Counted from the stretch's first letter, positions 1 to 64,000 are shown. The stretch is DNA of 64,000 nt from Halobacteriovoraceae bacterium (GCA_963719505.1 CAVRCF010000004.1:192001-256000); one strand, 5' to 3'. Program-made: numbers and translations. The notes: a model not told the origin generated them from the letters alone.

Positions 1-2
1 GA

Positions 3-815
3 TATGGAAAAGATAAAAGAATAACGGACCTGATCAATAACACAGAAATTTATATTATGCCTTCAATGAACCCAGACGGTTCAAAAAATAGAAGAAGAGA
101 AAATGCAAATAGAGTTGATCTCAATAGAAATTTTCCTAATTGGAATTCAAAAAATAGTTCAACTCGTGGACGTGAGGTTGAGACGATAGCTGTTATGGAC
201 TTTCAAGCGAAAAGACAATTTGCTCTTTCTGCCAACTTTCACGGTGGTGCGGTTTGTGTTAACTACCCATGGGACTCGACTAAAGTACGTCACCCACTAG
301 ATGGTCTCTTAATCGATTTTTCTACACGTTACTCTCAGCCCAACCGCCCAATGTACTCTTCAAGAGAGTTCAAAAATGGGATCACAAACGGAGCTGATTG
401 GTATGTTGTTAAAGGTGGGATGCAAGATTGGTCTTACGTTTTTCACAACGACCTTCAGGTTACTGTCGAGTTAAGTGATGACAAGTGGCCAAGGTACTCT
501 GAAATACTGAGCTTCTATCAAGACAATAAAGAGTCAATGCTTGTTTACGCAGAGGCAATTCACCAAGGCGCAGGCTTTAAATCTGCAGATAAAAAGCCTG
601 GTACTGTGAAGATATCTCAAATTATTGGATCTCAAAAATTTGATAAAGGAAGCTTTGGCTTCAGAGGTGGAGAGTTCTATAAAGTTCTTCCTGAAGGTGA
701 GTACGAATTTGAAGTCATTCAAAAAAAGGGATTCTTTAGTAAGAAATCAACAACTTTCACGACAACAGTAGACGCAGATGTAATGGCACCAAACGGAAAC
801 TACACTCAAATATAA
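3..815 (+). CDS. M14 zinc carboxypeptidase, N/E (carboxypeptidase D-like) subfamily; 5' part lies outside the window
   Basis: Frame is open from position 3 (YGKDKRITDLINNTEIYIMPSMNPDG). Motifs RRENAN..DLNRNFP, SANFHGG..VNYPWD, GITNGADWY..GGMQDW and VELS..KWP, followed by a transthyretin-like tail. Confidence 0.9.
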   Translation, partial: YGKDKRITDLINNTEIYIMPSMNPDGSKNRRRENANRVDLNRNFPNWNSKNSSTRGREVETIAVMDFQAKRQFALSANFHGGAVCVNYPWDSTKVRHPLDGLLIDFSTRYSQPNRPMYSSREFKNGITNGADWYVVKGGMQDWSYVFHNDLQVTVELSDDKWPRYSEILSFYQDNKESMLVYAEAIHQGAGFKSADKKPGTVKISQIIGSQKFDKGSFGFRGGEFYKVLPEGEYEFEVIQKKGFFSKKSTTFTTTVDADVMAPNGNYTQI

Positions 816-833
816 TCAGTAACTTATAATACT

Positions 834-865
834 AAAGCCCACTTTATTAAAGTGGGCTTTTTTTT
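834..865 (+). terminator. Rho-independent terminator
   Basis: aaagcccacttt / aaagtgggcttt stem followed by a T-run. Confidence 0.85.
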
Positions 866-874
866 GTCAAAAAT

Positions 875-902
875 TGAAGTTTTAGGCCTTAAAAACCGAC
901 AA
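875..902 (+). promoter_or_regulatory. Putative sigma28 (FliA)-type promoter
   Basis: TGAA-N16-ACCGACAA versus consensus TAAA-N15-GCCGATAA; GTG start is 7 nt downstream. Confidence 0.45.
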
Positions 903-909
903 AGATACT

Positions 910-2274
910 GTGAAGATTTTAATTTTAGCTATATTTGCATTTAATGCTGTTGCTGACACATGCAACTTTCCTTTTTTTAAAAAGTACTCTGTTCGCTCGA
1001 GCAAAGAAGTAAAGCATCTCAATACGGCTTATAAGTTGGATTCACTAACTAAAAAACTCAAAAGCTACAATAAATCACTGCAAGATATTGAAGTCGACTT
1101 AATGAGAGGTGATACCACCACGGCTTTAAATAAATGGACCTATCCTTTCAAAAAAGTTGAAACAAGCTATATTGAGATCACTAATCATAGAAAGATGATT
1201 GATGCTCTAGAGGACTTTGATTCCCAAGGTCTCTCTTTTGGTCAATTTTTAACCCAAAAAAATATACCAAAATATCTTATCGATAAACACGCCTTAGACT
1301 TTCAAAACTCATCTGTTAATGACTATCTTAAAGTACTCAAAAAAGATCTTGATAGGCACTCAAAGACTTTGGGAAATAATATAGATACTTATCTTGGAGC
1401 AAAAGCCAAATTAAACTCTCTCAAAAATTCTCAAGCTTGTTCTCAAAGTTGTCAGGATGCTGTGGCAAAGGTTTTAAAAGAAACAAGCATAACGAGTAAC
1501 CAGTTTCGTGAACAACTGAGGCAAAGAATAGGCTCTCGCAGGTCAATTGACTCTGAAGATGTAAAAAGACTTTTAGAAACAGATGCAAAAGCCTTTTTAG
1601 TTTCAAAGAGAAAGGTCTTTATTACGGATATGGCCAAAAGACTTAAGTCTCTTTTTAATAATAGATATATTATGCAGGCTTTATTTATGACGGGGAAATT
1701 TAGCACTCTTGGAAAGACAAAGCTTCTTCTTCGTCTTTTTAATAGGGGATTTAATCATAGATACTTTAAACTCCACCGGCCTCTGTTAACAAAAGTGGGT
1801 TACTCTGACCTCTCGCCGGCGAATAAAATTAAAATGCTACAAAAAGAAATTGGTGAGTTAGATCTAGATGACGTGCTGGTTGATTTTTCTAGGGCCAGTG
1901 ATGGAAGGATTCAAAAATCTTTTGAAGACATCCTCCAACATATTGAAGGTAAACCTATATTCGCACCTTTGCACAAACGTGTTGTGGAAGCTCAAAAATT
2001 AGGCGCCAAACTTGGAAAGATATCGAGAACGAGTCCACGAAACTATGATTGGTTAGTTGGCTCAATAATTGTCGGTGGAGCAGCTTTAACCTATTTAAGC
2101 TTTGATACTGAGACAACAGAAGTTACACCAGCAGATCCGATGGATCCCAATCAAAATGAAGATCCAGATATTATTGAGATTGAATTTGATTCCGACGAAG
2201 ACACTCAGCTAATACAAGATTTTATCGATGCTAATGAAGATTTAAACATACTAGAATCTGCCGCTGTGCAATAA
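910..2274 (+). CDS. Hypothetical exported protein with C-terminal TM anchor and acidic tail
   Basis: 454-aa ORF; signal peptide MKILILAIFAFNAVA; hydrophobic WLVGSIIVGGAALTYL followed by a D/E-rich tail. Confidence 0.75.
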   Translation: MKILILAIFAFNAVADTCNFPFFKKYSVRSSKEVKHLNTAYKLDSLTKKLKSYNKSLQDIEVDLMRGDTTTALNKWTYPFKKVETSYIEITNHRKMIDALEDFDSQGLSFGQFLTQKNIPKYLIDKHALDFQNSSVNDYLKVLKKDLDRHSKTLGNNIDTYLGAKAKLNSLKNSQACSQSCQDAVAKVLKETSITSNQFREQLRQRIGSRRSIDSEDVKRLLETDAKAFLVSKRKVFITDMAKRLKSLFNNRYIMQALFMTGKFSTLGKTKLLLRLFNRGFNHRYFKLHRPLLTKVGYSDLSPANKIKMLQKEIGELDLDDVLVDFSRASDGRIQKSFEDILQHIEGKPIFAPLHKRVVEAQKLGAKLGKISRTSPRNYDWLVGSIIVGGAALTYLSFDTETTEVTPADPMDPNQNEDPDIIEIEFDSDEDTQLIQDFIDANEDLNILESAAVQ

Positions 2275-2279
2275 CTGTT

Positions 2280-2306
2280 TAAAGATTTCTTCTCACTCGC
2301 CGATAG
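2280..2306 (+). promoter_or_regulatory. sigma28 (FliA)-type promoter
   Basis: TAAA-N15-GCCGATAG, near-perfect consensus, upstream of SD aaggag and ATG 2331. Confidence 0.7.
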
Positions 2307-2330
2307 CGTATGTGTACAGAAGGAGACGCG

Positions 2331-3161
2331 ATGAAACGGATTTTAACTATCAGCACACTTACTTTATTAGCATCATGTGGGAGCTATCAATTGAGCTCAA
2401 TTGATGGAGTTGAGCGGGTAAAAATAAATCAAGATAGCTACTCTAAACCTCAGTTCTACGTAAAAAAGTTCAAGCCAACAAAAGCGAGTCGATCTATTGC
2501 TAGCGTCGATACAGGCCTTTCATTATCTAATAAAAAAGCGTACTTTCTAAGTTTATACAAGCAGTATGAACAATTTAACCAAATAACGAATGTTGAAGAT
2601 AAAATAAATTCATGCCCTCAGTTTCATAATGATCTTCTCACCTATGAAAGTGATTTATCTGGTGAGAACATTTCAAAAATTAATTTGGACTTTAGTGAAG
2701 TACTCATCGATAAAACAGCGGTAACTTCTTATCCAGTTCTCAGTCTTCCGTATGAGGGGACTGACCTCTATTCATATATTCAACACAATAAGGCGTGGAG
2801 TCAGTCAAAACAGATTGCCCTCAGTGCTCTTAAGTCCTATACGAAAGGTATAAAGAGAGAAATAGAGACGATGTGTGAGTTTGGAAATAGCAATGATTAC
2901 TATATTTATGAAAACATGATTTCTTATTATCGAAATAATCAAGACTTTATCTATTCATACCAAGCGTTACCTTCGGTTCTTAAAGTATCGCCAGTGGCAA
3001 ATATTTTTCTATTAGAGTCATTAAAGACCACTCCACAGAGTATTTCTGTTTTTGAGAGTAAATTGATGACCCAAATGAATATTCCTTGGTTTAAAAACTA
3101 CCTTTACGAAGTCAGTTTAATACGAAACAATAAGAGTAAGCGATTCGTATTAAAGGATTAA
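2331..3161 (+). CDS. Hypothetical lipoprotein
   Basis: SD aaggag before ATG 2331; lipobox LLASC. Confidence 0.75.
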   Translation: MKRILTISTLTLLASCGSYQLSSIDGVERVKINQDSYSKPQFYVKKFKPTKASRSIASVDTGLSLSNKKAYFLSLYKQYEQFNQITNVEDKINSCPQFHNDLLTYESDLSGENISKINLDFSEVLIDKTAVTSYPVLSLPYEGTDLYSYIQHNKAWSQSKQIALSALKSYTKGIKREIETMCEFGNSNDYYIYENMISYYRNNQDFIYSYQALPSVLKVSPVANIFLLESLKTTPQSISVFESKLMTQMNIPWFKNYLYEVSLIRNNKSKRFVLKD

Positions 3162-3165
3162 CGTT

Positions 3166-3849
3166 ATGTTTAAATTCTCTACTAATATGGCCATCGTAAT
3201 GATGGCTTTTTTTATTTCTTGTGGTCAGGTGGAAGAGCCTGGTAATTCTAAAGCCGTTGGTGGCATTTATTCTCTTGAAAATAGTGAACCCATCAAAGAT
3301 GCAGAACAAAATCTTATCAAGGAAACTTGTAGCCTGCTAAAAGATAAGAAAAGACAGATGAAGTCCGTTGCAAATAATAACCAAAATAGTTTTCAGTTTA
3401 AAGCCAAAAAAGAAGAATGCTCCAGTGCAGGCTTTGACTTTAATTATGCTGTTACAGTTAGAAATACTGGAAATGGCTTCGCTTTTAACCCTCTAGCAAT
3501 TGGTACCTTTGAAGGTTTTAGAGAAATTATTTTTGATGACTACGAGGGCCTAAATGACTTTTGCATTCAAGCCGATGCGGACTCCTTAAGTGAAAGAGAG
3601 GTCATTAACGGCAAGAACCTAACTTCAATTTCTGCCTCAATTTCAAGTGGTAATAAGTTAATCTCTTTGACCTATGCTAGAAAAGAAAGTGGCGATCTTT
3701 ATCGAGTTAGCTCTAATGAGAGCTTTCTTATCGTTAACGAGTATAAAGGACTCTACGGATTAGTTGTAAGAAGAACGACTTCTGATTCTTTAGGTTGTCA
3801 AAGTGGATCAAGAAAAAAATTCGCCGAATTAGTGGGTATTGATTTTTAA
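3166..3849 (+). CDS. Hypothetical lipoprotein
   Basis: Lipobox FISC; 4 bp after the upstream gene. Confidence 0.7.
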   Translation: MFKFSTNMAIVMMAFFISCGQVEEPGNSKAVGGIYSLENSEPIKDAEQNLIKETCSLLKDKKRQMKSVANNNQNSFQFKAKKEECSSAGFDFNYAVTVRNTGNGFAFNPLAIGTFEGFREIIFDDYEGLNDFCIQADADSLSEREVINGKNLTSISASISSGNKLISLTYARKESGDLYRVSSNESFLIVNEYKGLYGLVVRRTTSDSLGCQSGSRKKFAELVGIDF

Positions 3850-4932
3850 TTCGAAGACATCTCCGAATTCGGCTTTCACTTTATCTTGAATGATTTTAAT
3901 TTCATTAGGATCGAATTTCTCAATACCTTCTAGAGCACCTATCACTGAACCTATGAGCTGGGCATACGAGTCTGTATCGTGACCAAAATCTCTTGCGAGG
4001 GCGAATGCGGCCATGGGGTTGTTATTCTGATAAGCCATTTCTAAAAAAGCCAGACTTACCACAAAACTTGTTTTTGCTTCCCACCAGGTTTTCGCTTGTA
4101 GGTTCTCCTCTAGACTTTTGAAAAGATTTTTGGGCACACCTTTAGATCTTGTTACAAGATCTTCAGCTAGTTTTAAACTTTGAGATATTTCTCTTTCTAG
4201 ATAAGGTATATTTGAATACTGATAGGGATCAGTTTTGCGTAAAGTCTTCTTAAATCCTTCCCATGATGACCTCTCAGATAAAGCGTAGCTAAGTCCAGCA
4301 ATGATGGAACTGGTGTAGTCTTTTGCTACTCCTTGATCGATAAAATTAATTTTATATGAATGTTTGTAAGCGCTAATAGGATCATTGATAAAACTCAATG
4401 CTTCAAAGAGAAAAATCATCTGACCGGCTTGGGTTGGCAATCCTCCCCATAGTCTTTCCAGAGGCATAGATAATGGATGACTGCTATCTTGAATAAACCA
4501 CGCTGATCTCACATATTGATCGAGCCACTGCTTGTACATACCAGTTCTTTTTTTATGGAATGAGATATATGATTTTGCTAAGGAATCTTTTGTCACTTGA
4601 GTCTTTTCTCGCGCATCCCAGTAAATTATTTTATGTCTTGAATCGTCGGTAATTGTTCCGGCTTTTGCATAGTCAACCCAAGCCCCATAGGGTGAGGCTT
4701 TCATAGGATAATCGATGAGTTTTATTGACTCAGATAAATCTTTCCACTGATCAGATGATAACTTTTTATTTGCCGCTATAAGAGGGTGAAGGTTAACGGG
4801 TCTAAACTCATAGGGTCCACCAAAGCTATCACCATATAAAGAGCCCCATATAAGGCCTGTCTCTTTGGAGGATTGAGCGACTAGGTCGCTAGTTGATATC
4901 AATATAGCGCAACTTAGAGTCAGTTTTAGCAT
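3829..4932 (-). CDS. ADP-ribosylglycohydrolase (ARH/DraG) family protein with probable signal peptide
   Basis: Motifs GDSFGGPYEF, GTITDDS and GHDTDSYAQLIGSVIGA; N-terminus MLKLTLSCAILISTSDLVAQ if the start is 4932. Confidence 0.85.
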   Translation of the reverse strand: MLKLTLSCAILISTSDLVAQSSKETGLIWGSLYGDSFGGPYEFRPVNLHPLIAANKKLSSDQWKDLSESIKLIDYPMKASPYGAWVDYAKAGTITDDSRHKIIYWDAREKTQVTKDSLAKSYISFHKKRTGMYKQWLDQYVRSAWFIQDSSHPLSMPLERLWGGLPTQAGQMIFLFEALSFINDPISAYKHSYKINFIDQGVAKDYTSSIIAGLSYALSERSSWEGFKKTLRKTDPYQYSNIPYLEREISQSLKLAEDLVTRSKGVPKNLFKSLEENLQAKTWWEAKTSFVVSLAFLEMAYQNNNPMAAFALARDFGHDTDSYAQLIGSVIGALEGIEKFDPNEIKIIQDKVKAEFGDVFELKINTH

Positions 4933-5827
4933 AAAGCTTAATTTCTTTTTCAAAGGTTTCTCCGTGAAAATATTTAAATCTATGGCCCTTGTATTCAAGC
5001 ATTGTTTCATAGAAGTTTCCTAAATTAATTGTACTTAAGCATTTTACCTCAAAAGATAAATCTTCTTTAGTGGTGCTCAATTTTGATGTCGGTATAAAGA
5101 AGTCGTCCTCTAATAATGCACTATTAAAGAATGAACTAACTTCTTTTGGAATTGGTGAGCTTTGCAGCTCAAAAGGCGAGAAGCTATAGCTGCACTCTTG
5201 ACCTAGAAAGAGTATTTTTTGGCTGTAGGAGAGCGCTTCTTTTAGGTCGTGTGTAATTTGAATACAAATAGTCTTGTATTCTTCAACTAATAATGAAACC
5301 AGAGCATTGAGTTCAAACTTTATCTTTTCATCTAAAGCCGAAAATGGCTCGTCCAAAAGGAGTATCTTTGGCTTTAAGATAAGTGTCCTTGCAAGGGCCA
5401 CTCTTTGCCTTTGTCCACCGGAGAGCTCATGGATCCTTCTTTTTGAAAATCCCTCAAGCCCAACTTTACGAAGAAGTTCAATTGCTTCATTCTTTTGATC
5501 AAGCCCTAAAAATTTTTGTTTATTGTATTTGGTATTTAAAGGGAAAATTATGTTTTCAATAACATTGAGGTGGTCGAAAAGAGAGTCCTCTTGAAACATT
5601 ATTGAAAGAGGTCTTTGCCCAAGGGGATACTGTGAGAGATCTTCCTCACTTAATAAAATTGTTTTTGGATCAGTTTTTAGTTCACCGGAGATAAGCTTTA
5701 AAAGAGTCGTTTTCCCCACACCAGAATGCCCCACGATGGCGCTTCTTTCGCCTTTTTTAAATGACTGTGAAAGATTTGAAAAGAGAGGTTTCTCGTAAGA
5801 GAAGCTAAGATTATTTATCTTTAACAT
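4889..5827 (-). CDS. ABC transporter ATP-binding protein (YnjD/PotA-like)
   Basis: Walker A GHSGVGKT, signature LSGGQRQR, Walker B LLLDEP, H-loop. Confidence 0.95.
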   Translation of the reverse strand: MLKINNLSFSYEKPLFSNLSQSFKKGERSAIVGHSGVGKTTLLKLISGELKTDPKTILLSEEDLSQYPLGQRPLSIMFQEDSLFDHLNVIENIIFPLNTKYNKQKFLGLDQKNEAIELLRKVGLEGFSKRRIHELSGGQRQRVALARTLILKPKILLLDEPFSALDEKIKFELNALVSLLVEEYKTICIQITHDLKEALSYSQKILFLGQECSYSFSPFELQSSPIPKEVSSFFNSALLEDDFFIPTSKLSTTKEDLSFEVKCLSTINLGNFYETMLEYKGHRFKYFHGETFEKEIKLYAKTDSKLRYIDIN

Positions 5828-6575
5828 TTGATCTCCATTTAAATGATTTTTTTAGTAAGAGGTAAAAGATTATCAGCGGCAAAGTGTAGATCGCAATAAT
5901 CATTGTGGTCGTGACTCTATTATCAGATTGCATAAGAGGGTAAAGAATAACGGACAGTGTTTTAATTTGAAAATCTCCAAGGAGAAAGCTAATAATATAG
6001 TCATTAAAACTCCCCACGAAGACAAAAAAAGATCCTTGAATCAATGGCAACATGATCCTTGGAATAGTGACTTTATAAAAAGCTTCAATCTTTGAGGCGC
6101 CAAAGCTTGTGGCCGTAATCTCTGGTTTAAATCCTTCTGATGAAAGATAATCTTCAATAGGCTTGAGCATATAAGGATAGAGAACACAGCACTGGGCCAG
6201 CGCAATCCCATACACACTCCCTATGAGATTCATTTGATACATGAGTTCATAAAGACCTATAGAAGGGAGTAAAAGAGGTGCTAAAATAGGTATATAAAGG
6301 AGAGTTGAAAGAATAAATTTCGTTCTACCTTTTAGCTTCGCTAAAAAAAGAGAAGTGGGAAGACAAAAAAGAATACTAAAAAGAATACAGATAAAAGCAA
6401 TCTGAATTGATGTCACAAAGGAGGAAGTGATCTGGGTAAAATTAATATATTTAAAAGCTTGAGAAAAAGAGATACTTTCTGGAATGATTTTGGGGTACGC
6501 AAGCCTGGGGGTTGATATCCATAGAAAAAGCTGCACAAATAAAAAGAGATATAAAACATTTAAACCCTTTTTCAT
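5811..6575 (-). CDS. ABC transporter permease
   Basis: Six TM segments; EAA-like loop TATSFGAS. Confidence 0.88.
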   Translation of the reverse strand: MKKGLNVLYLFLFVQLFLWISTPRLAYPKIIPESISFSQAFKYINFTQITSSFVTSIQIAFICILFSILFCLPTSLFLAKLKGRTKFILSTLLYIPILAPLLLPSIGLYELMYQMNLIGSVYGIALAQCCVLYPYMLKPIEDYLSSEGFKPEITATSFGASKIEAFYKVTIPRIMLPLIQGSFFVFVGSFNDYIISFLLGDFQIKTLSVILYPLMQSDNRVTTTMIIAIYTLPLIIFYLLLKKSFKWRSNVKDK

Positions 6576-7321
6576 TTAGAATATCTTTTCTTTAGAAGAC
6601 TAGAGAAGAAAATGGAGGTTATAAAAATCAGCAAAACTTGTGCTCCTGATACCAGATTATCTTCTTCGTTTATGCTTTGAAAATTTTCGACAATTGATAC
6701 TGAGGTAAACTTATTGAATCCATTACCAAGCAAAGCGGGAACCTCATAATTGCTAAGTGCAAAGGCGAAGATAATGATTGCTCCAGATACTATTGGACTC
6801 TTCATCATGGGAAGATATATTTTTGTAAACAGCTCTACTTTAGAGCCCCCGAGAGATTTTCCCGTGTGAAGGGCATTCTTTAGCTTCTGAGAGTGGGTAG
6901 AGAGTAAAATAAGGTAAATGAATGGAATTTCTTTGAGAACATAGTTTAAAATGATTCCAATTCCTAATCTGTCATTTAACAACCCCATGGGTGTATTGAA
7001 AACTCTTGATACGATTCCTTCGTCAGAAAAGAAGAGAAAGACTAAGTAGGCAAAAGCTATGTGAGGAAGAAGAACGACAATCTCAAAAATCTTATTTGAC
7101 TTATAATTTCCATAGTAGATGCCGGTAAAAGAGATTACCGAACCTAGTGTTATCGTGATGATAGTACTGATAAGGGAAACTGCGATAGAGAAGCCAATAT
7201 TAGAGTTCTCTACAAAGTTAAAAGTAAGAGACCCTATAAAAGGTGTCAAAAGAGAAGATGTTGCCAGTAGGAACAATCCAAAGGGACTAACAAAGATGGC
7301 CAAAATCTTCAATGCTTTCAT
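6572..7321 (-). CDS. ABC transporter permease (YnjC-like half)
   Basis: PHIAFA and LKEIPF motifs, EAA-like GKSLGGS, YEVPALLG; ATGA overlap with the SBP gene stop. Confidence 0.88.
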   Translation of the reverse strand: MKALKILAIFVSPFGLFLLATSSLLTPFIGSLTFNFVENSNIGFSIAVSLISTIITITLGSVISFTGIYYGNYKSNKIFEIVVLLPHIAFAYLVFLFFSDEGIVSRVFNTPMGLLNDRLGIGIILNYVLKEIPFIYLILLSTHSQKLKNALHTGKSLGGSKVELFTKIYLPMMKSPIVSGAIIIFAFALSNYEVPALLGNGFNKFTSVSIVENFQSINEEDNLVSGAQVLLIFITSIFFSSLLKKRYSK

Positions 7322-8505
7322 TGCGCTAGCACTTTTTGTTTCCACATCTTCTCTATAAAAGGAACGTACAGACTTGGAAGTTCTCCAACTTTTTTATCAC
7401 TTAGTTCTTCAAGGCTTAAGGTCGCTTTTCCAAGTTCAATATTTTCGAAAGTTTTTTTGTCATCTTTTGAGAGCTTTGATGGTGAAAGAATAGTGAAGTC
7501 TCCCCAATTTTTTGGATTGAGTTTACTTGCTTGAGCGGCTGGTGACATAAGGAAATTGGCCGTGACTAGTGCGGCAGACTTTTCAGGTGAGTTAAAGGGA
7601 ATACTTAAAAAATGGGTGTTTGATAGTGAGCCCTCATTGAGAACAAAAGTTTTCGTCTCTTTTGGAAAAACACCTTTGTCCACCATTCGTTGGGCCGTGG
7701 TTGGGTAGTAATCCATTGTTATCCATGTTTTTCCATCCGAAAAAAGAGTATGAAGCTTTGAGACGGACTCTGGATAGTATTCACCCTTCCTATACAGAGA
7801 AGGCTTTATGTCATTGAGAAAAGTCCAAAGAGGTTTTGATTTTAGATTGAATTCTTTTTTATTAAATTCTTTTTGAAGACTTTTGTAATTCTCTTTTGAA
7901 GTTAGATTCATAAACGTTTGCCGAATAAAAGCTGAGCCTGTGAAGTCCGGTGGTGATGAGTAAGTAAAGCGCCCTGGGTTTGAAAGTATCCATTTTTTTA
8001 ATTCATCAATTGATTTTGGTGCTTTATCAACTTTGGATGCATTGTAGATAAAGACCATTTGTGCTGATCCCCAAGGGCTCTCATGACCACCGTGGCGGAC
8101 ACCAAAGTCTAGATTAATGGCATCTGATTTTTCATCAAGTAGTTTTGTATTTGGAAGATCTTTTAAATACGATCTCCATGTAAGACCCTTGTCTTTCATT
8201 GTTTTAAAATTCTCACCATTGACCCATAAAAGATCTATTGATCCTTTCAATCTTTTTCTTTTCTTTTCTTTAAGTAACTTTTGAATCGCTATTTGGGTAT
8301 CTGTTAGAGGTATTCTTTCGATAGAGATATCGTATTTGTCTTTGAGTTGAGTTTTTACATAGGTGTCAAACCAATTATTGATATTCTCATTCCCACCCCA
8401 AAGCGCCACTCTTACTGTTTTTCCTTTTGCTTGAGAGAGATTTTCTTTCCAGTCCAAACCAAGTGCGCTCGTTACCATGAGTATGAAGACGATGATACCT
8501 CTCAT
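7318..8505 (-). CDS. ABC substrate-binding protein, YnjB-like
   Basis: Signal peptide; WGG..NINNW, IDLLWVNGENF, ESPWG.AQ, RFTY..PPDFTGSAF and NTHFLSIPFNS motifs typical of the YnjB family. Confidence 0.88.
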   Translation of the reverse strand: MRGIIVFILMVTSALGLDWKENLSQAKGKTVRVALWGGNENINNWFDTYVKTQLKDKYDISIERIPLTDTQIAIQKLLKEKKRKRLKGSIDLLWVNGENFKTMKDKGLTWRSYLKDLPNTKLLDEKSDAINLDFGVRHGGHESPWGSAQMVFIYNASKVDKAPKSIDELKKWILSNPGRFTYSSPPDFTGSAFIRQTFMNLTSKENYKSLQKEFNKKEFNLKSKPLWTFLNDIKPSLYRKGEYYPESVSKLHTLFSDGKTWITMDYYPTTAQRMVDKGVFPKETKTFVLNEGSLSNTHFLSIPFNSPEKSAALVTANFLMSPAAQASKLNPKNWGDFTILSPSKLSKDDKKTFENIELGKATLSLEELSDKKVGELPSLYVPFIEKMWKQKVLAQ

Positions 8506-9509
8506 TTTTTCTCCCCGAAAAATGCCATAGGATTATCACCCATGATTGTCTCGTATGATCTTTTAAGTAAAGACTCTTTGAATGGCAGATCATCTGCAAG
8601 GGGGAGTTGGGAGACAAACATAATTCTTCTAAAGACTTCCACCGCTGCAAGTTTTAAAGTTAAGTTTTGGTCAAATGGTCCGTAGCTTGTGCAAAGGGCA
8701 TTAAAGACTGTCTCTCCCTGAGAGCACATCTCCAAATGAGCGATAAAAACAGACAGGTCAAATTCCGCGATACCATAAAAAGCAAACTCAGGATCTATAA
8801 CAAAGAGACCTTTTTGAGTTTTTAACCAACTTCGAGGATAGTAGTCTCCGTGAATAAGCGTTTGAGTCTCTCTCCAATAAAGTTCCTTTAATTGTTTGAC
8901 TCTTTTATTCAATTCTTTGTCTTTTTTATAGATCGAGCAGATGTCTTTTAGACCAGGAGTGACTTCATCCAGATTGATAGATGTGTTGAGTTGATCAAAG
9001 GGCAAATCGAAAATATAGTCTGAATTCAATTTTCTCATTTGTGTATTCTTAAACTCGGATTCCCTTGGAATTTTTATCCCATGAAGATCTCGAAGGTAGC
9101 TAATTAATTTTGCAAGATCCTCTTTTGACAGAATTTCCCCTGAATATAAGTTCTCGAAATCAGTGCCCCTTCCAAGATCCGACATGTAGAGAATCAGCTG
9201 GTCTTGATCGAAGCCCAAAATCTTTGGTGAGAAGGTTTGGAGATTTTCGGTTTTATTTATTTGTTGGTAGTACTTCAGCTCACTATTAATTCGCTGTTCA
9301 GGAGCTGGAATACTTGGAAATTTTGCACAATACGGGGGGGACTGTTTCATAATGACGCTTTCGCCATTAGGGCCATTAACGCGAAAAGCGTAGTTCATAT
9401 TTCCCTCGCCCGCACTTTCAAATGAAGTGACTTGGAAGTCACTTCCAGTCGTTTTGTTTAGATGAGACTGGACTTGTTCTAGTGTCCACTTGTTTATGTA
9501 GGTTTTCAT
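8502..9509 (-). CDS. 5-methylthioribose kinase (MtnK)-like phosphotransferase
   Basis: GEGNMNYAFRV, KQSPPY, HGDY and IDPEF motifs; ATGA overlap with the upstream stop. Confidence 0.8.
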   Translation of the reverse strand: MKTYINKWTLEQVQSHLNKTTGSDFQVTSFESAGEGNMNYAFRVNGPNGESVIMKQSPPYCAKFPSIPAPEQRINSELKYYQQINKTENLQTFSPKILGFDQDQLILYMSDLGRGTDFENLYSGEILSKEDLAKLISYLRDLHGIKIPRESEFKNTQMRKLNSDYIFDLPFDQLNTSINLDEVTPGLKDICSIYKKDKELNKRVKQLKELYWRETQTLIHGDYYPRSWLKTQKGLFVIDPEFAFYGIAEFDLSVFIAHLEMCSQGETVFNALCTSYGPFDQNLTLKLAAVEVFRRIMFVSQLPLADDLPFKESLLKRSYETIMGDNPMAFFGEKK

Positions 9510-10231
9510 GGGCAACTCCATTGTTGCTCAATGAGGTTTGTTTTATTTTGAGTGATATTCCATATTTTCGTACAGTAGCTTCCTGCAAAAAAGGCATCTG
9601 GCTTAAAACTCTTTTTGCAATCTACACTCTCTTTTAGCCTGATCGCTTTACTAATGTCTTGGGGATCCAACAGTTCAATATTCCACTTTCCTGACTCGGT
9701 GATACTCATAGAGAAGTCTTTATTCTCAAAGTCACTTGTCAGATACACTTTGGAGTTTTTTATAAAAAGTGGTTGATCCCCATAGGGTAAACTATAGGTC
9801 ATTCCGGTGTCGTGATTTTTAACCTTAGGTAATATGATCGCCGCGCTTTTTGGATCATTTCTTAAAAATAATATTCCTTTGTCGATTTTCTCTTTTGAGG
9901 CTTTGGGGTTGTGAAATTCACATCTAGAATTATATAAAATGGGATCAAGAGTTTTCGATTCACCTTCTTTCACCAAAAACTGCACAGGAAGACCGTACTT
10001 TCTCTTAAAAGCTTTAAGGCTTTTGATATCAGCTTTTGATGAATTCCACGTCAAAATCTTTTTACCATTTTCAGCCGAACAAAAAGAGTTCTCAAGACAG
10101 CCAGGATTTTCGTGAATCAAGTCCATATAGCTCACATCTTTCTTTGTTTTAAGCTTATTTACGTGTTTATCGCTAAAATTTTGGGCACTTAGGGTAGTTA
10201 TCCAGAATGTTAAAAGTAGGAGGAATTTCAT
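9506..10231 (-). CDS. Hypothetical secreted protein
   Basis: Signal peptide MKFLLLLTFWITTLSA; six Cys; first gene of the coupled operon. Confidence 0.75.
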   Translation of the reverse strand: MKFLLLLTFWITTLSAQNFSDKHVNKLKTKKDVSYMDLIHENPGCLENSFCSAENGKKILTWNSSKADIKSLKAFKRKYGLPVQFLVKEGESKTLDPILYNSRCEFHNPKASKEKIDKGILFLRNDPKSAAIILPKVKNHDTGMTYSLPYGDQPLFIKNSKVYLTSDFENKDFSMSITESGKWNIELLDPQDISKAIRLKESVDCKKSFKPDAFFAGSYCTKIWNITQNKTNLIEQQWSCP

Positions 10232-10328
10232 AAAAAAATATTAGCACAAATGTGGGCAATTAATGAACTCAGGCTTTCATATAATTTCATAGACTTCCGT
10301 CAAAAAGGCGCCATATTTTAAGGTGGAT

Positions 10329-10385
10329 ACACTATATATTGTGGTTGTCAGAAAATTGACGATTAAAAACCACAAGATATTGTGT
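10329..10385 (+). promoter_or_regulatory. Tandem NrdR boxes
   Basis: acactatatattgtgg (10329-10344) and ccacaagatattgtgt (10370-10385) match acaCwAtATaTwGtgt, 41 bp apart, upstream of nrdJ. Confidence 0.85.
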
Positions 10386-10464
10386 TGACGTGAGTGAGAA
10401 ACAGGAATTTAATACTAATATATCTTTTCATTAAGTTGGATGACAAAACTAAGGAGTAGTTGCT

Positions 10465-13400
10465 GTGAAGATTAAGAGACTATACACAAAAAAAGGAAAA
10501 AACGCCTACCAAAGCCTCAGCTTTGAAAAACGAGTGAGCGAGGTAAAGAACGTCGATGGTTCTAGTTCAGGGACTCAATCTGTTACTGTCCCTAAGTTTT
10601 GGTCTCAAGTTGCCACTGATATAATTGCTCAAAAATATTTTAGAAGAACTGGCGTCCCTCAAAAAAATGAAAAAGGTGAAGCGATCCTTGATCAAAGTGG
10701 AAACCCTATCTTAGGTGGAGAGACTGATTCAAGAGAAGTCTTTGATAGGCTCTCAGGTTGTTGGAGAACGTGGGGGGAGAATTATAATTATTTCGATTCA
10801 AAAGAAGACGCTGATGCCTTTGAGGATGAGCTTAAATATATGCTTGCCAATCAAATGGCTGCTCCAAACTCACCTCAGTGGTTTAACACGGGTCTTCACT
10901 CATCATACGGGATTAAGGGAAAGCCACAGGGACATCACTTTGTGGATCCAAGTTCTGGAAAAATAGAAAATTCAACTTCAGCCTATGAAAGACCTCAGCC
11001 TCATGCTTGCTTTATTCAATCGATAAATGACGACCTGGTAAACGATGGCGGTATTATGGATCTTTGGAGTAGAGAAGCTAGGCTTTTTAAATTCGGATCT
11101 GGAACGGGAACAAACTTCTCTAATATTCGCTCTGAGGGTGAACCTCTCTCAGGTGGTGGAAGATCATCAGGTCTTATGAGCTTTCTAAAAATTGGTGACA
11201 GAGCTGCTGGTGCGATTAAATCTGGTGGGACTACTAGAAGAGCAGCAAAAATGGTTTGTCTTGATCTCGATCATCCAGACATTGTCGATTTTATCCAGTG
11301 GAAGGTTAAAGAAGAGAGAAAAGTCGCATCACTCGTTACCGGAAGTAAGGTTTGTAAAAAGCATCTGCAGTTGATTTTTAAAGCGATGAATGAGTCTGAA
11401 CTCTCTGGTGATGCAAAATTTTCGGGTAAGACAAATAAAGAACTAGCAATTGCTATTCGAGGTGCAAATAACGATCTGGTTCCGATGAACTATATTTCAC
11501 GATGCATCGATTTGGCCAAGCAGGGATTTAGTGATATTGAATTTGAAGTTTACGATACAGATTGGAATTCTGAGGCTTATGCAACAGTAGCTGGTCAAAA
11601 CTCTAACAACTCCATAAGAATACCAAACAAATTTTTTAAGGCCCTTGAGACCGAAGACGAGTGGGAATTCATCTCAAGAACAACCGGTAAGACTGTAAAG
11701 ACTCTAAAAGCAACTGAGCTTTGGGAGATGATTAGTGAATCAGCTTGGCAATGTGCTGACCCAGGAGTTCAATTTGACGATACAATTAATGAATGGCACA
11801 CGTGTCCAGCAGATGGAAGAATAAACGCTTCTAACCCTTGTTCTGAATATATGTTTTTAGATGATACAGCCTGCAACTTAGCTTCACTAAACCTGGTGAA
11901 GTTTATGGATCCTGTGACGAACATGTTTGATATCGAAAGCTATATCCATGCCTGTGAAGTGTGGACGATGGTGCTTGAGATATCTGTTCTTATGGCCCAG
12001 TTTCCATCGAAAGAGATCGCATTGAGATCTTTTCAGTACAGAACACTTGGACTAGGTTTTGCTAACATCGGTGCTCTTCTTATGTTGATGGGCCACGCCT
12101 ACGATTCTGAAGAAGGAAGAAATATTGCGGCAAGTTTGACGGCCATAATGGGGGGAACAACTTATAAGGTTTCTGCTATGATGGCCAAAGAGCATGGAGC
12201 CTTTGAAAGGTTTGATGCTAACAAAGAGCATATGCTTAGGGTTATTAAAAATCATAGAAGAGCTGTATACGCAGCAACAGATTATGAAGGTCTTACTATC
12301 AATCCTGTACCACTTGATAAAAAACACGCTCCAAAATTTATGTTGGAAGCTGCTAAAAAACAGTGGGACGAGGCTTTAAAACTTGGTGAAAAACACGGTT
12401 ATAGAAATGCTCAGACTACAGTTATAGCTCCAACAGGAACAATTGGTCTGGTCATGGATTGTGATACCACTGGTATTGAGCCTGACTTTGCTTTGGTTAA
12501 GTTTAAAAAATTAGCAGGGGGAGGGTATTTTAAAATTATCAACCAATCAGTTCCTCCGGCACTTAAAAATCTTGGTTATACGAAAGATCAAATTAAAGAT
12601 ATTGAAAACTTTGCTGTTGGTCACGCAACAATGGTTGGATGCCCAACAATTGATCATAAAAAGCTCAGAGACGCGGGGTTTACTGATGAGATTATTTCCA
12701 AAGTAGAGAACTCCCTAGAGTCGGCATTTGATATTACTTTTGCTTTTTCAAGGTATACCGTGGGAGATGACTTTCTTTTGAAAACTCTTAAACTTCCCAT
12801 TGAAAAGGTAGAGAGTTTTGAATTAAATATCCTCAAAGAAGCTGGCTTTTCCGACAACGATATTAAAGTGGCCAATGACTATGTCTGCGGAACAATGACA
12901 GTTGAAGGGGCTCCTCATCTTGAAGATAAGCATTTATCTGTTTTTGATTGTGCTAATAAGTGTGGAAGAACAGGGAAAAGATTAATAGCAGCTTCAGGAC
13001 ATATTAGAATGATGGCCGCATGTCAGCCTTATCTTTCCGGTGCAATCTCAAAAACGATCAATATGCCAAATGATGCAAGTATTGAAGATATCTCTGAAGC
13101 TTATAAACTTTCTTGGTCTTTAATGACAAAAGCTAATGCCATTTACAGAGATGGCTCAAAACTATCTCAACCACTAAATGCTCAAGCTTTTGAAGACTTG
13201 GGCTTAATGGAATCTTTTGATGATTTATCTCAAAATGAAAAGGTAACCACAGTTGCACAGAAGCTAGTGGAGAAAGTCATTTACAAAGAGATTTCTAAGC
13301 GAAGATCTCTTCCAAATAGAAGAATTGGCTATACGCAAAAGGCAAGCGTAGGTGGACACAAAGTTTATCTTAGAACTGGCCAATATGACGATGGCTCTTT

Positions 13401-13959
13401 AGGTGAGATTTTTATCGATATGCATAAGGAGGGTGCTGCTTATCGTTCACTAATGAACTGCTTTTCGATAGCGGTTTCTTTAGGGATGCAATATGGAGTT
13501 CCTCTTGAAGAGTATGTAGAGGCATTTACTTTCACAAAATTTGAACCAAATGGAATGGTTGTGGGCCACGATAATTTAAAAATGGCCACATCCGTAATAG
13601 ACTACGTCTTTAGAGATCTTGCTTGCAAGTATTTAGGTCGACACGATCTTGTCCATGTAAAACCCACAGATCTTGAAAGCGATAAAATCTCTGGAGAGTC
13701 AAAGGATGATGAGCCTCTACTTGCCATGATTGAAGGTGAAACTTCCGTTGAACATGCTGATGGAAGCCGAGTGAGTACGCAAAAGGTTTTTTCAAGACAA
13801 GCAGACTCAGAGATGTTTTCACAAGCAAAAAAAATGAGTGAAGCTAAAATGAAAGGCTATGAAGGCGAATCTTGCCCAGAGTGCACCTCATTTACAATGT
13901 TAAGAAATGGAAGCTGTATGAAATGTGACACATGCGGAGCAACGACCGGATGCTCATAG
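10465..13959 (+). CDS. nrdJ: Vitamin B12-dependent (class II) ribonucleotide reductase
   Basis: [61 protein letters not shown] domain and C-terminal Zn ribbon; SD aaggag before GTG. Confidence 0.97.
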
Positions 13960-14064
13960 AATAAAGTAATTGGTACTACTTATCCTGCACGAGAATAATC
14001 CTGCACACACACAATGTTAAAGGTTATTACTCAACTTCAAATTTCGGTTTGATGAAAATAATGT

Positions 14065-14090
14065 GGGGGGCGAATGTCCCCCTTTTATTT
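14065..14090 (+). terminator. Rho-independent terminator after nrdJ
   Basis: G-run / C-run stem (gggggc-gaat-gtcccc) followed by tttt. Confidence 0.65.
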
Positions 14091-14424
14091 AACACTCGCA
14101 TTCATATTTGAAAATATCATCATTATCAATACAGACATTTCCTTTATCCTGAAGACATCGCGTAAATTTAAAGTAGAGATCTTCACACTCGTTAATCGTA
14201 ATATAGTTTTCGTAAACTCGTTGGTCATTTTTATCAAAGGTGTCTAGTTTCTGAATGAAAGACTGGCAATCGAGTTTCGTGTAATTTGCATTTGAAGATG
14301 TCTGAGTTATTTTGAAAATGGAGTCGTATTGATCGACCTTAACCATGTGATCATAACTATACTGAAATCCGTACGCAGGTAGGAGAATAAGTGACACTAC
14401 CATTACTTTAAAAGTTTTTGACAT
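14089..14424 (-). CDS. Small secreted Cys-rich hypothetical protein
   Basis: Signal peptide; six Cys. Confidence 0.7.
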   Translation of the reverse strand: MSKTFKVMVVSLILLPAYGFQYSYDHMVKVDQYDSIFKITQTSSNANYTKLDCQSFIQKLDTFDKNDQRVYENYITINECEDLYFKFTRCLQDKGNVCIDNDDIFKYECEC

Positions 14425-14477
14425 GCCCCTTTATCGGAAGATTTTGGTGTGGAGCTGATCTAAGTTTTTTTCGAGGT

Positions 14478-14505
14478 AAAAATTGCCCCTCTTTTTAAGA
14501 GGGGC
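14478..14505 (-). terminator. Rho-independent terminator of the DUF481 gene
   Basis: gcccctctt / aagaggggc stem. Confidence 0.7.
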
Positions 14506-14512
14506 TGTATAT

Positions 14513-15235
14513 TTAGAACTTTGCGATAAGTGATGTCGTATATGTCCAGTCTAGGTACTCTTCGGCACCTGGGTTGAGTTCATTATCATAACGTCCAGTA
14601 TAAGCTAGGCTCAACGAGAAAGTTTGTGATAGAGTCACGTTTAAAGATGGCTCAAAATTGATTTGATAGTCTTCACCGCGAGTAAAGTTTGGAAGGAATC
14701 TTACCCAAAATTTATAGTTAACATTTTCATTTAAAACTTGTTCCCACTCAATATAAGCGTTTCCTTTGGTGTCATTTCTAACGGTACCATTTTCAGTTTC
14801 TGTATCAGTAGTTTGTTCAATGGTGTATCGAAGACCAAGTTCTGTTGCAAGCTTTTTAGCATCTGTGTCTATCCATTGATATCTCGCACCACCATCGTAG
14901 TTTTGTCTTTGCTTATAACCTGCAAACTCATTTCCTTCGAACTGAGCCCCAACGAATGCTCCAAGCTTTTTAGTAATATCGTGAGCATATTTTGTGAAAA
15001 CATCCCAGTTTCTAACAGTCTCAGTGCTGTCCGAGCCTTCAGTTCCCAAAGTATAATGTCCACCAAAAGTTACGGCCTCTTTTTCCCATTTCTTTTTTGA
15101 TTCAGTTTTTAAGTTGTAAGTTTCTGTCTCTGTGTTACCGCCAGTTTTAATAACTGAAAGTCCTGTCTCGTTTGTAAATTTTGCAATGGCATGAGTGCTC
15201 AAGGCGATCATACAAATAATCACTAATTTGTTCAT
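14513..15235 (-). CDS. DUF481/YdiY-family outer-membrane beta-barrel protein
   Basis: Signal peptide; TGGNTET, FAGY..R..GARY, amphipathic strands, terminal Phe. Confidence 0.85.
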   Translation of the reverse strand: MNKLVIICMIALSTHAIAKFTNETGLSVIKTGGNTETETYNLKTESKKKWEKEAVTFGGHYTLGTEGSDSTETVRNWDVFTKYAHDITKKLGAFVGAQFEGNEFAGYKQRQNYDGGARYQWIDTDAKKLATELGLRYTIEQTTDTETENGTVRNDTKGNAYIEWEQVLNENVNYKFWVRFLPNFTRGEDYQINFEPSLNVTLSQTFSLSLAYTGRYDNELNPGAEEYLDWTYTTSLIAKF

Positions 15236-15310
15236 TTTTGCTCCTTAAAATTTTTGAATGATAATACTAGAATGGTAGACTTAATGTGGCAAAGAAAAAA
15301 TGAGGAGTTT

Positions 15311-15946
15311 ATGGAAGCAAAATTTTGGTTAAATAAATGGGATAAAAAAGAGATTGGTTTTCATTATAGCGAGCCAAACCCTCTGTTGATCGACCATTTT
15401 AAAAAGCTTGGGATAGATGAGGGTGACAAGATACTTTTGCCCTTATGCGGCAAGACCGCAGATCTCCTCTGGCTAATGAAGCAAAATGTTTCTGTCTTTG
15501 GAGTGGAGCTCTCAGAGACGGCCATTAAAGAATTCTTTATTGAAAACGAGCTTCAATATCAAACTGAAAACGATAAAGGTTTCACCGTCTACTTTGGTGA
15601 GAATATTAGAATTTATCATGGTGACTTTTTCACATTTCATAACGAAATAAATTTAAAATTTAAAGCGATCTATGATCGAGCTTCCTTAGTCGCTTTACCT
15701 GAAAAAATGCGACTCAACTATTTTAGAGAAATAAAAAAACTTTTGGAAGATAAGGGACACTATTTCCTTATAAGTTTTGAGTATGATCAAGAGGCAATGT
15801 CTGGACCCCCTTTTTGTGTTGATAAAAATGAAGTTGTAAGAAACCTTGATTTTAAACTTTTAGAAGAAGAAAGATCTCTCAATAAACAGATGAGCCAAAG
15901 AACAAAGACAGATTTTCTTACCTGTTACTACCTCTTTGAAAAGTAG
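15311..15946 (+). CDS. tpm: Thiopurine S-methyltransferase
   Basis: FW..KW....IGFH, PLCGKTAD, GVELSE, YDRASLVALP, GPPF; SD gaggag. Confidence 0.92.
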   Translation: MEAKFWLNKWDKKEIGFHYSEPNPLLIDHFKKLGIDEGDKILLPLCGKTADLLWLMKQNVSVFGVELSETAIKEFFIENELQYQTENDKGFTVYFGENIRIYHGDFFTFHNEINLKFKAIYDRASLVALPEKMRLNYFREIKKLLEDKGHYFLISFEYDQEAMSGPPFCVDKNEVVRNLDFKLLEEERSLNKQMSQRTKTDFLTCYYLFEK

Positions 15947-16188
15947 TCTCTCAATCTTCTTAAAAGCGACTTTCGTGGATAAATCTTAATCCAATACTTG
16001 TGTTTTTCTTGTGTTATTACTTTAACCTTTTTCTCACGAACAAGTTCACTCAATGCCCTTTCGAGGTCTTCAATGGTGTCGTCTTTATTTGTTAAGAGGT
16101 ACTCAGAGCTTATGTCGAGGTAGATCATCTCCATGTTCATGGGTTCTATAAAGGAGAGAGTTCTTTGTAATTCTGTTTTTAGTTTCAT
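15928..16188 (-). CDS. Small hypothetical protein (possibly winged helix)
   Basis: 86-aa ORF filling the gap; helix-helix-wing-like pattern. Confidence 0.55.
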   Translation of the reverse strand: MKLKTELQRTLSFIEPMNMEMIYLDISSEYLLTNKDDTIEDLERALSELVREKKVKVITQEKHKYWIKIYPRKSLLRRLRDYFSKR

Positions 16189-16254
16189 TGTTAACCAAGC
16201 AGTGCGTCTTGTCGTTTTTTGGGGTCGATATATTGTATTAGAAAGGAGATCAAT

Positions 16255-16695
16255 ATGAAAGTATTTGGACTAATGATTATATTATGTGGAACCGTTTTTG
16301 CCTCACAAGCGAAAGCTGATAGCTGTAGGGCATTTTTAAAAAATGGACAAGGATACATCCTAGAGACTTTTAATGTTAATGGATACAATCGAGCTGAAGC
16401 ATGCCAAATCGCTTCACAGACTTGTCAAAGGGCCCTTCGAAATGGACCTTATTCTGGAAGCGGTTTAAGATGTGAAGTTGAAGGTGTTCAAAATCCAGGC
16501 TATATTGTTCGTTCCTGCCAAGTCGTACTTGAGGATAACTTTGGTCGAGGGATTCGTGGGTTTTTAGGCCAAGCGAGAGGTCGAAGCCATGCTGAGGCAT
16601 ACCAAGCAGCTTGTCGTGATGGTCTCAGAGATTGCCACTTTTATAGAAATCGTTATGGTTATCGCTTTTACAATTGTAGAGTGAGACCTTACTAA
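16255..16695 (+). CDS. Secreted Cys-rich protein with two internal repeats
   Basis: SD aaggag; signal peptide; repeat units C...L.[ND]..G.....F and AC......C. Confidence 0.75.
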   Translation: MKVFGLMIILCGTVFASQAKADSCRAFLKNGQGYILETFNVNGYNRAEACQIASQTCQRALRNGPYSGSGLRCEVEGVQNPGYIVRSCQVVLEDNFGRGIRGFLGQARGRSHAEAYQAACRDGLRDCHFYRNRYGYRFYNCRVRPY

Positions 16696-18119
16696 TAGGG
16701 TTGGATATCAAATCCTACACTAAATGCCTTGTCATGGGTGTAGGATTTAATTGTAGCTTTATATTGTGAATTAATTTCTAGATCTTTGTCCACTATGACG
16801 AGATTCTCTATTTCATCTCTTAGATTTCTTTTCAGTTCGTTTTCAATTCTTTTAGAAAGAATACTTAAGGGAAGTCTTGTTTTGGGAATAAATCGGGACC
16901 ATTTCAAGTAAGCTCTCCCAGTAATTGAGTTGATCTTAAAGTCTTCAAAATTTAAGACAAGGCCTTTGGGACTTAAGGCAATTTTAAAATCGAGAGTAGA
17001 GCGAATTCCTAATTCATCACCATTGAAATAAATATGAGGATACTGTTTGGTTAAAACGCGAGCTGATAAGTTTAGTTCGATCTTGATCTTGTCTTGATCA
17101 TAATCCACTTTCATTTTTTTACGAGGTGTTATCCAAAGAAGAGCATTGATGTCCCTACCTAAAAATGAGACATTGATGTCTTGTCCGTCTTGACCTTCTT
17201 TATAACCGAGACAAAGAAGGGGCTCTTTGATCTGTGAGTTAACGATGACTTCATTGAGGGTGAGATTGTCTAAAATTGTCTCAAAGATGGAGTGATCAAT
17301 CTCTATGTTCCCTTTGTCTTCAAGCTCACTTGCGCATTCATGAACGGCAAAATCATTGTGGAAAATGGGATCGACTTTTATAGAGAGCTCTCTTTGTGAA
17401 AGTTCAATCTGGTTTATATCAAAACTTATAGTTGAAGCCAGATTAGGTAGAAACCTTTTTCTAGAAATATTATCTCTGATACTTTGATTTAATTGTGTCT
17501 GGGCACTTTTGATGATCTCAGAGTTATTAATCCAGTCCGCCATAAAATTATTTATGGCGATTTTTATCATTTGATCAACTTCTCTTTGTGAAAAGATATT
17601 ATCTAAAATATATCTTAGGGTCGAACCAATGCCATCTCTTGCAGTAATCTTTATATTTTCAAATTTAAAATTTTGAGAGCCTTGGTGAACGATCTTAAAC
17701 TCTTGTCCACCGACAACAGCAATGGAAGAGGAAGCCTTGAGTATGGTGTTGAGCTCAGCTTTAAAATACTCATCGTGAGTGATCTCCACACCAAACTGTT
17801 TGAATTTAAATCTTATTTTAAATAAAAAGTTGGCCGTTGCATCTTCTAATTTCCATTTGAGATCAACGTTTTGACTATTATTGAATTGAACGTAAAAAAG
17901 TGGGCGCTTTATTGGGGCTAAAACTAAGACTCCATTTTCGATTGAATATGAGATGGAATTTGAAAATGTGCTTTTACTTTTATCAACACTATATTGATAG
18001 TCAATGGTACTCCAAAGAGGATCAATTAAGTTATTAATGAGATCATCACTGAGATGAGTTTTGATATTTATTGTTCCAGCTAAAGAGCTAAGAGAGAATA
18101 GAAAGAAAAGAATTTTCAT
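16692..18119 (-). CDS. Hypothetical secreted protein
   Basis: 475-aa ORF; signal peptide MKILFFLFSLSSLA. Confidence 0.75.
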   Translation of the reverse strand: MKILFFLFSLSSLAGTINIKTHLSDDLINNLIDPLWSTIDYQYSVDKSKSTFSNSISYSIENGVLVLAPIKRPLFYVQFNNSQNVDLKWKLEDATANFLFKIRFKFKQFGVEITHDEYFKAELNTILKASSSIAVVGGQEFKIVHQGSQNFKFENIKITARDGIGSTLRYILDNIFSQREVDQMIKIAINNFMADWINNSEIIKSAQTQLNQSIRDNISRKRFLPNLASTISFDINQIELSQRELSIKVDPIFHNDFAVHECASELEDKGNIEIDHSIFETILDNLTLNEVIVNSQIKEPLLCLGYKEGQDGQDINVSFLGRDINALLWITPRKKMKVDYDQDKIKIELNLSARVLTKQYPHIYFNGDELGIRSTLDFKIALSPKGLVLNFEDFKINSITGRAYLKWSRFIPKTRLPLSILSKRIENELKRNLRDEIENLVIVDKDLEINSQYKATIKSYTHDKAFSVGFDIQPY

Positions 18120-18125
18120 CTACTT

Positions 18126-18154
18126 AGTATAGAGATGAAAGGCGGTTAAATCAA
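18126..18154 (-). promoter_or_regulatory. sigma70 promoter, probably giving a leaderless mRNA
   Basis: TTGATT-17-TATACT then 6 nt to ATG 18119; no SD. Confidence 0.6.
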
Positions 18155-18763
18155 AGTTTTAAGTTTGTCGAAATACAGTGGTCCAAGCTTATGACCAATT
18201 TTGTCAATCTTTATAAATTCACCCTTTGAATTAAGCATTTCAAACTGTGTTTGTGCCTCTTCTGGACTAACAATTCCATCTTCCACAGAATGGACTTGAG
18301 AGTAGGTGATATCTCTCTTTTCAAAGTATTTATTTCTAAAAATGCAAGCAAGACCTATGACTTTATCAACACGTTGGCACAATTGGGCTACTTTTGGTGC
18401 TAGAAAGCCTCCTTGTGAGTAGCCGATTATAGTCACCGGAAGCTCTTTATTAAACTGATCGAGAAGATCGCTTAAAAACCTTGCTGCTGGTTCAAGACCG
18501 ACAAAAAACTTTTTTTCTTTTGGCTCTAAAAAATACCAAGAGTAGCGAGCAAAAAAAGTATCTCCTTTTTTATGAGGAATAAGAAAAGGTGCGTTCGGTG
18601 AAATGATAAGAGCATCATTCGGTAGGTACTGCTTAAGAGTATCAATCATAAATTTACCATCGAGCATATAGCCGTGGAGAAGGAGGTAGATTCTCTTTGG
18701 GTCCTCACATTCATTGGTGTGAAATTGGCAATCAAGGTGCAAGGGTAAATTAATTGTCTTCAT
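18146..18763 (-). CDS. Alpha/beta hydrolase (phospholipase/carboxylesterase-like)
   Basis: LLHGY, GYSQGG nucleophile elbow, D..V and GH. Confidence 0.88.
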   Translation of the reverse strand: MKTINLPLHLDCQFHTNECEDPKRIYLLLHGYMLDGKFMIDTLKQYLPNDALIISPNAPFLIPHKKGDTFFARYSWYFLEPKEKKFFVGLEPAARFLSDLLDQFNKELPVTIIGYSQGGFLAPKVAQLCQRVDKVIGLACIFRNKYFEKRDITYSQVHSVEDGIVSPEEAQTQFEMLNSKGEFIKIDKIGHKLGPLYFDKLKTLI

Positions 18764-19262
18764 TTTTTCTCGTAAAGTCAGCTTCAACAACATTGTCTAT
18801 ATTTTCTGTTTTGTTTTCTGGATACTCATTATTTTCGAAAGGGTTTCTTTTTTGTTCAAATGGATTGGGTTTACCGGTAAAGATGTGGACATTACCACTT
18901 TTGACCCCTTTCATAATAATGTCTTTTGCAAAGATGAGAATAATATGGCGAGTTCCTGGAAACACCATACAGATTCCCAGAATATCAGTGATAAATCCTG
19001 GAGTGAGAAGAAGAAGGCCTCCACCAAAAACTAAAAGGCCATGAAAGATCTGATCCGCTGGAAGCTTACCTGTGTTGAGATCGGATTGAATCCTTTGAAG
19101 AATTTGAATTCCCTGTCCTTTTGCAAGGGCCGCTCCGACGACGCCTGTGACAATAACAATCATAAAGGTATTAAAGGCCCCAATTTGTCCACCGACTTCA
19201 ATAAACAGAAAGATCTCAAGCGCCGGAATAACGGTAAAGAGAAGCAAAAGTATTAAAAACAT
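18750..19262 (-). CDS. fxsA: FxsA family membrane protein
   Basis: PALEI, G..LAKGQG, LLLTPGFITDILG. Confidence 0.92.
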   Translation of the reverse strand: MFLILLLLFTVIPALEIFLFIEVGGQIGAFNTFMIVIVTGVVGAALAKGQGIQILQRIQSDLNTGKLPADQIFHGLLVFGGGLLLLTPGFITDILGICMVFPGTRHIILIFAKDIIMKGVKSGNVHIFTGKPNPFEQKRNPFENNEYPENKTENIDNVVEADFTRKNEDN

Positions 19263-19348
19263 AATTCATCCTAATTTTAAATGCTTATACCATGTAAAAC
19301 ATGCAATTACGATTGTCTAGAGGTGACTAAAAAGTTACAAAACGCATT

Positions 19349-21190
19349 ATGACAACGAAACCTAATTCTCAGCTGCCGCCGATCACTGATTGGCTACCTA
19401 TTACGATGAAAGACGCCCAAAAACGTGGGTGGGATGAGCTCGATGTTATTTTAGTAACAGGGGATGCTTACGTTGATCATCCAGCTTTTGGTGCCGCAGT
19501 GATCGGAAGAATTGTAGAGTCTTATGGCTTTAGAATAGCCATTATCCCTCAGCCAAATTGGCAAGATGATCTAAGGGATTTTAAAAAATTTGGTAAGCCT
19601 AAATATTTTTTTGGCGTTACGGCCGGAAATATGGACTCGATGGTTAATAAGTACACTGCCGGAAAGAGAAAGCGATCAAGTGATGCTTACACCCCAGGTG
19701 GAGATACAAACTTTAGACCAGATAATGCTTCAATTGTTTATACAAAAATTCTAAAAGAACTCTACCCTGATGTTCCCGTTTTAGTTGGGGGTGTAGAGGC
19801 AAGCCTTAGGCGAGTGACCCACTTTGATTACTGGGCGGATGAACTTAGACCAAATGTCTTGAGTCAATCAGGTGCCGACTTACTTGTTTATGGAATGGGA
19901 GAGCAACCACTTCGCGATCTTCTGAATCTTCTAAAAAAAGGTGTTCCTTTCGAATCTTTAAAAACAATACCTCAGACCGGTTTTCTTATGGACGCTGATG
20001 AAGATCTTCCTAAGAATAAGAATTGGAAATCTTTTGGGCTCAATTCCCACGAAGATTGCCTGCAGAGTAAAAAGAAATATGCCTTAAACTTTAGGTTTGT
20101 TGAAACTGAATCAAACAAACAAAATGCAAGGCGCCTCTATCAAAAAATTGGGGACAAGAAGCTTGTTATTAATCCTCCGTATAAAGTTATGTCAGAGAAG
20201 GAAGTGGATAAATCTTTTGATCTTCCCTACACAAGACTTCCTCATCCTAAATATAAGAACCGTGGAGCGATATCTGCTTTTGAGATGATAAAATTTTCTG
20301 TTAATATGCACAGAGGTTGTTTCGGTGGATGTAGTTTTTGTACGATATCGGCCCATCAAGGTAAACTTGTCGCCAGCCGCTCCAAAGAATCAATCATGAA
20401 AGAGGTTGATCAAATTACAAAAATGCACGACTTCAAAGGGTATTTAAGTGATCTAGGTGGTCCTTCGGCCAATATGTATCAGATGAAAGGTATCGATCAA
20501 AAGATGTGTGATAATTGCTCATTACCTTCTTGTATCTTTCCTACAATTTGTACCAATCTCGATACAGATCCCTCTAAAATGCTAGAGATCTACAGAGAGG
20601 TAAATGCCAAGCCAGAGATAAAGAAAGCCTTTGTCGGTTCAGGTCTTAGATACGACCTTATGCTCGATGAAAATTCAACTCATAAGAAAACTGATGCCGA
20701 ATATGTTGAACAGCTTATTACCCATCACGTATCGGGACGATTAAAAGTTGCACCTGAACACACCGAAGATAGAGTTCTCAATATGATGAGGAAACCATCT
20801 TTTGATATGTTCACGAAGTTTAAAGAGAGATTTGATGAAATATGTGAGAAGAAAAGTTTAAAGCAAGAACTTATTCCTTATTTTATTTCTTCTCATCCAG
20901 CTTGTGAGCCCGAAGATATGGCCAATCTCGCAGCTAAAACTAAAGCCTTGGGTTATAAGCTTGAGCAAATTCAAGACTTCACTCCAACACCGATGACCCT
21001 TGCGACAGTGATTTATTATTCTGGTTATAACCCTTACAATATGCAAAAAGTAAAAACGGCAATTAACTACGATGATAAATTAAAGCAACGAAAATTTTTC
21101 TTTTGGTATAAAGAAGAAAATAAAAACTTTATTAAGAATCACCTAGGAAAATTAAAGCGCTTTGATTTAACGAAAGATCTTTTTGGATGA
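19349..21190 (+). CDS. ygiQ: YgiQ family radical SAM protein
   Basis: GDAYVDHPAFG, AGNMDSMV, CFGGCSFC, LKVAPEH, QDFTPTPMT. Confidence 0.95.
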   Translation: MTTKPNSQLPPITDWLPITMKDAQKRGWDELDVILVTGDAYVDHPAFGAAVIGRIVESYGFRIAIIPQPNWQDDLRDFKKFGKPKYFFGVTAGNMDSMVNKYTAGKRKRSSDAYTPGGDTNFRPDNASIVYTKILKELYPDVPVLVGGVEASLRRVTHFDYWADELRPNVLSQSGADLLVYGMGEQPLRDLLNLLKKGVPFESLKTIPQTGFLMDADEDLPKNKNWKSFGLNSHEDCLQSKKKYALNFRFVETESNKQNARRLYQKIGDKKLVINPPYKVMSEKEVDKSFDLPYTRLPHPKYKNRGAISAFEMIKFSVNMHRGCFGGCSFCTISAHQGKLVASRSKESIMKEVDQITKMHDFKGYLSDLGGPSANMYQMKGIDQKMCDNCSLPSCIFPTICTNLDTDPSKMLEIYREVNAKPEIKKAFVGSGLRYDLMLDENSTHKKTDAEYVEQLITHHVSGRLKVAPEHTEDRVLNMMRKPSFDMFTKFKERFDEICEKKSLKQELIPYFISSHPACEPEDMANLAAKTKALGYKLEQIQDFTPTPMTLATVIYYSGYNPYNMQKVKTAINYDDKLKQRKFFFWYKEENKNFIKNHLGKLKRFDLTKDLFG

Positions 21191-22338
21191 AAGAGATTGT
21201 CGTTGTCGGTGGCGGAGTCGCAGGTCTCTTTCTTTCCTTGTTTCTCTTAAAAAAAAATATCAAAGTTCATTTGATTGAGAAAACGAGCTCACTTGGAAAG
21301 AAGTTTTTAGTTGCTGGAAAATCAGACCTTAATATTACAAATGATGAAGGTCTTGAATCATTTATAAATCGCTACTGTCCAGCTCAAGAAGAGACGATTC
21401 GCTCTTTTTCAAAAGATGATTTAACTCTCTTTCTCAAAGAAGAAATTGGCGTTGAGACTTTTGTTGGAACATCAGGGCGAGTCTTTCCAAAAGATATAAA
21501 AGCATCAAAAATTTTAAACCTCATCATTAAGAAATTAAAAGATCATCCAAACTTTAAGCTTTCATTAAAGACAAGCCTTGTGCGTTTCGATGATCATTCT
21601 ATTGAAACATCAAATGGTATGCTCTCAGATTTTGATGCTGCTGTTTTTTGTCTTGGAGGTGCTTCTTGGAAAGTGACCGGAAGCGATGGCCAGTGGAGAA
21701 AGACCTTCGAAGAGGCCGGAGTTAAAACGACTGAGTTTCAGCCCTCTAATTGCTCTATTGAGTTGGAGCTTTCGGACTTCTTTAAAAATAAAGTCAGCCA
21801 TCATCATATTAAAAATGTCTCACTGTCATGTGAAAACCATAAAGTTCAAGGAGACATAGTCTTTAACGGTAGTCATCTTGAGGGAACGCCGATTTATACC
21901 ATGTCCCGATTTTTTCGAAATAATAAAGAGGTTTATTTTAACTTTAAGCCTGACATGGAGATGAAAAAACTTAAAAACATAATAGAAAAAAGAGATCCTA
22001 AAAAGTCTATCGCAAGTTTTTTAAAGTCCTCTCTAAAACTAGATCCACTTCTGTACACTTTTTGGAGAGAGTTCCATGATCCAAAGACTATAAATAGTGA
22101 TCTTTTAAACCTTATAACTCATTCAACAATTCCAAAGTTTAAACTTGGTAAGTTAGATGAGGCCATCTCAACAGTTGGCGGGGTAGAGATGGGGGAAGTT
22201 GACGATCATTATAAACTAAAAGCATTTACAAGATATTACGCGATAGGTGAAATGCTAGATTGGGACACAATTACAGGTGGTTACCTAATCCAAGGGTGTA
22301 TTTCACAAGCTCATATTGTTTCTAGGGACCTTTCTTAA
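21187..22338 (+). CDS. HI0933/BaiN-family flavoprotein
   Basis: GGGVAG, GKKFLVAG, GTSGRVFP, LGGASW, AISTVGGV, GEMLDWD..TGGY. Confidence 0.92.
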   Translation: MKEIVVVGGGVAGLFLSLFLLKKNIKVHLIEKTSSLGKKFLVAGKSDLNITNDEGLESFINRYCPAQEETIRSFSKDDLTLFLKEEIGVETFVGTSGRVFPKDIKASKILNLIIKKLKDHPNFKLSLKTSLVRFDDHSIETSNGMLSDFDAAVFCLGGASWKVTGSDGQWRKTFEEAGVKTTEFQPSNCSIELELSDFFKNKVSHHHIKNVSLSCENHKVQGDIVFNGSHLEGTPIYTMSRFFRNNKEVYFNFKPDMEMKKLKNIIEKRDPKKSIASFLKSSLKLDPLLYTFWREFHDPKTINSDLLNLITHSTIPKFKLGKLDEAISTVGGVEMGEVDDHYKLKAFTRYYAIGEMLDWDTITGGYLIQGCISQAHIVSRDLS

Positions 22339-22525
22339 GTGAACTTAATACCCGTTCCAAAATTTAGTTTTATTCTGAAACACTTTGATCACTCAGGGGC
22401 TTGAGTAAAATTAAGCTTGAGGCTATAAAGCATCCCATAGGGAATTCCTTTAGGGGTAAGGGAATAAAAAAGAGAAGTCCATCGTTAGCACTCCCAAGAA
22501 TTTGAGACTGTTATGGACCTAAAAT

Positions 22526-22561
22526 AAAAAAGCCACTCGTTTTACCGAGTGGCTTTTTTTT
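22526..22561. terminator. Bidirectional Rho-independent terminator
   Basis: aaaaaagccactcg-tttac-cgagtggcttttttt between convergent genes. Confidence 0.88.
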
Positions 22562-22581
22562 ATCTTAAAAGCTCTTTCTTA

Positions 22582-23445
22582 TTAGTTTTTTGGAGCGTAC
22601 CAACAAAGTGATCTAACACCTTCAACGTCACCGTCTTTTCTGTTACAAGTTCCTTTGTTTGGATCTTTGTTATCCACGTCTTCATTCATGTCTTTGTCAC
22701 AAAGTGCAGCAGCAAAGTAAGTATCTAATCTACACTGTGCATGTGGGTGAGCACTATTTGTTCTCGATACTGTTGAAGTATCAGGCTTTGCAAAATCAGT
22801 AAGACCTGTGTTTCTTAAACTTCCAAGAAGATCAGCAGTTGACTTAGCGGCCATATTTGATCTGATACAAAGAGCAGCGTCTGCTTCGTTTGCAAAGACT
22901 TCGTTACATCTTTCAGTAACGATAGCTGGAACAGTGAGAGTCTTAATGAAAGCTACGTTATCTTCAGATCCATATACTTTTCTAAAACACTTTAAGTTTG
23001 CAAAATAATCTGACTGACCTTCATTAGATGCCCATCTATTAAAGAATCCACCAACTTTTGGAGCTCCACCTAGGTGATGTCCCATTTCGTGACACATAAC
23101 AATAGCAAATCCGTCTTTTGTTATAAGATCATGTCTTGCAAGACCACCATACATATTAACGATTACTTTTGATCCACTTCTCTGAGCAGATGCGTTAACT
23201 GTTCCGCTATCCCATTTTCTATTTACTTGAAATCTGTCACCGTTTGCTTTAATGATTGGCTCGTATACTGCGCTAATTTCATCAATAACCTGATTAAATA
23301 CTGTTTCGTCTATTCCATTAATACTTTTCTGTGAGGTTGGAATATTCATATCATTTTCTGGAGCAAATCCACCAGAACCATCAATATTACAAGCTAAAGA
23401 AGAAAAAGAGTACGCGAGTACTAATCCTAAAATCCATTTTTTCAT
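22582..23445 (-). CDS. Secreted zinc metallopeptidase (HEXXH, M48-like)
   Basis: Start MKKWILG with SD aagga; VNASA, CHEMGHH, EGQSDYF and HP..QCR motifs; many Cys. Confidence 0.8.
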   Translation of the reverse strand: MKKWILGLVLAYSFSSLACNIDGSGGFAPENDMNIPTSQKSINGIDETVFNQVIDEISAVYEPIIKANGDRFQVNRKWDSGTVNASAQRSGSKVIVNMYGGLARHDLITKDGFAIVMCHEMGHHLGGAPKVGGFFNRWASNEGQSDYFANLKCFRKVYGSEDNVAFIKTLTVPAIVTERCNEVFANEADAALCIRSNMAAKSTADLLGSLRNTGLTDFAKPDTSTVSRTNSAHPHAQCRLDTYFAAALCDKDMNEDVDNKDPNKGTCNRKDGDVEGVRSLCWYAPKN

Positions 23446-23540
23446 TAAACAATCCTTTGTTTTTCGATTAGTGTTATAGAAAAATGCTAGCAACATATTT
23501 ACAGCTTGAGAATAGATGTAAGAATCTTTTGGAAAAATAA

Positions 23541-23852
23541 ATGAATGAGATATCAGTTGAACAATTAGAAAAAGAATTAAAAAAAGAAAATACCTATCTA
23601 TTAGATGTCCGAAACCCCGATGAATACGCCTATTGCAATATTGGTGGCATAAATATTCCCCTTGGCATATTAGAGGATCATTATAGTCAGATACCTTCGG
23701 GGGCAAGGATCCTTTGCCTGTGCCATCATGGAGTTCGCTCTAAAGTCGCGCAAGACTTTTTGTTTTCCCTTGGGTATAATGATGTTTTAAATATTACCGG
23801 CGGCATCGACGCTTGGAGTATGAGAGTAGATAGTACAGTGAAACGTTATTAA
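23541..23852 (+). CDS. Rhodanese-like sulfurtransferase
   Basis: LLDVRNPDE, CHHGVRS, GGIDAWS. Confidence 0.92.
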   Translation: MNEISVEQLEKELKKENTYLLDVRNPDEYAYCNIGGINIPLGILEDHYSQIPSGARILCLCHHGVRSKVAQDFLFSLGYNDVLNITGGIDAWSMRVDSTVKRY

Positions 23853-23861
23853 GGGTTTATT

Positions 23862-24083
23862 ATGGCTAGGTGTAAATATTGTAGTAAAGAGATTGTTTGG
23901 ATGCAGGAGGGGAGAAAGAAGGTTCCTGTTGAAGTGGATGGAGTTAAGCACGAATGTGATGAATTTAAGAATTCAGTGAAGTCCGCAAGAAAAGTTGAAA
24001 TTCATGATGTCGATCCAGATATACTGGCACAGTACCAGGCTAATCTCAAAGCAAGTATCGCAAAAAAGAAATCTAAAAAGTGA
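23862..24083 (+). CDS. Small hypothetical CCHC zinc-finger protein
   Basis: CKYC...IVW...PVE....HEC; basic tail. Confidence 0.7.
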   Translation: MARCKYCSKEIVWMQEGRKKVPVEVDGVKHECDEFKNSVKSARKVEIHDVDPDILAQYQANLKASIAKKKSKK

Positions 24084-24529
24084 ATATTATAAAAGTAGAG
24101 TCGCAAGAATATGTCGAGTTTATTGCGAGCTCTCAAGTCTCTATGGCCAAAGAAACTGAAGACTATGCTCTCGATTTTGAGACCGTTAAGTTGGGTGTTC
24201 AAGCAGTGATAAAAGACCCTCGAAAGGGTTGTTATTATATCTCTTTGATCGATGGAGTTCCGGTTGCTTGCCTTTTGACCGTGACCGAGTGGAGTGACTG
24301 GAGAAATAAGACCGTTTTGTGGATTCATTCCGTCTATGTCGATCAAGCACACAGAAATAAATCAATTTATAAAAGGATGTATGCTTTTATCAAAGAGATT
24401 GTGGAGTCCACAGATGATCTTGCAGGAATTAGGCTTTATGTAGATAAAAGCAATTCTAATGCTTCAAAAGTGTACAAAAAGCTAGGTATGGAATCTGAGC
24501 ATTATCACCTGTTTGAATGGCTAAAGTGA
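24080..24529 (+). CDS. GNAT family N-acetyltransferase
   Basis: EWSDWRN, WIHSVYV..AHR, RLYV..SN..A..VY.KLGM. Confidence 0.9.
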   Translation: MNIIKVESQEYVEFIASSQVSMAKETEDYALDFETVKLGVQAVIKDPRKGCYYISLIDGVPVACLLTVTEWSDWRNKTVLWIHSVYVDQAHRNKSIYKRMYAFIKEIVESTDDLAGIRLYVDKSNSNASKVYKKLGMESEHYHLFEWLK

Positions 24530-24629
24530 GCCCTTTAAGTCCAGATAAGCGGTAAATTTTTTAGAGTGCGTTGTGCTACGCGAAGTTTTGTGATTAATCC
24601 AGAGGATACAAACTTTAAGGAGCCCCAAA

Positions 24630-25304
24630 ATGAAGACAAAACTGTAATCAACACTATTTCTCGCTTGGACTTTCATCTTTCAAAACGTCGCTTTTGCTAT
24701 GAAGCCAATTGAGGTAAGTTCTCAATCTGATTTGAACAAATTAAAATCACAGAAAATCATCGATAAAATTTCTAAAAACTACAACGAGTTGTCCGTTTCT
24801 AAAAAGTTAAGACTTTTGAAAAGAACTGAAAGACGTCTGTCTAAAGGTGTACGTAAGCTTGATAGAATGAGTGAGACAAAATTTCAAAAGAAGTTTCATT
24901 CAATGCTTGAGAACAAAAAAGCGACTAACAAGGTTACTGAACTCGACAGCGAAGAGTGTGCAATCCTAAAAGGAATTGACACTAATACTAATATGGGAAA
25001 TGTCTCTGCAGATAAATTTCTCTTTACTCAAAAAATTGAGGAGTCAATCTTTTCAATCAGAGAAGAGATGGACACTTTAAAGAAAGGTGAAAAGAAACTA
25101 ACAGTAACTAGTGCTGTGATTTACGGTCTTATTGCTGGTCTTGTTGTTCTTTCCTTCTTCTCTTCAACAGCTTTAGTCATACTAGGTATTGTTCTTATTG
25201 CTTTTGTTGCTTTATTCTCATTAGTTTTGTTAGTGGGATTAGCGTTTGCGGAAGTTCTGGGAAATATTGTTGGGCAGATGAAAATGGATGAGCAGTTAAA
25301 CTAA
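24630..25304 (+). pseudogene. Exported/membrane hypothetical protein with an in-frame stop in the signal peptide
   Basis: SD aggag and ATG 24630 are in frame with ORF 24699; reads MKTKL*STLFLAWTFIFQNVAFA-MKP with TAA at 24645-24647. Confidence 0.65.
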
Positions 25305-25327
25305 AAATAAATTATCTTTTACTCTTT

Positions 25328-25360
25328 AAAAAAAAGGCTTCCTCAATGGAAGCCTTTTTT
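25328..25360. terminator. Bidirectional terminator
   Basis: aaaaaggcttcc-tcaat-ggaagcctttttt. Confidence 0.85.
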
Positions 25361-25622
25361 ATTTTGTTAGATTTAAAAACTCATATCGATCTATTTCAAG
25401 GTCACCATTTCGGTCGATCTTATTAAAAGCTCTAATCATTGCAACCTTTGTGGCGATGTTTAATTCACTTTTAGGTGTCAACTTTGTCGCAGACGCCACG
25501 AACTCGTTAATTCCCATATCCTTGGTCGCCACTTTAGAGTAGTCATGTTTTTCAGACGCTGATGCCTGACTGATATGGACGATCGCTAAACCTAAAATTA
25601 AAAATTGAATAACCTTTGCCAT
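25359..25622 (-). CDS. Small secreted EF-hand protein
   Basis: SD gagg; signal peptide MAKVIQFLILGLAIVHISQASA; EF loop DRNGDLEIDRYE. Confidence 0.75.
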   Translation of the reverse strand: MAKVIQFLILGLAIVHISQASASEKHDYSKVATKDMGINEFVASATKLTPKSELNIATKVAMIRAFNKIDRNGDLEIDRYEFLNLTK

Positions 25623-25676
25623 ATTAACCTCTTTTTTTTCCCCGCATAAATTTTGGTTCGGGGATATGTATAGAGT

Positions 25677-25693
25677 AGCAAGCTTGATGCCAA
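25677..25693 (-). promoter_or_regulatory. sigma54 -24/-12 promoter
   Basis: TTGGCATCAAGCTTGCT matches YTGGCACG-N4-TTGCW with exact GG-N10-GC spacing. Confidence 0.7.
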
Positions 25694-25775
25694 CATATAG
25701 GGCCCAAATTAAGCTCCTGCGGTGGCAAAATAACACTTTTGGTGCCAGGTATAGGCACAAAGACTCCAGTTGAGT

Positions 25776-28061
25776 CTATTTGATAGGATTTTTATGCTCT
25801 TTTTTATCGGCCAATGCCAAAAGAGCAGGAAGGAAAAGAAGGTCAGTTAAGAGGGCAAATGTGAGGACCAGGGCACAAAGTATACCAAAGTATCTATTAG
25901 GTAAAAAATCGGCCATAACAAAGCTTCCAAAGCCCACCACAAGCAGTGCCGTCGTAAGTATAAGAGCTTTCCCCGTAGATTGAAATGTCTGATCGAGAGC
26001 TTCGGCCGTGGAGCCAAGTGTCTTTTTGTTCTGCACATAATGAGTGACAAAGTGGATGGTATCATCGACGGCGATGCCAAGACAGATGGCTGCGACGATG
26101 CTCGTACCAATATCAATATAGATATTATTTAAGGCCATATAAGCTGCCCCAAAGAAAAGGGGGATAATATTTGGAAGCATGGATAAAAAAGAGAGATAAA
26201 AATCTTTAAAGACTATGAGGATAATAAGACTTACCAAGACGATGGCCATTGTCATAGATCTAAAAAAGGAATCGACGACCTTATCATTGACCTGAGCGTA
26301 GATGGGAAAAAAACCACCAGTCTTTGTTTCTAGTCCATAGCTTTGGGCCAATTGATGAATTTCTTTATCCTTAATAAGGCCTTCTCTGGTCGTTTCCATG
26401 GTCCAGTTTATCTTCATTTTTAGATACCGTTGATCTAATGAGACGATGTTTTCTAAGCCTTGGTTGGGGGGAAGTCCCATTGAATAAAGCACCAAAGCTT
26501 CTGCAACTTTTTCTTTTGAGTCAGGCAATGAGTTAAACTTCGATTCACCTCGATTAAGCTTTAAGTTGATTTGTTTTAAGGTATCGATAATGGATGTAAC
26601 CTGCTTGATCTCATCATCTGCTTTAAGCTTGTTGGTAAAGGCTTCAACATTTTTTAAAAAATCTGTATCCTTAATACCATTTTCTTTGCCTGAGTCTATT
26701 TCAATTTCGATGCCTCGAACTCCAGGAAAGAATTTTTTTACAAAAAGGTAGTCTTTCTTTATCTTCGTATTTTTTTCAAAGTAAGCTAAGGGGTCAGAGT
26801 TGACTTCATTATCTAGTGCCGTAATAAAACTTCCTATAGAGACAAATGTAAAAGCGATAACGATGGGGATTTTAAACCGCCATATAAAATTCGAAAAAGT
26901 ACTTGTTGCAGCCCCTTTACTTTTTGTAGAGTACTTTCTTTCGATGAGTTTATTAGGGGCGAGTAAAATAATGCCCGGGAGAGTGAGAAAGGTGAAGAGC
27001 CAAGCCAGAAAAGTACCAATTGCTGAGAGGATTCCTAAGTCGTGGATGGGCGTTAATTCCGTAAAGGAGATCGTAAAAAAAGATATCCCTGTCGTTATAG
27101 AGGTCAAAATAGTCGCAAGGTAATTTTTATTCATTGCAATCTCTATTGCTTTTTTCTTTTCAATACCCTGTTCGAATTGATTGTAAAAAGAAGAGAGTAT
27201 ATGAATAGTGTCAGCGAGGCAGATTGCGATCAAGATACCTGGGATAGCTGCTAAGATTGAATTGAACTGAAAGCCGATATGCCCTAAAACACCAAAGGTG
27301 GAGACAATTGTTAATCCTGAAATAAATAAAGGAGCCATCACCCCTATAAAAGAGCGAAAGGTTAAAATGAGGATAATAAAAATGAGAAGAAACATGATGG
27401 GAATAGTTCGAAAATTGTCCGTCTTAGATATTTCTCTAAAAGCATATGTTACAGGCACATTTCCAAGAGCTGTAAATCTATTATCTTCATTTTCGTATTT
27501 ACTCTTTAATTTTTGAAAGGCTTCCATAACTGTGGAGTAGTCTGGTGATTTATCGAAAACTGGTTTTAGATTGGCAAAAAAGATGACAAAATTATAATCC
27601 CTGGAGATGAGATTATCTTTAAGTTCATCCAAACCTTTTATATCTTTAATTATGGTCTCAATATCTTTTGTGTCGTCCACAAGCGGAGAGATCTCTATAT
27701 CATCGCCAACAGTTTTAATATTATTAAAATTTGTAATTGAATCAACTCTAATGACCGAGGGTAAAAGCCAGATCTCATCAGTAATTTTTTTGAGTTCTTC
27801 CAAAACGATAGGGCTTAAGAGTTTTGTTTTTGAATAATATCCTATGGCTATATTTTGATCGCCGCCAAATCTTCTTTCAAATGAGTTGAGTGATTCAATC
27901 TGAGGAGAGTCAGGATCGAACCAAATTCTAGGAGTAAAATTACTTTTTATGCCCAAAGCACCATACGAGAGCGCCAAGAACGACATAAAGCCTATTAAGA
28001 GCGTTAACTTTGGCCTATTTATTATATTCGAGATAAAATAGATTTTGAAGCGATTGAACAT
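25776..28061 (-). CDS. MMPL/RND-family transporter
   Basis: Two halves of 1+5 TM segments with periplasmic loops; ICLADTIH and GIAVDDTIHF motifs. Confidence 0.92.
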   Translation of the reverse strand: MFNRFKIYFISNIINRPKLTLLIGFMSFLALSYGALGIKSNFTPRIWFDPDSPQIESLNSFERRFGGDQNIAIGYYSKTKLLSPIVLEELKKITDEIWLLPSVIRVDSITNFNNIKTVGDDIEISPLVDDTKDIETIIKDIKGLDELKDNLISRDYNFVIFFANLKPVFDKSPDYSTVMEAFQKLKSKYENEDNRFTALGNVPVTYAFREISKTDNFRTIPIMFLLIFIILILTFRSFIGVMAPLFISGLTIVSTFGVLGHIGFQFNSILAAIPGILIAICLADTIHILSSFYNQFEQGIEKKKAIEIAMNKNYLATILTSITTGISFFTISFTELTPIHDLGILSAIGTFLAWLFTFLTLPGIILLAPNKLIERKYSTKSKGAATSTFSNFIWRFKIPIVIAFTFVSIGSFITALDNEVNSDPLAYFEKNTKIKKDYLFVKKFFPGVRGIEIEIDSGKENGIKDTDFLKNVEAFTNKLKADDEIKQVTSIIDTLKQINLKLNRGESKFNSLPDSKEKVAEALVLYSMGLPPNQGLENIVSLDQRYLKMKINWTMETTREGLIKDKEIHQLAQSYGLETKTGGFFPIYAQVNDKVVDSFFRSMTMAIVLVSLIILIVFKDFYLSFLSMLPNIIPLFFGAAYMALNNIYIDIGTSIVAAICLGIAVDDTIHFVTHYVQNKKTLGSTAEALDQTFQSTGKALILTTALLVVGFGSFVMADFLPNRYFGILCALVLTFALLTDLLFLPALLALADKKEHKNPIK

Positions 28062-28075
28062 AGGTTATTTATAAT

Positions 28076-28462
28076 ATGGAAATAGATAAAAGAATATTAA
28101 AAGATTCCACTTTTCTCAAAGGTCTAGGGCTTTGTCAGCTTAGGCTGTATAAAGATGGTGATCTCGACTGGTTTTTGCTCGTGCCTCAAAGAGAAAATAT
28201 TGTTGATTGGACCGATTTGACGGCCAAAGAGCAACAAGTTCTGACAACAGAAATAAATTATGTTTGCACCCTTTTAAAAAAGTATTCTAAACCAGATAAA
28301 ATTAATATTGGCACCCTCGGTAATATGGTTCCTCAGATGCATGTTCACATCATCGCTCGGATGAAGAACGATCGAGCGTGGCCTGGACCTATTTGGGGAA
28401 CAAAGACATTAAAAAACTATCAACCCTTTATGGCAGAGATATGGTCGAGACGATTGAATTAA
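28076..28462 (+). CDS. HIT family protein
   Basis: KINIGTLGNMVPQMHVHIIAR..DRAWPGPIW. Confidence 0.92.
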   Translation: MEIDKRILKDSTFLKGLGLCQLRLYKDGDLDWFLLVPQRENIVDWTDLTAKEQQVLTTEINYVCTLLKKYSKPDKINIGTLGNMVPQMHVHIIARMKNDRAWPGPIWGTKTLKNYQPFMAEIWSRRLN

Positions 28463-28875
28463 AAAAAACTATTTGTCATAGAATTATTGAAAAACTTGAA
28501 GCGGACCTCGTGGGGATGAGTAATGCCCAAAAAGCTGCGACACAACAGGCGCAATCAGAAGACTTTAAATCTGAGAGTAAGTGGGACACAAGGGCCATTG
28601 AGGCTGGGTACCTGGCCGGTGCACAAATTAAAAGAGTCAAAGAACTCGAAATTGAGATCGCGACTTTAAGATCTTTAAAAAACTCAGTGCGACAACTTGA
28701 TGAGGTCAATATAGGGGCCTTAGTTGAAGCTAGTGGAAATATCTATTTTTTGACCTCCCAGTCTGGAGGCTTTAAAGTAGAAGTTAAAGGCAAGATATAC
28801 TCAGTCATAAGTATTAAATCGCCTATCGCAATCAAACTTATAGAAGAAGAGATTGAAATAACTAATATAAAATAG
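28441..28875 (+). CDS. GreA/GreB-like protein
   Basis: ESKWDTRAIEAGYLA.AQ, IGALV, VISIKSPIA. Confidence 0.75.
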   Translation: MVETIELKKTICHRIIEKLEADLVGMSNAQKAATQQAQSEDFKSESKWDTRAIEAGYLAGAQIKRVKELEIEIATLRSLKNSVRQLDEVNIGALVEASGNIYFLTSQSGGFKVEVKGKIYSVISIKSPIAIKLIEEEIEITNIK

Positions 28876-28892
28876 ATTAGGGAGAAATAACC

Positions 28893-29186
28893 ATGAGTGA
28901 AGACGTAGAATTTGATTTTTCCAATGAAATTCAAAAGGGAAGATGGGAGCTACTAGAGGATCATTACAAAAGAGAAACTGTTTTTATTGTAAAAGATCCC
29001 CTTGATCTGCAAACTGTAGGGCATTGCCTTGCTAAAGATCAAGTCAATATTCTCAAAATTTGGCTCGATAATAAAGAGGTTGTTAAGTTAGAAGAAGATT
29101 CTATTGCGCCCCTTGTTAAAAATCCAAAGGCAGAGCTATTCGATTTTTTGATCGTTCAACCTTTTATTTTAATAAAGTTTCATTAA
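28893..29186 (+). CDS. DUF2288 family protein
   Basis: W..L..H..R, LDL..VG..LA.D, IVQPFILI. Confidence 0.85.
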   Translation: MSEDVEFDFSNEIQKGRWELLEDHYKRETVFIVKDPLDLQTVGHCLAKDQVNILKIWLDNKEVVKLEEDSIAPLVKNPKAELFDFLIVQPFILIKFH

Positions 29187-29316
29187 CTTAGAGACTATAA
29201 GTCATTTTGGCTCCTTGCGATGCGACAAAATGTAAGTCTTCTAGACTTTACACACTAGCTCCTACGTCATAAATATACCTGATTAGAATACTCATTCAAA
29301 GCACTAGGAGGCTAGT

Positions 29317-32300
29317 TTGATTAAGTTAACCGGTATTATTTTTGCCCTCATTTTTATTGTTAGTTGTGGAGGAGATGAAAGCTCTAAAACAAAGCTTGCA
29401 AAGGGAGGAAATGTTCAAGATATCAATGATACCCAAAGTGTTATTGAATCTCTCCAAGAAGAAGTTAAAACTCAAATTGTACAGCTTGAAAGATATCCCT
29501 CATTAACACTTATTCTTATGCCAAAGGGTGAACTTCAAGATTCAATCGAAAAGCTTATTGCTGGTGGCGGAGAGTTAATTTACGATCCTAATAATGGCGC
29601 TTCAAATACAATCCCATTTTTTATAGCAACGCTGACTCCAGAACAAATCAATGACACCAAATTCATGAAGAGTCTTAATTTAAAAGCGGCTTCCATTGAA
29701 TCTCAAAAAAGTGAAGTAAAGCCAATAGAGACAAAAATTATCTCTGGTAATATCTCTCCTGAAAACTTCATTCCAACGCAAAGTGTTCAAATCTCTGAAC
29801 TCGTTAGTGATGAATTCAAAAGAAATGAGCTAGGTGAAGGAATCACAGTTGCAGTTATCGATACCGGTATTGATGCTAGCCATCCAGGTTTTAATGGGAG
29901 AGTTGATTATTGGTATGATGCTTCTGAAGAGGTTCAGGTTGAACTAAAACCTGTTAAATTAACGGCAGAAGGTGAAGTTACTGTCGATAATAGTACTTTC
30001 AAAGCTCCTGTTGGAATCGCCAAAGGTGAGCTTTATGCAGCCGTTATGGATGAAAAAGATTTGTCAGCTCAACTCTCAGCTGACGGAAAAAACTCAACTC
30101 CTTACATGGATATAAACTTTTCAGAAAGTAGCTCGAAATTTTTAGTCATGGCTGTAAAGACAAAAGAAAAAACTTTGGTCTATTTTGATGCAGATGCAGA
30201 TCTTGCTTTCAATAAAAAAGAATCGATTGCTCTGATCGACTATAATAAAACAACGATAAAAAATAGAAATGATGCAATGGTTGAGTTTCCTTCAAGAAAT
30301 TCAATCGTAAAATATCCTGTTCTTATTCAATCAAAAGAGAATTCTTTAATTGTTGGGCTTGGTAAAACAGGTGGAATGCATGGGACTCACGTTGCTGGAA
30401 TTATCGCAGCAAATGACCCTTCAAATAATTTAGTTGGAGTGGCTCCAAAAGCAAAACTTATGGCCTTAAAGGTTTGTACAGCAATCTCTTGTACAGATTC
30501 AGCAATTATAAAAGCCCTCTATAAAAGTTTTTACAACGACAAAGGCCTTATCCCTGACGTTGTGAATATCTCTCTGGGCTCCCATGAAAAGTATAAAAAG
30601 GGAATCTATTCGTATATCCTTGATGATCTCTCAGCAAAGTTTGGAACAATCTTTTTTGTTTCAGCCTCAAACTCAGGTCCCGGATTTAGATCTTTAAATC
30701 ATATCGGTAATACAGGTGCCGTTGTGACTGTTGGGGCAAATGTCTCTAAAAAAACATTAGATGATCAATACAATCTTCCTTCAAGTGCCCAAGTGAATGA
30801 TGAAAATCTTCTTTTCTTCAGCTCACTAGGACCAAGTTATACCTCTGAGATGAAGCCCAACATAATCGCTCCTGGAGCTGCTATATCGACGGTTCTGACT
30901 GCCGAAGGATACCTTTCTCAGGCCAATGGGACGAGTATGTCTTCTCCACTAGCAGCAGGAACAATGGCCGCAATTTTAAGTAGTCTTAAAAAAGAAGATC
31001 AGTCTCTTTTTGATATCATCGATTCACAAAGAAAGATTAATCTTGCTCGCTCAAACGTTTCTGAAAAAACACTTCTTCCGTATGTTTTTGGAATGAGAGA
31101 TGCTCTTCAAGTAACGGCAACAGAACTTCCTGACTTAACAGCGGCTCAACAGGGTTATGGATTAATATCAGCTGGTAAAGCAAGAGGTGAACTTTTAAAA
31201 ATACTAACCGAACTCAATGATAATAGCAGAGACTACTTTGAAGTTGTTCTCAATAATTACGCAAAGACATACGAGAGAGAAAGCATCTCAAAGGTAGTGA
31301 AGTTTGGATTAACGCCAGGTTTTGATGGAGAGAGACCTTTAAGGGATCTTGCTCCAATTCTTGCTGGAGGTGTTGACGTTAAACTTTTTAAAGTTGAGAC
31401 AATTGATTTTAAAGGAAAAGTTTCAAAGCTAAATGATGAAAAGATGCTTAAGTTCTTCTCCATTGTCGACCAAGGTAGCAAAGAGACAAAACTGACCCAA
31501 ACACATGTTCGTTTCAGTAATGGCAGAACTAATGCTTTTTATTCAAGAAGGCACCTCAAGGCGATGAAAAAGGGAATGAGCTATATGGCCCACTATCAAA
31601 TCATGCACAAAGGTGTCGTTGTTCAGAATATTCTGGATACGGTTCATATGGGTTACGAGTTGGAAAAAATAGAGGCTGATGTTCCTTCTATAGATCCAAG
31701 CATCAGTAACGTAAATTCAGGTTTTTTCAAAAAAAATGTAAAGATTGGAACAAATACTTTTCATCGTTATCCGGTTGTTATTGATGATTCAGTTCAGTCG
31801 ATAAATGTCAAAATTGCGATCGATAGATCTTCTGAAGGACTTCTCTATGTTCAACTTTATAATCCAATGGGCAAAGAGGTCGCTTTTCAATATGCAATGA
31901 ATAACCCAATAAATGGATATAGCCAGGGAGACTTTGATGTCTCAACGATTGTGAAAGACAAAGTTTTAGCGGGAGTTTGGGAACTAACTATTTCGACAAG
32001 TTCTTCAACGTGGATGGCAAACTCTCAATATGACCTTTTAGTTTCCACAAATGTTTTTGGTGCTATTAAGTCTTCTTACGATCTAAAAAAAGATGAGCAA
32101 TTAAATGTTCCAATTTCTTTAGATGGAGAGTCGATCTCAAAAGTTTTAGTTCACGAGTTGATGGAGGTTGAAAAAGCAGAAGTTGAAGTTAAAAGTGGAT
32201 TCTATAGTTTTTATCCTCTATCTCTTGATAAGGACTCACTTACAGTTTCTCTTAAAGATGATGAGTCTGGCTTTTGGGGGAATTTGAGAGCGGTTCTTTT

Positions 32301-32721
32301 TAAGAAGGAAGATGGAGTCTTTAAAGCTTTTAAAGAAGGGTATAAGGTTAATTCCGGTGCTGAAGGTACAACTTTTTCAGGTTTGAAAAATCTCAAAGGT
32401 GAAGTTTTTATTGGTATTGATACTATTACAAATTATGCCGTGGAATCAATTAACTCGACGGCAAAGAAAGTTGTCGTGGAATTTGTTTCAAAGTCTGAAG
32501 ACAAAATCGATATCGATCATAAAATTAACTCATTTGTGGCCAATGATATCTCTGTTGTCCAGTTTGATCTGAAAACAGATCTGCCTCAAGGTAAGCATCT
32601 TCGCTCAAAGGTATCTATTTTTACAGGTCGTGTGTCTACGATTACTGACAGCCAAGGGAATATCTTGACGACCATGGAGCCAAAATCAAAATCAGATAGT
32701 TTTATTTTAAATATTAAATAG
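29317..32721 (+). CDS. Subtilisin-family (S8) serine peptidase lipoprotein, TPP II/pyrolysin-like
   Basis: Lipobox IVSC; catalytic IDTGID, HGTHVAG and NGTSMSSP; long insert between Asp and His; SD aggagg before TTG. Confidence 0.92.
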   Translation: MIKLTGIIFALIFIVSCGGDESSKTKLAKGGNVQDINDTQSVIESLQEEVKTQIVQLERYPSLTLILMPKGELQDSIEKLIAGGGELIYDPNNGASNTIPFFIATLTPEQINDTKFMKSLNLKAASIESQKSEVKPIETKIISGNISPENFIPTQSVQISELVSDEFKRNELGEGITVAVIDTGIDASHPGFNGRVDYWYDASEEVQVELKPVKLTAEGEVTVDNSTFKAPVGIAKGELYAAVMDEKDLSAQLSADGKNSTPYMDINFSESSSKFLVMAVKTKEKTLVYFDADADLAFNKKESIALIDYNKTTIKNRNDAMVEFPSRNSIVKYPVLIQSKENSLIVGLGKTGGMHGTHVAGIIAANDPSNNLVGVAPKAKLMALKVCTAISCTDSAIIKALYKSFYNDKGLIPDVVNISLGSHEKYKKGIYSYILDDLSAKFGTIFFVSASNSGPGFRSLNHIGNTGAVVTVGANVSKKTLDDQYNLPSSAQVNDENLLFFSSLGPSYTSEMKPNIIAPGAAISTVLTAEGYLSQANGTSMSSPLAAGTMAAILSSLKKEDQSLFDIIDSQRKINLARSNVSEKTLLPYVFGMRDALQVTATELPDLTAAQQGYGLISAGKARGELLKILTELNDNSRDYFEVVLNNYAKTYERESISKVVKFGLTPGFDGERPLRDLAPILAGGVDVKLFKVETIDFKGKVSKLNDEKMLKFFSIVDQGSKETKLTQTHVRFSNGRTNAFYSRRHLKAMKKGMSYMAHYQIMHKGVVVQNILDTVHMGYELEKIEADVPSIDPSISNVNSGFFKKNVKIGTNTFHRYPVVIDDSVQSINVKIAIDRSSEGLLYVQLYNPMGKEVAFQYAMNNPINGYSQGDFDVSTIVKDKVLAGVWELTISTSSSTWMANSQYDLLVSTNVFGAIKSSYDLKKDEQLNVPISLDGESISKVLVHELMEVEKAEVEVKSGFYSFYPLSLDKDSLTVSLKDDESGFWGNLRAVLFKKEDGVFKAFKEGYKVNSGAEGTTFSGLKNLKGEVFIGIDTITNYAVESINSTAKKVVVEFVSKSEDKIDIDHKINSFVANDISVVQFDLKTDLPQGKHLRSKVSIFTGRVSTITDSQGNILTTMEPKSKSDSFILNIK

Positions 32722-32730
32722 TTTTTTTTT

Positions 32731-32765
32731 TAGCGGCACTTTTAATTAAGTGTCGCTACATTTTT
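32731..32765 (+). terminator. Terminator hairpin between convergent genes
   Basis: tagcggcactt / aagtgtcgcta stem. Confidence 0.65.
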
Positions 32766-33451
32766 CTCAAGTCGATATAGCTTCCGCTTTCAACGCGAAG
32801 GATAGCTTCTAGATTCTCATCAAATTTCTTGGCAAACTCAGCCGGCGTTGGCATATCTTTAGTACCGCGTGCCTCTTTCAATCTTTTCATATTGGAAAAA
32901 CGTTGAGCTTTCTCGTCTTCGCACAGAACTTCTTGCATGGGGGTATCGACAAGGCCTGGGGCAAATGCTGTGAATTGAATGTCTCTATATTCATCGGCGT
33001 ACAGCTGAAAAAGCATATTAAAAGCCGCTTTACTCAAACAGTAGCCACTCCAGCCGGTGTTGCCCTTAATCGCTTTGCCTGAAGATATACCTATTATCTT
33101 TTTAGTTGTTGTCGTTGCAATGAGAATATCTAAAATTTGTTTTTGTGCCCATAGATTTACATCCATTGTATGGCGTAAATCATCAAGCTTAGAATTTTCC
33201 ATCGTTGAAATTTCACCTAGGATACCTGCATTTAAAATGGCCAAGTCTAACTCTTTAGGTAAAAAACCGTTGAGACTTTCAAGGTCTTCATTTTTGGATA
33301 TATCAATTTGAGTGTGATGGATATTTTTGTGAGTATAGGGGAGTTCTCTTCTTGAGATTCCGTAAACCTGAACACCCTTGTCAGCAAAATGCTTGGCCAA
33401 GCCTTGACCTGCACCGCTACTGATTCCGGTAATAAAAATATTTTTCATCAT
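32756..33451 (-). CDS. SDR oxidoreductase (sepiapterin/benzil reductase-like)
   Basis: TGISSGAG, NAG, ISSG, YCLSK, PGLVDTPMQ. Confidence 0.9.
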   Translation of the reverse strand: MMKNIFITGISSGAGQGLAKHFADKGVQVYGISRRELPYTHKNIHHTQIDISKNEDLESLNGFLPKELDLAILNAGILGEISTMENSKLDDLRHTMDVNLWAQKQILDILIATTTTKKIIGISSGKAIKGNTGWSGYCLSKAAFNMLFQLYADEYRDIQFTAFAPGLVDTPMQEVLCEDEKAQRFSNMKRLKEARGTKDMPTPAEFAKKFDENLEAILRVESGSYIDLRKM

Positions 33452-34191
33452 TATTCCTCATCATCCATTAGGTCATCAGTAGGTCTTTCAACTTTATGAA
33501 AATTTATTTTTTCAACCCTAATACCTTCTTTTATTTTTAGCGAGATTCTCTCCATCGCTCTTGGATGGGCCGTAAGGTAGACGTGGAGAATTTTTCTATT
33601 TTTTCCTTGGTCAACGACCTCTTCATACATTTCATCGAGCTCAATTGCTTCTTTAAAAATACATTCGCTTGCAGTTCTTTTTGCACTTCCTCGTGAAAGA
33701 ACCTCCAAATGATAGTACTTATTGGCTTTGACATTTTCGATAATATTATTGATTGGCTTTAACATTCTTAAAACAACTAATACGGTCAATGAGAAGATGG
33801 TTGCAGCGAACGGATAACCTGCTCCAATAGTGTAACCAATAGCAGCGACGACCCAAATGGTTGCAGCTGTCGTTAATCCTATAACATTACCACGACCCTG
33901 GATGATAGCTCCTGCTCCAAGAAAACCGATACCACTAACAATCTGAGCTGCAACTCTATTTGGGTCAACCATACCAGATGCATTTTTTGCTACTATCATA
34001 GATATCGTCGTGTACAGGCATGCCCCAATACAGATAAGAATATTTGTCTTCAATCCGGCCGCTTTCATCTTTTGTTCTCTATCTAGTCCTACCAGTCCAC
34101 CCAAGATGAGTGCTGTTAAGACCTGAATACCGATCCCGACATAGATGTTGACTTGACCGATGAGCTCTAAATTCATTTTTTCTACAAACAT
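33451..34191 (-). CDS. mgtC: MgtC/SapB family protein
   Basis: GLDRE...AAGLKT, RVAAQIVSGIGFLGAG, GLTTAATIW; SD aggag. Confidence 0.9.
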   Translation of the reverse strand: MFVEKMNLELIGQVNIYVGIGIQVLTALILGGLVGLDREQKMKAAGLKTNILICIGACLYTTISMIVAKNASGMVDPNRVAAQIVSGIGFLGAGAIIQGRGNVIGLTTAATIWVVAAIGYTIGAGYPFAATIFSLTVLVVLRMLKPINNIIENVKANKYYHLEVLSRGSAKRTASECIFKEAIELDEMYEEVVDQGKNRKILHVYLTAHPRAMERISLKIKEGIRVEKINFHKVERPTDDLMDDEE

Positions 34192-34395
34192 TTTTTCTCC
34201 TAATGCGTTTATTATAACAAATTTGCTCGGCAAAAAAAATGAGGTAAATATTCGTTTTTACTGATTTTGAAACGAAATGTTCCAAAATTGCCCCAAATCA
34301 TATTAATTTAGTCCACAACCAGGGTATCTTTTACAACTTTGCTATCACCAAATAGAAGCAAGGTGTAGAAAACTAAAAAAAACAAGGAGCTTTCG

Positions 34396-34878
34396 TTGAG
34401 AAAAATATTTCTAAGCGCTTTAATTTTTACACTGAGTTTTGCAGCTTTTGCAAAAGCTGATCTCGCTGAGGTTCGTTGTTCAGTTGAACTTCAAAGCGAG
34501 GGAATTTTAGGTCCAATGATACAGAGAAAAGAGCTCGTGAAAACGGTAAAAATTAGAAAAGCTCTTTTTAACGAAAATAAGCAAAGCGTAAAAATTGCTG
34601 AGATCGTAGAGTTTGATCGATCTTACTCGGTTAAGGTTGAGCTAAAAGAAACTTTAAATGTTGAACTCGGTTCATCTTTGCTTGAGGTTCAAGGGACTTT
34701 ACTCCGACATAGAGTTGGTAATGGAAAAATAGTTTTAGGTGAAAATTTTCAATCTTTTGACTCTGAGTCTTTTAGATTTTCGAATAATATTAATATAGCA
34801 GTAATGAATGATTATTTTAATATAACTAATGAATCCAGTGTTGTTAAAGGGGCATTCATAGAATGTTCTACTCTTTAA
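34396..34878 (+). CDS. Hypothetical secreted protein
   Basis: SD aaggag before TTG; signal peptide. Confidence 0.72.
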   Translation: MRKIFLSALIFTLSFAAFAKADLAEVRCSVELQSEGILGPMIQRKELVKTVKIRKALFNENKQSVKIAEIVEFDRSYSVKVELKETLNVELGSSLLEVQGTLLRHRVGNGKIVLGENFQSFDSESFRFSNNINIAVMNDYFNITNESSVVKGAFIECSTL

Positions 34879-34898
34879 CCTCTCTCAATTGTGTTGTG

Positions 34899-34932
34899 GC
34901 CCCGCAGGTCGTTCTGCGGGGCTCTTTTTTTT
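34899..34932 (+). terminator. Rho-independent terminator
   Basis: gccccgcag / ctgcggggc stem followed by a T-run. Confidence 0.85.
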
Positions 34933-36157
34933 AAGCATCAATCCCATGTTTCTTAGCAATTTTATCAAAGTAGTGCATAACTTTTTTTGCATTGACTCTT
35001 TTTTCGACGTAAGTTCCCGGAAAGAAACTTTTCTTAAAACCATAGGCAACAATATCTTTTAACCTTTTTATCGGTATATCAAAATTATCGACGGCCAAGC
35101 GGTATTCATCTGTGACAGTTGTGTTCGAGACAAGCCTGTTGTCAGTGCATATTGTTGTTGCCATCCTATTTTCCAACATATCTTTAAACTTATGTTCTTT
35201 GATATTTTTCAAATCTGGATTTGTTTGCATATTACTTGTAAGACAGACTTCTATCACTGTTCTTTTGTCTGCAATAAACGAGGCAAGATTATCAATATAT
35301 TCTTTTTTATTTGTGATCTCAGGATCGACAATAAGTTCGGGAATAAAGAGTGAATAGCCATGACCTATTCTATCTGCATAACAGTCGGTGATGGCTTGAA
35401 AGATACTTTCTGCTCCATAAGCCTCTCCGGCGTGAACCGTTTTGTGCATAAAGTGCTTGTGAGCGTATTCGTAGGCTTCTTTGAATTTACTTGGGGGATA
35501 ACCTTCTTCTTGTCCGGCCAGATCAATTCCAACGATAGGCAGACCTAATTCATCTCGCAGTTTTACGCTTGAGCGGGCAAGTTCCATTGAAGCCAGTTGT
35601 ATTACCTGCATAGGCTTAAAATATTTCATAACATTGAACAGGCTTGTGTAGTAGGGAGAGAAGCCATTTGGCCCAAACATTCTCATCGCACAAGAGATAA
35701 TCCCATAATGAAATTGGGGTTTTCCTTCAATCTTAACTTGATCTGAATTATTGTATTCTTTTTGCGCCCTCTCAAGTCCTTTGTTGGCGGCAATGAGAAC
35801 TTGATCCATCCCAAGACCAATTGAGGTGTTCATGAGAAGTTGAGGAGCGAAGCGAACCTCTATGTAATTGACGTTCTCAGCAATATTATCCAAAGCTAAC
35901 TCGTAGCTTGCTTGCTCAATATTTTCAGCATTTCTTAAAACACCACAGGTATACTTAAAACCTTCTAGATATTCGCCCAAGTTAGCATAAGAAGATTTAA
36001 AAACCTTCTCTCTCAAACCATCTTCGCTATAAGCTGGTAAATCAATCTTCATTCTTTTTGCCATCTCAATCATACTTTTTATTCTTAGAGATCCATCGAG
36101 GTGAAGGTGGAGGTCTGACTTGGGAATTTCTCGTAAAAAGTCTGTTGTGTATTGCAT
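34931..36157 (-). CDS. add: Adenosine deaminase family protein
   Basis: PKSDLHLHLDGS, EVRFAP, TVHAGEA, RIGHG, EVCLTSN, ICTDN. Confidence 0.9.
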   Translation of the reverse strand: MQYTTDFLREIPKSDLHLHLDGSLRIKSMIEMAKRMKIDLPAYSEDGLREKVFKSSYANLGEYLEGFKYTCGVLRNAENIEQASYELALDNIAENVNYIEVRFAPQLLMNTSIGLGMDQVLIAANKGLERAQKEYNNSDQVKIEGKPQFHYGIISCAMRMFGPNGFSPYYTSLFNVMKYFKPMQVIQLASMELARSSVKLRDELGLPIVGIDLAGQEEGYPPSKFKEAYEYAHKHFMHKTVHAGEAYGAESIFQAITDCYADRIGHGYSLFIPELIVDPEITNKKEYIDNLASFIADKRTVIEVCLTSNMQTNPDLKNIKEHKFKDMLENRMATTICTDNRLVSNTTVTDEYRLAVDNFDIPIKRLKDIVAYGFKKSFFPGTYVEKRVNAKKVMHYFDKIAKKHGIDA

Positions 36158-36243
36158 AATTTTTCCTTGTGAATTTATTTATTTTTGCATATACAAGGTC
36201 ATTGCACAATTAGATTAGTAACGAACTCCACTTGAGCATAGAT

Positions 36244-36957
36244 ATGGAAAATAAAAAGTTTAGACAAAGACTTCTTTGTCACCTTAAAGGCGTGAATTTA
36301 AATTATAAAGAGCTTCAAGATTTTAGCTCATACTTTGACAAGACGCTTGGTTTTGAAATTGAAAAAATTGAGAACAAACTCGTTAAAAAAGCTAAAGAGC
36401 TCTATCCTGGGGGTTGTTCAAGATCCTGGGGCAAATCTCTCTATCGTGGCAGTCAAACATGGATCGGTCTAGATCCAGATCAATTACAGACAACTTATTG
36501 TGAGTTTTACGAAGCCATAAGTGTTTTGGAACCTAAACCTCGTGAAGTCTTTTGTGATCTGGGGGCTGGCTATGGCAGACTTGGGATATTGATAGGACTT
36601 CTTTTTGAAAAGATAAACTTTGTGGGACTTGAAATTGTGAAAGAGAGAGTTGAAGAGGGTGCTCGCATTTATCAACAGCTTGATCTAGAGAATGTTAAGT
36701 TGTATTGCGAGCCCTTGGTCGCTGGAAAAATTGCAAAAGCCGATTATTATTTTATTTACGATTTTGGAACTGTTGTTGAAATAGATGATGTCTTAAATAA
36801 GTTATCTAAATACGTTAAATATGGAACCATCAAAATTATAGCAAGGGGCAGAGGGGTGAGAACTTTGATCAATAATAAACATCCCTGGTTGAGTGATATT
36901 TATCAAAGTTTTGAAAACTCTTTTGTGATCTATTCTTCTGGTCCAAAATGTGCTTGA
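36244..36957 (+). CDS. Class I SAM-dependent methyltransferase
   Basis: FCDLGAGYGRL, GLEIV..R, YFIYDF. Confidence 0.8.
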   Translation: MENKKFRQRLLCHLKGVNLNYKELQDFSSYFDKTLGFEIEKIENKLVKKAKELYPGGCSRSWGKSLYRGSQTWIGLDPDQLQTTYCEFYEAISVLEPKPREVFCDLGAGYGRLGILIGLLFEKINFVGLEIVKERVEEGARIYQQLDLENVKLYCEPLVAGKIAKADYYFIYDFGTVVEIDDVLNKLSKYVKYGTIKIIARGRGVRTLINNKHPWLSDIYQSFENSFVIYSSGPKCA

Positions 36958-37460
36958 AATTCACTTTCGGTGAGGGCGTTTAGTTTCTTTTCGTTGGCCA
37001 AACTTATTTCTGTTGCCTGTTCAGGTGACAGATCGAGATCAGTAATACTTTGGACTTTTAAAAGATGGACAAGAGGATGAGGGGATCTGTTGACATAATT
37101 GGCTTTATCGTCGTGTTCTAGATTTTCAAAACAAAATTCAGGATGGAACCCCACCACTTGAATGTCAGTTCCAAAACCAGCTTCTTCGAGGTTGTCATTG
37201 AGAGCACCGATAAAGTTATTAAAGTCAAAAAAATCACCGACAAAGTTGGGTGCGACTAAGAGAGTCGTTTCAAAAGTATCGAGCCTAATGAGGGAGTCGA
37301 CTTCTTGAATGAACTCTTCGTAGAGATCTTCCAAATCGCTTGTTTCACAAATGTTAAGCTTTATCTTCTTGTTCTCAAATGGACTCTTCGCGTAAGGACA
37401 CAGATCAAGCCCAATTATAGTCTTTTCTAACCAATCATTTATTATCTGTTCATAATTCAT
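36930..37460 (-). CDS. DUF1415 family protein
   Basis: IIGLDLCPYA, ETTLLV, QVVGFHP, NRSPHP. Confidence 0.9.
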   Translation of the reverse strand: MNYEQIINDWLEKTIIGLDLCPYAKSPFENKKIKLNICETSDLEDLYEEFIQEVDSLIRLDTFETTLLVAPNFVGDFFDFNNFIGALNDNLEEAGFGTDIQVVGFHPEFCFENLEHDDKANYVNRSPHPLVHLLKVQSITDLDLSPEQATEISLANEKKLNALTESEFQAHFGPEE

Positions 37461-37524
37461 GCTTATATCTTTACAGTTTTATTATACGAAGTCACAATAA
37501 TTAAAACATTAATTAGGAGACCTT

Positions 37525-38409
37525 ATGACTTATTCTTTTAAAACCTCTTTGGTTCTGTTCTTGACCTTAGCTTTTATCTTTACTGGATGTGCATCAAACC
37601 GAACTTCAGGTTTCTTTAAATCAGGTGATAAAGTTTCTTTGTCTAATGAAGAAACAAAATCTCTCAAAAGCAAAGCTTTAGTCCTATGGAATAAAAGGCA
37701 TGAAAAAGAGAGCCTCGAAAAAGCGATAGAAGCCTATCAAAAATTAGCGAACTCAACAGAAAATAATTACGAATATCTATCTCGTTTGTCGAGAGCTCAT
37801 TATTTTCTTGCAGATGCTCATTATGATGAAATGGAAAAAAAGAAAAAATATTGGGAGATGGGAACAAGCTTTGGAGAAAAAGCGATGGCGACCAACTCTA
37901 AGTTTAAAGAGGCAATGGCAAAAGAAGGAGCAAAGGTTGAAGATCATTTAGATATCCTGGGTGCCGAAGAGATCGCAGCTATGTACTGGACAGCTTCAAA
38001 CCTTGGGAAGTGGGCCAAAAACTCTGGAATTGCAACGACTTTAAAATACAAAACATTAATTAAAGCCCTTATCTCTAAAGTAGAGAGCTTAGATAGAACT
38101 TTCTTTTACTATGCACCTGATCGCTATTGGGGAGCCTTCTTTGCCATTGCTCCAGGATTTGCTGGTGGAGATATGGATAAGAGTAAAAAGAGATTTGAAA
38201 GAAATCTTAAAGAGGCACCAAGTTACCTAGGAACAAAGGTTCTTTTTGCAGACTACTATATGGTAAAAGAAGAAGATAAAGAGTCATTTAAAAGACTTTT
38301 AAATGAAGTTATCAATTCAAATGTAAATGATCCTAAGATTTTTTCAGAAAACTTTATTGAAAAAATGAAAGCTAGGAAACTATTGAAAAATATGGATGAA
38401 ATCTTTTAG
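37525..38409 (+). CDS. TRAP-associated TatT-family (TPR-like) lipoprotein
   Basis: Lipobox FTGC; all-helical; P.FAGGD..KS...FE motif; directly upstream of dctPQM. Confidence 0.8.
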   Translation: MTYSFKTSLVLFLTLAFIFTGCASNRTSGFFKSGDKVSLSNEETKSLKSKALVLWNKRHEKESLEKAIEAYQKLANSTENNYEYLSRLSRAHYFLADAHYDEMEKKKKYWEMGTSFGEKAMATNSKFKEAMAKEGAKVEDHLDILGAEEIAAMYWTASNLGKWAKNSGIATTLKYKTLIKALISKVESLDRTFFYYAPDRYWGAFFAIAPGFAGGDMDKSKKRFERNLKEAPSYLGTKVLFADYYMVKEEDKESFKRLLNEVINSNVNDPKIFSENFIEKMKARKLLKNMDEIF

Positions 38410-38417
38410 GAGAAATA

Positions 38418-39407
38418 ATGAAATACTTAATTGCACTGATTCTTATTTTAAACACAAACTTGGCTTTTTCTAAAAAGGTTAAGTTTGGAACGGTAGCTCC
38501 TGCTGGAACGCCTTGGGCCCAGACACTCGAAGATATTAAAAAGAGAGTCAAGAAAGCGAGTGGAAATAAACTCAATATAAAAACCTATCTAGGTGGACAG
38601 CTCGGTGGTGAGTTGGAGATTCTTCAAAAAATCAGAAGAGGAAATATTCAAGGTGGAGGTTTAACTTCTGCTGCTATGGCCTCAGTTGTTCCAGAGCTAG
38701 ATGTTTTAGAACTTCCTTACCTTTTCGATAGTTATGAAGAAGCTGATTATATTTTAGATAATCATCTTTTCGAAGTCTTTGAGAAACTCTTTTTAGAAAA
38801 AGACTTAGTTCTTATCTCTTGGGCAGAAAATGGCTGGAGAAATATTGGGCATAAGTCAAAAGCTATCCTTGGACCAAAAGACTTAGAGGGTGAAAAAATG
38901 AGATCTCAGGAGTCGAAGGTTCATCTGGCTTTTTGGAAAGCTATTAAAGCATCTCCTCAAGCCATTTCTACAGCTGAAACTCTTCCGGCCCTACAGACAG
39001 GTGTTGTTCAAGGCTTTGATAACACACCTCTTTTTACTCTTGCAGCTGAATGGCATACAGCGATTAAACACTTTTCTATGACGGGGCATATTTATCAGCC
39101 AGCGGCAATCATTTATAGCAAGCGTTTTTGGGATAAGGTCTCAGTTGAAGACAAAAAGATTTTGACGGATAGAGGTCGCGACCTTGCTCCAGAATCAAGA
39201 ATTGCTGTCCGTGCTTTAGGCGAAGAGCTTGTCGGTGTACTCGAGGGTTCAGGAATAAAGGTCTACAAACTTTCAGAAGATCAAAAAGAAAGCTTTAAAA
39301 AAGTTTTAGTGCCTCTTCATTCTCAAATGGTGAAATCTATAGGATCTGAAGCTCAATTAATTTACGACATCATAGTCAAAGCCAAAAAAGAGTTTAAAAA
39401 CAAGTAA
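38418..39407 (+). CDS. dctP: TRAP transporter substrate-binding protein
   Basis: GTVAPAGTPW, GGQLGGE, ENGWR, ALQTGVVQG. Confidence 0.92.
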   Translation: MKYLIALILILNTNLAFSKKVKFGTVAPAGTPWAQTLEDIKKRVKKASGNKLNIKTYLGGQLGGELEILQKIRRGNIQGGGLTSAAMASVVPELDVLELPYLFDSYEEADYILDNHLFEVFEKLFLEKDLVLISWAENGWRNIGHKSKAILGPKDLEGEKMRSQESKVHLAFWKAIKASPQAISTAETLPALQTGVVQGFDNTPLFTLAAEWHTAIKHFSMTGHIYQPAAIIYSKRFWDKVSVEDKKILTDRGRDLAPESRIAVRALGEELVGVLEGSGIKVYKLSEDQKESFKKVLVPLHSQMVKSIGSEAQLIYDIIVKAKKEFKNK

Positions 39408-39901
39408 TGAAAAAACTTATAAATATTATCTCTTATGTTGAGAAAAGAGTCGCGGCTCTGTGTATGGCAGTCATGACTGTTCTTATAATCTTTGATGTTC
39501 TCTCTAGAGAGATCTTTAATAAGGGAATTCCTTGGGCCCAGAAATCTGCCGTTTATCTTATGATTTGGGGAGGATTTATCGGTGCGATTCTTGTGGCAGA
39601 AAAAGCCGCGCATCTGCGTCCTGAGGTTGCCGATAAACTTTGGGGGGAGAATCGTAAAGCTCTTTTTATCAGAGTTCAAAACTTTGTGATGCTTATCTTT
39701 TGTGGAGTTTTTTTATTTTATAGTTATAAATATGTTGCCGAATCTCTGAGCTTTGGAGATAAGTCCGTTGTTCTTCAAGTTCCTCTTTGGTTTCTCCAAT
39801 TGGTCATTCCCTATACTTTCTTTTCTATGGCCTTAAGGAATATCTATTTTATTTTTAATCCCGACGAGCAGCTACTTCTAAAGAAGGAGTTTAGCGCATG
39901 A
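39407..39901 (+). CDS. dctQ: TRAP transporter small permease
   Basis: Four TM segments; DV.SR, W...A..LMIW..F.GA, HL. Confidence 0.9.
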   Translation: MKKLINIISYVEKRVAALCMAVMTVLIIFDVLSREIFNKGIPWAQKSAVYLMIWGGFIGAILVAEKAAHLRPEVADKLWGENRKALFIRVQNFVMLIFCGVFLFYSYKYVAESLSFGDKSVVLQVPLWFLQLVIPYTFFSMALRNIYFIFNPDEQLLLKKEFSA

Positions 39902-41154
39902 TGACTGTCATTTGTTTATGTCTTTTGGTGGTACTTATTCTTTTAGGGCAACCACTTTTTGTCATTATGGGAACCATAGCTGCTTTTTGTTATCATTTTG
40001 TTTCTAACGAAAGTATTAGTATTGTTATTGGAGATATTTTCTACGCAGCTAATAAAGAAATCCTTTTGGCCATTCCACTTTTTGTTTTGGCCGGACAAAT
40101 AATGACCAAAGGATCAATTGCAACTCGTCTCATAGATATAGCAAAAGCGGTTACAGCTCCGATTCCATCGGGACTCGCTATTGCATCAGTTCTTTCATGT
40201 GCTGTTTTTGCAGCGATCTCTGGATCAAGTCCAGTTACTCTTATTGCTGTTGGAAGTATTCTTTATCCAGCTTTATTAAAAGCGGGATATGATAAGAAAA
40301 TGGCAATGGGGATGTTAAGTGTTGGTGGTACTTTAGGTATTATCGTTCCTCCAAGTATCCCTATGATCATTTTTGCCATTATGGCCGGAGTGTCTGTTGT
40401 TGATCTTTTTAAAGCGGGGATTGGTCCAAGTATCGTTCTGATCGGGCTCCTTTGTATTTACGCATTTTTTAGAGCGCCAGCTGGAAGTAAAGGTGAATGG
40501 AATACTCAAGAGTTTATAGCTTCAGTGAAGCGCGGTATTCTTTCTGTTTTTATGCCTTTTGTTATATTGGGTGGTATTTACACCGGATTTTTTACAGCTA
40601 CTGAATCTGCAGCCGTTGCTGTTCTATATGCCTTGATTGTTGAATTTCTTTTCCACCGAGAGTTGAAGCTCTCCGACATGGTTAGCTTATTCGAAGAGAC
40701 CGCAGCACTTTTAGGAACTCTGTTTCTTATTCTTATTTTGGCCATGAGTTTTAATAAGTTTATGACCTATGAGGATATTCCCCAAGATCTTGTTGAATAT
40801 ATGTCTTCTTTGATTTCGAGCAAGGTGACTTTTATTATTGGAGTAAATATTCTTCTTCTCATCGTTGGGTGTGTTATGGATATTATGAGCGCTATTTTAG
40901 TCCTGGCGCCAATACTAACTCCTATGGCCATTCACTATGGTATGAATCCTGTCCACTTTGGTGTCATGATGATTGTTAATTTAGAGATTGGTTATATCAC
41001 TCCACCTATAGGTATTAACTTATTTGTGGCCTCTGGTATTTTCAAAGAGAATTTAAGCTCGGTCATAAAATCAATAGTGCCTCTCCTTTTTGTTTTATTG
41101 ATCGGACTTCTATTGATCTCTTTTATTCCAAGTATCTCGTTGTTTACGGTTTAG
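39898..41154 (+). CDS. dctM: TRAP transporter large permease
   Basis: LLAIPLFVLAG, FAAISGSS, IVPPSIP, TATESAA, ITPP.G.NLF. Confidence 0.95.
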   Translation: MMTVICLCLLVVLILLGQPLFVIMGTIAAFCYHFVSNESISIVIGDIFYAANKEILLAIPLFVLAGQIMTKGSIATRLIDIAKAVTAPIPSGLAIASVLSCAVFAAISGSSPVTLIAVGSILYPALLKAGYDKKMAMGMLSVGGTLGIIVPPSIPMIIFAIMAGVSVVDLFKAGIGPSIVLIGLLCIYAFFRAPAGSKGEWNTQEFIASVKRGILSVFMPFVILGGIYTGFFTATESAAVAVLYALIVEFLFHRELKLSDMVSLFEETAALLGTLFLILILAMSFNKFMTYEDIPQDLVEYMSSLISSKVTFIIGVNILLLIVGCVMDIMSAILVLAPILTPMAIHYGMNPVHFGVMMIVNLEIGYITPPIGINLFVASGIFKENLSSVIKSIVPLLFVLLIGLLLISFIPSISLFTV

Positions 41155-41865
41155 TTTGTTGCTTTAAGTCCAAGCTCTGGACTCTCAATGAGATACGTCC
41201 CTTTTCTGACCTCTACATTTAAGGTCCATTTTTGAGACTCTGTGAAATGAACTTTATCAAAGAGCTTTTCACCTTCAGAGTCGTATTTTGTTCCAAAATA
41301 GAGGCTATTGTTATCAAATGGCCAAACAGCTATATCCAGTTGCTATTTCATCAATTGTTCCTACACCCGTTTCAAATTCTTTAAAGATAACCTTCGTTCT
41401 TTTTCTCCCAATATTTGAGAAAATTCCATCATGGCCATCTGAACTTTTTAATGTTCCGTCAACTTGGGGGTAGCCCGTCCATGTTTTAAATGCTTCTACG
41501 AGGTAGGTCACTTCTTTACTATAAGGTTCGCTTTCTCCATCTTTAAATAACATGACAGTCTTTTTTACTCTTTGGATAAGAAACTTCTCTTCGATTGGAC
41601 TTTCAATATTAGTAAAGAAAAAGTAGTACGCGCTGCCTTTTTCATATTTGCTCCAAAGAACTTCATCTTTAGGTCGGCTCAGGAGATCTAACCCTCGTTT
41701 TTGCATAATAGAGTTTAGATTTGTCTTTCTAAAGGCTTCAACTTTTTTATCGTAGTCCATCCACCAATATTTATGGAGAGATCCATTTTCTAGAGTTGGT
41801 GCAATAATATTAATAGCTGCAAATGCATTAAAGCAGATTGCAAGTGTGAGAATAATAAGTTTCAT
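41151..41865 (-). pseudogene. Secreted hypothetical protein with a single frameshift near 41340
   Basis: ORF 41865-41314 continues in another frame as LDIAVWPFDNNSLYFGTKYD...GLKATN* to 41151, abutting the dctM stop. Confidence 0.65.
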
Positions 41866-41957
41866 CTTTTATCCTTAGGGCTAAGTTAAAGATGTATTAT
41901 CAAATCGATTTGAATTTTTTGCGAGGACGGTAGTAAAATATTCAATCTTGAACGGTA

Positions 41958-43280
41958 TTATAAATACTTAGAGTGGACATTCTTTACAATTTCAAAGGTA
42001 TCTTTCGATTCCACCAACAGACTAAAGCTATTGTTGCTGGCACCCATGTTGATAGAGTAGGACATTTTAGAGTTTGAAAAAGAGAGGATATCGCACTTGA
42101 AGTTCTCTTCATCAGAGAAATTATTACCGACAAATGTGAGAAGGGATAGGTTTTTGATGACTTTAACATCGGAGAATTTTCTTATCTCATCACCAATTTT
42201 TTCTTTCTCTAGAGGGACAGAAAGAGAGTAGGTGGTTTCTCCTATTTGAAGTGAATCAAGTGAAACTTTGTGTTTTTCAAAAAGAGTAATAAGCTTACTG
42301 AGAAATTCGCTTGTTCTGATAAGTTGTGTATTTGTAATTTTAAAAAGAATCTGATTCTCTCTTACAGCGATGGCCCTAAGTTTAGGTCGTTCAATGGGTG
42401 TCTTTTTTATCCAGGTTCCTTTTGAATTATCTAAAAGGGTAGAGCCCACAAAAATAGGAATAGCTTTTCTTTTTACGGGTTGAATGGTTATTGGATGAAG
42501 AATCTTTGCGCCGTAAAAAGCGAGCTCACTGGCCTCTTTGTAGGAGATCTCTTCAATTCTTTTTGATTCTTTAATGAGCCTTGGGTCGCAGGTTGCGATT
42601 CCGTCGACATCCGTCCAGATCTCAAGAGTGTCTGCTTCAAGCGCTTCCGCAAAAAGTGCTGCAGTATAGTCGCTTCCACCTCTACCAATGGTTGTCGTTC
42701 TGCCATCCTCTGTGGAGCCTATAAAACCTCCAGCCACTAGTGTGGTAGCAAAGGACAAAGACTTTACTTTTTCTTTTATCATAATTGGTTTTGGTGAAGC
42801 CTGAGAGAAAAAATCATCTGTAATAAGAAAGTTTCTTGAATCTATATGTGTCGCTTCCTTTTTTGAAACTTGGCTTAAGACTTCTGTGAAAATGAGGCTT
42901 GATAGTCTTTCCCCAAAAGAGAGAAGTTGGTCGTAAATAGAGTTATTAAACTCTCTAAGAAGTAAAAGGCCTCTCGCGATTTGTTCAAGTTTTCTAAATT
43001 CTGAATTAAATTGAATTAAAAGGTCTTCATAACTATCAAGGGAATAAATGATATCTAAGTGTTTTTCTTTTATAGAGTAGAGGATTTTCTCTAATGAGTT
43101 TTCATGGGACTCTTTGGTGAGTTCAAACAGAGATATCAGATCATTGGTAATACCAAAAACTGCCGAGACAACAATGAGATTACTTTTTTGCCTTACGGCT
43201 ATTTTAGCACTTCTGATCATGGTCTGGATGTTGGCCATGGAGCTTCCACCAAATTTTGAAATGATAATGTTTTGTGTCAT
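41958..43280 (-). CDS. lysC: Aspartate kinase
   Basis: KFGGSS, VVSA, GERLS, GRGGSDY, WTDVDG, GAKILHP; ACT-like C-terminus. Confidence 0.93.
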   Translation of the reverse strand: MTQNIIISKFGGSSMANIQTMIRSAKIAVRQKSNLIVVSAVFGITNDLISLFELTKESHENSLEKILYSIKEKHLDIIYSLDSYEDLLIQFNSEFRKLEQIARGLLLLREFNNSIYDQLLSFGERLSSLIFTEVLSQVSKKEATHIDSRNFLITDDFFSQASPKPIMIKEKVKSLSFATTLVAGGFIGSTEDGRTTTIGRGGSDYTAALFAEALEADTLEIWTDVDGIATCDPRLIKESKRIEEISYKEASELAFYGAKILHPITIQPVKRKAIPIFVGSTLLDNSKGTWIKKTPIERPKLRAIAVRENQILFKITNTQLIRTSEFLSKLITLFEKHKVSLDSLQIGETTYSLSVPLEKEKIGDEIRKFSDVKVIKNLSLLTFVGNNFSDEENFKCDILSFSNSKMSYSINMGASNNSFSLLVESKDTFEIVKNVHSKYL

Positions 43281-43365
43281 TGATCTCCTAAAATATGGAA
43301 TTATACTAATATTTTAATTACTAAAAGTAATGCATAAGTTAGTCTTCTTGCAAGGGAGGAAGAGC

Positions 43366-44424
43366 ATGAAAACACTTGGTATTGTTGGCTTTAGGGGAAT
43401 GGTTGGAAATACTTTAATGCAAAGAATGGCCCAGTCTGGGGATTTTGATCATTTTAAGACTATTTTGTTCTCTTCACAAAAAGAGATCACTTCTTTTATG
43501 CTTGGGAATCAAAGTTTCAATGTTCAAAACTCTTTCTCAATCGAAGCACTGCTTGCTTGCGATATTATCGTCACATGTCAGGGGGCGGAGTATACTCAAG
43601 AGACTCTACCAAAACTTCAACATTCAAACTGGCAAGGATTTTGGATTGATGCCTCCTCAGCCCTTAGGATGGAAGAGTCAAGTTTGATCTGTCTTGATCC
43701 CATTAATGAAAAAGCTCTCATCGAGGGGATTGAAAAAGGAATTAAAGTTTTTTGTGGAGGAAACTGTACTGTATCATTACTTTTGTTGGCCTTAGATGGT
43801 CTCTACAAAGAGAATCTCATTGATTGGGTTAGTTCTATGACCTATCAAGCAGCCTCGGGAGCTGGAGCATCTGCAATAGAGGAGCTTTACCATCAGTATA
43901 CACAGACCGCGATGTTAACAACGACCGGTCTGATGGATCGAGAAAGACAGATCGCTGAAATCATCTCACAAAAGGAGATGCCTCTGGCCTACAACCTTCT
44001 CCCTTTTATTGACGGCCAGATGCCTGGTGGGGCAAGCAAGGAAGAGTGGAAGGCCACAGTTGAGTCCTCTAAGATTCATGGGCGCCAAATACTTGTTGAT
44101 GGAACCTGTGTAAGAGTTTCAAGCCTGAGGTGTCACGCTCAAGCCCTAACTATAAAACTTAATAAAAACGTTAGCTTAGATAGTGTTGAAGAAATTTTGA
44201 AAAATAGCAATCAGTGGATAAAATACATACCTAATGACAAAAATAACACTTTGCGGTATTTAAACCCTCATACTGTTGCCACAACTCTAGATATAGGTGT
44301 CGGTCGACTCAAGAAGATGACTTTTGGAGATGAATACTTAAACCTATTCACAATAGGAGATCAACTTTTGTGGGGAGCTGCAGAGCCTCTAAGAAGAATG
44401 GTGAGGCTTTTAGAAAAGGTGTAA
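43366..44424 (+). CDS. asd: Aspartate-semialdehyde dehydrogenase (gammaproteobacterial type)
   Basis: GFRGMVG, WIDASSALR, GGNCTVSL, YQAASGAG, CVRV..LRCH, GDQLLWGAAEP. Confidence 0.95.
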   Translation: MKTLGIVGFRGMVGNTLMQRMAQSGDFDHFKTILFSSQKEITSFMLGNQSFNVQNSFSIEALLACDIIVTCQGAEYTQETLPKLQHSNWQGFWIDASSALRMEESSLICLDPINEKALIEGIEKGIKVFCGGNCTVSLLLLALDGLYKENLIDWVSSMTYQAASGAGASAIEELYHQYTQTAMLTTTGLMDRERQIAEIISQKEMPLAYNLLPFIDGQMPGGASKEEWKATVESSKIHGRQILVDGTCVRVSSLRCHAQALTIKLNKNVSLDSVEEILKNSNQWIKYIPNDKNNTLRYLNPHTVATTLDIGVGRLKKMTFGDEYLNLFTIGDQLLWGAAEPLRRMVRLLEKV

Positions 44425-44425
44425 A

Positions 44426-45604
44426 ATGAAAATTTTCTTGTCTTTGGTTTTCACGTTTAGTTTTATCTCGCAAGGGTTCGCGGTCGATAATGAACAAAGA
44501 ATCATGAATGCTTATGAAAAGTCTGATAAGGCCTATGATTTAGAATGTTACTATTTCTCACCGGTTAAGAATCTCCTTATTCTTCCAAAGACCACGACGA
44601 CCTATATCGATAAAAAGATCACAAGAGATTTCGATCTTAAGCTCAACGGTCAAGTCACAGATATGAGAGTATCCTTTATTCAAAAAGAAAATGAAGACAA
44701 AAAAAGTGTCGGAAAATACAAGGTTAGCCTTGGAGATAAAAATTTTTCGGGCAACGTTTCTGATAATTTTTATAAAGGGTTTTACTTACAAAACTCTGGT
44801 TCAGATTTTGACAATAAATTTGAAGTCAATAAACTCTACTGCACATTCAATATTGCTCGGACGACTCCATTTAAATTAGAGAGCTCTCTTAGTGATCTTC
44901 ATATCAATGTTCATCCCCATTTAAGTTATGACTACTTTAATGAAACAACTGAAAATGTTCAAAGAATACTGGATAAGAATATAGGAAAGAACATCGTTTT
45001 AATTGAAGAGCAAGATGATGTAAAAGGTCAGCTGGTTGATCTCACAAACTTTTTGGAAACCGGTATCGTCCCTGACCTTCCAAAAAATCCTTATGAAACT
45101 CCTCTTGATATTCCACTGACCACACAGCTTGTTGTCTCACCAGCTGGACATAACAGATATGAATTTAAAAAAATGGACGGTGAAATAAACCTAACCTTTA
45201 CCGGTGGCTTTCATAATTACTGTGTCTGGAACAATACAAGAAATATTTTGCGATCATTATTTAGATCAGAAAGTAGAACAAAACTTAATATCAACTATAA
45301 ACTTGATTCAATGATCGTTCAAAGATCAGGTATTATAGGGGGACTGTCTTTCAACTGGGCACAAGTGAGGAGAACAAGACTGTTATCCAATTTAGTTGAA
45401 AAAAATCCAAGTCATATGAAAAGCTATTTTAGAAACTATTTCCGTTTCTTCTCTGGAAGTTTTTTGACGGGCTCTACTTTTGGAAGTTTTACTTCAACCT
45501 TTAAAACACTGAAGATAAACTACAAGAGCCCTCTTTATGAGGACTCTGTTATTATTGAAGGTAACGGTGTTAGAAATCTCGAAGTTGACTTTAACTATCT
45601 ATAG
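44426..45604 (+). CDS. Hypothetical secreted protein
   Basis: Signal peptide; 1 bp after the asd stop. Confidence 0.72.
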   Translation: MKIFLSLVFTFSFISQGFAVDNEQRIMNAYEKSDKAYDLECYYFSPVKNLLILPKTTTTYIDKKITRDFDLKLNGQVTDMRVSFIQKENEDKKSVGKYKVSLGDKNFSGNVSDNFYKGFYLQNSGSDFDNKFEVNKLYCTFNIARTTPFKLESSLSDLHINVHPHLSYDYFNETTENVQRILDKNIGKNIVLIEEQDDVKGQLVDLTNFLETGIVPDLPKNPYETPLDIPLTTQLVVSPAGHNRYEFKKMDGEINLTFTGGFHNYCVWNNTRNILRSLFRSESRTKLNINYKLDSMIVQRSGIIGGLSFNWAQVRRTRLLSNLVEKNPSHMKSYFRNYFRFFSGSFLTGSTFGSFTSTFKTLKINYKSPLYEDSVIIEGNGVRNLEVDFNYL

Positions 45605-46516
45605 ATTTTCGATATAGGCAGAAAGATCGTCAAAAGAGGCGAAGCATTTAATGTCGGAATCTGGTAGAGACACGCAGAAGTCATATGCTCCAACTAATAT
45701 TTGCGTTTGTGGTGTGATGTACTGGGCAACCGTCTTGAGGTAGTTAGTACTTTGTTCTTGTGTAAATAGTCTCGAGTAGTTTATTCCTAGAAAAATATAG
45801 TCAGGTTTAAACTGAGAGCTGATTTGTCCAACAATCTCACTTTCAACATTCGTCCCGATAAAATCAACATTTAGACCTGCATCTAAAAATAGAATTGTTG
45901 CAACCATAGTTCCAATTTCATTTAAGCTACAGTCTGGAGATGCAACGAGAATTTTCTTCTTGTTAACATTTTTTTGTTTGTAGGAAAGGTAGAGCTTTCT
46001 GTTTAAATGAGACTTTAAAATAACATAGATCTGTTGTCTTTGGTTTTCGGCCAAAACTTGTTTGTCTTTCATCTCGAGAATTTGCTTCATCGCTGGTTGA
46101 ATAATCTTTAGAGCAAATAATTTTGATGCAAGTGATTCAGCTGCTTTTTCTAACTCATGGTTTAGAACATCAAGTTTAAAGAAATTTAAGGCCATCGTTA
46201 TATTTTTTAATGATCCTTCAAAATCAAAGTTCTTGAACTCTTCTGCAGTATTGTCATCGATACCAAAATGTTTAGAAATATCTTTAAGCTCTTCGTAAGG
46301 AAGAGAGGCAATATCAGATATACTGTTACCAAGTTTGACTAATTTGTTTAAGATGTGGAGTCTGTTTATTTCAAAGTTTGTGTAAAGTCTTCTCCCATTA
46401 TTATCTCGCTGGGGTGTGATGGCATTATACCTTTTCTCCCAAGCTCTGATAGTATGAGGATTAATTCCAGTAATGTTTGAAACAAATTGAATGTTAAAAA
46501 TTTGGTTGTCGCCCAT
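45599..46516 (-). CDS. MerR-family regulator with CarH/LitR-like architecture and a degenerate cobalamin-binding domain
   Basis: HTH IRAWEKRY...P.R...GRRLY; helical bundle; Rossmann-like C-terminus ASPDCSLNEIG. Confidence 0.85.
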   Translation of the reverse strand: MGDNQIFNIQFVSNITGINPHTIRAWEKRYNAITPQRDNNGRRLYTNFEINRLHILNKLVKLGNSISDIASLPYEELKDISKHFGIDDNTAEEFKNFDFEGSLKNITMALNFFKLDVLNHELEKAAESLASKLFALKIIQPAMKQILEMKDKQVLAENQRQQIYVILKSHLNRKLYLSYKQKNVNKKKILVASPDCSLNEIGTMVATILFLDAGLNVDFIGTNVESEIVGQISSQFKPDYIFLGINYSRLFTQEQSTNYLKTVAQYITPQTQILVGAYDFCVSLPDSDIKCFASFDDLSAYIENL

Positions 46517-46586
46517 GGGACATTCCTTTGTAGAAGGTTCTTCTAAGTTATAATGCGCTTGCCTATCTATTTCAATTTGATAGACC

Positions 46587-46664
46587 TAAACAATATATAG
46601 ACAGCCCTTTTGTAAAACCAATGTCTAGCTTTAAGTTGGACTTAAGTTGTGCAGATATCTACAC
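46587..46664. promoter_or_regulatory. Candidate CarH-type operator (11-bp direct repeats)
   Basis: taaaca and tagaca 11 bp apart (46587, 46598); taagttggact-taagttgtgca-gatatctacac (46632-46664). Confidence 0.45.
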
Positions 46665-46725
46665 ATTTGGCTAAGATATTGTTTTTACATTGGACGATTG
46701 CAACAAAGGTAAGTAGGTTAGGCTC

Positions 46726-47382
46726 ATGTTATTTAAAAATTTGTATGAAACGGAAGATTTTCTCGTTGTTAATAAATTAAAGCCTTGTAGCTATCACAGT
46801 GATGAGGGAACGGGATTTTTTGAGCAAGTCAAAGCTGAATATCCTGCAGTGATTTCTGTCCACCGCTTAGATAAGCCAACTGTAGGTCTGTGTCTTTTTG
46901 CTAAAAATATTGAGGCCGCAAAGATATTTGGAGATCTTTTTTCTAGTCAAAAGGTAGAGAAGATCTATCTTGCCCTCAGTGATAAAAAGCCCACGAAAAA
47001 ACAAGGGCTAGTGATGGGGGATATGGAGAAGTCTAGAAGTGGAAGTTATCGACTTTCAAAAACTAAAAAAAATCCGGCCATCACACAATTTTTTACCTAT
47101 TCATTGGCTCCAGGGAAAAGACTTTTTATTCTAAAACCTCACTCGGGTAAAACTCATCAACTGAGAGTGATGATGAAATCGATAGGTTCCCCAATTGTGG
47201 GTGATGATAGATATAAAGGCTCAATTTGTGAGAGTCTTTATCTTCAGGCTCACCAGTTAAAGTTCACCTTTAAAAATAAATACTTTATCTTCACTCTTAA
47301 TAGTTTTTTTGACATCGAATCTGAAAAGGTTACTGAAAAAAGTTTAGAGGATCTTATTTGGCCAGATCTAAAAAAGAGTTAA
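46726..47382 (+). CDS. RluA-family pseudouridine synthase
   Basis: VHRLDKPT, YLAL, GKTHQLRV, GSPIVGD.RY. Confidence 0.92.
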   Translation: MLFKNLYETEDFLVVNKLKPCSYHSDEGTGFFEQVKAEYPAVISVHRLDKPTVGLCLFAKNIEAAKIFGDLFSSQKVEKIYLALSDKKPTKKQGLVMGDMEKSRSGSYRLSKTKKNPAITQFFTYSLAPGKRLFILKPHSGKTHQLRVMMKSIGSPIVGDDRYKGSICESLYLQAHQLKFTFKNKYFIFTLNSFFDIESEKVTEKSLEDLIWPDLKKS

Positions 47383-47995
47383 TAAAGTTTAATCCATTTG
47401 ATTGCACCAAATTTATATCATGGGCATTAGCTTTTTTGATAAAAGATAAAGATGCCTCTGGATGTGCTTGAAGACTATAGTAGTTTGTCTTTTTTAGATG
47501 AAGAACATCGAACATCGAGTCTTTTGATGAAGCCAGCACATCAAAATCCTTTGTGATTTTTTTTACCACTTGAGCATGAGAATAAGCGAGGCTTAAGCTT
47601 TCGTTTTTAGAGTGGCCTAAAGTCGATTTATTAAAGACAACATCTCTTACAATATCAAAGGTCTTTTTGCTTGAATCAATATAACCCACTTCACAACCGA
47701 GGTGATGGGCAATAAGTTGGTGTCCAAAACATATACCTAAGACAAATGCACCAGAGTGTATTTTAGGTATAATAAACTCAAGCAAATCTTTATGCCACTG
47801 TAGATTTTCATGCACATGAGAGGCACTACCCAAGATAATATAGTGAGTCGGTTTTGTAAGGGATGTTAATGATTCCATTCCGTACTTTGAGGGCATGTGA
47901 TAAGTTGAAACGAGCTGCAACTTTTCGACGAGCTCATTAACACAGTGATTTACAGGATCATTTATAAAACAATCAATAAAGGCGACATTTTTCAT
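47354..47995 (-). CDS. Type 1 glutamine amidotransferase-like protein
   Basis: LGICFGHQ, SH...V, QAHPE. Confidence 0.85.
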   Translation of the reverse strand: MKNVAFIDCFINDPVNHCVNELVEKLQLVSTYHMPSKYGMESLTSLTKPTHYIILGSASHVHENLQWHKDLLEFIIPKIHSGAFVLGICFGHQLIAHHLGCEVGYIDSSKKTFDIVRDVVFNKSTLGHSKNESLSLAYSHAQVVKKITKDFDVLASSKDSMFDVLHLKKTNYYSLQAHPEASLSFIKKANAHDINLVQSNGLNFINSFLDLAK

Positions 47996-48022
47996 AAAAA
48001 AAAGGAACTGTGAAAGTTCCTT
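47996..48022 (-). terminator. Terminator of the small basic ORF
   Basis: Minus strand reads aaggaact-ttcac-agttcctt followed by a T-run. Confidence 0.75.
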
Positions 48023-48124
48023 TTATTTTTTAGCGTTAATTTTTCTTTTGATTTTAGCTTTTTTCTTTGCTTGAGCTCTTCTTCTTTTCATTTTTAACTC
48101 AAGTTTCTTTCTTCCGTCACCCAT
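48023..48124 (-). CDS. 33-aa Lys/Arg-rich microprotein (not in the ORF track)
   Basis: MGDGRKKLELKMKRRRAQAKKKAKIKRKINAKK*; SD TAAGGAG 6 nt upstream; own terminator. Confidence 0.8.
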   Translation of the reverse strand: MGDGRKKLELKMKRRRAQAKKKAKIKRKINAKK

Positions 48125-48210
48125 ATAAATCTCCTTAAGATATTAAATATTTGAACCCCATTTTTACGCAATTTGGCGTTATCTGTAAAGAACTATTGAA
48201 GCGCTTGGCG

Positions 48211-48861
48211 TTATATTTTTCTGAAAGCCCGGTAGTTGGCCTCTATTTGATCGGCGAGTTGGTTTAGGTCAATTTTAAGAATTTTGGCACTCTCTGTGTA
48301 GACTTCTTCAATGCTATGAGTTGATTGGTCATCGGTCTCAAAGAAAAGACGATGCAAAGGAGTATTTATAAGACTTTCTTTGACTTTCTTGGAGTGAAAT
48401 ATGAGGTGTCCAAAGCTGTAGAAAGTCTTGAACTGAAGTAGCTGGGTTTGGATTTGTGGGTTTGCGCTAAATCCATGGATGAGAATATTTCCTTCAAATC
48501 TCGACTTCTTAAGAATTCTAATAAATTCATTAAAAGCTCCAACGATGTGAACAACAATATTGAGATCTTTCTCCTTGGCGAATTCAATTTCGCTTTTAAG
48601 CACTTCAATTTGTTTCTCAATGGGGAAACTTATTTTTGTATCGAGGCCAATTTCTCCTAAGGCGAAGAACTTTGGATCTTTAAATGCGCTCTCTCTTTGC
48701 TTTTTATACTGGGAGATATCCATGGACTCAATAAACCAAGGGTGAAGGCCAAAACAAAAAGGAGTGGTTGGTGCGATCATTTTATTTCTTGGATCGAGGA
48801 CCAGGACACTTTTCGGATTAGGATCCAAAGAGTGTGTGTGAATATCAATAAAATTAGGCAT
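48211..48861 (-). CDS. tatD: TatD family hydrolase
   Basis: DIHTH, GLHPW, GEIGLD, HGF, FETD. Confidence 0.9.
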   Translation of the reverse strand: MPNFIDIHTHSLDPNPKSVLVLDPRNKMIAPTTPFCFGLHPWFIESMDISQYKKQRESAFKDPKFFALGEIGLDTKISFPIEKQIEVLKSEIEFAKEKDLNIVVHIVGAFNEFIRILKKSRFEGNILIHGFSANPQIQTQLLQFKTFYSFGHLIFHSKKVKESLINTPLHRLFFETDDQSTHSIEEVYTESAKILKIDLNQLADQIEANYRAFRKI

Positions 48862-49621
48862 TTTTAAATTCAGCTTGGGGATTTTTCATGAGGAGATCAT
48901 TAATAACAAACCCTGCGGCCATAAAACCAAAAGTTCCAGTTACATGGGCCAGGGAACCGACACCATTTTGACAGTTGGTAGACTTTGTCCCTTTATCAAT
49001 TTGGGGCTCCGTCTTAAATTCTGGTGAAAAGACACAAGGAATATTAAAAGCAGCTTTCGTCTTAGGGAAGTTGTAAAATCTTTTTAGATTTGTTCGGACA
49101 ATATGGAGAAGCTTATCATTATTGGTTTTATTAAGATCTTTTACAGTGACGTACCTTGGATCCATTTTTCCACCAGCACCACCGGTGGTTAGTATTTTTA
49201 TCTCTCGTTTTTTACACTCTGCTATGAGCGTACATTTACTTTTAACTGAGTCAATACAATCGATAACATAATCATATTTTTCAGTGAAAAAAGATTCACA
49301 GGAACTTTCGCTAAAAAAGTCTTCAATGAGATTGACTTCACATGAAGGATTGATGGCATGAATTCGCTCTTTCATCGCGTGGACTTTAAGCTTGCCGTAA
49401 TTCCCATCAAGGGCATGAATTTGTCTATTGGTATTACTTATACAAATATCATCGAGATCGACCAAAGTAACTTTGCCCACACCAGATCGAGCTAAGGATT
49501 CGCACGCCCAAGTTCCAATGCCACCCAGACCAACGATAGCGATATGAGCATTTTGTAAAATTTCAAATGACGATGGTGAATATATTCTTTTTACCCCATC
49601 AAATCTGTCGTCTATTATCAT
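48854..49621 (-). CDS. tcdA: tRNA threonylcarbamoyladenosine dehydratase (ThiF family)
   Basis: GLGGIGTW..ESLARSGV, SNTNRQ, DCIDS, GGAGGK.DP, CVFSPE, VTGTFG. Confidence 0.9.
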   Translation of the reverse strand: MIIDDRFDGVKRIYSPSSFEILQNAHIAIVGLGGIGTWACESLARSGVGKVTLVDLDDICISNTNRQIHALDGNYGKLKVHAMKERIHAINPSCEVNLIEDFFSESSCESFFTEKYDYVIDCIDSVKSKCTLIAECKKREIKILTTGGAGGKMDPRYVTVKDLNKTNNDKLLHIVRTNLKRFYNFPKTKAAFNIPCVFSPEFKTEPQIDKGTKSTNCQNGVGSLAHVTGTFGFMAAGFVINDLLMKNPQAEFKNA

Positions 49622-49696
49622 TACGGTGGTGTACGACAAAAACTCAGATAAAACAAGTGAAAAAGTCATAGATTACAGTAGGTTACAAAATATGCT

Positions 49697-49723
49697 TAAG
49701 ATAAGTATCTAAAATGTCGATAA
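49697..49723 (+). promoter_or_regulatory. sigma28-type promoter
   Basis: TAAG-N15-GTCGATAA; GTG start 6 nt downstream; no SD. Confidence 0.55.
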
Positions 49724-49729
49724 AGATTT

Positions 49730-51430
49730 GTGAAAGCAATAAACTTCCTCCATTTAATATTACTTTTTTCTTTTTCGATAAACTCGTTTGCAGGGGAGAA
49801 TTCTGGATTTGAGTTTTGTGAAGAAGAACTTTCAAAAGAAATTGAAAAACTTCTTGGGGATGACCGTAAAAATATACTCGCAGAAGCCTTCAATTTGGCC
49901 AGCTATAAGCTTGCTTATAATATGCAAAATGATGAGGGTGTTAACAAGACCCTAGAGCAATACATTAAAGAGAAGGCAACCTATATCAAAGGTGAGGATA
50001 GAGACAATCTTATCAGGAGAGTTTCTCAACTTTATCAAAAGTTTGGTATTAATGAAGACCTTGCAGAAATTACTAAGACAATTGATGGACTAAAAGATCA
50101 TAATTATTTTCCGTCAGCGCAAAGACTTTCGAATAAAGAACACTCTGTTATATTGTTGGCTTTTAAAGAAATGCAACCTTGTACAAAAATTTGTATCACA
50201 GAAGATGACGCTGCCATCACTTGGTTTATGGACGAGGTCTCTGAAAAGGTAAAGACGGTTGAAAAGAGTTCCGCTAAAACCAATCTGATGGAGATGAGTG
50301 TGAAAGTTGCTCATTTAAATGGTGCTCTTGGAGATAAAAATGAGGTAAGCCTCAGTGATTTAAAAAGCAAAATCGAATCTTCTGAGAACAAAGTCAAAGG
50401 AAGTATTGATAGAGTTAAAAGAGAATTTTTCAATAAATTTAATCAATGTAAGGATCTGTTGAGCAATAAGTGTTTTCAAAATGTGGTAGAAAATATTTTA
50501 CCTAAAGCATTGAAAAATATTTTAAAAACTGTGAATGTCGATGCTATTAAAGGAATTGATAAAGACTTGAAAGTTAAATTATCAAGCTCGCTTGCGTTAA
50601 ATTTAAAAAACTCATTGATTGTTCCAAAATCGCCAGCGACATTAGGATACCCCAATAGAGTGAATATTCCTCCAGAAATTGTAACTTCAGAAAAAGGACC
50701 CTTGGTCTGTAGTGGTGAAGCCTTTACACCAGAGTTAAAAGATATTGATCTATGGACATTCGATCCTTTGAAGGCTTTGGCCGTCAAAAATAACTATGGT
50801 AAAGCAGGAAAGCTTCCCGGAAGTCAAATTGGAATGCTTTGTGAACTTCTAAAACTAGGACCTATTCAATTCCATTGTACTCCTTGGCTTAAAAAGTTTG
50901 TACTTCGCAAAAAAGATGCGAAAGCAAAAGTTTGTTGTAATGACAATGTAAAATGGGAAGAGTTTACGAATCTTTTCGCTGCGATTAATGGAGGCCTTGA
51001 CCTTAAGGCCTATCTTGGTGTTCCTTTTCTTTCAAAGGTTGGTGTCAATGCAGAAGTTGGAATTATTGGAGGCTTTGGAGCTGGTTTTAGCATCGGTGGT
51101 GGTGAAGTTCCTGAAGGATGTAGTTCAAAGAATTGTTTACAAGCAGCGGTCAGAACAAGTGTTTTTCTGGGAGGGTACTTGGATGTCGGCGTGAAGAGAA
51201 AGGTGAACAATGCCATTGGTGGTGAATTTAAGGTTTCATGGAAACCTTATTTGACGTCAAGACAATGCCTTTATCCTCAAAATAATCTTCCTCCTATGGA
51301 AGTTAAGTATACCGTAGGCTCTATTTGGCTGCATGGAACTGTTTATGCTGGTTGGGTCTTTACCTATGATTTTTATGAACCTATATACAAGAATAATGAT
51401 GAAGACTCTCTTTCTATTCCTATCTTTTAG
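49730..51430 (+). CDS. Hypothetical secreted protein with helical N-half and Cys/Gly-rich beta C-half
   Basis: 566-aa ORF with signal peptide. Confidence 0.78.
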   Translation: MKAINFLHLILLFSFSINSFAGENSGFEFCEEELSKEIEKLLGDDRKNILAEAFNLASYKLAYNMQNDEGVNKTLEQYIKEKATYIKGEDRDNLIRRVSQLYQKFGINEDLAEITKTIDGLKDHNYFPSAQRLSNKEHSVILLAFKEMQPCTKICITEDDAAITWFMDEVSEKVKTVEKSSAKTNLMEMSVKVAHLNGALGDKNEVSLSDLKSKIESSENKVKGSIDRVKREFFNKFNQCKDLLSNKCFQNVVENILPKALKNILKTVNVDAIKGIDKDLKVKLSSSLALNLKNSLIVPKSPATLGYPNRVNIPPEIVTSEKGPLVCSGEAFTPELKDIDLWTFDPLKALAVKNNYGKAGKLPGSQIGMLCELLKLGPIQFHCTPWLKKFVLRKKDAKAKVCCNDNVKWEEFTNLFAAINGGLDLKAYLGVPFLSKVGVNAEVGIIGGFGAGFSIGGGEVPEGCSSKNCLQAAVRTSVFLGGYLDVGVKRKVNNAIGGEFKVSWKPYLTSRQCLYPQNNLPPMEVKYTVGSIWLHGTVYAGWVFTYDFYEPIYKNNDEDSLSIPIF

Positions 51431-52274
51431 TCTATGCGGCTATGGCCAAAATATTCAAAATGAGAAAATTAAACTTCCAGCAGATTTGGCCGGAGTTAAG
51501 CTTTCAAAACCAGACGATAAGTTTGTCTCTTTGGACATTGAGTACATAATGTACAATAAATTTGTGAACATAAAAAAATCGAACGAGAAGACTTTGACTT
51601 CTTTTTTTGAAAACCTGATGTGGATATATAAAAATAAAAAGAAAAGCGAGCTTCTTACTCAATTTGATGCTGTTGCTCTAAAAAATGTAAGAGAGCTTAA
51701 AAACTTTGATGTTCAGTTTGAAGTAATGTCTCAGATTAGAAAACCCTTTCTTAAATCGATCCAATTTTTTAAAAATGGTTACCTCTTTAGGTGGACAGAT
51801 GAGAGTTTCCTAGATGAGAGAAAAATTTTTGTTATTAAAGTTAAAGATGAATTTAAAATTTCGACGATGAAAGTTGATAAAGACGACTCTTATTTTTGGA
51901 ACACGAATCTCTTTTTCAAATATCAACGTTTTGAAAAGAAGAAACCGCTCATTGTTCAAAAATTTGATTCAATCACGGACTCACAGGTTAAGGAATTATC
52001 GGTCAGTTTAAAAAATGGTTTTTCTCATTTAAACATCTTCAAGACTTCAGATGAGATCGTTAATCTCGTGGCTTTAGATAACTATGAATCTCCAAACTAT
52101 CCGTTCAAAGATTATGATTCAAAAAAAGGTCGAATGACACTTAAGTTCTCTGGTAAAAACTTTAAGAAAGCGGGAGAACATAAACTCTATTTGATTCAAA
52201 GCACCTATCCTCTTGGAAAAATAGAGCCTCGTCATTTTAGGGATTCAACTTCTTTCAAGCTTATCAAGAACTAA
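51396..52274 (+). CDS. Hypothetical secreted protein
   Basis: MMKTLFLFLSFSLCGYG signal peptide; overlaps the upstream gene. Confidence 0.72.
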   Translation: MMKTLFLFLSFSLCGYGQNIQNEKIKLPADLAGVKLSKPDDKFVSLDIEYIMYNKFVNIKKSNEKTLTSFFENLMWIYKNKKKSELLTQFDAVALKNVRELKNFDVQFEVMSQIRKPFLKSIQFFKNGYLFRWTDESFLDERKIFVIKVKDEFKISTMKVDKDDSYFWNTNLFFKYQRFEKKKPLIVQKFDSITDSQVKELSVSLKNGFSHLNIFKTSDEIVNLVALDNYESPNYPFKDYDSKKGRMTLKFSGKNFKKAGEHKLYLIQSTYPLGKIEPRHFRDSTSFKLIKN

Positions 52275-52889
52275 TTGTAGCTCTTTAGCTAAAGGGCATT
52301 CAATGGTGATAAAGACTCGCTCGATTGGGTGAAAGAAGACAAAGCGATGACAGTGCAGAAATAGTCTTTCAAGACCATAATGATCTTTATAGAACTCATT
52401 CATTGCTTTTTTGCCATATCTTCTATCGCCGACAACATGCTTTATTCGTCTATTGAAGTGTCTTCTGATTTGGTGTCGCCTGCCTGTAAAAATTTGAATC
52501 TCAACCAAGGTGCAGGTTTTAAAGTGCTCTAATGGTCTAAACTTGGTTCGTGCATCTTGATAAATACCCTTTTCTGATTTTAGGGGAAAGTCATAATCAT
52601 CTGCTTGAAGGTCTATTGATTCAATGAGGGCAAGGTAGTATTTTTTGACTTGATCAGTGTTCCAAATCTCTTTTATATCTCTAACAAATTCTTTGGTCTT
52701 ACCAAGAATGACAATCCCAGAAGTTTGTCTATCAAGTCTGTGGATGGGGTAGAGGTACTGGTCAATTTGATCTCTTAAAGTGAATAGAAGATTTGTTTTT
52801 TCCGTCGACTCTTTACTGGGATGAGTAAGAAGGTTTGCCGGTTTATGGACGACAATACAATGTTGATCTTCAAAAAGAATATCAATCAT
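52245..52889 (-). CDS. RluA/TruC-family pseudouridine synthase
   Basis: KPANLLTH, IHRLDRQTSG, TGRRHQIRRH, GD.RYG. Confidence 0.9.
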   Translation of the reverse strand: MIDILFEDQHCIVVHKPANLLTHPSKESTEKTNLLFTLRDQIDQYLYPIHRLDRQTSGIVILGKTKEFVRDIKEIWNTDQVKKYYLALIESIDLQADDYDFPLKSEKGIYQDARTKFRPLEHFKTCTLVEIQIFTGRRHQIRRHFNRRIKHVVGDRRYGKKAMNEFYKDHYGLERLFLHCHRFVFFHPIERVFITIECPLAKELQLVLDKLERS

Positions 52890-53782
52890 ATATGGCCTAT
52901 AATAACTTCGATTCTTATATTGAAGGAGGGAGTACGCTGAAACCTTTGTTCACGAGGAAACTCTAAAACAGGACTTGCTGTCCAGAAAAACCATTCTTTG
53001 TAGAGGAGTTGTCGGTAGCCAATAGAGAGAATATAGTTGTTAACAGCTTGTGAAGGAGTGTTGGAGCTTGCAGCCCTGGCATTGTAGCTGAGAGCCGTTT
53101 TATCATTAACTTTTTGAAAGAGACTTGGTCCATTACTAAATTCAAAAATATAGTCTTGGTCATTCCATTTTGTAAAATTCGCAAATCGAAAAAGATAATC
53201 ATCAGAGATTCTATAGTCAAAATCCAGGTCTAGTCGACTCACGGTTCCTTCAGTGTCGATCCAAAGGGTTTCACTCTCTGGTCTAAAAAGCCAGTTGCCA
53301 AAAGTTATATTTTGTTTCATACGAAGGCGAATAAAGGGAAGAGGTCTGACCTCTCTAAAAATGATTCCAGAGCCTAAACTTGATTTAAACTCTGTTTTGT
53401 CGAGAAAGAATTGAAGCCCTGCTTTTGTATCATTTCTTTGATCTAGCCTATTGTTTCGGCTCGTTTGATCAGCGATTTCATTCTCATCTAGTTTTTCATC
53501 TCTACTTTCTAAAATGAGCTGCAAAGACTTCTCAGTGCCGGGAAAATTGAGTTGAACCTTTACGTCACCAGTTGTGTGTGGCTTTTTTGCTTCTCTAAAA
53601 ATTGTATCTGTATAAAGTCTTACTCTGGACTTATTTTCATAGTTTAAAGCAGTGTCATCGGCGAAGAACCTATCGATGGAGGTGGCGAAGGTTTCTATAT
53701 TTTTAGAAAGCACTTCGTGGGTTTCATCGGATATATTGGCGTGAGCGGTTAGGGTGAGTAAAAAAAAAACGATAAATTGCAT
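52886..53782 (-). CDS. Hypothetical outer-membrane beta-barrel protein
   Basis: Signal peptide; IDRFF, LNFPGTE and YRQ...KEWFF..SP...FPRE pattern; amphipathic strands. Confidence 0.75.
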   Translation of the reverse strand: MQFIVFFLLTLTAHANISDETHEVLSKNIETFATSIDRFFADDTALNYENKSRVRLYTDTIFREAKKPHTTGDVKVQLNFPGTEKSLQLILESRDEKLDENEIADQTSRNNRLDQRNDTKAGLQFFLDKTEFKSSLGSGIIFREVRPLPFIRLRMKQNITFGNWLFRPESETLWIDTEGTVSRLDLDFDYRISDDYLFRFANFTKWNDQDYIFEFSNGPSLFQKVNDKTALSYNARAASSNTPSQAVNNYILSIGYRQLLYKEWFFWTASPVLEFPREQRFQRTPSFNIRIEVIIGHI

Positions 53783-54741
53783 CAGTACTTTGACCATCTT
53801 TCAACAATATCATCAAGATGATTTGGCTGCATTTTGTAACAATAGTTTCCTCGCCAAGGTGTATCCATTTTATAACTAGCGACAAGGAAATCTTTGTATT
53901 TCTTTCTATATTTTTTCCTAAATAATGATGAGGTTTCATTTTTTAAGTAAGCTAAAGCTATGGGAATATCTTTGTCACATTCCATCTCATGGGGATGGGT
54001 TAGATAGGTGACAATAAAGACATCCCAAGGAATAAAGCCTTTAGAATTTGGAAAAAACTTCCAGATCCATCGCCATACGATGGAGTTTCTTGCCATCCAC
54101 TTAGAAAGAGGGCCACCTTTTTTCATTTGTTTGAGGTGGCTTTTTGTGACAAATGCCTCTTTCATTATTTCAACTGGGAGCATTGTTATTTTGACTCCCG
54201 ACTCCATCACAAATTTTAAGGATTCTAGATCATCATCAACATTCGTATCTGGCATGATGACCTGTTGGCGTCCCACGCGAGTTTGGGTTTCAAGTCTTCG
54301 ACCAGCGTTAATGATAATTTCAGAAATTTGTGGTTTTAGTTCAGGATAGTTCTTTATCAAAGACGCCATATTGGTTAGTCTGCCCATGGCCATTATTTTG
54401 AGAGGATTCTTCTTGAGGGCCTTTGCTAAAGCTTCAGTGGCATCAGTTTTTTCATATCTTTTGGACTTTAACCAGGCTCCATAAAAATAGGGAATATCGG
54501 TTTTATTCGTTCGTTTTAAAATTCTTCGGGTGGCTTTTGCCATGAAGTTTAAGTTTTTTAAATTACCAAAGCCAAGGCTTATGCCTTGAACCTCAAGGTC
54601 GGGGCTTTTGAGGGCCGTAATCAACGCCAGGCCATCATCTACATCTCGAATGACTTTGCCAAAAGCCACGTCATAGTCGACCCAAACTTTCTCAGCTGAA
54701 AATGTACAAAATGAGAATATAAGGAGGAATATTGATTTCAT
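53782..54741 (-). CDS. Nucleoside hydrolase (IU-NH family) with signal peptide
   Basis: D.D.......DVDDGLA, G.LTN, PWDVF; N-terminus MKSIFLLIFSFCTFSA. Confidence 0.85.
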   Translation of the reverse strand: MKSIFLLIFSFCTFSAEKVWVDYDVAFGKVIRDVDDGLALITALKSPDLEVQGISLGFGNLKNLNFMAKATRRILKRTNKTDIPYFYGAWLKSKRYEKTDATEALAKALKKNPLKIMAMGRLTNMASLIKNYPELKPQISEIIINAGRRLETQTRVGRQQVIMPDTNVDDDLESLKFVMESGVKITMLPVEIMKEAFVTKSHLKQMKKGGPLSKWMARNSIVWRWIWKFFPNSKGFIPWDVFIVTYLTHPHEMECDKDIPIALAYLKNETSSLFRKKYRKKYKDFLVASYKMDTPWRGNYCYKMQPNHLDDIVERWSKY

Positions 54742-54794
54742 AAGATCCATTCTTTAAGTAAGTGTGTAATAATCGTAATATATACATACTTATA

Positions 54795-54823
54795 TTGATC
54801 TGTATGGGTTTTCCACTTAAACT
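54795..54823 (+). promoter_or_regulatory. sigma70 promoter, probably giving a leaderless mRNA
   Basis: TTGATC-17-TAAACT then 7 nt to ATG 54831; no SD. Confidence 0.55.
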
Positions 54824-54830
54824 TTAATTA

Positions 54831-55223
54831 ATGAAAATATTAGTCCTCATTTTGACACTTTCAGCTTTTAACCTCTATGCTTGTAATTACGAGTTAAAGG
54901 TTAAAGTGAAGCCCATTATCAACCTCTCGACCTCGAGTTTACAGTTACTTAGAGATGATTTTGTCTTGAAAATGGAATCATTGGGGTATAAAAACAATGG
55001 TGGAGCAAGTGAAGTTTCTCTGTTTTATACAACAGTAAATGATATTCACAATCCGCGCCTTACCCAAGCTAGAGTTGTTCTTAGTTATAAAAGAGATGGG
55101 GCTTTAGTTCACTACACTCATGGGCTTGGTAGTCCAAATCGAAACCGACATGATGCTACAATTCAGGAAGAGTTCCAACTCGCTACTGAAATAGCGGTGT
55201 CTCATCTTCCCGAATGTAAATAA
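54831..55223 (+). CDS. Hypothetical secreted protein
   Basis: Signal peptide; terminal Cys pair. Confidence 0.7.
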   Translation: MKILVLILTLSAFNLYACNYELKVKVKPIINLSTSSLQLLRDDFVLKMESLGYKNNGGASEVSLFYTTVNDIHNPRLTQARVVLSYKRDGALVHYTHGLGSPNRNRHDATIQEEFQLATEIAVSHLPECK

Positions 55224-55224
55224 T

Positions 55225-56628
55225 TTAAGTATGGAGTGCTCTGTCCTCTGTTGCCGCTAAACAGGCTTCTTTCATCGCTTCACTGTAAGTTGGATGTGCG
55301 TGACAAGTTCTTGCTATATCTTCAGCAGAAGCTCTGTATTCCATCGCTAAAACGGCCTCAGCTATGAGATCGGCACATCTTGGGCCAATCATATGAACAC
55401 CAAGAATTTCATCAGTTTCGGCGTCAGCTAAGACTTTGATTAAACCAGCACTTTCGTTACTTGCTCGTGCTCGTCCAAGTGCTTTAAAAGGAAAAGATCC
55501 TTTTTTAAACTTAGCTCCAGCTTTTTTTAATTCTTCTTCTGTCTTTCCAACGCTGGCAACTTCAGGCCAAGTATAAACGACCCCAGGGATGAGGTTGTAG
55601 TTGAGGTGAGGCTTTTGTCCTGCGAGGTACTCAGCTACAAAAACACCTTCTTCTTCGGCTTTGTGGGCAAGCATGACTCCATCAGTAACATCGCCTATGG
55701 CATAAATTCCTTCTACTTTTGTTTGTAATAAACCATTTGTTGGAATTCTTCCTCTATCATCAACATCTAACCCTATATTTTTGAGACCTAAAGAGTCCGT
55801 ATAAGCTTTTCTACCAACGGCTACAAGAGTGTAGTCTCCTTTGAGCTCAACTTCTTTATCTTTTTTCATATCAAGAGCTACAACAATTGATTCTTTACCC
55901 TTTGTTTTTGCACTTTTAACTTGATGAGACATGTAGAATTCAATTCCATCTTTTTTAAGGACTCTTTGTAACTGCTTTCCAAGATCTTTATCCATCATGC
56001 CTATAATTGAATCAGCGTATTCAACCACCGATACTTCACTTCCAAGTCTTCTGTAGACGCTACCGAGTTCAAGACCAATAACACCACCGCCAATAACGAT
56101 GAGATGCTTAGGAACTTCTTTAAGCTTCAGGGCTTCAGTAGAGGTGATAATTCTTTTTTTATCGATATCCATTCCCGGAAAAGCCATCGGTTTTGAGCCC
56201 GTTGCGATAATTGTTTTATCGGCGTGAATTTTTATTGTTTCCTTTTCGGATTTAATTTGAATTGTATTTTTATCAATAAATGATCCATGTCCATGAAAGA
56301 CAGTAATCTTATTTTTCTCCATAAGATATTTTACGCCACCGCAAGTCTGGTCGACGACATCTTGCACTCTTCCCATCATCTTTTTAAAATCGAGCTTCAC
56401 ATCTTTAACATTAATACCGTGATCTGCATGAGAGTGAACTGTATCGTGGTATCTTTCTGAAGAATCCAAAAGTGCTTTCGATGGAATACAACCGACATTT
56501 AAGCAGGTCCCACCAAGAGTTGAGTATTTCTCTACGATGGCCGTTTTAAAACCTAATTGAGCAGCACTAATCGCAGCAACATAACCACCTGGTCCAGAAC
56601 CAATTATAACAACATCAAATTTATCCAT
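55225..56628 (-). CDS. lpdA: Dihydrolipoyl dehydrogenase
   Basis: GSGPGG, GGTCLNVGCIPSK, GGGVIGLE, MLAHKAEEEG, HAHPTYSE. Confidence 0.97.
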   Translation of the reverse strand: MDKFDVVIIGSGPGGYVAAISAAQLGFKTAIVEKYSTLGGTCLNVGCIPSKALLDSSERYHDTVHSHADHGINVKDVKLDFKKMMGRVQDVVDQTCGGVKYLMEKNKITVFHGHGSFIDKNTIQIKSEKETIKIHADKTIIATGSKPMAFPGMDIDKKRIITSTEALKLKEVPKHLIVIGGGVIGLELGSVYRRLGSEVSVVEYADSIIGMMDKDLGKQLQRVLKKDGIEFYMSHQVKSAKTKGKESIVVALDMKKDKEVELKGDYTLVAVGRKAYTDSLGLKNIGLDVDDRGRIPTNGLLQTKVEGIYAIGDVTDGVMLAHKAEEEGVFVAEYLAGQKPHLNYNLIPGVVYTWPEVASVGKTEEELKKAGAKFKKGSFPFKALGRARASNESAGLIKVLADAETDEILGVHMIGPRCADLIAEAVLAMEYRASAEDIARTCHAHPTYSEAMKEACLAATEDRALHT

Positions 56629-56652
56629 TTTATTTTCCTTAATATGTAAAAC

Positions 56653-57922
56653 TTAAAGATCTAAGATCATTCTTAGAGGATCTTCAAGAAGATCTTTTAC
56701 CGTTTTCAAAAAGCCCACAGAATCTTTACCATCGATAACTCTATGATCATAAGACAGAGCAATATACATAATTGGTCTGATCTTAATTTCTCCGTTCACA
56801 ACCCAAGGTCTCTCGACAATATTATGCATTCCAAAAATCGCTGATTGAGGGATATTGATGATTGGAGTTGAGAGCATGGATCCAAAGACACCACCATTAG
56901 TGATCGTAAAAGTTCCACCTGTCATTTCATCAATGGTAATCTTTCCGTCACGAGCTTTACCAGCAAGTCTTTTAATTTCTTTTTCAATTTGGGCAAGCCT
57001 CAAGTTTTCTGCATTTCTAACAACAGGAACAACGAGACCTTTTTCACTTGAAACAGCGATTCCCATATCGACATATTGAGGGATATGAAGGTTTTCACCA
57101 TCGATCTGTGCATTAACAAGGGGATGGTTCTTCATGGCAATCGTACAAGCTTTTGTAAATAGAGACATAAAGCCCAATTTAATTCCGTGATTTTTTACAA
57201 ACTCATCTTGGTATTTTTTTCTCATATCCATCAGTGGCTTCATATCGACTTCATTAAAAGTTGTAAGCATCGCTGTTGAGTTTTTGGCTTCAGTAAGCTT
57301 TGTAGCAATCGTTTTTCTAAGACGAGACATTTTTCTCGATATTAATTTCTCTTGAATCCTGCAACCATTGGAGATGCAGTAGCTCTGAAGATTTACTTTG
57401 GAAGGAGCAGTCTTGTTTAGCGTTCAGTGCATCTTCTTTTGTTATTCGTCCATCTTTTCCAGAACCTTTTAGAGAGCTAGCATCAATACCTTTTTCGCTA
57501 AGAATTTTATTTGCCGCTGGTGAGGCGTGATGAACAGTCTTACTTGGAGATTGTGTTCCAACGTCTGGAATCATTGATTCTCTTGGCTCATTGCCTTTGT
57601 TCTCAGGGTTTGGTTTCGGTGGACTAGGTTTGTCATCAGTAGACTTTGATGACGTTTCTTCTTTTGAACTTGAACCAGATGGCTTTTCGCCTTCTTCTAA
57701 TATCGCGATAACAGTCCCGACGGCAACCGTTTCGCCTTCTTCAACTTTGATTCTTAAAATTCCTGAACCATCAGCTGGAAGCTCCATAGTTGCTTTATCA
57801 GTTTCTAGTTCACAGACAATATCACCTGTCTCAACAAAGTCACCATCTTCTTTTAACCAAGCGGCGAGTATACTTCTGTTACAGATTCACCAGATTGACG
57901 GTACTTTAATTTCAATGGCCAT
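56653..57922 (-). pseudogene. sucB: Dihydrolipoyl succinyltransferase E2, frameshifted in this sequence
   Basis: MAIEIKVP start at 57922; lipoyl motif ETDKAT; E3-binding GSGKDGRITKED; catalytic SYDHRVIDG; frame breaks near 57870-57895 and 57330-57400. Confidence 0.9.
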
Positions 57923-57932
57923 TTTTTATTCC

Positions 57933-60689
57933 TTATTTTTTAAATGAAGTTTTAATAATATTTTCTTGTTCTTTTAGTGGACTTGGGAGTGCCCAGTTGC
58001 TGGAGTCGAACTCATCGGTCTTGCAATGACATTAAAGTTCATAAACGTTTTGTGCTCACGTGTTAATGAGATGATCCCACGAACCCATATTCATTGGCTC
58101 TTCTTGCACCCAAATAAACTCTGGCTTTTGCCATAGCTCTTTAACCATCTTTGTCAACTTGCTCTTTAGGAAAAGGGTAAAGCTGCTCAAGTCTAACAAT
58201 TGCTATATCTTTAATTTTATTTTCTTCTCTTTGCTTTTCAATAGTTCGTAGTAGATTTTTCCTGTACAAAAGAGAACTCTTCTTGTCGATTTTCTTGTCA
58301 CGACATTTGATCATCGATAAGCTTCTTGAAACTTTCCCTTAGCGTTAGATCTCAGACTGTTGATGACACATTCACTACCTCGTAAGAAGTGACTTTGGAG
58401 TGACAAACTATAAGTGGTTTTCTAAATTCCCATTTTTGTTGGCGTCTTAGTGCATGAAACATATTTGCAGGTGTCGTACAGTTACAAACAACCATATTAT
58501 CTTCGGCGCATAGTTGTAGGTATCTTTCTGGGCGACAACTTGAATGTTCTGGTCCTTGTCCTTCATATCCGTGAGGAAGAAGCATGGTGATGCCACTCAT
58601 TCGCTCCCATTTAGATTCAGCAGATGAAATAAATTGGTCAATAACAACTTGAGCTGTATTTGAGAAGTCACCAAATTGAGCTTCCCAAATATTTAAGCTT
58701 TTTGGACTTGCTAGAGAGTATCCATATTCAAAAGCTAAAACGGCATATTCAGAGAGGTGAGAGTTGTAGATTTTCATCTCACCTTGTTTCTCTTTGAGAT
58801 GTGCCAGTCCACAATAAGGCTCTGCCGTTTTTTCATCAAAAACTTTTGCATGTCTGTGTGAAAATGTTCCTCTGATAACGTCTTGACCTGTGAAACGAAC
58901 ATTGTTTCCTTCTAGAAGAAGTGATCCATAGGCGAGAAGCTCTCCCATGGCCCAGTCAATTCTTCCCTCTTTATAGCGCTCTTTTCTATCTTGAATAATT
59001 TTTCCAGCTTTTTTAAGAAGATTAAAATCTTTTGGAGCTGAGGTAATTTTATCAAGAATAAGATCTAAGTCCTTTTTAGCAACTTTCGTTTCAGGAGATT
59101 TTTCAAAGTCTTTATTTGTTGACCATCTTAAATCTAGCCATTCTGTATGAGGCCCTTTTGCTTTTTCTTTTGTGACCTTTTTCTCTCTTACATCATTTAG
59201 TCTGTCGGATAGCATCTTTGGTAAACTGATTCTCCATTTTTTCAGCAAGTTCTTTGTATTCAGAATCTCTATTAGCTAAAAATTCATTATAAAGTTCTCT
59301 TGGATTTTTAGTTTTCTAAATCAGTCCGTAGAGCTGTGGTTGAGTAAACTTTGGTTCATCGCCTTCATTGTGTCCGTGCTTTCTATAACAAACCATATCG
59401 ATAAAAATATCTGTTTTAAATTTTTGTCTAAACTCCATGGCAAATTCCATGGCGTAAACAACACTTTCTGGATCGTCACCATTGACGTGTAAAATAGGGG
59501 CATCAAGGGTTCTTGCGATTGAGGTACAGTAGTGACTTGATCGTGCATCTTGCCAGTCGGTAGTGAATCCAATTTGGTTATTAATGACAAAGTGAATAGC
59601 TCCACCACATTGATAAGCCGGTAAGGTCTGCCATCTGAAGTGTTTCATAAACAATACCTTGCCCAGCAACAGCCGCATCTCCATGAATCATAATCGGCAC
59701 AACTTGATTGACGTCTTTATTATAGCGAATATCAGATTGAGCTCTCGCATACCCAAGGGCCACTGGTCCAACACTCTCAAGGTGACTTGGATTATGCATA
59801 ATTTTTAAAAAGACTTTATCGCCTTTGGAGTTTTTCTAATGGAAGAGAAACCTTGGTGGTATTTAACATCACCACCACCTGTATGCTCTATTTCGTCTCC
59901 TGGTTCAAATTCTTTAAAAATGAATTCATAAGATTTACCGATAATATTAGCAAGAACATTTAGTCGTCCTCTGTGGGCCATTCCAAAGACAAACTCTTTG
60001 GCACCAAGTTCAGCACCTTTAGTAATAAGAGCATCAAGACCAGGTATTGTTGTCTCTCCACCTTCAAGTGAGAATCTTTTTTGTCCAATATATTTTGATT
60101 GTAAAAACTCTTCAAACATCGTTGCTTCATTGAGTTTTTCTAGAATTCTTTTTTTCTTCTCCATAGGAAGATCAATTGTGTGTGCTTCAGACTCGAACTT
60201 ATCTCTAACCCAGCGACGAATTTCAGTATTCATAGAGTGGTAATATTCAATACCAATCTTGTAACAATATATTCTTCGCATATGGGTGATGATATCTTGA
60301 AGAGTTGAAGCGTTGTCTGGAAGACCGAGCATCTTTCCACACCAAAACGATTTAGATAAATCTGATTCTTCTAAGTCGTAGTCAGCTAGATTTAATCTTG
60401 CATGTCTGTCTTTTCTTGGACGAATGGGATTTGTATCTGAAAGAAGGTGTCCTCTTGATCTATAAGATTGAATAATTCTAAAAACATTAAATTCTTTTTT
60501 TAAGGTATTTTGATCAACATCACCTGAGCCTGCTTCATCAAACTTATATTCAAAACCTTGAAAAAACATTTTCCAGGATTCATCAACAGAATTGGGATCT
60601 TTTTTGAAGTCTTCATAGAGTGTATCGATGAAAACGGAGTCGGAGCTTGAGAGATGAGAGTAATCGGGTTTTGTTGTCATGATAGTCAT
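57933..60689 (-). pseudogene. sucA: 2-oxoglutarate dehydrogenase E1, multiply frameshifted in this sequence
   Basis: Fragments carry KRFSLEGGE, GMAHRGRLN, GDVKYH, NPSHLE, HGDAAVAGQG, NNQIGFTT, GHNEGDEP, RGTFSHRH, WEAQFGDF and GPEHSS in different frames. Confidence 0.92.
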
Positions 60690-60852
60690 GCCTTTATAGT
60701 TTTTAAATTGATCTAAACACCTATAATTATATGGTTATTCCTAGCTTTAGACAAGTTTGAACCAAGTGGGAAAAAAGGTTTTCTTCTAAATCTAACGATT
60801 GTAAGATGCCCATGTTTTAACTGCTCATCGATAACTTATTAAAGGAATTTAT

Positions 60853-61248
60853 ATGAAGAAATTATTATTAATAATGCTGCTATGTGTATGTGCTTCAAGT
60901 TTTGGAAAAGAAAAATGTGACTTTGACTTTGAGAAGTACTGTGCCTCGGTAGAATTTGATAAAAAGCCTTCTAGGTCTTACTCTTCGGACTTTAAACTCA
61001 CCTTTACCGATAAGAAAACTAAAAAGGTCGTGATTCCTAGCGAAAAAGTTTCAGCCTACCTTTGGATGAAAATGGACGGTGGTCATGAGCATGGGTCTGA
61101 TAAGGTTGAGATAGAAAAAAAGAAAGACCATTTTAAAGTGAAAAATGTTTGGTTTGTGATGGTTGGAAATTGGAAACTTTTTGTTTCGCTAAGCAGCAAA
61201 GAGGCTGATCAAGAAAAGAAGTCAATGATCGTCAATATTGGAAAATAA
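60853..61248 (+). CDS. Secreted YtkA/FixH-like protein with Met/His motif
   Basis: Signal peptide; WMKMDGGHEHGS and F.M.G.W. Confidence 0.65.
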   Translation: MKKLLLIMLLCVCASSFGKEKCDFDFEKYCASVEFDKKPSRSYSSDFKLTFTDKKTKKVVIPSEKVSAYLWMKMDGGHEHGSDKVEIEKKKDHFKVKNVWFVMVGNWKLFVSLSSKEADQEKKSMIVNIGK

Positions 61249-61262
61249 AAGGTTTTTAGTTT

Positions 61263-61778
61263 ATGAGTGAATTTATTGCAAAAAATCAGTTTGTTATTTT
61301 TACGGCTTTGGGTTTAGCCGTTTTTATTCTTTCCATTTATTTAGGTCTTATTATTAACCAAGTGAAGAAACAGAAAGTTGTCTTTGAACGCCAAAGAAAA
61401 AAAGCTGTTGAAGCGGCCGTTAAAAGAGAGCTTTTTATTCTGGAGAGTATTGAAATTATCTGTAAAGGTGTGATTCAAGATCAATGTGAAGTCTCTGAGG
61501 GAGTTTTAAGAATAAAGAACCTCAAGGATCAACTTGAGTACATGTCGATGGATATGGATCTTCAAGTCTTTGACCAGATGTACAGCGAAATAGAGCAATT
61601 TGACACTCTTGAAGCAAGAAGTGAGCTCTCTAAACAAGAACGTTTTAATCAGGACAAGAAGAGATTCTCAATTGAAAATGAATACAAAGATAGAGTTGTT
61701 GAGTGTAGCCGAGACCTTCTTATCTATGTGAAACAAAAAATTCAGATGATTAACGACACCGAAAAACCCACAGTTTAA
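61263..61778 (+). CDS. DUF2489 family protein
   Basis: N-terminal TM; ESI.II....Q.QCEVSEG..RI and L.KQER...D..R. Confidence 0.8.
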   Translation: MSEFIAKNQFVIFTALGLAVFILSIYLGLIINQVKKQKVVFERQRKKAVEAAVKRELFILESIEIICKGVIQDQCEVSEGVLRIKNLKDQLEYMSMDMDLQVFDQMYSEIEQFDTLEARSELSKQERFNQDKKRFSIENEYKDRVVECSRDLLIYVKQKIQMINDTEKPTV

Positions 61779-61893
61779 TTGAGTTAAATTTTATAAGCCA
61801 TCATGATGTACCTTTATGGATTAGATTTTTTTAAAGAAGTAACCAGGCATACTATTGCTTTTTGTTGTTATGATTTATGAAAGTTTATTTAAG

Positions 61894-61934
61894 TGTTCGA
61901 TTCTATAAATGATTAGCATTTATAGAATCGAACA
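61894..61934. terminator. Long perfect inverted repeat between convergent genes
   Basis: tgttcgattctataaatg-attag-catttatagaatcgaaca (18-bp stem). Confidence 0.7.
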
Positions 61935-61941
61935 AAATATA

Positions 61942-62469
61942 TTATGGATTGTAAGGTAGTGAAGAGTCTTGGATCGTTATTTTGATCTCAGTTCCTCTTT
62001 TAATGAATCCTAAAGTATACTCTACTTTTGTTTCTTCACCATCTAGATTCGTGAAGAAGTAATGTCCCATTGCAATTCCTTTCATACCATAAGTGATGAT
62101 ATTATGGTTTTCAAAACGAACTTTTGTCCAAGGTGCAATTGCAAAGCCTTTATCCTCTGGGAAGTTAGCATTACCTCCTACGAAATACGATAAAGCACCT
62201 TCGACTGTAGGTCTAAACGGTATATCTGCAGCAAGAGTTGGTTTAAAAAGAACAGTTCCCTTCTCGTAGTCGTATAGACGCATGATCTGACTTTTTGCTT
62301 CAGCTGAATAGTCCCCACCGTTTGTGAATACTTTCCCAATTTTTACAATTGATTTTCCCCAGTCTTCTTGAGTGGTTTTTACTTCGTCGATTGTTATTCC
62401 ATAAGACTGTGCGAATGCTGATGTCGTTAAAGTTAAAAAGAGTGCTGCTACTAAAGATTTAATTTTCAT
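61942..62469 (-). CDS. COG4337-type (iota-carbonic-anhydrase-like, NTF2 fold) secreted protein, variant motif
   Basis: SD aggag; signal peptide; VLFKPTLA, GALSYFVGG, EDKGFA..PW..VRFEN, AMG.YFF, KVEYT; C-terminal QDSSLPY. Confidence 0.75.
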   Translation of the reverse strand: MKIKSLVAALFLTLTTSAFAQSYGITIDEVKTTQEDWGKSIVKIGKVFTNGGDYSAEAKSQIMRLYDYEKGTVLFKPTLAADIPFRPTVEGALSYFVGGNANFPEDKGFAIAPWTKVRFENHNIITYGMKGIAMGHYFFTNLDGEETKVEYTLGFIKRGTEIKITIQDSSLPYNP

Positions 62470-62676
62470 AATGTCTCCTATGACTATGTTTTTGGTAAGT
62501 AATCATGAAACTAAAATTAAAGAAAAACTTTTAGCAAATGTGTGGGTGATAAAAAATATAAGGAAAAATCTTAGCCATAAGTTAGACAGCAAGTCCGTAT
62601 AGCTATCACTTTGGTGAGATAGATCGAATAGTTCTATAAAATCAAACGAAATCTAAAGATATGCTAACTTGAGTTC

Positions 62677-62989
62677 TTAATTGTCTAGAGTGTAGTTTTC
62701 TAATCGAAAAGGCTGTTCAATTTCTCTATTACTAGATTTACCTCTCATTTCTTCTCCGGTGGTAAAAAATGAAACTCGACTGAGGTACTAATTCTTTTGT
62801 TGCAATTCCATAGCCCTGCTTAGGTATCAATTGGAAGATTAATTTTCTCTTAGCCTTATTTAAAGAGCTATTTAGAGCTTTAATCATAGCAAGCTCCAAA
62901 TTCTAATAAAAGACATTTTTATGGTTTCCTATATCTAGGGCAAGAGATGCTTTCGTTTTTATTAGTAATGTTACTACGAGTTTTATCAT
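62677..62989 (-). pseudogene. Possible decayed small gene
   Basis: MIKLVVTLLIKTKASLA... with an in-frame TAG and a frameshift in a homopolymer near 62765, inside an otherwise empty 620-bp gap. Confidence 0.3.
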
Positions 62990-63089
62990 AGTTAGATTCT
63001 TAAGATTGATATACAAAAGACTCTAAGCAGTACTCATGGATTAATTTTGAAAGTGAAGAAAAAAATCGATCGATTCAATTTTATGGCAA

Positions 63090-63809
63090 CTAATCAGCAA
63101 AAGCCTCATCGTCAAAACCCACGCGACCAATAAAGGGAAGTTTCAGCGCCAAGGGGTAAAAATCGAGACCAAAATTGAGGGCAAGAATATTTACCTCTAC
63201 TCCTTCCTCTAAACCAACAGCTAGACCTAAAACCCCAAAAGCATTTGCTTGGACTCCGGTACCACTAGGAGTGAGACCAGCAAATTTATATTCGATGGGC
63301 CAGTCTTTTCCAATGGCGTGAGGGGGAAGCGTGATTTTAATCTCGTCTGTATTTTGAATTAAGTAGGTCACAAATGTGTTGCTGTTTGGACCGGGATAGA
63401 TTCGGTAAGTATCTGCATAAGGGTAAACTTTAATGAGTTCTTTAAATCTTTTAATTATCTTGTCGGCTTTGTCTGCGCGCGCTTCAAAAATAACTTCGGG
63501 ATCGCTCCCATACCATTTACGATCGGGTATATCTTGATCAACAGCAACAGCCGAGCCGGTAGATCTTAACCTCCAGCCGATGACTTGAGCCACAGTATAG
63601 GTTTTATCATCTTTCTTTTTCCATGCAACCCACGGGTGCACAGCAAAGTTTCCTCTCCAGCTAAAGGCGCGAGCGGTATAAATTTGAACTATAGATTCTT
63701 TAATATCATCAGTTAAAAGAGGAGCGAGCTTTGCACTATCGCGAGAAGCTGTTCTCCAGTTTTGATTACTACATGATAAAATAAGAAAAAGAAGGGCGAT
63801 TGATTTCAT
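63090..63809 (-). CDS. DUF3750 family lipoprotein
   Basis: Lipobox ILSC; W..ASRDSA.LAP, VQIY.ARA..WRG.FAVH.W, PGPNSNTF, LPP.AIGKD. Confidence 0.85.
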   Translation of the reverse strand: MKSIALLFLILSCSNQNWRTASRDSAKLAPLLTDDIKESIVQIYTARAFSWRGNFAVHPWVAWKKKDDKTYTVAQVIGWRLRSTGSAVAVDQDIPDRKWYGSDPEVIFEARADKADKIIKRFKELIKVYPYADTYRIYPGPNSNTFVTYLIQNTDEIKITLPPHAIGKDWPIEYKFAGLTPSGTGVQANAFGVLGLAVGLEEGVEVNILALNFGLDFYPLALKLPFIGRVGFDDEAFAD

Positions 63810-63875
63810 AGTGACAAGTATACCTTATATCAAAAATGAATGCTGACTTTTATCGATATCGGATAAAACGCAGTA

Positions 63876-64000
63876 TTAATACTTTAAAATCTTTCGAAGA
63901 ATCTTATCCATGAGTTTATCAGGCAGATATTTAAAAATATTTTGCGTGATAAATGAGCTATTACCCATATAGTATCTTGTCTTTGGTTCTTTGGATGTTA
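63876..64000 (-). CDS. C-terminal end of a probable SDR oxidoreductase (partial)
   Basis: ...SKEPKTRYYMG...LPDKLMDKIL..*, a typical SDR tail; the rest lies outside the window. Confidence 0.55.
   Translation of the reverse strand, partial: TSKEPKTRYYMGNSSFITQNIFKYLPDKLMDKILRKILKY

Follow-up and report, generated by a model that had tools for sequence, protein, structure and literature searches.

A minus-strand operon joining an MtnK-like kinase, a YnjB-type ABC importer and a predicted exported ADP-ribosylglycohydrolase-fold enzyme: a candidate salvage system for a ribose derivative

The operon and its surroundings

The operon considered here lies on the minus strand of a 64,000-nucleotide stretch of DNA from a Halobacteriovoraceae bacterium (GCA_963719505.1 CAVRCF010000004.1:192001-256000), which was analysed as a whole and is called the window below. 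In the ORF listing of the window, seven consecutive open reading frames with overlaps of 4 to 65 nt occupy positions 3829-10231, and all six stop/start overlaps by which the original prediction had chained the genes (9506/9509, 8502/8505, 7318/7321, 6572/6575, 5811/5827, and 4889/4932) are present. From the upstream end, the features are:

10232..10464, no strand assigned: intergenic region separating the operon from the divergently oriented class II RNR gene, presumed site of the operon promoter
9506..10231, minus strand: secreted Cys-rich protein, 241 aa, family not described before, first gene in the transcription unit, with an N-terminal signal-like segment
8502..9521, minus strand: MtnK-like APH-fold kinase, 339 aa, start ATG 9521 or ATG 9509 (PF01636, TIGR01767)
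7318..8505, minus strand: YnjB-type periplasmic substrate-binding protein (SBP), 395 aa (NF008633, 447 bits)
6572..7345, minus strand: ABC permease 1, 257 aa, start GTG 7345 or ATG 7321 (PF00528, 39.9 bits)
5811..6575, minus strand: ABC permease 2, 254 aa (PF00528, 29 bits)
4889..5827, minus strand: ABC ATPase (PF00005, 123 bits)
3829..4953, minus strand: ADP-ribosylglycohydrolase (ARH)-fold glycohydrolase, predicted exported, start TTG 4953 or ATG 4932 within ORF 3829-5010 (PF03747, 48.5 bits)

On its minus strand the intergenic region has a promoter-like site (10446-10417, 10/12 positions matched); the total for promoter-like sites in this region is not above that of shuffled sequence, and the region has no Rfam match at E <= 1. 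The identical seven-gene order recurs in a metagenome contig (L099), the SBP of which is 77% identical, and the arrangement is therefore not a matter of chance. In a genome of the same genus the operon is missing, the site being empty and the flanks as in the window genome; the operon is accessory.

The first gene of the unit is a case of its own. The 241-aa protein has no Pfam or NCBIfam match in profile scans, and its AF2 model (pLDDT 94.8) has no match in the PDB, while its family numbers 192 cluster representatives. The original prediction counted it as part of the system. A homolog in G033, the closest kinase-bearing relative, adjoins an RNR gene where the operon is not found, which speaks against this assignment, and members of the family were not found in any of the 80 kinase loci described below. 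A functional tie to the remaining operon is doubtful, and the protein probably has no share in its function.

The kinase and its hydrolase partners

The kinase (PF01636, 43.9 bits in the Pfam scan) finds its best NCBIfam match in the MTRK model TIGR01767, with 122.8 bits under an equivalog cut-off of 275; a member of the same clade from L048 reaches 131.4 bits. The clade is distinct, its members having about 335 aa; the kinase is about 60 aa shorter than MtnK. The best PDB matches of the clade profile are MtnK 2olc (E 7e-30) and 2pyw, and the profile alignment with these two structures matches up the GxGNxN loop, HGD, and IDPEF, all three of which are invariant within the clade alignment. We take the Gly-rich loop GxGNxN, the catalytic HGD, and IDPEF (DxE) to be the family-defining motifs of MtnK. 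Judged by sequence, the kinase is not an MtnK equivalog, while the kinship in motifs stands; its predicted reaction is phosphorylation of a sugar at the anomeric C1.

Kinase loci were sampled as the best-scoring 80 of at least 596 matches, which is not a random draw. A ribosyl hydrolase lies at most 400 nt from the kinase in 58 of these 80 loci, being an ARH in 28 and an IU-nucleoside hydrolase (IUNH) in 30; no adjacent hydrolase was found in the other 22/80. Among the 63 loci with at least 3 kb of flank on each side, 46 have an adjacent hydrolase. ARH and IUNH are two unrelated folds, and they occupy the identical position beside the kinase. This direct linkage supports the originally proposed logic of hydrolase, importer, and kinase.

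The hydrolase of the window matches PF03747 with 48.5 bits (cut-off 26.2) over profile positions 1-284 of 287. Its motifs GDSFGGPYEF, GTITDDSRHK, and GHDTDSY are present and, in an alignment of three sequences, the D and T positions including TDD and DTD are invariant, in agreement with what had been noted before; we presume that these acidic/Thr motifs form a binuclear metal site. The TTG start at 4953 has GGAG 5 nt upstream and yields the predicted N-terminus MKKKLSFMLKLTLSCAILISTSDLVAQ/SS. It should be noted that this and all other export calls were made by inspection by eye and with a hydropathy heuristic. By these means the originally predicted export of the ARH is supported: the signal-like N-terminus is kept in two homologs (three-sequence alignment), and 58/72 homologs of the window-type ARH subfamily have Sec- or Tat-like N-termini. 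Heuristically, 27/28 of the kinase-adjacent ARHs are Sec- or lipoprotein-like and 18/30 of the kinase-adjacent IUNHs Sec- or Tat-like; seven of the eight IUNHs without an N-terminal extension are in loci bearing an SBP. In Bacteroidota loci with the importer the hydrolase is cytoplasmic in 7/8, for which reason it is probably the intact riboside rather than the free sugar that is imported there. Among the architectures examined, an exported hydrolase occurs together with an ABC importer only in the window type; in Bacteroidota the two are alternatives, and the order of steps in the window organism is therefore uncertain.

The importer

The SBP belongs to the YnjB type (NF008633/PRK11622, 447.4 bits, cut-off 203) and is 36% identical to YnjB from E. 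coli. Cluster-D SBPs come nearest to its AF2 model (pLDDT 90.9), at a TM of about 0.6, the structural neighbours being PhnS-like, PotD, FutA, TbpA, and AfuA with 12-17% identity. Their ligands are polyamines, iron, phosphonate, thiamine, and sugar phosphates, none of them a riboside. For the ATPase the nearest NCBIfam models are of the PotA, ThiQ, and CysA types, each under its cut-off. The permeases are encoded by two separate genes (257 and 254 aa) and not by a single fused one of the YnjC type, as in E. coli and loci L100-L104.

NF008633 is present in 11/251 Bacteroidota genomes. The ABC genes are followed by a gene for an IUNH or a PNP_UDP_1-like protein in 7/11 of these and in 5/11 also by one for an APH-fold kinase; often an uncharacterised radical SAM gene comes after the importer. 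No kinase or hydrolase was found near YnjB in seven loci of the E. coli type (fused permease) or in E. coli itself. The original idea that YnjB importers go with kinase and hydrolase genes thus stands for Bacteroidota and fails for the family at large.

Neighbours from the arsenosugar set

The NCBIfam arsenosugar set consists of ArsS (TIGR04167), ArsM (NF038099), TIGR04282, TIGR04283, and the rhodanese NF045521, the name "arsenosugar biosynthesis glycosyltransferase" of TIGR04283 being the curators' inference, not traced to an experiment. Genes of this set adjoin the kinase-hydrolase pair in L045, L059, L061, L091, and L092, and at least one of them is found in 22/63 well-flanked kinase loci. 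For example, L045 has kinase and ARH beside the rhodanese NF045521, TIGR04282 (215 bits), PNP, ArsM NF038099 (561 bits), and TIGR04283 (232 bits); L091, from a relative, shows a row of metallophosphoesterase, kinase, GT2, ArsM-like, and rSAM genes; and in L092 a TIGR04282-TIGR04283 fusion is divergent from the kinase.

Co-occurrence was assessed by Fisher tests, which ignore the relatedness of the genomes. TIGR04283 is common (126/251 Bacteroidota genomes). It is present in 15/19 genomes with the kinase or SBP versus 111 of the other 232, and ArsS in 2/19 versus 86 of the 232, with 0/11 for the SBP-bearing genomes; for TIGR04283 with the kinase alone the association is weak (8/10, nominal p 0.10). 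Genomes with the kinase module tend to possess the TIGR04283 glycosyltransferase and to lack ArsS. The window genome fits the pattern of a TIGR04283-like GT2 without ArsS: its GT2 at C5:521601-522260, which adjoins DUF547, scores 136 bits with TIGR04283 (below the cut-off of 182) and is 52% identical to the GT2 from a kinase/ArsM-like/rSAM cluster in the relative G035. In this genome, which is 83.5% complete, there was no ArsS (best TIGR04167 match 30.2 bits, cut-off 300), no DUF2064/TIGR04282 or PF09837 match, and no ArsM-like gene by tblastn with two ArsM-type queries.

Proposed pathway and alternatives

We give about an even chance to the reading that the six genes from 9521 to 3829 are an accessory operon by which a ribose derivative from outside the cell is salvaged. 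In the periplasm, the exported ARH-fold hydrolase would cut a ribosylated compound at its C1 glycosidic bond, the YnjB-type ABC importer would bring either the sugar set free or the uncut riboside into the cytoplasm, and the MtnK-like kinase would, going by its homology to MtnK and the conserved motifs, phosphorylate the sugar at the anomeric C1. A kinase for the anomeric position is called for only where phosphorylation at C5 is blocked, which makes a 5-substituted ribose the most likely sugar. Since genes for a CofC-like DUF2064/TIGR04282 protein and a TIGR04283 GT2 glycosyltransferase recur beside the kinase in the family as a whole, the sugar-1-phosphate is there likely to be activated and transferred in the manner of AmgK/MurU, rather than passed to MtnA. 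As to the 5-substituent, gene context points to an arsenosugar-type 5-deoxy-5-dimethylarsinoyl or related group from a 5'-modified adenosine, and arsenosugar-type ribose is the boldest substrate candidate.

In full, it is conceivable, and proposed here only tentatively, that the kinase clade with its exported ARH or IUNH salvages 5-deoxy-5-dimethylarsinoyl-ribose from environmental or prey ribosides, in some lineages via YnjB-type importers or TonB-dependent receptors, and that the sugar-1-phosphate goes to TIGR04282/TIGR04283 transferases, replacing de novo ArsM/ArsS synthesis where the transferase is kept and ArsS is lacking. Were this so, the enzymes still missing after ArsS would be named (nucleosidase plus kinase, or PNP), YnjB-type importers would have a first substrate class, and organoarsenic sugars would prove to be taken up by non-photosynthetic bacteria, a probable predator among them.

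Closest to the original prediction is the scavenging of 5-methylthioribose (MTR) or 5-deoxyribose (e.g., from prey MTA or 5'-deoxyadenosine), with MTR-1-phosphate entering methionine salvage via an unlinked MtnA, which we consider unlikely. The nearest characterised relatives of the kinase are indeed MtnK, and mtnA, absent from the window as had been stated, is present elsewhere in the genome (361 bits, above cut-off) along with MtnP (304 bits, above cut-off), ARD/MtnD, and an Aldolase_II/MtnB-like gene. MtnN was not found (genome 83.5% complete), so that MTR taken up from outside would feed into a pathway already there; also G033 has an IF-2B homolog. However, because an IF-2B/MtnA homolog at E <= 1e-10 is missing from 17 of the 18 other genomes with the kinase, MtnA is, as far as genome content tells, not the downstream step of the kinase family, and the original MtnK/mtnA frame does not reflect the logic of the family. 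Nor is there any mtn or IF-2B gene in the kinase loci examined or a SAM or other riboswitch upstream of the operon, the kinase is shorter than MtnK and scores below the MTRK cut-off, and the cell's own MTA is already handled by MtnP. That plain ribose or nucleosides are scavenged as by the ribose utilization systems (RUS) of Bacteroidetes, the kinase standing in for ribokinase, is quite improbable. In the published account, RUS loci bring a permease and ribokinases together with SusC/D and with exported nucleoside hydrolases or ADP-ribosylglycohydrolases (bioRxiv 10.1101/574913), and several kinase loci bear SusC/SusD or TonB-dependent receptors; yet the kinase is APH-fold and MtnK-like and not a PfkB ribokinase, C1 phosphorylation of unsubstituted ribose answers no known need, and the neighbours DUF2064, TIGR04283, and ArsM are not catabolic.

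The structural neighbours of the SBP, and permeases and an ATPase nearest to Mod, Cys, Wtp, Phn, Pot, and Thi models, would agree with an importer for non-ribose cargo (oxyanion/organoarsenical, phosphonate, polyamine, or thiamine), hydrolase and kinase then acting on a separate cytoplasmic or periplasmic intermediate. The radical SAM gene behind many Bacteroidota importers would agree with this too, and the lack of ArsS in all 11 SBP-bearing genomes would also suit an importer that supplies an ArsS-like step with its precursor. Those matches are, however, distant and under every NCBIfam cut-off, and a nucleoside-cleaving enzyme directly follows the ABC genes in 7/11 Bacteroidota genomes, the IUNH in SBP loci being cytoplasmic, which fits riboside import best; we rate such cargo as very improbable. 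Least credible is that the exported ARH strips ADP-ribose from proteins or cuts ADP-ribose- or NAD-derived compounds, the operon salvaging ADP-ribose or NAD breakdown products. The hydrolase does belong to Pfam ADP_ribosyl_GH, and loci of the Algoriphagus type have nicotinamidase-like and NAPRTase genes on the opposite strand at a distance of a few kb, but these NAD genes are confined to one closely related locus group, and ADP-ribose, having a 5'-phosphate ester, would need no MtnK-like kinase. Because ARH and IUNH, the latter acting on simple N-ribosides, alternate in the same position (28 versus 30 loci), the ADP-ribosyl substrate originally proposed for the ARH is unlikely, and the alternation argues for a simpler riboside.

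Comparison with known systems

The salvage of a 5-substituted ribose proposed here has a close enzymatic parallel in the MtnN plus MtnK branch of methionine salvage and in DrdK of 5-deoxyribose salvage (DHAP shunt), in which a nucleosidase is followed by an APH-fold C1 kinase acting on 5-substituted ribose. The sequence of nucleosidase and APH-fold kinase is shared, as are the G-loop, HGD, and the DxE-type IDPEF; here, however, the kinase is shorter and under the MTRK cut-off, a predicted exported ARH or IUNH takes the place of cytoplasmic MtnN, and there is no linked MtnA/DrdI or aldolase. In AmgK/MurU cell-wall sugar salvage an APH-fold anomeric kinase forms a sugar-1-phosphate, from which a nucleotidyltransferase makes the NDP-sugar, bypassing de novo synthesis. 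The sugar is a different one, and the nucleotidyltransferase-like partner would here be DUF2064, which was not found in the window genome.

With YnjBCD from E. coli the operon has in common an SBP that passes NF008633 and an ATPase and permeases of the same type. E. coli differs in its one fused permease, YnjC, in its neighbours YnjA (AhpD-like), YnjE (sulfurtransferase), and YnjF, with no kinase or hydrolase, and there is no annotated substrate (RefSeq). As to the arsenosugar set, the predicted substrate of the kinase would be the ribose left after adenine removal from the ArsS product. Genomes with the kinase or SBP are, however, mostly without ArsS; the window genome itself offers, in place of ArsS, ArsM-like, and DUF2064 genes, only a sub-threshold TIGR04283-like GT2; and hydrolases that are predicted to be exported fit salvage better than cytoplasmic biosynthesis.

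The RUS loci, as published, have exported ribose-liberating hydrolases, the RusT permease, PfkB ribokinases, and often SusC/SusD (bioRxiv 10.1101/574913). On this description, both systems cluster an exported ribose-liberating hydrolase (here by its signal-like N-terminus) with an importer and a sugar kinase, often have SusC/SusD, and vary in their enzymes between genomes. In contrast to the PfkB ribokinases and RusT described there, an APH-fold MtnK-like predicted C1 kinase and a YnjB-type ABC importer are found here; the Pfam scan revealed no PfkB ribokinase, RusT permease, or SusC/SusD domain in the seven operon genes, and the recurrent neighbours are DUF2064/TIGR04282, TIGR04283, and ArsM instead of catabolic genes.

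The operon and the families of its genes

Seven consecutive ORFs on the minus strand fill positions 3829–10231 (ORF listing), and the chain of overlapping stops and starts on which the original prediction was built is present at every junction.

Junctions between consecutive genes, from the first gene of the operon to the last (SBP, YnjB-type substrate-binding protein; ARH, ADP-ribosylglycohydrolase-fold protein)
9506/9509, minus strand: overlap of the 241-aa ORF and the kinase, whose start may alternatively lie at 9521
8502/8505, minus strand: overlap of the kinase and the SBP
7318/7321, minus strand: overlap of the SBP and permease 1, for which GTG 7345 is also open
6572/6575, minus strand: overlap of permease 1 and permease 2
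5811/5827, minus strand: overlap of permease 2 and the ATPase
4889/4932, minus strand: overlap of the ATPase and the ARH

In the family scan the hydrolase was matched over its full length by PF03747 (48.5 bits) and the SBP by NF008633/PRK11622 (447 bits versus a cut-off of 203); the other transport genes code for two BPD_transp_1 permeases and an ABC ATPase. The kinase has an APH fold and its top NCBIfam match is MTRK, with 122.8 bits versus a cut-off of 275. Each of the four key genes is present in a single copy in the organism's own genome. The SBP is 36% identical to YnjB from Escherichia coli, which in RefSeq is still named a putative binding protein and carries no substrate annotation; in a literature search ynjB appeared in neither title nor abstract of the papers mentioning the gene. 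A fold search with the SBP returned only distant cluster-D binding proteins, and since these bind many different ligands, the ligand cannot be deduced from the fold. The PDB sequence search yielded no matches for the ARH and the SBP. An Rfam scan (E ≤ 1) of positions 3000–11500, which include the region upstream of the operon, found no riboswitch or other RNA, and the promoter/terminator scan, with 22 promoter-like sites found versus 20.2 expected, is not informative.

The kinase clade and its ribosyl hydrolase partners

The kinase belongs to a distinct clade of about 80 proteins (320–365 aa; 35–66% identity to the query in the database search), which are annotated elsewhere as "phosphotransferase" only or, wrongly, as MTR kinase. 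True MtnKs have about 400–420 aa and are only about 29% identical to the window kinase. The best solved relatives of a profile made from 19 clade members are MtnK from Bacillus subtilis (2olc; E = 7e-30) and MTK from Arabidopsis (2pyw), with both of which the GxGNxN loop, HGD and IDPEF of the clade align. We infer that the kinase acts on C1 and that its sugar is 5-substituted. Among proteins of 595–2000 aa no kinase fusion was found at E ≤ 1e-20, a result of little weight.

In a scan that took one genome from each species, relatives of the kinase were found in at least 596 records, of which the 80 best-scoring loci, a top-scoring rather than a random sample, were retrieved together with flanks of up to 10 kb; their ORFs were called and clustered, and the clusters were labelled by Pfam and NCBIfam. 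In 58 of these 80 best of at least 596 loci a ribosyl hydrolase lies within 400 nt of the kinase, mostly as the next gene on the same strand, the hydrolase being of the ARH family in 28 loci and an IU-nucleoside hydrolase (IUNH, PF01156) in 30; 22 loci have no such neighbour. When only those of the best 80 that are flanked by 3 kb or more in both directions are counted, the neighbour is present in 46 out of 63. Two unrelated folds that cut the C1 bond of ribofuranosides occupy the same slot beside a homolog of a C1-kinase, and of all the evidence this speaks most strongly for a two-step module. In this module a riboside would be hydrolyzed to a ribose derivative, which would then be phosphorylated to the ribose derivative 1-phosphate. 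The kinase clade is thereby provided with a conserved partner and with a role that can be tested. Other genes noted in the window and in the kinase loci are:

53782–54750 of the window, minus strand: a second exported ribosyl hydrolase, an IUNH (PF01156, 91 bits) with a predicted Sec-like signal, 44 kb from the operon and 44% identical to the IUNH directly after the kinase in the relative G033
L074:2919–4658, plus strand: a 579-aa ORF beside the kinase, grouped with both the IUNH and the DUF547 clusters, which suggests an IUNH-DUF547 fusion
L005:9429–9989 and L090:10543–11139: a 186–198-aa protein directly before the kinase, matching the asparaginase N-terminal domain only, in two Bacteriovoracaceae-type loci without adjacent hydrolase; in L090 a DUF2608/HAD-like phosphatase follows the kinase

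Predicted export of the hydrolases

The ARH can be read from a TTG start at 4953 with GGAG 5 nt upstream. From there the protein has a textbook signal-like N-terminus, MKKKLSFMLKLTLSCAILISTSDLVAQ/SS; two aligned homologs share its hydrophobic core and AQ site. Export was called by a heuristic based on hydropathy and motifs rather than by SignalP. By this heuristic, 27 of the 28 kinase-adjacent ARHs in the best 80 of at least 596 loci begin with a Sec- or lipoprotein-like segment, in most cases with Cys at its end. The 30 kinase-adjacent IUNHs from the same best 80 comprise 14 Sec-like and 4 Tat-like proteins, 8 without N-terminal extension and 4 unclear ones, and seven of the eight extension-less enzymes are found in loci that also carry a YnjB-type importer. 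Among 72 database homologs of the window's ARH subfamily the heuristic assigned 29 as Sec-like and 29 as Tat-like, 5 start at the domain and 9 were not classified. These counts indicate that export is a trait of the hydrolase family, and the signal-peptide-like start originally noticed in the ARH is thus borne out, at the level of the heuristic, by both the adjacent ARHs and the window subfamily. Tat export would fit a metal-loaded folded enzyme. With ARH-fold enzymes exported by Sec, lipoprotein and Tat signals and found in the same position as nucleoside hydrolases, the family appears wider than cytoplasmic de-ADP-ribosylation.

In Bacteroidota, exported hydrolase and ABC importer are alternatives: the exported hydrolase is paired with a TonB-dependent receptor, and the IUNH that is cytoplasmic by the heuristic is paired with SusC/SusD and an ABC system. 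The presence of the importer depends on the context, and one beside a cytoplasmic IUNH probably carries the intact riboside. Exported hydrolase and importer together were seen, among the designs considered here, only in the window and in L099, a metagenome contig with the same operon. The ligand of the window SBP would be either the riboside or the released sugar; for this organism we infer the order hydrolysis, import and phosphorylation.

Genomic context of the YnjB-type importer

A YnjB-type SBP, two permeases and an ATPase are located just upstream of the kinase in 8 of the best 80 of at least 596 kinase loci. An even sample of 251 Bacteroidota genomes contained 11 with NF008633. The ABC genes are directly followed by a nucleoside-cleaving enzyme in 7 of the 11 (2 IUNH, 5 of the PNP_UDP_1 superfamily), and an APH-fold kinase follows as well in 5 (2 of the clade and 3 of a sister clade, whose match to the window kinase reaches only about 1e-13). 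In this SBP-centred set four contigs end near the genes. Several Bacteroidota SBP loci also contain DUF2064, a TonB-dependent receptor and an uncharacterised radical SAM gene. However, neither a hydrolase nor a kinase is near the SBP in seven E. coli-type metagenome loci (SBPs 37–39% identical to that of the window; permease fused into one protein of 562 aa, as in E. coli YnjC; four of these loci near-identical), nor near E. coli ynjBCD itself. The original prediction, which expected conserved linkage and from it a substrate class for the YnjB family, holds for a Bacteroidota/Bdellovibrionota-type subgroup but not yet for the family as a whole. For YnjB-type importers this is a first consistent genomic context.

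A radical SAM family of about 300–340 aa directly follows the YnjB-type ABC genes or the kinase in the Bacteroidota loci L126, L127, L132, L024, L031, L035, L041, L052 and L076. That the radical SAM protein beside the Bacteroidota importers is ArsS was considered and rejected, TIGR04167 not being among its matches.

Proposed fate of the sugar 1-phosphate

The kinase product could be passed on to MtnA. Outside the window the organism's own genome encodes MtnP (304 bits) and MtnA (361 bits), both over their cut-offs, and ARD, and an Aldolase_II gene is seen as two pieces; MtnN was not found in this genome (83.5% complete). With this methionine salvage set, imported MTR would be usable in this organism, so that the MtnA route is tenable here, albeit unlinked. 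For the family as a whole MtnA is not a requirement: a gene of the IF-2B family (E ≤ 1e-10) is missing in most carriers, being present in only 1 of 18 other kinase genomes, namely G033. The Aldolase_II (MtnB-like) gene beside ARD (G000:C5:273330–273891) is split into two profile pieces whose open frames have 154 and 70 aa, a possible sign of a frameshift or of a sequencing error within the methionine salvage cluster.

Members of the kinase clade cluster with genes whose family names refer to arsenosugars. For example, in L045, from Flavobacteriaceae, the neighbors of the kinase and a lipoprotein ARH are a rhodanese (NF045521, 192 bits), TIGR04282 (215 bits), PNP, ArsM (NF038099, 561 bits) and the glycosyltransferase TIGR04283 (232 bits), all five over their cut-offs, and L059 and L061 are similar. 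The order in L091 (relative G035) is metallophosphoesterase, kinase, TIGR04283-like GT2, ArsM-like methyltransferase and radical SAM; in L092 (relative G040) the kinase and a TIGR04282-TIGR04283 fusion are transcribed divergently. Of the 63 well-flanked loci among the best 80 of at least 596, 22 contain one or more genes of the group GT2-04283, DUF2064, ArsM, DUF547 and rhodanese. It should be noted that the names of TIGR04282 and TIGR04283 are themselves inferences of the NCBIfam curators. The own genome has a TIGR04283-like GT2 (136 bits, below cut-off), which is 52% identical to the GT2 of the G035 cluster and adjoins DUF547 (C5:522321–522971) and a pyridine nucleotide-disulphide oxidoreductase fragment; DUF547 is paired with a TIGR04283-like GT2 in several other loci too. 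ArsS, DUF2064 and, with two queries, an ArsM-like gene were not found in this genome (83.5% complete). In the window's lineage, 25 of 61 relatives have GT2, as do 4 of 5 kinase genomes, numbers too small to carry weight.

Of the 251 Bacteroidota genomes, 126 have TIGR04283, 88 have ArsS and 70 have both. In 56 genomes TIGR04283 occurs without ArsS, and the transferase must therefore often work without de novo ArsS chemistry. TIGR04283 is present in 15 and ArsS in 2 of the 19 genomes with kinase or SBP, versus 111 and 86 of the other 232 (nominal Fisher p = 0.015 and 0.023, respectively, relatedness ignored), and ArsS is in none of the 11 SBP genomes (nominal p = 0.009, relatedness ignored). 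This co-occurrence pattern is suggestive of two ways of supplying the transferase. One would be de novo, by ArsM and ArsS, where the PNP of the clusters could make the sugar 1-phosphate directly; the other would be salvage by uptake, hydrolase and kinase. By analogy, the two routes would fit the parallel of MtnP versus MtnN plus MtnK. The own genome, with a TIGR04283-like GT2 and without ArsS, fits the salvage class. Transfer of the sugar by such a glycosyltransferase is thus the fate that we favor for the kinase product in the family, and the identity of the 5-substituent is the most conjectural part of this reading.

An accessory island and its first gene

On the metagenome contig L099 all seven genes recur, with order and flanks unchanged (SBP 77% identical). 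In G001, from the same genus, the gene of the class II ribonucleotide reductase (RNR) lies 264 nt from the homolog of the window ORF 3166–3849; the further flank is syntenic and the seven operon genes are missing, which is an empty site. The operon is an accessory island. The kinase is found in 5 of 61 lineage genomes, the window's own counted, and in none of 3 same-genus genomes (82–90% complete). Neither direct nor inverted repeats bracket the 6.4-kb island, so that nothing points to a mobile element. The insertion point is between the class II RNR gene and ORF 3166–3849. Other genes noted in the window are:

10465–13959, plus strand: class II B12-dependent RNR (1164 aa, TSCPD domain; NF005736, 1906 bits), divergent from the operon
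15254–15946, plus strand: gene of the thiopurine S-methyltransferase family (PF05724, 189 bits), some 5 kb away from the operon; syntenic in L099 and therefore outside the island
56653–57787, minus strand: 2-oxoacid dehydrogenase E2 as two overlapping ORFs of 156 aa (E3-binding) and 225 aa (catalytic), which may be due to a frameshift

Bacterial members of the thiopurine S-methyltransferase family are known to methylate selenium and tellurium species.

The first gene (9506–10231, minus strand) codes for a signal-bearing, Cys-rich 241-aa protein without Pfam, NCBIfam or Atlas match. Its family has 192 cluster representatives (E ≤ 1e-3) with seven invariant Cys, none of 50 members has a Pfam match, and the family is so far undescribed. 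The AlphaFold model (pLDDT 94.8) had no Foldseek match in the PDB at E ≤ 0.001 (best E 0.06) and a best VIA-align Z of 3.5, and may represent a new fold. The 241-aa protein does not resemble the 243-aa protein whose gene precedes the kinase in G033. Although the secreted protein was originally counted as part of the system, a homolog adjoins the RNR gene in G033, where the operon is missing, and the family is in none of the best 80 of at least 596 kinase loci; the gene is therefore placed outside the mechanism and is treated, on its sequence context, as a co-transcribed neighbor.

Comparison with known systems

In the literature ArsS catalyses adenosylation (PMC12159101), and a nucleosidase step has only been proposed (PMC10456119). 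No enzyme for the later steps was found in the accessible literature. The overlap with the arsenosugar genes and the complementary distribution with ArsS suggest the hydrolases and kinases as candidates for the steps after ArsS, and also a salvage route, which could be relevant to the cycling of arsenic in marine and freshwater Bacteroidota.

The closest published kind of system is the ribose utilization system (RUS) of Bacteroidetes, which joins SusC/D, exported nucleoside hydrolases or ADP-ribosylglycohydrolases, a permease and PfkB ribokinases (bioRxiv 10.1101/574913). The design of exported hydrolase, importer and kinase is the same. However, the kinase here is predicted to be an MtnK-like anomeric kinase rather than a PfkB ribokinase, the role of importer falls to a YnjB-type ABC system or a TonB-dependent receptor, and the neighbors look biosynthetic. 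The pair of MtnN and MtnK would work similarly, although on score and on MtnA linkage the kinase stands outside MtnK.
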